Origin: Chiloscyllium plagiosum
Taxonomy: Eukaryota
Direction: 5' to 3'
Assembly: GCF_004010195.1 (NCBI RefSeq)
Contig: NC_057718.1
Location: 48,460,499-48,480,498 of the forward strand
DNA length: 20,000 nucleotides
Part shown: piece after piece, positions 1 to 20,000 of the stretch
Numbering within the stretch: the stretch's first letter is position 1
Layout: every line of letters starts with the position of its first letter
Notes under the pieces: generated by a model
The model's database searches: none
What the model was told of the DNA's origin: nothing
What the model saw: only the letters and a program-made list of their open reading frames with translations
Made by a program: the position numbers and the translations under genes

Positions 1-238
1 AAAGTAATGTGATATAATTTAATTTAAGCTAATTTGAATTCAGCTTAATTTAATTTTTATTTAATTTGATTGTAGTTTAAGTTAAGTAGATACGTTTTTT
101 TCTGGTAGACTAGTAGGTAGTTTATCATTAATGTATTGTGTTATGACATTGTACTTTTTTTTGTATTTTGGTGTTTTTATATATAATTGTTTTGTAAAAT
201 ATCTGAGCATTTTTAATAAAAAAAGTATTAAAAAAAAA
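1..238 (+). mobile_element. 3' end of a poly(A)-tailed retroelement (possibly L1/Tx1-like) abutting a CR1
   Basis: AT-rich tract ending in AATAAA (215-220) and an A run (230-238). CR1 RT coding sequence (VLAFISRGIE, minus strand) stops abruptly at 239. Family assignment is inference. Confidence 0.5.
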
Positions 239-800
239 CTCAATTCCCCTACTAATAAAAGCCAACACACTATATGTCGTCTTAACAGCCCTTTCAATTT
301 GGGTGGCAACTTTGAGAGATCTATCGACGTGGACCCCAAAGTCCCTCAGTTCCTCCACACTGCCATGAATCCTGCCTTTAACCCTGTATTCTGTATTCAA
401 ATTCGACCGTCCAAAATGGACCACTTCAAACTTTTCCAGGTTGAACTCCATCTGCTACGTTTCAAGCCAGTTCTGCATCCTGTCATTGTCCCGTTGCAAC
501 CTATAACAGCCCTCCACACTATCCACTGCTCCACCAACCTTCGTGTCATCGGCAAACTTACTAATCCACTCTTCCACTTCCTCAGCCATGTCATTTATAA
601 AAATCACAAAGAGCAAAGGTCCCAGCCTGGATCCCTTCGGAACACCACTGGTCACTGAGCTCCAGTCTGAAAGTTTCCATCTACTGCCACCCTCTGTCTT
701 CTATGTGCCAGCCAATTCTGTATCCAGACAGCCAAATTTCCCTATATCCCGTGCTTCCTTACTTTCTGAATGAGCCTACCATGGGGAACCTTATCAAACT
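239..800 (-). mobile_element. CR1 LINE ORF2 reverse transcriptase fragment, comparatively well preserved
   Basis: Minus-strand peptides FDKVPHGRLIQKVR, VTSGVPKGSRLGPLLFVIFINDM, ISKFADDTKVGG, FNLEKFEVVHFGRSN and DFGVHVDRSLK are typical CR1 RT motifs; some stops/frameshifts. Confidence 0.95.
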
Positions 801-1860
801 TCTCTGCATAAAATTTCATGTGCCACTTGCCAGCCTATTGATATCAATATGTCCATGTCCTTTTGAAGTTACACACTACCTCTTCACAGTTCAGTGTAAC
901 CAGTAAATTCGCAAATTTTGAACTTATGCCCTGTATACTTATGTTTAGGTCATTAATATATATCAGAAAGACCATTGGAACTCCACAATGAGTGGAGTCC
1001 AAAAATGATCCATGACTTTCTATTCTCTGTTCCATCATTCTGCTGTATTTCATAATCATAGTATCAATGTCTCCTTTATTTCATGAGCAAAAACGTTGCT
1101 CATAAATCTGTTGTGCAATGCTTCAACAGATGTCTTCTGGAAGTCATTGTACAGCACATTAATGGCATGATAACAACTCAAACATGATTTTCCTTTAACA
1201 AGTCTGTTTTGGCTTTCCTTCATTAATCCGCAGTTATCTAAGGTCCTGTTAATCTTGCCCCAGACATTAATTTTTCCTGGATTATTAATTCTAGAAGCTT
1301 CCCTACCACTGAGATTAAACTGTCCATCTTGCTGTTGCTGTTATCTTTACTTTGTCCTCTGAACCTATGTGTAACATTTATCTATCTCCTTTCGTCTGGC
1401 ACCACCTCTGAGTCTGAAGAAGACTAGAAAATTACAGAAGTACTTCTGCAATTATTATTATTCTCACTTCTCTCAATATCCCTTGATTCAACCCATTTGG
1501 GAAATGGTGCTTTATCAATTTTAATTAGTTATCTTATCCAATTCTGTGTCCTTACCAACTTTAAACCTTGCAACTGTCTTCGAGTTACACCCTCTTTCAC
1601 TATGACTCTGTACAGCACCTTGCTCCTTTGCAAAGCATTAATTTAATACATCAACCATACCTGCAGCTCCATGTAAATTCCCTTTTTGGTACTATCTACT
1701 TTGCTTACAGAAGACTTTTGGATTGCCTTTTTATATTATCTGTTAATCTCTCTTCATTCTCTCTTTGCTTCTCTTGTATGCTTTTTCACTTCCTCTCTGA
1801 ACTTACCATATGCAGCCCGATTCTTATTTGTATTATCCACCTGATATCTCCATTTTAATC
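801..1860 (-). mobile_element. Older, more decayed CR1 LINE ORF2 fragment
   Basis: Degenerate FLIYINDLNISIQGISSKFA (~905-970), SLISVVGKLLE (~1290-1322) and KGNPKVF (~1705-1730). It repeats the RT region seen in 239-800, so it is a separate element. Ends approximate. Confidence 0.75.
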
Positions 1861-2037
1861 TCTTTGTTCCTCATCAAATTCTCTTTCTAATTTATTTTAA
1901 GGAAAATGGGTATTAGCTAGTTGAGCAGCAACAACCGCAAACTCTTTAAGTGTTTCAGTGAACAACATAACCTGAAGGACATTTAACTGTGTTGTAACTA
2001 TCTTCCTGATTATAGCACTAACACAGTCCATTTATCA

Positions 2038-2151
2038 CATCATATGCTTCCAAAATCAGTCCTGAAGAAGGGTTACACCCAAAACGTAGACTTCTCCACC
2101 TCCTGATGCCCTGGCTTGCTGTGTTCTTCCAGCCTCCTGCTTGTCTGCCAT
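2038..2151 (+). mobile_element. Short Penelope-like-derived insertion (family A) with hammerhead motif
   Basis: Similar to 4337-4420 (CTGAnGAAGGG..CCC..AAAC..TCCTGATGC..TGCTGTG..TTCCAG). Candidate 8-bp TSD ATTTATCA at 2030-2037 and 2152-2159. Confidence 0.7.
2058..2092 (+). ncRNA. Minimal type I hammerhead ribozyme, G12>A (probably inactive)
   Basis: AGTC|CTGAAGA|A|GGGT-TAC-ACCC|AAAA|CG|TA|GACT: stem I AGTC/GACT, stem II 4 bp, ACGT palindrome at stem III. GAAA has become AAAA, consistent with CpG decay. Confidence 0.75.
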
Positions 2152-3080
2152 ATTTATCAACCAATTAAATCTTAGGACATTAAACTGGTTTCATCACTAA
2201 AGTATCGAGATTAAATTTAACACCTATTTTGCAATACATCTTATTCTTAGAACATGAGCTACCAGGGTTATTCAGAGTAGGCATGCTCAGAATGAGTTTT
2301 CTGATTGGTGGCACCTGAAGGGTTACGGAATGAAATTTAATTCATAATTTAATTCACATTTCCATGTGATGTGTTTACCATATATTTAGAATGGTTTTGG
2401 AAGGCAATTCTTTATCACTTTAACTTGTGAAGTCTTGGACCTTTCTTGAATAAGTGACCTGCAGAGTGGCATGTTAATGTTTACTTTGTTTAAAAGGATA
2501 CCTATTTATGGACTCTAACTTTTAATGCAACCTTTCAGAATTAACAAGGCAATCATTTTAGGTGGCTGTGATTGTCCTTTCCACTTGCAGTCAAAAATAA
2601 TCTTTTCTATATAGTGCAGCACTATTCCTTTCTGGTACTACTTGTCATTTTGTGTGATAATGTAATTGTATCCTGGAAAAAACATTTAAAAAAAAAAATT
2701 CATTTAGTAGTGCTAACTTTTGCCTAATGCTACCAAATAGTATAAATACTTTAGTGTTGCATAACTCTGGAATGTATTAACCTGCAATCAACAGCACAGC
2801 TACAGTATTGCATTGAGTATGGAAAGTTTATGAATTAATTGCTGTGGTTGGTTTTGAAGCCAGAAACACACAGTACAAGCATAGATTAGTGGTTCTAAGC
2901 TTTAAAATATAACCAAAAATGGGATTGTACTTTAATTTTATAATGGATGTTGGTATGAATTGCCTTCACTGTTTTCATTCATGTAGCCTTGATTAATTTT
3001 GGTTCATTCTAAATATGGTCTTTAAATTTTATGTTACTCTTTGGTGTGAAAGAGTTCTAAAGACTGCTTGTGTCAATTAC

Positions 3081-3098
3081 TTTGCTTTGTTCTTTCAG
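3081..3098 (+). promoter_or_regulatory. Polypyrimidine tract and 3' splice acceptor of the mARC last exon
   Basis: TTTGCTTTGTTCTTTCAG immediately precedes the coding match; phase-2 junction (one base, then TAC at 3100). Confidence 0.9.
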
Positions 3099-3228
3099 AT
3101 ACCGTCAGTGTGACCCATCTGAAAAACACATTTACAAATCTGTCCCCGTGATTGGTTCACACTATGGGATTGAAAAACGTGGAGTGATTCGTGTAGGGGA
3201 CCCTGTGTATTTGATTGTTGATCAGTAG
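3099..3228 (+). CDS. MTARC1: Last coding exon of mitochondrial amidoxime reducing component (mARC, MOSC domain C-terminus); MTARC1 vs MTARC2 not resolvable
   Basis: Reads YRQCDPSEKHIYKSVPVIGSHYGIEKRGVIRVGDPVYLIVDQ* (TAG 3226-3228), matching the vertebrate mARC C-terminus as recalled (YRxCDPSE...G.I.VGDPVY). Canonical acceptor upstream; earlier exons not seen in the window. Confidence 0.93.
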
Positions 3229-4011
3229 GAATGAACGATAACAGAAAAAGCGCTGTTTCTCTTTTAAAAGGATGAAAAATTTAATGTCTTTACTTGTGGA
3301 AACACTTATCATTGTGCCATTAATTGCTTGTAAAGGTCATCAGTTGAGGATTTAAGTGAAGCTAGAGTTTTTCCTGCTGAACGTTGCTTTAATTGAATAA
3401 TTATTTTCTTAAAAGATGAGCTCGTGAATTATTGGCCTATTTCTACAATTTTTTATTGGTATGAAACATTTAATCATTGTTGAAAAGTACTGAATATTAT
3501 TGCTAGGCATTTGCTTTAAAAACCTACAAGGAGTTAGTCACTTCCATACCTTTAAATTTTATTCCATCCTTACTTCTGAGCTTCCTCCCCCACACCCTCC
3601 TCCAAATATGCAGTTACTTTTAACGAAAAGCTGCGAGAATTGTCTTTGATGATCTAGCAAGCCCACCCCATGCAAAGAGCTGAAGTAACCGATCCAAGTA
3701 GTGACAAGTTCACTGAAATACTTAAAGTCAGTGACTTTGTGTTTGTCAATATTAATTCTGCTCCACATCAATCTTTTCAAATTCAACAGGAACATTTGCT
3801 AATCCTTAACTGCACACAACAGTGTTAAATGTGTGTCTATATCCAGAACAGTTGAAAATGGGTGGGAAGAGGGATGATATTTCCAGCATATTAAAAGAAG
3901 TGAAAATAGCTGATAATGTGGTACCCAATTGTGAAAGGGTAAAATCAGCCATAAAAGTAGGAAGTTCACCAATGTATACTTCATTTATTAGTATTGCTAT
4001 ACTTTCTCTGA

Positions 4012-4017
4012 AATAAA
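4012..4017 (+). terminator. Candidate proximal polyadenylation signal for mARC
   Basis: AATAAA about 0.8 kb after the stop codon; use not demonstrated. Confidence 0.4.
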
Positions 4018-4251
4018 AAGTATTTCTGTGAACCACTTCAGTTGGTTAAAATGCTGAGCTGCCATCTGCCTCAAAATTCAAGTATGTGCAGATTTTAGGT
4101 TTCATGTTTCTCCCACTCTTCCTCTTTTAGACAGTGACATGCACTCACAGTTTTTTTTAAAACTTGGTTTTTATTCTTAAAGTAGTAAATTCAGAATAAC
4201 ATAAAGAAGCCCATCTAACTTGCAAGAAGGCTAAGCTTCTATTGAATTTTG

Positions 4252-4425
4252 GGTGAAAGCGAGGACTGCAGATGCTGGAGATCAGAGACAAGATTAGCGT
4301 GGTGCTGGAAAAGCACAGCAAACTTCATCAGGATTCTTGATGAAGGGCTTATGCCCGAAACATCGATTTTCCTGCTCCTCTGATGCTGCCTGACCTGCTG
4401 TGCTTTTCCAGTACCATACTAATCT
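4252..4425. mobile_element. Palindromic Penelope-like-derived insertion (family A) with 16-bp TSD
   Basis: AGATTAGCGTGGTGCTGGAAAAGCACAGCA is the inverted copy of TGCTGTGCTTTTCCAGTACCATACTAATCT; centre CTTCATCAGG-ATTC-TTGATGAAG. TSD CTTCTA(T/A)TGAATTTTG at 4236-4251 and 4426-4441. Confidence 0.85.
4333..4368 (+). ncRNA. Minimal hammerhead ribozyme, C3>U and stem III decayed
   Basis: ATTC|TTGATGA|A|GGGC-TTAT-GCCC|GAAA|CA|TC|GATT. Confidence 0.7.
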
Positions 4426-5031
4426 CTTCTAATGAATTTTGCAGAGTGTGAATATCAATTGCTGCAGGTGGTTTACATAGATTCTTTGTCTGAAGGCTCT
4501 TTCCCTGATGAATATAACTTTTTCTACTGTGCCAATCAGTGGTTCCAGTAGTCCAATTAATTTTGGTAATCTATTCCTCTCTGGAGTCAGTGCTGAATTT
4601 ACTTGCTGATCGTGCTATGGATTAGATAAATAACTGGTGAGCAATGGTTTAATGAAATAAGGTGATATTGTGATAATGTGACTGCATAACTTAGCTTTTA
4701 GTCTTCTGTCTATTTAGATAATGATGTCTATTTTAAAATCTTTATAGAAAAATGGAAACTTTAATTACTTCCATAAAAATTATTTGGATTTTTTAATGTG
4801 CTTGCATTCGTATCTTGAATATAGATCACCTTTTGTAAGTCAGTGTCATTTATTTATATAGCGTTCCTGTGAAGCACCTTACCATGTTTTATTTGTTAAG
4901 AAGTGCTATAGAAATACAATCTGCTGTTGTTACACTGCATTTTTGTTGAGGGGCTGAATGTAAGACCGTATCAATGCATGTTATGAATTGTAATTATATC
5001 TTATTTTTCTTTATAGACAAGCGATAACCAA

Positions 5032-5037
5032 AATAAA
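5032..5037 (+). terminator. Candidate distal polyadenylation signal (another at 5231-5236)
   Basis: AATAAA hexamers in AT-rich, UTR-like sequence; chance occurrence is possible. Confidence 0.3.
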
Positions 5038-5699
5038 TCTGGGAAATATACAAATCAACATTTGTCGTAATTCCTTCTCTGTAGGCAATGTAGTTTTAGT
5101 ACTTGTTTAGTATCAGGCTCACCTAGTGTTATGAACCAAAAACTTCTAGAAAGGTATTTGAATTTCCAGTAGCTGACTGAAAGGATCTTTCAACAATATT
5201 TTTAAGATTTATTTTACTGTAATTAGTAAAAATAAAAGCAACATTGTTTAAAAACTATTCAGTAGTAGAATTCAACGCCTAGTCAAAAATCCAGAAAAGA
5301 ACCTGTATCAAAATTTTAAAACTACCAAAATTCCACATCATGGATATTAACTCTACCTTAAGTAGAGATGTCATTTTCCAGGAACCTGTCAATAGCTATG
5401 CTTGGCTCCCAATTGTTCTCATTGTGTTGACTTTTCCAGCCAGATAACTTCTAGTCCCCAAGCTGACTTTAATGGTAAGAGTTAGCCTGGAGATTTCTTG
5501 TTGAGGTGGAGCGAGGGAAATCTTACAGTCTTATTTAAATATTTGTCAACTCAATCTCTTCAGTCCAATATCGAGTTCCACCTGAATTCTGTATGATGGA
5601 TGATAGAGGCTGGCTACTTCCTGCTATCTGCTGTTAGATTCTCAGACTAGCTTAAGAAAAATCTAGTGACCTAATATTACAATGTCCTACTGTAGATTA

Positions 5700-6712
5700 T
5701 TCCCTAAATAAAACTGGAGTCATTGAGAATCCAGGACTATCTCTGCTGGATAGTCATGCCAAGCATAAAAGGAAGATTATTATTAGAGGCCAGTCTTCCG
5801 GGTCATGTCGTAGCCCAAATATCTTCATCTGCTTTGTCATAAGGTCAGAATTGAGATTTGTTGATGGTCACACAGTGTTCAGCACCATTCCTGAATCCTC
5901 AGATACTGAAGCAGTCTGTGTCCAAATTCAGCAAGACTTGGACTTCACTCCATCTTGAACTGATAAGGGGCAAGTAACATTTTCACCACACAAGTGCCAG
6001 ATAATGACTATTTCCAAACACAGAATATTGCCTCACTGTTTTCAATGAAATTACTATCACTGAATCCCTCACTATCAACATCCTAGGGTTATCATTTAGC
6101 AGAAACCAAGCTGGACTAACCATACAAAAACTATGGCAATGACTAGATTAATAGGCTAGTTACCAAAGAAGTCTAGCCATCATCTGATTCCTAGGTCAGG
6201 AGTGTGATGGAATACTCTCTACTGCATGGATGAGTGCAGCTCCAATAAAACTAAATTAAGCTCAATATCATCCAAGACAAAGTTGCCTGCTTAATTGACA
6301 CCACATCTGACACCTTTGACATATGCTCCGTTCATCACTGATGCATAGTACTAGCAGTGTGTACCGTCTATAAAATGCACTGCAACAATTCATTAAAACT
6401 CCTTTAGACAGCACTGTTAAAACCTATGACCTCTTATCGAGAAGGACAAGGCAGCTGATATACGTCAATACTGTCATCTGCAAATTCCCCTTCATCCACA
6501 TACTGTCCTGATTTGGACCTATACTGACATTTCTTCACCTTGGTCAAAATCATGAAACGTACCTCCCTAAGAGCACTATGGCTGTGTCTGACCACAGGGA
6601 CCTCAGTGGTTCAAGAAGGCAACTTAACACCACATCCTTGAGAACAGTTAGGGCAGAGGATAAATGCTGGCTGAGCGAGCAACACCCACATCCTGTAAAG
6701 GAATAAGCAAAA
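5700..6712 (+). mobile_element. Decayed CR1/L2-group LINE 3' part (RT to tail)
   Basis: Degenerate GPNIFICF, FVDGHTVF (FADD-like), IQQDLD, VTFSPHKCQ and VRSVMEYS motifs; tail TAAATGCTGG...CCCACATCC. Inverted homolog at 19175-19706. Confidence 0.75.
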
Positions 6713-7344
6713 GCTAATCTCTCGGTAACCAATTGCCGTGTGGGTGAATTGACATCGGTTCCAGAAGCTGTTGCTGAACACAGACCCCTGAGATCTGTGC
6801 AGCAGCAGGAAAAATTAGAACATAGACATCGAGCCAATGCACCCAATAGACCTAACCCTTTCTGAAGCTGACTTAATACCCCAATATTACCCCACCCACC
6901 CCCAACTGACCTAGCCTGCCCCAGACCTGACACCTTTCCAATCTGACCGAACACTGCCCTCTCATCCAACATCAAACCAATATCCCCAACTCTAAGCATT
7001 CATCCATTTATATCATGATATTTGAAGGGTCTGTTTCCATGCTGTATTAGTCTATAAACATGAATCAAATAGGCATTGCAACCGGTAGAAAATAAACCCC
7101 TTACTCTAATCTGTTTTGAATTTGTTTAGACAATCTCAAATATAACATTTACAGATCTTGCCATTCTGAACATCCTCTGCCCCATCAACTTGAGAGTCCT
7201 GAAGATGAGCAGTCTACTCAGTCTTAATGAATGCCCTTATTATTGTCCACAAGTCTTATCATGTATCTTCTTTCCCATAAATCAAATTGGGCTTTACCAT
7301 CTCTGTAGCAAACAAACCACTGGACTGTGATGTGAAATACAATG

Positions 7345-7835
7345 AACATTTTTGGTCCCCTTATTTAAGGAAAGATAGACTAGCATTGGAGGCATTCTAG
7401 AGAAAGTTCAGTATATTGGCACCAGGTCTGGAGGAGCTGACTTTGAGGAGAGGTTGAGTTGGTTGGAGTACCTATTGGAGTTTTGAAGAGTGAAAGGCAA
7501 GTTTATTGAAACATATAAGATTCTTGCAGGACTTCGCAGGATAGGTGCTTAGAGGTTGGTTCTCTTTGTGGGACAGTCTAGGACCAGAGGATATAATGTC
7601 AATATGAGGGGTTGCCTATTAAGGTAGATGAGGAATATCTCTCTGAGTGTAGTGAATCTGTAGCATTCTTTGCAGAAGAGGGCTGAGGAGGCTGGATTTT
7701 AAAAAGTCTATCTCCACCTTGAGTATACTTAATCAATAAGGGAATGGAAGATTATGAGGAAAAGGCAGAAAAGTGGAGTTAAATTTTGAATGGCACACCA
7801 GATTGGTGGGCTGAATGGCCTACTTCTGCTCTTAA
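7345..7835 (+). mobile_element. CR1 LINE 3' fragment
   Basis: FWSPYLRKDRLALE, FEERL and FIETYKIL motifs; tail GGGCTGAATGGCCTACTTCTGCTC. Confidence 0.85.
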
Positions 7836-9059
7836 GACCACATTTCAGTAGTAACCGCTTGTAACCTATCCCTTTTTTTCTACTTCTCTTGCACCTGCCT
7901 TCTTTCCGTGGAAACTATTTGTATATTCCCAGCACCACCCTACCAGGCTCAGGAGGTAGAAGTCCTGACAGACATGCACATTTATTCTTGGACCTCTCCT
8001 TACCTTGGCCTCAGCACTCACCCACTCCTATCACACCACTAGCCAAACCATGCTCACTACAAAGATTTCTCAGCCACTCATTCACTTCCTTCCTTTTCTT
8101 TCCCTCTTACGTACCCTGCTAGTTGCTCATCCAATCCCAGGCTGTTTCTCTCCCATGTTCACTGCTGATAGGCTCATAGTGAATCTAGCCAGAAGACCTG
8201 GATTCATGTCCCGTCTGCAGCTGAGATTTGTCATTAAGTTGAATAGGTTTATTACAAATATCTGTAACGACTGCTGAAGAAAGAAAACTGGTTTCCTTTC
8301 GGTTAAATAAGCGCCTGATCACTTCTCTCTGCTTTTTGTTCTTAGCCCCAAGCTGTTCACTAACCTGCGAGCCAATCACATGGTTGTTGGCACACAAAAG
8401 ACTTTTGTCATTCATAACTGCTCAATAGTCCATAGACCAATTAACTTCTTGAAACCAACCGAGCACCATCTGAAAGTAAACCCTCCATGGTTCCTGGTTG
8501 TTGGACCTTTCAGTTACTGCTTGTTTAAGCAGATGTATAAATCATACTTGCCTTGAGTGTCAGATTATGTATTTCTCAAAGCATGCAGCAATCCTTGCAA
8601 AATAATAGTATTAAAGCAATTCTTCCTCATTTCAGTCCACAATTTAAAAAAAACACAACAAAAATAAAATACGTGGTCTCTACACTATTGATATTTTTTA
8701 TCTCTCCAATATCAGAACTGACCAATTTTTCTGGTCTAATTTCTCCATTAGCCCTGACATTTTAAAAGATCTGAAACCAGATCCCTATAATCGTCCTCTT
8801 CAGGAAAGCACAGATCTTAATAGATGGTCTTTTCCTATAACTCAGCTCTTTATTCTTGTTCTAGATTGAATCATGTTTCATAATACTCTAGATAGTGTCT
8901 CAGAAAGGTAAGATGCAATTTCCAAATTATTTTCTTTGACTTATTGATCTTAATGCTAACTGTTATGTAACTTTTTTTTGTTGTCCTGATGCCAGTCGGC
9001 ACATTGAAGTGATGTCAACAATGCCTTAGCCAGCAAATTCCCAGTTTATCTTCATAAAT

Positions 9060-9410
9060 TATGGCTCAGAAGAGTCTGTTTAGCACTTCCTGTGTGGCAT
9101 TTCCTGTCTCTGAATGAACAATATTCCTTTTTCTCCATTTTCTCCCTGTACTCCTGAAGGTTCTCCCTTTTGAGATTAATCTAATTCCTTCTTGAATGCC
9201 TTGATTGAACCTAGCTCCACAACACTGTCAGGCAGAGCACTCTAGATCTTATCTACTCATTGATTGCAAATGTTTCCCCTCATGTGTCCATCACTTCTTT
9301 TTGCCAATTGCCTTAAATCTGTGCCTTATTGTTAATCGTATCGCCAGTGCAAAATTATTAACTAGCTACTCTGTGGTCACCCCTCAAAAATTTGAGTACT
9401 TCTGTAATTT
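9060..9410 (-). mobile_element. Old CR1 LINE 3' fragment
   Basis: Minus strand resembles the CR1 end of ORF2 (GCACAGATTTAAGGCAATTGGCAAAA; GCTCTGCCTGACAGTGTTGTGGAG; GGCATTCAAGAAGGAATTAGAT). Ends approximate. Confidence 0.65.
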
Positions 9411-9432
9411 AAAAATTTAATTGCTATAGAAA

Positions 9433-9547
9433 TGGGCCCTTGTTGCATAAGTGGTACTGCCCCTACATCTGAGCCAGGAGGCCTGAGTTCATGTCCCACC
9501 TGATCCAGTGTAGTAATATCTCTGAACAGCTTGAACAGAAAATATCT
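9433..9547 (+). mobile_element. tRNA-derived SINE head, decayed
   Basis: A-box-like TTGCATAAGTGG and B-box-like GAGTTCATGTCC at tRNA-like spacing; no intact cloverleaf seen. Confidence 0.55.
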
Positions 9548-9814
9548 TAATTATTGTAGCAGGAGGCTAAGCTAGCCAGTGATTCATTCAAGGTTCTAAA
9601 TTAGAGATCAGCTTTTTCAAACTGCACAGTCAGTAAGGGGCACATGCTCAGGAGATTGTGTCTGTGTGACAAGTTGGCTGAGTGAGTAGCATATTAGGTT
9701 CGCATGGGGATTCGGTGTATGTGGAAAAGAAGTGTTTTAGATCAGGCTTATTTCAACAATGAAGTAAGTAAAGGAAAATACAGGAAACAAATGGAAGTGA
9801 AGCAAAGCTAAGGC

Positions 9815-10570
9815 ATGGCAGGACAGCTCGGTTGTGTGGAATGTATGTTCTGCAAACCTGGTTTTAGAGCTGAAGTGGCAGCTGGAATCTCTGTGACACA
9901 TGCACAAGTTTTAGAGATATGTGGATTGTACTCTCACAGAGATTATCACACTGCAGACTATAAACATGGAGATAAAGAGGGAACAGCTGTCTGTCAGGCT
10001 GTCTCAGAGCACCAGGCAGGTAATGCAGGAGTCCCCTAAGAACTCCTTTGCAAATCAGTTTTCTGATTTGGATACTGGTGAGCATTTTGTAGTTACAGCC
10101 AAATTCACAGCACCATCGGCAGCTGAGCCATATAAGAGGGGAAAGAAATGAAGAGTAGTGATAGGGGATTAGTAAAGGGAACAGGCAGTCATTTCAGAGG
10201 CTGCAGAGGTCACTTCAGGATGGTATGTTGCCTCTCTGGTACCAGGTTCAAGAATATCATACAGCAGCCTGTAAGCCATTACTCTGGGGAGGAACAAGTG
10301 AATAGCAAAATGTTGTGGTCAGTATTGATACCTGTGACTTAGAAATGAAGGGGGATGAGATATTGAAAGTGGACATGGAAGTAGGAGAATTGAACAATTC
10401 AACAAGTGAATAGAGAACTGTTCTTGGAGAGAGGGTATCAGATTTGTAACACAATGCAGACCATTTCTGGGACAGGTGGGACTTGCACAAGATTGCAACC
10501 TTGCAGGTCCTGGACTAATATCCTAGCCTGGATATTTATTTGTGCTTTTCAGTTTAAAATAGATTGGACA
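9815..10570 (+). mobile_element. CR1 LINE ORF1 remnant (Cys-rich N-terminus and SGNH esterase-like domain)
   Basis: MAGQLGCVECMFC, NSFANQFSDL, VVIGD-like, LVKGT and RMVCCLSGTRFKNI match CR1 ORF1 motifs (VIGDSxVRG, VCCLPGARV); heavily frameshifted. Confidence 0.8.
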
Positions 10571-10909
10571 GGGACCTGAGAAGGACTCAACTTCAAGGGC
10601 AGCAGAACTGCTAAAAGGAAATAGATACAAAAATAGATTACTGGCAAGTATAAAATATGATTTTTAAAAAATGCATTTCTGAATTTTGAGAATTTTCAAT
10701 GAAAGCTTTTCATTCCAACAGTTCTCTCTTGAGCTCAGTCGTATTCTCAACCTACCTTGCCAATTCACCTTGACGAGAACCTGTCAAGTGACCTGCAAAT
10801 GGGTTGATGATTTGTGTGCACATACTGATTTAATTGCCATTAAAATGTCACGACAGAGTGACCAAGATTGGGAACTGAATATCCAAGGATAGGCATTTGG
10901 GAGGGCTAG

Positions 10910-11032
10910 GAGAAAGTGAGGACTGCAGATGCTGGAAATCAGAGTCAAGAGTGTGGCACTGGAAAAGCACAGCAGGTCAGGCAGCATCCGAGGAACAGGA
11001 GAGTTGACGTTTCGGGCAAGAGCTCTTCATCA
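10910..11032 (-). mobile_element. Short Penelope-like-derived insertion (family A) with 16-bp TSD
   Basis: Same terminus as 4252 (GAAAG(C/T)GAGGACTGCAGATGCTGGA). TSD CATTT(G/A)GGAGGGCTAG at 10894-10909 and 11033-11048. Confidence 0.88.
11002..11032 (-). ncRNA. Truncated hammerhead ribozyme (lacks C3 and the 5' strand of stem I)
   Basis: Minus strand: TGATGA|A|GAGC-TCTT-GCCC|GAAA|CG|TC|AACT. Confidence 0.7.
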
Positions 11033-11224
11033 CATTTAGGAGGGCTAGACAAAAAGGGAGAAGGAGATACAAAAGAATTCCTAATAAAGGACAGTGTACA
11101 TTGGTATAAAGAACCTTTGATCAAAGAATCAAGATGTAGAATCAGTTTGCACAGAGTTAAGAAACAGCAAGGGCAACAAACACTGGTAGAAATGTTTGTA
11201 AATCACCAGACTCTAGTGAGAGGT

Positions 11225-12110
11225 TTGGGTTGTAGGTTTAGGTTTAATTGTCATGTGTGCTCAAGTAATGGCGTACAAGAATCCAGTGAGAAGTGTACAA
11301 TGTTGCCACACATGGCTCCATCTTAGGTACAAAATCTTGGCTACCAGAAATGGAGAAGTTAAAAAAAAATTTAAAGTTCAGCACTACAGCTTTCTTAGCA
11401 TAAAAGTTGAAAAATAAAGAAATAAAGTTAAAATGTCAAACATTACAGTCCATTCTTGAGCCATTGGCCTAAGCTGGGCTTCCCCAAAGGGTTGGCTGTC
11501 CTGTGCTGGGTATGCTTTCATCTGCGCTGGGCTAAGACCCACCTGGACACACCAGGCTTTGTCACCTCTCACAAGGCTTCAGCCTAGACTAGCATATCAT
11601 CTTTTACCGTGGCTGCCACCATCCATCGCTGCCGCTGCCTCATTGCTGATCACTTTTGCCATCATACTTCGCTGTCACTGCTGATCACTGCTTTGCTGCT
11701 GCCGCCATCTGGGCTTGCACTGGGCTCCAGTTACTGCCATGCTCCATCACTGCGGCTGCCTCTATGGCCCCAGTTTTACGATTGCTCCAGGTCCATGCTG
11801 GGCTCACTGTAGGTCCACACTGAGCTCCCTTGAGGTCTGCGCTGGGTTCCCTCTAGGTCTACGCAGGACTCCCTCGAGTTCACACCGAGCTCCCTCGAGG
11901 TCCAGGCTAGGCTTCGTTTAGGTCCCCACTGAGCTCCCCGAGGTCCAGACTGGGCTCCCTCAAGTCTGCGAGGTCTGCCGTCAATATCATCTGAGCTCAA
12001 GAGGTGAGTAATGAAAATAGAAGATATCAAAGAAAACAAGAAAAGAGAAAAGAAAAGAAAAGCATTTGTAGTGGATGAGCTCTGCCTTGTGAACAATTTC
12101 GAACCCAGCA
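11225..12110 (-). mobile_element. Unclassified, apparently non-coding insertion in the CR1 (possible non-autonomous LINE derivative)
   Basis: Separates CR1 endonuclease from later ORF2 sequence. Minus-strand end CACATGACAATTAAACCTAAACC looks like a short-repeat LINE tail; GC-rich interior with a minisatellite. Confidence 0.45.
11789..11962. repeat. Minisatellite, 8 degenerate units of 21-22 bp, consensus ~AGGTCCACGCTGGGCTCCCTCG
   Basis: Units start at 11789, 11811, 11833, 11855, 11877, 11898, 11920 and 11941. Confidence 0.85.
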
Positions 12111-12458
12111 AAAGAGGATCAACAAACTGACTAACAAAGGAAAAATAGGATAAATATCCAACCTAGTAAGGAACATAACAATGGACTACAAAAGCTTCTT
12201 TAGGTAAGTGAAATGAAAAATATTATCTCAAACAAATTTGGACCCATTACAAGAAGGGCAGCAAACCAGATAGTTACAGGCCAGTTAGGCTGATGTCAGT
12301 GGTTGGGAAAGTATTGGGAAAAGTGCGATAGGAAAGAACTAAACAACATTTAGAAACAATAGTAGTCATTATTTGGAGATGCCAGTGTTGGACTTGGGTG
12401 TACAAAGTTAGAAATCACAAAACACCAGGTTATAGTCCAACAGGTTTAATTGGAAGCA

Positions 12459-12493
12459 CACTAGCTTTCGGAGCGACGCTCCTTCATCAGGTG
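12459..12493 (-). ncRNA. Minimal type I hammerhead ribozyme, intact core
   Basis: Minus strand: CAC|CTGATGA|A|GGAGC-GTC-GCTCC|GAAA|GC|TA|GTG. Confidence 0.88.
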
Positions 12494-12538
12494 ATAGTGG
12501 AGGGCTCGATTCTGTGTTACGATCGAGCCTTCCACTAT

Positions 12539-12573
12539 CACCTGATGAAGGAGCGTCGCTCCGAAAGCTAGTG
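12539..12573 (+). ncRNA. Minimal type I hammerhead ribozyme, intact core; predicted cleavage after A12570 (CUA)
   Basis: CAC|CTGATGA|A|GGAGC-GTC-GCTCC|GAAA|GC|TA|GTG: stem I CAC/GTG, 5-bp stem II, AGCT palindrome at stem III. Confidence 0.9.
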
Positions 12574-13835
12574 TGCTTCCAATTAAACCTGTTGGACTAC
12601 AACCTGTTGTTGTGTGATTTTTAACATTTGGAAAGGCAGTGATTGGTCAGTGATAGTCAGCACTGATTAGAGTGGATCCTATCTGACAAAAATTTAGTTG
12701 AGCTTTTTGAAAAGGTGATGAAATATATCAATGAAGGTAGCGCAGTTAATGTGGTTTACATCGACTTCAGTCAGGCCTTTGATGAGGTCCCACATGGAAA
12801 GCTGGTCCAAAAAGCAAGAGCCCATGGGATTCAAGGCAGGTTGGATCCAAAATTAGCTTGCAAATAGAAAGCAGAGTGATGATGGAGTGTTGTTTTGTAA
12901 TTGGAAGCTGTGACCAGCAGTGTACTACAGGGATTGGTGCATGGACTTTTGCCTTTTATGTACATTAATGACTTGGACGTGAATGTAAAAAGTTTAGTTA
13001 GTAAGTTTGTAGATGACCCATAAATTGGTGGTGTTGTTGATTATGAGGAGGATGATCCAAGGCTACACTTTAATATTGATCAGCTGGGAAATTGAACAAA
13101 GCAATTACAGATAGAAGTTAATCCTGATAAGTTTGATCTGATACATTTTAGGAGATCTAACAAGAGAAAGATATTTACAATGAATGGTAGGTCCTTGGGG
13201 AGTATTGAGGAACAAAGGGGCCTTGATGTACAAATCCATATATCCTTGAAGGTGTCAGCTTAGGTAGAACGGGTGATGAAGAAGGCATAGGAGATGCTTG
13301 CCTTTATTAGCCAGGATGTAGACTATCGGAACAAGTCACAACTTTATGAAGCATTGCTTAGGCAACAGCTGGAATACTGTATGCAGTTCTGGGGGGGTCA
13401 CCACATTATTGGAAGGACATGATTGGAGAGAGTGCAGAGAAGATTCACCAGGATGTTGCCTGGGATGAAAAACTCAGTTATGAGGAGAGACTGGATAGGT
13501 TGGGTTTGTTATCCTTGGAGGAGAAATCGAGCAGGGATCTGATTGAGATATGCAAAATTATGAGAAACATTGACAGGGTACATCATGAGTCTCCCCATGG
13601 CAGACTTGCCGAAGTGCATGAGTTTAAAGTGAGATGTAAGTGGTTTAAAGGAGATATGAAATAATTTTTTTCACCCAGAGAGTATAGAAGTATGATACAT
13701 GCTGCCTGAGAGGGTGGTGGAGGCAAGTACTCTCACAACATTTAAGAAGCATCTGGATGGGCACTAAATGCCAGGGCATAATAGGGTATCGACCAAGTGC
13801 AAATTAATGGGATTACTGTGGTTTAATGTTTGTTA

Positions 13836-14333
13836 TGTTATGACATAGGGTAAACCCACCCCTGGTAATTTAAACCAGCAATACAGAAAAAAATTACCCT
13901 GTGTGGTAATCTGTGAAAATTCAAGAGGTCAAGAACTATCCCAAAAAGCCACTATTTAAAGTACAAAAATTTAAGAATTTTATTCTTTACGTCTATCATA
14001 GAATATTAATCAACAACTATTTACAAATCCTTTCTCTAGCATACCTTTTACTTTCCAATCTGCAATACTGGTCCGATAAAATCCTGATTAAGATTTACTG
14101 AAAAATTCTAATTTCAAAATCAGCCAGTTATCAAATCTTCCCTTTGTAGATTTGCTCTCCCGGTCAGTGTCAATGTTTTTTTCTGCGCAAACATCTTCTC
14201 TAAACGGGTACCTCTCAGAGAGTTCTCACTAGCAGCCTACCTCTGTTGGTCTTTTGGCAGTTCTCCCCCAACTGTTCATTTTTTTTTGGGTTTTATACCC
14301 CAAAGCATCGGAACATTTCATTGGTTTTTAATA
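13836..14333 (-). repeat. 3' LTR, truncated on its internal side
   Basis: Direct repeat of 15913-~16398 (e.g. GGTAATTTAAACCAGCAA, GATTAAGATTTACTGAAAAATTCTAATTTCAAAATCAGCCAG); similarity ends at CATTGGTTTTTAATA. Confidence 0.9.
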
Positions 14334-14334
14334 A

Positions 14335-15731
14335 ACATTACCCACAGAGATGAATTCTTTGCAGAGATCAGGTACTAACTCCATACCCAGCCCGTTCCCA
14401 CTCTCCTGCACTCTCCTGCAGCTCCTCAGCTCTTCTTGGGGTCTCCTTTGCTACCTTCACTCATGCAACTGGCTTAGCTTCTTTTACCACATCTGTTCCC
14501 ACAGTGCCTTTATTTAATGACCAGCACTGTGGTCATTCTGGCAGCGAAAACACCTTTTCTCAGAGCCCATCTGAGACCACTGGCACTGTAATGTTCTGTG
14601 ACCCAGTCCATTACAGTGAAAACACCTGAGGCCGTTCACCTCTTTTTCACCCTCATGGGCTTCTTTAACTTGTGATAAATTCCTATCAGTGTTCTCTACT
14701 CCTTGTTTCGTAGTACAGGATCTCCCCTTCTCCCAACTTCTATCCCTCACAGAATGAAGTTTTGGCTGGAAGCTTATCTTGTGCCCCAACATGTACTCAT
14801 CTGCTAATTCTGCTGCCCTTCTCATTTCCTGAACTTTCTGTTCCTCCACATGAATTCTTACCATCTCTGGAAGTGAGTTTTTAAACTCTTCCAGCAGGAT
14901 GATCACTGTTAGAGCCTCAAAGGTCCTACCTATTTTTAAAGCACGCATCCAGCTATCAAAATGACTGTTTAATTCTTTCGAACTCAGCATAAGTCTGTTC
15001 TGGTTTTTTCTTTGTGTTTCTGAACTGCTGTTTATATGCTTCTGGTACCAATTCATAAGCCCTTAAAATAGCCTGTTTGATCTCTTCATAATCTCTTGAC
15101 CCCTCATCTGACAGGGTGGAAAATACCTCATTAGCTCTGTCTACCAGTTTAGTCTGAACTAGCGTTACCCATAAATCCTCGAATCACTCCATCTGCCTAG
15201 CCAATATTTCAAATGAAATAAAGAAGGCTTCAACACCTTTCTCATCAAAATGTGTATATCACTACCTTCTCTTTTAACTTCCATCCTGTTGACTTGACTT
15301 TGCTATGTCACAAATTCTCAAGTTCAAATTCTCTCTCTTTGTCTCTCCCTTTCTTCTCTGTCTCTTTGCTCAGCTAAGTACCTTCTTTCTCTCTCTTTCC
15401 TCTATCTCTCTTTTTCCTGTCTCTCTCTTCTCTCTCTCTTCCTCTTTCTCTCTCCCTCTCTCCTTCCTCTCTCTGTTTATCTTCTAACTCCATTTTCCTC
15501 AACTGTAATTTAAGTTTTTACATCTCTACTACAAGTGTGTTTCTCTGACACACCTAAGCGTTTGAGTAACTCTTTTACAATTTCAGCTTTATGTCTGCCC
15601 CTGGTTAAACCTAACTCTAATTTCTTTGCAAATTCTAAAAGTATGGCCTTTTTCTTTCCTTCTAAGCTTTCTTGGAAAATTTGAGAATCATCTTCAAATC
15701 CCAGAACCTCTTTAGCAGTTTTAAGAGCCAT
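14335..15731 (-). pseudogene. Gypsy gag remnant: coiled coil, capsid/SCAN-like domain, CCHC zinc knuckle
   Basis: MALKTAKEVLG.. (ATG 15731); E/R/K-rich tract; FDEKGVEAFFISFE..DYEEIKQAILRAYELVPEAYKQQFR; IILLEEFKNSLPEMVRIHVEEQK..AAELADEY; CFHCNGLGHRTLQC; ends at PDLCKEFISVGNV. Stops and frameshifts present. Confidence 0.9.
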
Positions 15732-15891
15732 TTCTCTCACTTTTAATTTAATTAACCACAAGTCACTGAAATTAAACACATTGTCTCACTTACGTTTTAT
15801 TTACAGATCTAGGACACTAACCTGCAAGTGTTTAAAGCTGCTGTGATTCCTCATACCCCAAATCTATTCAAATCTGTCTAAACCAGTTCAA

Positions 15892-15909
15892 ATCCTGGAC
15901 GATCCCCAA
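15892..15909 (-). promoter_or_regulatory. Primer binding site, tRNA-Pro type
   Basis: Minus strand TTGGGGATCGTCCAGGAT vs canonical TGGGGGCTCGTCCGGGAT (15/18), 3 nt from the LTR end. Confidence 0.85.
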
Positions 15910-15912
15910 ATC

Positions 15913-16627
15913 TATTATGATACAGGTAACCCCCCCGACCTCGGTAATTTAAACCAGCAACAAAGAAAAAATTTCACAGTAATCTGTAGACGCCAAGAAC
16001 TATCCCAAAAGTATAAAAGTTAAAGTACAAAAAATTTAAGAACTTTCTGCTTTACGTCTAACATAGAATATTAACCAACAACTATTACCAATTACTTTCT
16101 CTAACTTATCTTTTACTTTCCCTTCTGCAATATTGGTCCGATAAAATCCCTGATTAAGATTTACTGAAAAATTCTAATTTCAAAATCAGCCAGCTATCGA
16201 ATCTTCGCTTTGTAGATTTGTTCTCCCAGTCAGTGTCAATGTTTTTTTCCGTGCAACCACCTTCTCTAGATGGGTACCTCTCAGAGAGTTCTCACTAACG
16301 GCCTACCTCTGTTGGTCTTTTGGCAGTTCTCCCCCAACTGTTCAATTCTTTTTGGTTTTATACCCTAAAGCATTGGATCATTACATTGGTTTTTAATATT
16401 GTCAAAATACTAAATTCAAACTGAATTGGAGTTGGGTATCTTGGGGTATAATTTAAACTGATTGGCCAAATTCGAATTTGCTTTTGTATCCAGCCAACCC
16501 AGCTAATCTAGCTGTTCGACCAAATGTTACATTGTTACTTTGTTCAGAACACTTGGTGCCGTAACAGGTAGTTCTGCTAGCTTTTCAACTCTTTTAAAGG
16601 CTCAATAGCCCTTACACCTTCATAACA
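15913..16627 (-). repeat. 5' LTR, complete (~715 bp)
   Basis: T(A)TTATGA...TCATAACA termini, adjacent to the PBS. Confidence 0.9.
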
Positions 16628-16662
16628 GCTGGGCTGTCTCTATGTTGAATGACTCTGTAACT
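16628..16662 (+). mobile_element. Probable CR1 tail displaced by the Gypsy insertion
   Basis: CTGTCTCTATGTTGAATGACTCTGTAACT resembles the CR1 terminal CTGTTTCCATGCTGTATGACTCT motif. Confidence 0.55.
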
Positions 16663-16697
16663 TCTTCCCCAAATTTGCTGATTAAATCTCTTTTGAA

Positions 16698-16778
16698 TTG
16701 CCTCCAATGCCAGTATCCCCTTTCTAAAATTTAGGGACCATAACTGTACTCAGTACTCCAGGTGCAGCTTCACTAGAT
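16698..16778 (-). mobile_element. Short CR1 fragment
   Basis: Minus strand LVKLHLEY*VQLWS..RKGILALEA. Confidence 0.7.
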
Positions 16779-16884
16779 GAGCTTCATTCCAGAGTATTCA
16801 ACCTTTCAAAATTCTATAGATTCTGGATAGATTTCAGCTGACTGAAAAGTAGTAAATATAACTTCACTCTTTAAGTAGAGAGAG

Positions 16885-17071
16885 AAAGTCAGAAGTCACA
16901 CCACACCAGGTTATTTGAAATCACAAGCTCCTTCGTCAAGATTCCCTCCACTTTACCTGAGGAAGGAGCAGTGCTCTGAAAGCTTGTGATTTCAAATAAA
17001 TCTGTTGGACTATCACCTGGTGTCATGAGAATTCTGATTTTGTCCACCCCAGTCCAACCCAGAACCTCCAA
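16885..17071. mobile_element. Palindromic Penelope-like-derived insertion (family B, diverged), left arm internally deleted
   Basis: Homologous to 12376-12625 in opposite orientation (CTGTTGGACTA..CCTGGTGT..TTTGTCCACCCCAGTCCAAC..CTCCA). Left arm TTATTTGAAATCACAAGCT is the inverse of AGCTTGTGATTTCAAATAA. Confidence 0.85.
16954..16988 (+). ncRNA. Minimal hammerhead ribozyme, core intact, wobble pairs in stems I and II
   Basis: TAC|CTGAGGA|A|GGAGC-AGT-GCTCT|GAAA|GC|TT|GTG; predicted cleavage triplet CUU. Confidence 0.8.
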
Positions 17072-17774
17072 GAGGAGAAGGAGGGAGAATGGATAACTAC
17101 ATACCTGTTAGGTTAATGCCAAGTGGAGGGAAATATTAGCATTTATTATAATGGATGTCATAACTTGATACTGTATATACTTGTGTATATGTCAAAATTT
17201 GAAGATGGTTTTTTAAATCTGAAATTAGTAGGTCAGCTTATACATGAGGTATTGTTTTCAAGGGGATGAATATTTATCCACAAAATACATAAAATGGGAA
17301 ATTTACCTTCCCGGCAGCTCCCTGGTCCCTGGTTCTGGAACATTCCCTGTAACATGTTTGGGCATGGTAAACCGCAGGTAACCGAATCCAACTTCATGGA
17401 TACAGCAGTCACCCCATACTGTCGTACCATTATAGTAATTCTGAAAACCTGGAGTGAAGCGTGACAGCTGGCAGACTGGAAGACCCAGAATGGAGTGGTA
17501 CAGCCAACAGACTGGAAAGCTGGAGCGGAGTGCAAGGAGCAGGTACCGTGACTCATAAATGTTGATCTGTAACTGTGAAGAACTAGGGTTAACTTATACA
17601 CGAAATATATGGAAAATGTAAGATACTTTGGCCAAAGTAAGGGATCACTTATACTTAAGATTTACCTATATACAAATAAATACAGTATTTAAAGATGATT
17701 GATAGAATTGGGTAGAGTTGCGAAAAGAAAATTATTTTTGACAAATGTTTTAAAATATTTTGAGTATATTATTT

Positions 17775-18655
17775 GTAGCATTGATCAGCCAAATTTGCTG
17801 ATGGCACCAAACTGGGTGAGAATGTAAGAAAAGTTATGACGATTTGTACAGGCAATATGAATGGGCTAGAACATGATAAGTGGAACATAATGTGAATATG
17901 AGTGAAATTACTCATCTTACACGGAAAAAAGAAGCAGATTACTCCTTTCATTGGTGAAAAAATGTGTATCTAAATGGACCTGAATGTCCTTGATCATGAG
18001 TCATTAATAGCATCCAATGCAGCAAGCAACTAGATAGGCAAATGACACATTGGCCTTCAACACAAGGGTATTTGACTACTGGACTAAGGGTGACTCGCTG
18101 GAGATATACAGACACTTGGAATGTTATGTAGTTTTAGTCTGACAGCCTAAGGTGTGATACAATTGCCATAGAGAGAGTGCAATGGCAGTTCACCAGTTTA
18201 ATCCCCGAACTGTAGGATTGTCTAATGAGGAAAATTTGAGGAGACTGGGTCTGTACTCCTTAGACTTTTGAAGAATGAGGTTTGACCTAATTGAAAATTA
18301 CAATATTGTTACAGGGCATGTCAAGCTGGTTGTAGATATAACATACCCCACAGCTTTTGAGTCTAAAAACAAGGGATATAGTCTTGGGATAAGGAATGGG
18401 TCATTTAATACTGATATGAGGAGAAATGTCATCATTCACTTTAGTGAAATTTTGGAATCCTCTACCCCAGAAAAACATGGAACTCAATCATTGAGCATGC
18501 TCAAATTGATAAATTTCTGGAGACAGATGATACCAAGGGATGTCAGGATGGTGCAGGGAAGTAGCATTCAGGTTGATGATCAGCCAGGATCGAATTTAAT
18601 GGCACAGAAGGCTCAATGGACTGAATAACTTAATCCTGTTTTAATGTCTCTATGC
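17775..18655 (+). mobile_element. Decayed CR1 LINE 3' fragment
   Basis: AKFADGTKLG, AIERVQWQFT and MRFDLIENYNI motifs, with a CR1-type tail near 18610-18655. Confidence 0.85.
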
Positions 18656-19174
18656 TGAGGCTGAACCAATGTTTAATATTTTCATACTCTGTTTCTTCAA
18701 GCGTCTTATTGGTTTAAAGAAAATGTATTATTTTCTATTATATTCCTTTTATGGTTCATTTGTTCCAGGCACTGATCTGCTTGATTTTTGAGATCTCTCA
18801 ATCCTGTTTTCAGTCAGTATACGTATAAATAATATTGTCTTTCATGCCTCCACTTAATGTACCTTTCATTCATGTCAGATTTTCTTTCGAGTTCTTCACT
18901 CAATTAATTTCTGGGACAAAAGGCTCATATAATGTGGAAACATCTCCTGAGAGCACTCTTACTCTCCTTCCATCATCATTACCTTCAAATAGTTTTTCTG
19001 CAACGCCGTTAAAAAATATTTTCAGGAACATTAAATTCCCTCAGAGTCCGCTAATAATGGTTCTAAGTGCAATTCTGCTTCAACATTAATGGGAGTGAAA
19101 TTGGACTCTAACAGTATTTGAAAACAGGCTGAAAGAAAACTGTTTAGTCATGGTGATAGCCTTCCTTTTTTAAA

Positions 19175-19706
19175 ATGTATTTTTTCACAGGTTTTGGCTG
19201 TCACTGGCTAATCCAACATTTATTGACCCTCTCTATTGTACTCCAGAAGGTGGTGGTGTGCCATCTTCTTGAACCATTATAGTCCATCTGTTGTGATGAT
19301 TTCCAAAATTTGGATCCAACTACAGTAAAGGAACGTCAATATTTTTTCAAGTCAGGATGATGTATGCTTGAAGGAGACTCTTTAGCTGGTGATGCTCTAG
19401 TGCATAGGCTGTCCCATCCCTGTCATTCCAGTTGATAGAAGTTGACTTGGTAAGCTGCTGTTTAATGAGTGAATTATGCCAGTGCATCTTGGAGTTGCTC
19501 CACACTGCTGCTGCTGAAGGGATGCAGTGGCATTGAGCTTCTTGTGTGTTTTTTGCAGCTCCAGTCATCCAGTCAAGAGGAGAGTACTCCATCACCTTCT
19601 TGATATATGCCATGTAGATGGAAGACAGTCACTGGGGTGTAAGGCGGTGAATTACATGATGCAGAATCCCCAGCCTCTAAACTGTTCTGGTAGTCACAAT
19701 ATTTAT
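19175..19706 (-). mobile_element. Decayed CR1/L2-group LINE 3' part, same family as 5700-6712
   Basis: Minus strand KVMEYSPLDWMTGA, KMHWHNS and tail GGTTCAAGAAGATGGCACACCACCACCTTC..AATAAATGTTGG. Confidence 0.75.
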
Positions 19707-19710
19707 TATC

Positions 19711-20000
19711 CGCCTATTACCCGCCCTCGACCTCTTCATCTCCAACTGCCGCCGGGACATTAACAGCCTCAACCTGTCTACCCCCTCCCCCACTCCAACC
19801 TCTTACCCTCACAACGTGCAGCCCTCCAATCCCTCTGCTCCAAGCCAGCAGATAAAAGGGGCGCAGTGGTAGTCTGGCTCACTGACCTCTACACCGCTGA
19901 AGCCAAACGCCAACTCGAGGACACCTCTTCCTACTGCCCCCTCGGCCATGTCCCCACCCCCACCAACCAAACCATCATCTCCCAGGCCATACAGAACCTC
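19711..20000 (+). mobile_element. Penelope-like element reverse transcriptase N-terminal fragment, runs off the window
   Basis: LLPALDLFISNCRRDINSLNLSTP / LPHSNLLPSQRAALQSLCSKPADKRGAVVVWLTDLYTAEAKRQLEDTSSYCPL..PT matches the PLE pattern SNL..R.AL..L...KPADKGGAVVV....Y..EA.RQL.D...Y..L..DPT. One frameshift near 19785. Confidence 0.9.

Follow-up and report, generated by a model that had tools for sequence, protein, structure and literature searches.

The five hammerhead-bearing repeats in the 20,000-nucleotide stretch of Chiloscyllium plagiosum DNA analysed here (the window) are very probably the cut-off tail ends of two Penelope-type elements (PLEs), families A and B, that carry the described minimal hammerhead. 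They are ordinary elements, very common across the genome. An initial annotation had placed five insertions in the window, and all five were located (Table 1). A systematic sample of 0.94 Mb (940,621 bases from 98 stretches, one consisting entirely of N and contributing none) contained 168 insertions of family A and 35 of family B. At this density 4.3 insertions would be expected per 20 kb, so that the five in the window are average for the genome (P = 0.43 for five or more). The insertions make up 3% of the sampled DNA, and extrapolation gives about 7.5 × 10^5 of them. The annotation was right in calling the repeats very abundant PLE termini, as both these counts and the ORF-linked long copies described below indicate.

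Table 1. Features of the window, with arms, hammerhead motifs and target site duplications (TSDs)
Positions	Strand	Feature	Basis and extent	Arms	Hammerhead motif	TSD
2038..2151	+	Family A (divergent subfamily) PLE 3′ stub, old, without tail	HMM match 2055-2133		2062-2087, decayed; stem I AGTC/GACT; GAAA to AAAA (G12 lost)	weak, 8 bp (2030-2037/2152-2159)
3097..5054	+	Last exon of MOSC-domain gene	coding to about 3228, AATAAA 5032, poly(A) 5054
4252..4425	both	Family A head-to-head insertion	HMM, palindrome, TSD	tailed on - (4256-4320, internal deletion), tail-less on + (4332-4420)	4337-4363 on the tail-less + arm, decayed; core TTGATGA (C3 changed)	16 bp, one mismatch (4236-4251/4426-4441)
10910..11032	-	Family A single tailed stub	HMM match, TSD		copy ends at U4 of the core; C3 absent	16 bp, one mismatch (10894-10909/11033-11048)
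12357..12622	both	Family B head-to-head insertion	HMM, palindrome, descriptor, TSD	tailed on - (12371-12512), tail-less on + (12509-12622)	two, intact: 12490-12463 on -, 12542-12569 on +	12 bp, one mismatch (12345-12356/12623-12634)
16882..17070	both	Family B head-to-head insertion, older	HMM, palindrome, descriptor	tailed on + (16935-17070); short, deleted on - (16882-16934)	16957-16984 on +	none of at least 8 bp found
19707..20000	+	5′-truncated family A PLE, degenerate N-terminal RT region (DKG motif)	87% identical to other copies

The head-to-head palindromes at 4252, 12357 and 16885 had been missed in the initial annotation. The PLE at 19707 runs beyond the window edge and terminates in an A-type hammerhead terminus, after which the 12-mer at 19695-19706 recurs. 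The stub at 2038 sits inside the last intron of the MOSC-domain gene. We take this host gene to be mARC-like; its MOSC domain match (E=0.046) is under the Pfam cut-off. RNA contigs cover 3097-4284 and 4387-5047 and poly(A) reads end the host mRNA at 5054, which locates the 4252 insertion in its 3′ UTR.

A strict minimal-hammerhead descriptor matched 56 times in the sampled bases and not at all in any of 10 shuffles, so that the motif greatly exceeds chance. In the window it is passed by three motifs (12542+, 12490- and 16957+), all of family B, whereas each of the three family A copies fails it individually. The hammerhead cores reported for both families are thus intact in B and broken in the A copies. 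The extra A after CUGANGA was seen in 5 of 5 window copies, as annotated, and an extra nucleotide separates position 9 from 10.1 in all 56 descriptor matches (A in 50, U in 6), whose stem III reads ACGT in 35, AGCT in 5 and other variants in 16. Several stems deviate from the annotation. In family A, GGGT/ACCC is found in stem II at 2062, but stem III at 4337 is ACAT, with its palindrome changed, and stem II at 10910 is GAGC/GCCC, with an A-C mismatch. In family B, GGAGC/GCTCC becomes GGAGC/GCTCT at 16957 and ends in G-U. The stem changes between the families are real. In stem I, the third pair is U-U at 4337 and the 5′ strand is missing at 10910. The bare pattern CTGANGA..GAAA occurs 4 times in the window against 2.77 expected, which is not above chance. 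Rfam found no hammerhead family in the window, and the palindromes account for its two matches there, MIR845_1 and MIR537, neither of which reaches the gathering score. For the intact copies, folding prediction of the monomer yielded stem II but no stable hammerhead structure beyond it.

The assignment to PLEs is based on long copies. The fixed 3′ end of the short copies is common to ORF-linked long copies, and upstream the sequence continues into a GIY-YIG frame in A copies L036, L037, L039 and L051 and in B copies L011 and L015. In L163 the order is A terminus, ORF, RT with YIDD, linker and GIY-YIG, so that an A terminus also lies upstream of the ORF; the Pfam score for GIY-YIG is 23.6 bits (cut-off 22.6), and the RVT_1 match is weak (E=0.0065) and below cut-off. 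An A terminus follows downstream, on the same strand, in each of the 20 RT N-terminus copies that were fetched. The B terminus or its upstream edge accompanies 11 of 15 B endonuclease matches, the other 4 holding long runs of N, and L182 connects RT, endonuclease and B UTR. A single ORF with RT and C-terminal GIY-YIG with CCHH was seen in A (L163/L164), and for B an RT with YIDD and an endonuclease frame were read in L182 and also in L174/L179; all copies read, of either family, are broken. Pfam gave no match for family B, where a 28-aa piece was searched. Across 128 aa the proteins of A and B show 32% identity, and both have a CX2-5CxxC linker between RT and endonuclease, in the form C-x4-C-x2-C (L162 and L168 in A, L174 and L179 in B). 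It is on this linker, which Nematis PLEs likewise have (PMC8557442), that a putative Neptune-type placement of A and B would rest. Because none of the fetched copies held an intact ORF (the long open frames were runs of N in 20 of 20), the case for present activity is confined to a near-identical young subfamily with 0-3 differences in 83-157 nt. The suggestion that the repeats are non-autonomous derivatives forming families of their own found no support in the 0.94-Mb sample: each of the six commonest A variants includes long copies, 5 of the 6 have at least one that is ORF-linked, and the centres of the palindromes vary between copies.

Short copies occur singly or head to head. With the window pairs included, just one of the two arms is tailed in 47 of 51 pairs of family A and in all 14 of family B. 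Close pairs are flanked by TSDs of 11-18 bp in 30 of 44 cases in A and 9 of 11 in B, compared to 4 of 300 random places. Nearly all junctions are distinct in geometry, with 43 kinds among 44 sampled A pairs and 11 among 11 B pairs. Both arms belong to one subfamily, since discordance at diagnostic sites in A is 12.7% versus 48% for random pairing. An origin of the two arms from different source elements was considered because 6 B pairs differed at one site among best-match loci; it was rejected on the unbiased sample, where discordance (12.7% in A, 16.5% in B) is close to background (9-11%) and well under the values for random pairing (47-48%). Single copies had a TSD near the HMM ends in 12 of 118 A matches and 0 of 22 B matches. 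Because these were so few, many single 5′ ends are defined by alignment to long copies (47 in A, 57 in B), in which divergent subfamilies can mimic an end.

The 5′ ends are clustered in front of the hammerhead. In family A, 57 of 101 arms reaching position -1 terminate at -10 to -1 relative to C3, with 41% in the 5 nt nearest the core, compared to 3-7% per 5 nt at +10 to +59. In family B, the corresponding count is 12 of 25 arms. This stop may well be where the copied RNA starts. Poly(A) single-cell RNA reads on the A terminus and ORF start of L163 numbered 661 in one run, on both strands and with no pile of starts or ends, and zero in a second run. Loose read ends at -4/-5 are confounded by other subfamilies and carry no evidence on start site or cleavage. 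A literature search that lay outside Repbase, Dfam and most subscription journals turned up no description of these shark-type families and none of 5′ ends stopping at the hammerhead; one point that we did not meet in print is that, among arms extending to the hammerhead's front edge, about half end within 10 nt.

Tentatively, we suggest that transcription of the PLE starts at the hammerhead's front edge, that the stubs are run-off cDNAs, and that twin priming produces the palindromes with one tail. By analogy with the anole PLE (PMC11167929), target DNA would be cut by the element's protein, and cDNA synthesis would begin within the RNA at two sites separated by 30-40 nt, one giving a tail and the other not. 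If the RNA starts at that front edge, the RT would run off after 90-130 nt and leave a stub. If both DNA ends prime, one per start site, the far ends of the two cDNAs would be joined by microhomology or filler to give a head-to-head palindrome. The sequence TCATTC at the family A front edge is presumably initiator-like. It is also possible, though somewhat less likely, that the stop reflects stalling or snap-back of the RT at the hammerhead on a longer RNA, caused by stem I complementarity or by a protein bound there, and that the palindromes are fold-backs of one cDNA. Self-priming has been proposed for PLE palindromes (PMC3846280), several centres join both stem I strands or overlap by 2-16 nt, and those of L114, L126, L149 and L082 resemble fold-backs. 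Moreover, the D. virilis start lies 46 bp upstream of an intron (PMC2377424), whose 3′ end is in helix I (PMC4209133), which places that start site away from the hammerhead edge. On the other hand, 7 of 12 single A copies with TSDs begin at model columns 35-44, the front edge, and many centres contain filler instead of overlap. In addition, in 23 of 40 pairs of family A the tail-less arm is the one that extends further 5′, a result that a simple fold-back of one cDNA cannot yield.

The sharpness of the boundary at the hammerhead front edge, together with the shortness of most copies (in A 41 of 218 arms, in B 9 of 48, extend to the upstream edge of the model), might also be expected of a non-autonomous SINE- or retrozyme-like family, in which hammerhead-start RNAs of 90-130 nt are transcribed from the stubs and mobilised by the PLE protein; a 2026 preprint treats animal retrozymes as non-autonomous PLE derivatives. 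This seems improbable here, as the 5′ ends spread over about 15 nt, centres are unique, and the common variants are found in long copies of the 0.94-Mb sample too. Tandem arrays of hammerhead units were not found in the window, and close same-strand neighbours number 9 among 222 A matches and 0 among 51 B matches. Hammerhead cleavage itself is a most unlikely origin of the 5′ ends, given that both families have their main stop about 30 nt upstream of the cleavage site. A modest surplus of family A ends just past that site, at +28 to +32 (18 of about 164, about twice background), would be in its favour, but it coincides with stem I microhomology and is absent in family B (n=44). Furthermore, uncleaved RNA is the main in vitro substrate of the anole PLE (PMC11167929).

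Selection on RNA structure, as proposed in the annotation, is supported between lineages but not within families. Families A and B and a third one, C, all keep core and pairing, each with letters of its own. Within families, stem pairs were not prominent by MI-APC, with best ranks of 56 of 3655 in A and 532 of 3828 in B. Pair counts from a MAFFT alignment of the families were excluded, B being one column out of register and C misaligned. The hammerheads of dispersed copies decay roughly like their flanks, at 6.6% in the core versus 6.0% downstream in B and at 4.8% versus 7.4% in A, where the somewhat better-kept core may reflect subfamily drift or some selection. We infer that the hammerhead would be selected only in source elements, with dimers cleaved through the palindromic stem III, and that inserted stubs would decay.

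The annotation had allowed that published descriptions would take away novelty, and this is the case, as minimal hammerheads in PLE termini, together with the additional nucleotide and a stem III that is palindromic, were already described in PMC4209133. There, Cervera and de la Pena (2014) reported such hammerheads (min-HHR) in the pLTRs of metazoan PLEs, without naming sharks in the parts read. Compared with these, stem II of A and B has only 4-5 bp. Extrapolation gives about 2 × 10^5 descriptor-intact motifs here, against the about 4,000 of coelacanth and 9,000 of Xenopus given there, numbers that are only roughly comparable because the descriptors differ. Other traits already on record for PLEs are the pairing of copies head to head, the tail of 30-40 nt on one side and the target duplications. 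Neptune-type PLEs share with A and B the RT, the CX2-5CxxC linker and the C-terminal GIY-YIG with CCHH, as well as strong 5′ truncation, an adjacent inverted 5′-truncated copy, TSDs and a 30-40-bp tail at one end (Craig et al. 2021, PMC8557442; Arkhipova et al. 2013, PMC3846280). Unlike in those elements, most A and B insertions consist of the last 90-130 nt only, with a clustered truncation point. The Anolis Poseidon element PAc (Frangieh et al. 2024, PMC11167929) has a hammerhead in its pLTR and, like A and B, a pair of 3′ ends separated by about 30-40 nt; the one-tail palindromes would be compatible with both strands being cut and extended. PAc belongs to the Penelope/Poseidon clade and has an ORF from stem II, whereas the core ATG of A and B meets a stop codon within 20 codons. 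Animal non-LTR retrozymes, which occur in a chondrichthyan too, carry type I hammerheads related to PLE pLTRs (bioRxiv 10.64898/2026.07.22.740005); they are tandem head-to-tail units, at least 2 with hammerhead, whereas A and B copies are single or head to head.

The large insertion numbers give statistical power on how PLEs build inverted ends and on the role of the hammerhead. From the clustering of 5′ ends in two families whose flanks are unrelated, an RNA start at -6 to -3 from C3 is predicted. If the run-off reading is true, several hundred thousand stubs would be an in vivo record of a PLE insertion intermediate, and the template end would not be defined by hammerhead cleavage. Hammerhead motifs in genomes of this cartilaginous-fish type, including the one in a host 3′ UTR, are by default decaying transposon debris.

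The five short insertions of families A and B named in the initial annotation are present in the window. Three of them (at 4252, 12357 and 16885) are head-to-head palindromes of two inverted copies, or arms, and target-site duplications (TSDs) were found at four of the five, one of these being weak. The claim that all five carry hammerheads held for family B, whose motifs pass our strict minimal-hammerhead descriptor (the only three window motifs to do so), but not for the three family A copies, whose cores are damaged. The hammerhead at 2062 has lost G12, that at 4337 has lost C3 and the stem III palindrome, and truncation of the copy at 10910 removed C3 and half of stem I. An Rfam search of the window returned no matching hammerhead model.

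Features in the window and in loci fetched from the rest of the genome (L-numbers)
Feature	Position	Remarks
Last exon and 3′ UTR of MOSC-domain gene (presumably mARC-like)	3097-5054	RNA contigs, poly(A) reads
Family A palindrome	4252-4425	internal deletion in one arm, apparently at short microhomology, removes most of its hammerhead
Family B palindrome	16882-17070	as for 4252-4425
5′-truncated family A PLE, N-terminal RT region	19707-20000	last 294 bases of window, continues past its edge; bounded by 12-bp duplication (19695-19706, second copy past window edge)
LTR-type element	13836-16628	two ~480-bp direct repeats (13855-14333, 15934-16398), 2065 bp apart; degenerate coding-like interior, minus strand
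Degenerate LINE-like fragments (presumably CR1/L2-type)	12000-13800, 236-814, 17700-18600	one split by the 12357 insertion
Tandem repeat	11785-11961	22 bp x 8 copies
Family A palindrome with target duplication	L023:727-915	at end of family B endonuclease frame
Family C motifs	L111:6944-6989, L123:1216-1261, L139:2048-2147, L158:3345-3390, L073:516-561	descriptor

Abundance was assessed in 98 10-kb stretches at round positions on large contigs (940,621 non-N bases; one stretch all N). This sample is systematic, not random, and genome-wide figures are extrapolations to the 3.56-Gb genome. The strict descriptor found 56 motifs in the sampled bases, whereas 10 shuffles yielded none, which shows the hammerhead class to be real. 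Six of the 56 belong to a third family, C, which is absent from the window and has an extra U, a 6-bp stem II and a stem I of CUCA/UGAG or CCA/UGG; one head-to-head pair of this family was seen, in L139. Profile HMMs of the two termini matched 218 A and 48 B arms, or 168 and 35 insertions once head-to-head pairs were merged, covering 2.4% and 0.55% of the sample. With 4.3 insertions expected per 20 kb, the window is average in insertion number (P=0.43 for five or more). For the whole genome, extrapolation gives about 6x10^5 insertions of A and 1.3x10^5 of B, with about 2x10^5 motifs that pass the descriptor, in agreement with the great abundance that had been supposed.

The copies share a common 3′ end and vary in upstream extent, and long copies of both families reach a degenerate GIY-YIG frame. 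At one family A locus (L163) the order is terminus, ORF, reverse transcriptase (RT), Cys linker, GIY-YIG. An A terminus lies downstream on the same strand in all 20 fetched RT copies, which were picked for long open frames that turned out to be N runs. The B terminus or its upstream edge was found at 11 of 15 B endonuclease loci, and locus L182 joins the B terminus region to RT. These long copies bear out the earlier proposal that the insertions are termini of Penelope-like elements (PLEs). The element at 19707, whose interior is partly N, runs on past the window edge to an A-type terminus, which is followed by the second copy of the 12-mer. A and B are distinct PLEs, whose proteins are 32% identical across a 128-aa stretch of the linker and endonuclease. 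In both, the linker reads C-x4-C-x2-C and two cysteines lie between GIY and YIG, features given as marks of Neptune and Nematis (PMC8557442). No intact ORF was found among the A and B copies read. One A subfamily is nearly invariant in the sample, which suggests its recent activity, and the A palindrome in a B frame indicates that the families nest in each other. The window motifs are the terminal-repeat (pLTR) hammerhead of endonuclease-bearing PLEs, in identity and predicted working. Classification as a retrozyme was rejected on the tandem criterion (preprint 10.64898/2026.07.22.740005).

The 3′ ends form two clusters, with about 30-38 nt between them, and the longer end, or tail, occurs on exactly one arm in 47 of 51 A pairs and in all 14 B pairs. 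A TSD of 11-18 bp was found around 30 of 44 close A pairs and 9 of 11 close B pairs, compared with 4 of 300 random places. An inverted 5′-truncated copy, a one-sided tail and a TSD are published PLE traits (PMC8557442, PMC3846280), and work in vitro showed that RT starts at two internal sites, with the tail as the stretch in between (PMC11167929). Both arms of a pair belong to one subfamily and junction geometries are nearly all distinct between pairs, so the palindrome formed at insertion.

We mapped the 5′ ends of 198 of the 218 A arms (118 singles and 40 one-tail close pairs; 10 pairs excluded) and 44 of the 48 B arms. Among A arms reaching position -1, just 5′ of C3, 57 of 101 stop within -10 to -1; arm loss per 5 nt is 41% beside the core, against 3-7% at +10 to +59 and 0-8% at -16 to -60. 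Likewise, 12 of the 25 B arms that reach -1 stop within -10 to -1, and just one further between -16 and -60. Single 5′ ends mostly have no confirming TSD (present in 12/118 for A and 0/22 for B). Since the upstream sequences differ between A and B, the stop is linked to where the hammerhead lies. The cleavage site was rejected as the stop: it lies 28 nt downstream, with an at most twofold excess of ends in A that coincides with stem I microhomology. A literature search, with Repbase, Dfam and most subscription journals outside its coverage, returned no description of families A and B or of the 5′ stop.

Our reading of stubs and palindromes is that RT would run off at the RNA 5′ end and that priming would occur from both DNA ends. 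A serious rival puts RT stalling and fold-back behind the stop and the palindromes, and it gains from D. virilis, where the transcription start lies further upstream than the hammerhead edge (PMC2377424, PMC4209133); the RNA reads gave no map of the start here. Against fold-back stands the tail-less arm, which extends further 5′ than the tailed one in 23 of 40 A pairs (reverse 7, equal 10) and in 5 of 11 B pairs (reverse 6, equal 0). One folded-back cDNA could not produce such a pair.

The 4252 palindrome lies inside the polyadenylated 3′ UTR of the MOSC-domain gene. RNA contigs from three runs span 3097-4284 and 4387-5047, 16 raw reads carry poly(A) at 5054, and the runs showing the palindrome are labelled as two organisms. 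Given its broken core, cleavage of the mRNA by this copy is unlikely. The LTR-type element is repeated elsewhere in the sample.

The hammerhead features themselves are already described for PLE minimal hammerheads (PMC4209133), and dimer cleavage is cited in a review (PMC6765202). The proposed covariation stands between lineages, where the letters differ and pairing is kept: stem II is GGGC/GCCC, GAGC/GCTC or GGGT/ACCC in A, GGAGC/GCTCC in B and six pairs in C, stem I is AUUC/GAAU, AGUC/GACU, CAC/GUG or CUCA/UGAG, and stem III is ACGU or AGCU. Within a family, however, no pairs stand out by MI-APC. Double changes in A from G-C to A-U at the second stem II pair (8/118 copies) and from C-G to U-A at the fourth (6/122) rank 56 and 148 of 3655 column pairs, under subfamily signals; the third stem I pair is U-U in 57 of 77 A copies, and family B gave no covariation signal. 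Catalytic positions are off the majority about as often as downstream positions (6.6% versus 6.0% in B, 4.8% versus 7.4% in A). Together with the weak covariation within families, this narrows the suggested selection on RNA structure, which would have acted on the source elements; the stubs show hardly any trace of it.

Follow-up and report, generated by a model that had tools for sequence, protein, structure and literature searches.

Positions 12357-12625 of the analysed window, a stretch of 20,000 nucleotides from Chiloscyllium plagiosum, contain two partial copies of a pLTR/5′ leader that lie head to head within a 12-nt duplication, one of which ends past the tail of the parent element and the other before it. 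This unit is almost certainly a short insertion of a Penelope/Poseidon-type retrotransposon, whereby the clade name would rest on the domain order, the hammerhead, and the tail. The window copy is now neutrally decaying, and its locus is an ordinary one among thousands; the arrangement belongs to a published insertion class. Taken as a whole, a neutrally decaying Penelope-type insertion that arose from two primed and joined cDNAs is, with good confidence, the best explanation.

Structure and Limits of the Insertion

The first-pass annotation had described a palindrome of 219 bp. Its two inverted arms were verified at 12407-12510 and 12522-12625, where 99 of 104 positions are paired (mismatches at 12411, 12420, 12425, 12432, and 12502), and both ribozymes are real as well. 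The unit is not symmetric, because the left arm runs on for 50 nt past its partner, and in full it is a lopsided insertion of 269 bp (12357-12625). When the best-match copies were aligned (30 loci, 27 after removal of three duplicates), one arm continued for about 37 nt past the end of the other, and the respective arm in the window extends to 12357 (+133). Here and below, element positions are counted in ribozyme sense from the core C3, which is set to 0. In the annotation the tail had been overlooked, as had the target duplication and the parent element.

The longer arm is on the minus strand. The tailed arm proper (12407-12510) is the pLTR segment from −20 to +83, and it is continued by the Penelope “tail” (12370-12406), which is present in this single arm only. 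At its end the arm contains the beginning of the parent ORF (13 nt, 12357-12369, +121 to +133, ATG at 12369-12367), which matches the ORF start of the full copies L134, L135, L138, and L149. The run-on into the ORF comprises 11 exact nt and is the longest of 91 tailed arms, a number that excludes the set retrieved by the RT search. The untailed arm on the plus strand (12522-12625) is the pLTR segment to +83, and its last 3 nt are common to the right target duplication. At the head-to-head junction (12509-12521) the arms share 2-3 nt (12509-12511), and comparison with L063 and L135 revealed that 12509-12521 is parent sequence from −33 to −21, just below a TATA-like box. The putative transcription start of the parent, position −8, corresponds to 12534 on the plus strand and lies 30 nt below the TATAAAT; the window copy extends past this position, at which most short copies start. 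An ATTAAA poly(A) signal is present on the plus strand (12582-12587), together with its mirror on the minus strand (12445-12450). The function of this signal at the family level was derived from RNA reads, and polyadenylation of the family occurs around +57 to +60, the equivalent of 12599-12602.

The insertion is bordered by a target-site duplication of 12 nt, the left (12345-12356) and right (12623-12634) copies of which differ by one mismatch. It was delimited by comparison of the flanks and by uninterrupted paralogs. The recipient is a decayed LINE fragment on the plus strand with the approximate limits 12150-13700, which we take to be CR1-like. Its flanks are 63-76% alike to two LINE paralogs without insert (L072 and L076); in each paralog the segments that correspond to the left and the right flank overlap by about 12-14 nt.

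The Hammerhead Ribozymes

Both strands carry the motif CAC-CTGATGA-A-GGAGC-GTC-GCTCC-GAAA-GCTA-GTG, with the core C3 at 12542 (+) and 12490 (−). The two minimal type I hammerheads (12539-12573 on the plus strand, 12459-12493 on the minus strand) consist of a stem I of 3 bp, the core, a bulged A, a stem II of 5 bp, and the self-complementary AGCT, and the core CUGANGA/GAAA/UH, the bulged base, G10.1-C11.1, and the palindromic 15.2-16.2 were all found. It was thereby verified that a hammerhead is encoded on each strand and that neither contains a mismatch, as had been annotated. Also the palindromic stem III (AGCT) and the assignment to the minimal type I hammerheads of Penelope-like elements proved to be correct, and in full copies the ribozyme is linked to an RT ORF. 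The cut that had been placed after 12570 agrees with the position predicted from the motif, and cleavage on the minus strand would occur after 12462. Cleavage of such ribozymes as dimers is reportedly treated in a 2017 paper in RNA Biology.

The motif is not a product of chance, because 239 matches were found in 760 kb of collected loci and none in the shuffled loci, and the 32-mer ribozyme core had 6,791 exact matches in the genome, in comparison to none for the reversed control. Rfam did not recover it: no Hammerhead family was retrieved with the window at E ≤ 1 or with a single arm at E ≤ 10, which was to be expected because the motif lacks stem III and loop 3. The Rfam entries MIR845_1 (47 bits, threshold 81) and MIR537 stayed below threshold, and their scores reflect hairpin shape generally.

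Stem covariation was verified in the form of compensatory pairs between two ribozyme families only, which represent few independent events and were counted by motif, not from the MAFFT alignment of the two families. Pair 2 of stem I is A-T in 90 of 111 ribozymes of one family and T-A in 26 of 34 of the other, 15.2/16.2 is GC in 101 of 111 versus CG in 24 of 34, and the families also differ in the length and the pairing of stem II. By these comparisons the ribozyme is conserved between families. It is not maintained in inserted copies, and no selection on the genomic cores was seen: in partner arms, which had not been used for ascertainment, the non-CpG changes amounted to 9/509 in the core versus 58/2,792 downstream. 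Among 44 partner arms that belong to other copies, 31 retained all 11 core bases. The absence of mismatches from 12539-12573 and its mirror 12459-12493 is unremarkable; the chance that 35 of 104 positions escape five mismatches is about 0.13 by our own arithmetic.

The Parent Element

Twenty long copies were taken from 48 matches. In L063 the same two ends as in the window enclose two frames, one with RVT_1 (E 1.9e-08) and one in which GIY-YIG-like motifs were recognized by eye. RVT_1 was above the cut-off in L063, L134, and L135, below it in L133, and was not found in two of the five frames of one search. The Pfam search of the element frames yielded no match to GIY-YIG itself; GIY-YIG/CCHH-like motifs in these frames were seen by eye, and the nearest ESM clusters were characterized by HTH_animal with GIY-YIG (12-32% of members) or RVT_1 (41%). 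A PDB search returned no useful relative.

The order pLTR-tail-ATG-ORF was contiguous in four of the 20 long copies (L134, L135, L138, and L149). In the parent the ATG of the ORF is at +121, exactly where tailed arms end, and a TATAAAT is located upstream at −38. The pLTRs are direct (pLTR-ORF-pLTR) in L134, L135, and L138 and inverted in most other copies. An RT followed by a GIY-YIG-like frame, a 5′-truncated pLTR, a tail at one end, and a target-site duplication were found, which are the features of Penelope/Poseidon-type elements. A direct tandem of two RT regions was not present among the 20 long copies. In copies longer than a unit the 5′ pLTR reached to −273 (L135), −349 (L134), or −106 (L149), or stopped at +37 (L138). 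In one arm of L063 (3070-3700) a microsatellite-like segment of the 3′ region has expanded to a long array, and this was the case in that arm only.

Copy Number and Anatomy in the Genome

The genome of 3.56 Gb was searched for exact matches, the counts of which are lower bounds. Head-to-head pairs of cores were found 2,645 times at a distance of 0-30 nt and 482 times at 31-61 nt, the class to which the window belongs with its cores 51 nt apart. The tail 25-mer had 12,147 exact matches, 125 of which (about 1 in 100) continued into the ORF with up to one mismatch. A tail-to-tail pattern, which does not serve as a matched control, yielded 12 matches at a spacing of 100-130 nt.

For an analysis of the anatomy the first 100 listed cores on one contig were used, which represent 88 insertions in the first 55-90 Mb of one chromosome, selected for intact cores. 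They comprised 54 head-to-head pairs with arms at most 60 nt apart, 10 pairs with long centres, and 24 insertions without partner. The long-centre pairs, which were accepted by eye, all combined a tailed and an untailed arm. The same was true for 49 of the 54 close pairs, while no pair was tailed on both sides, three were scored as untailed on both sides, and two were unscored; on inspection, two of the three pairs scored as untailed turned out to be tailed with indels. In the 49 pairs with one tail, tailed arms ended at +114 to +126 and untailed arms mostly at +80 to +89. A second set, chosen by 12-nt words, contained 34 new pairs, of which 29 were tailed and untailed, one was tailed on both sides, and four were unscored. 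In a second, unrelated hammerhead family at the same loci the arms were tailed and untailed in 28 of 33 pairs, both tailed in two, both untailed in one, and unscored in two. Exact target duplications of at least 10 nt were detected in 39 of the 54 pairs, with a mode of 12. The 24 of 88 insertions without partner were untailed (19), tailed (4), or unscored (1). Some of them lie beside assembly gaps, which account only for a fraction, and the majority is untailed (19 of 24). Long and short arms could not be told apart by their tailed ends.

In the set of 108 arms, the 5′ ends were concentrated close to one position: 23 were at −9/−8, 46 at −7 to +2, 18 further inside, six at −10 to −16, one at −24, and 14 at −69 or beyond. 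This wall follows the TATA-like box at a distance of 30 nt, and, as far as DNA ends can tell, its position suggests that the RNA has its 5′ end at −8. Templates cut by the ribozyme were rejected, as none of the 108 arms starts at the cut site (+29). The centres vary from copy to copy, all of them being different in the 27 best-match copies, and often contain short fillers derived from nearby element sequence.

A low divergence of the arms had been taken as indication of a recent insertion or of arm homogenisation. This turned out not to be the case. The arms of the window differ by 4.8%, compared with 4.2% between arms in the family (320 of 7,553 columns, 64 pairs) and 5.1% between copies. Since this value is typical of the family, it indicates neither unusual youth nor homogenisation, and the latter was rejected on the basis of this comparison.

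RNA Folding and RNA Reads

Computed folding of the full palindrome gave a pair probability of 0.000 for stems I and II of the ribozyme, and forcing them would cost 67 kcal/mol. The ribozyme stems were likewise penalised in a nascent RNA ending just past the cut site. Folding of one arm by itself gave a predicted pair probability of 0.91 for stem II and 0.03 for stem I. When the two arms were folded together with RNAcofold, the form of lowest energy paired the strands of stem II and was not the active dimer, a known limit of such models. The earlier proposal that ribozyme folding competes with a long dsRNA hairpin was therefore correct in that the hairpin opposes the ribozyme, but a competition does not take place, because the hairpin wins outright. 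Since the antisense arm is transcribed first from either side, read-through RNA should contain an inactive ribozyme. The hammerheads would be passengers, which the antisense arm, made first in read-through RNA, would zip up, and the hairpin is presumably a by-product that silences the ribozyme.

RNA reads of the family were found in run X21, one raw single-cell poly(A) run, perhaps from another species, with a library design not suited to 5′ ends. From about 2 in 100 of this run, 2,951 reads aligned to L135:2450-3400 at 88% likeness; no reads aligned from run X22. A-runs were joined behind +57 (358 reads) and +60 (446 reads), i.e., L135:2792 and 2795, 12-15 nt past the ATTAAA. The depth was above 1,000 across the ribozyme cut site without any pile-up of read ends, in a library that was not built to show one. 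In these reads poly(A) follows about 30 nt downstream of the ribozyme site, which is uncut. As many as 84% of the X21 reads continued into unlike sequence, and they therefore stem mostly from dispersed copies inside host RNA. Among the X21 differences listed, for which matched DNA is lacking, there were 4 A>G versus 13 T>C, and thus no excess of A>G, a comparison that says little about A-to-I editing.

The ORF start was joined back to exactly −8 in two X21 reads and in one contig entry each of X1 and X5, which are possibly DNA; these joints are weak but pointed hints. At L155:1520-1569 the centre of a palindrome is filled by a 50-nt piece of the ORF start (+153 to +202), which adjoins about −8 and was taken as a template jump that left the RNA at its 5′ end and continued on the same RNA. 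A leader intron, considered on the basis of a branch-point-like motif and a CAG in the tail, was unsupported, as no such joint was present among the joints listed.

Proposed Mechanism of Insertion

The following mechanism is proposed. [quoted passage not shown] Of the two cDNAs, one would begin at a distal start (at about +121, or +133 in the window) and the other at a proximal start (about +85). Both would be extended toward the 5′ end of the RNA and then be united head to head by end joining. Most copies would stop at −8/−9, the putative transcription start, and the window copy would be part of a minority that passes it (−21 and −33). Because two cDNAs would be joined at each insertion, the palindrome would be formed anew every time, which we consider very likely.

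That both cDNAs were primed on the target is the reading we favour, and it is rather probable. The alternative, self-priming, has been proposed by Arkhipova 2013 (PMC3846280) and Craig 2021 (PMC8557442), according to the available text of both papers: one cDNA or antisense template would fold back and copy itself, and resolution by the endonuclease would leave one tail. The single tail per insertion would then need no further assumptions. The concordance of a 2-nt indel that serves as subfamily marker in 45 of 51 pairs argues against dual priming and is predicted by the snap-back; so is the correlation of arm lengths (42 pairs with both arms short, six with both long, and one mixed, n = 49), and long arms are often near-equal, e.g., −245/−247 or −166/−157. 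Minor variants shared by the arms, at a level 7-fold above that between copies, also speak against dual priming. However, in 20 of 49 pairs the untailed arm exceeded the tailed one on the 5′ side by more than 3 nt (the reverse in 13, within 3 nt in 16), and in two pairs the arms did not overlap at all. The untailed arm is therefore no mere duplicate of the tailed cDNA, although central deletions after insertion could have shortened either arm. In addition, 7 of 18 informative pairs had arms with different −4 markers, and 6 of 51 were discordant for the indel. Untailed arms end sharply, mostly at +80 to +89, in the manner of a priming site. Self-priming is therefore an unlikely origin of the palindromes. 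Concerning the two markers, the discordance of the −4 T/C marker is close to the expectation for independence, unlike that of the 2-nt indel, for which the arms agree in most pairs.

Alternatively, the palindrome could be a non-autonomous mobile unit, MITE-like or retrozyme-like, that is copied whole from few masters. The high copy number, the constant outer ends, and the duplications would be in accordance with this, and a few centres recur, including an identical 15-nt centre in 4 of 50 pairs among those listed. But the recurring centres are the simplest joins at −7/−8, and the centres differ in the 27 best matches and in nearly all sampled pairs. Instead of the fixed interior and symmetric ends of a MITE, variable centres and a one-sided tail were observed, and the copies form a continuum from 130-nt stubs to multi-kb RT copies. 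Tandem arrays, which define retrozymes in the available text of 10.64898/2026.07.22.740005, are missing; instead of head-to-tail tandem units only few local direct repeats (L113, L131) were found. This explanation is very improbable. A ribozyme/antisense switch or small-RNA hairpin that is retained by the host through selection or homogenisation is hardly credible, because, in spite of two intact ribozymes, a perfect stem stretch of 69 bp, abundant family RNA in one run, and the MIR845_1 score, the divergence of the arms is at the family mean, mutation in the core of partner arms is no slower than downstream, the score is far under its threshold and reflects any hairpin, and the site is inside a decayed LINE.

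Within the favoured mechanism of dual priming it is tempting to speculate, and no more than tentatively, that these copies preserve, like fossils, a Penelope insertion cycle in which the pLTR acts as a true LTR and two “strong-stop” cDNAs are joined. Polyadenylation at +57/+60 is upstream of both RT starts (+85 and +121), and thus the polyadenylated 3′ end would be unable to prime. The RNA would start at −8, and priming would take place where pLTR and ORF meet, close to the mRNA 5′ end. With one start per target strand, a protein dimer would then produce two strong-stop cDNAs, which would mostly be joined head to head. Longer copies would require a jump to the repeated sequence −8 to +60 at the RNA's 3′ end; a circle whose ends are joined at the hammerhead site, or else read-through RNA from upstream, would be alternatives. 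The window copy would carry both marks of such a cycle, as it starts inside the ORF start and passes the transcription start. A literature search of open main texts, the supplements of which may list such families, retrieved no paper on the window family or on the strong-stop interpretation.

Comparison With Known Systems

Inverted head-to-head pLTRs with a tail at one end have been published (available text of PMC3846280, PMC8557442, PMC8969392, and PMC2377424). As in the insertions of endonuclease-bearing Penelope-like elements described in the first three, an inverted 5′-truncated copy, a tail of 30-40 nt, a target duplication, and TATA/initiator-like motifs in the pLTR are present. In contrast to them, the typical insertion here consists of two leader stubs only and exists in thousands of copies, the duplication is about 12 nt rather than the 8-10 nt of rotifer elements, and the ORF begins right after the tail and not inside the pLTR. 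For Drosophila Penelope a TATA-less internal promoter is described (PMC2377424).

The ribozyme agrees with the min-HHR of Cervera and de la Pena 2014 (PMC4209133) in the core, the unpaired base before stem II, G10.1-C11.1, the palindromic 15.2/16.2, and the absence of loop 3. In Schistosoma, dual min-HHRs are found on opposite strands 100-700 bp apart, with stems I and II of 4-5 and 7-8 bp, in comparison to 3 and 5 bp and cores 51 nt apart in the window. The available text of that paper does not name cartilaginous fish for the min-HHR.

The Poseidon protein PAc of Anolis carolinensis cleaves and extends both strands and is predicted to be a dimer (available text of Frangieh 2024, PMC11167929). 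Two internal RT starts bound the tail, RNA downstream of them is needed, and hammerhead cleavage is dispensable; as observed here, no reads ended at the cut site. The PAc start at +111-118 of the ORF would translate to about +114-121 from C3, near the tailed ends reported here. The ORF of PAc starts at an ATG inside the ribozyme, whereas the same ATG opens only eight codons here. In vitro the RT start was the same on both strands, and thus the one-tail rule is unexplained by that paper, the available text of which does not discuss palindromic products.

Non-LTR retrozymes (available text of 10.64898/2026.07.22.740005) are also short, non-coding, and derived from PLE pLTRs, and have a type I hammerhead. 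However, they are head-to-tail tandems that are cut out by two ribozymes, whereas the copies described here are head to head with antisense arms.

Possible Consequences for the Host

The likeliest effect on the host is that of a poly(A) signal in both orientations together with a dsRNA hairpin of 100 bp. Thousands of such hairpins may supply host transcripts with poly(A) signals in both orientations and with dsRNA, and they are liable to be miscalled as miRNA precursors or MITEs. The family is a large natural data set on inverted pLTRs, tails, longer-than-unit copies, and the purpose of the hammerhead. The one-tail rule, the 5′-end wall, and the poly(A) position lead to predictions that are testable in the existing anole in vitro system.

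Neighbouring Features in the Window

An older copy of a related family is located at 16882-17070, with an untailed short arm on the left, a tailed arm on the right, a decayed ribozyme, and an AATAAA. The second hammerhead family (4-bp stem II, stem III word ACGT) is represented by a tailed and untailed palindrome at 4252-4430 and by a single tailed arm at 10909-11032. At 13855-16398 direct repeats of about 480 nt, 2,065 nt apart, surround a minus-strand SCAN frame (E 2.3e-08) that also has a zinc-knuckle-like motif; the region looks like the remnant of a gag-only LTR retroelement. LINE RT fragments are present on the minus strand at 82-773 (RVT_1 E 1.4e-06, just under the cut-off), and 11785-11961 is a GC-rich tandem repeat with eight copies of 22-nt units and 66% matches. 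Two inverted partial matches of about 75%, at 6227-6392 and 19470-19571, are probably due to another dispersed repeat.
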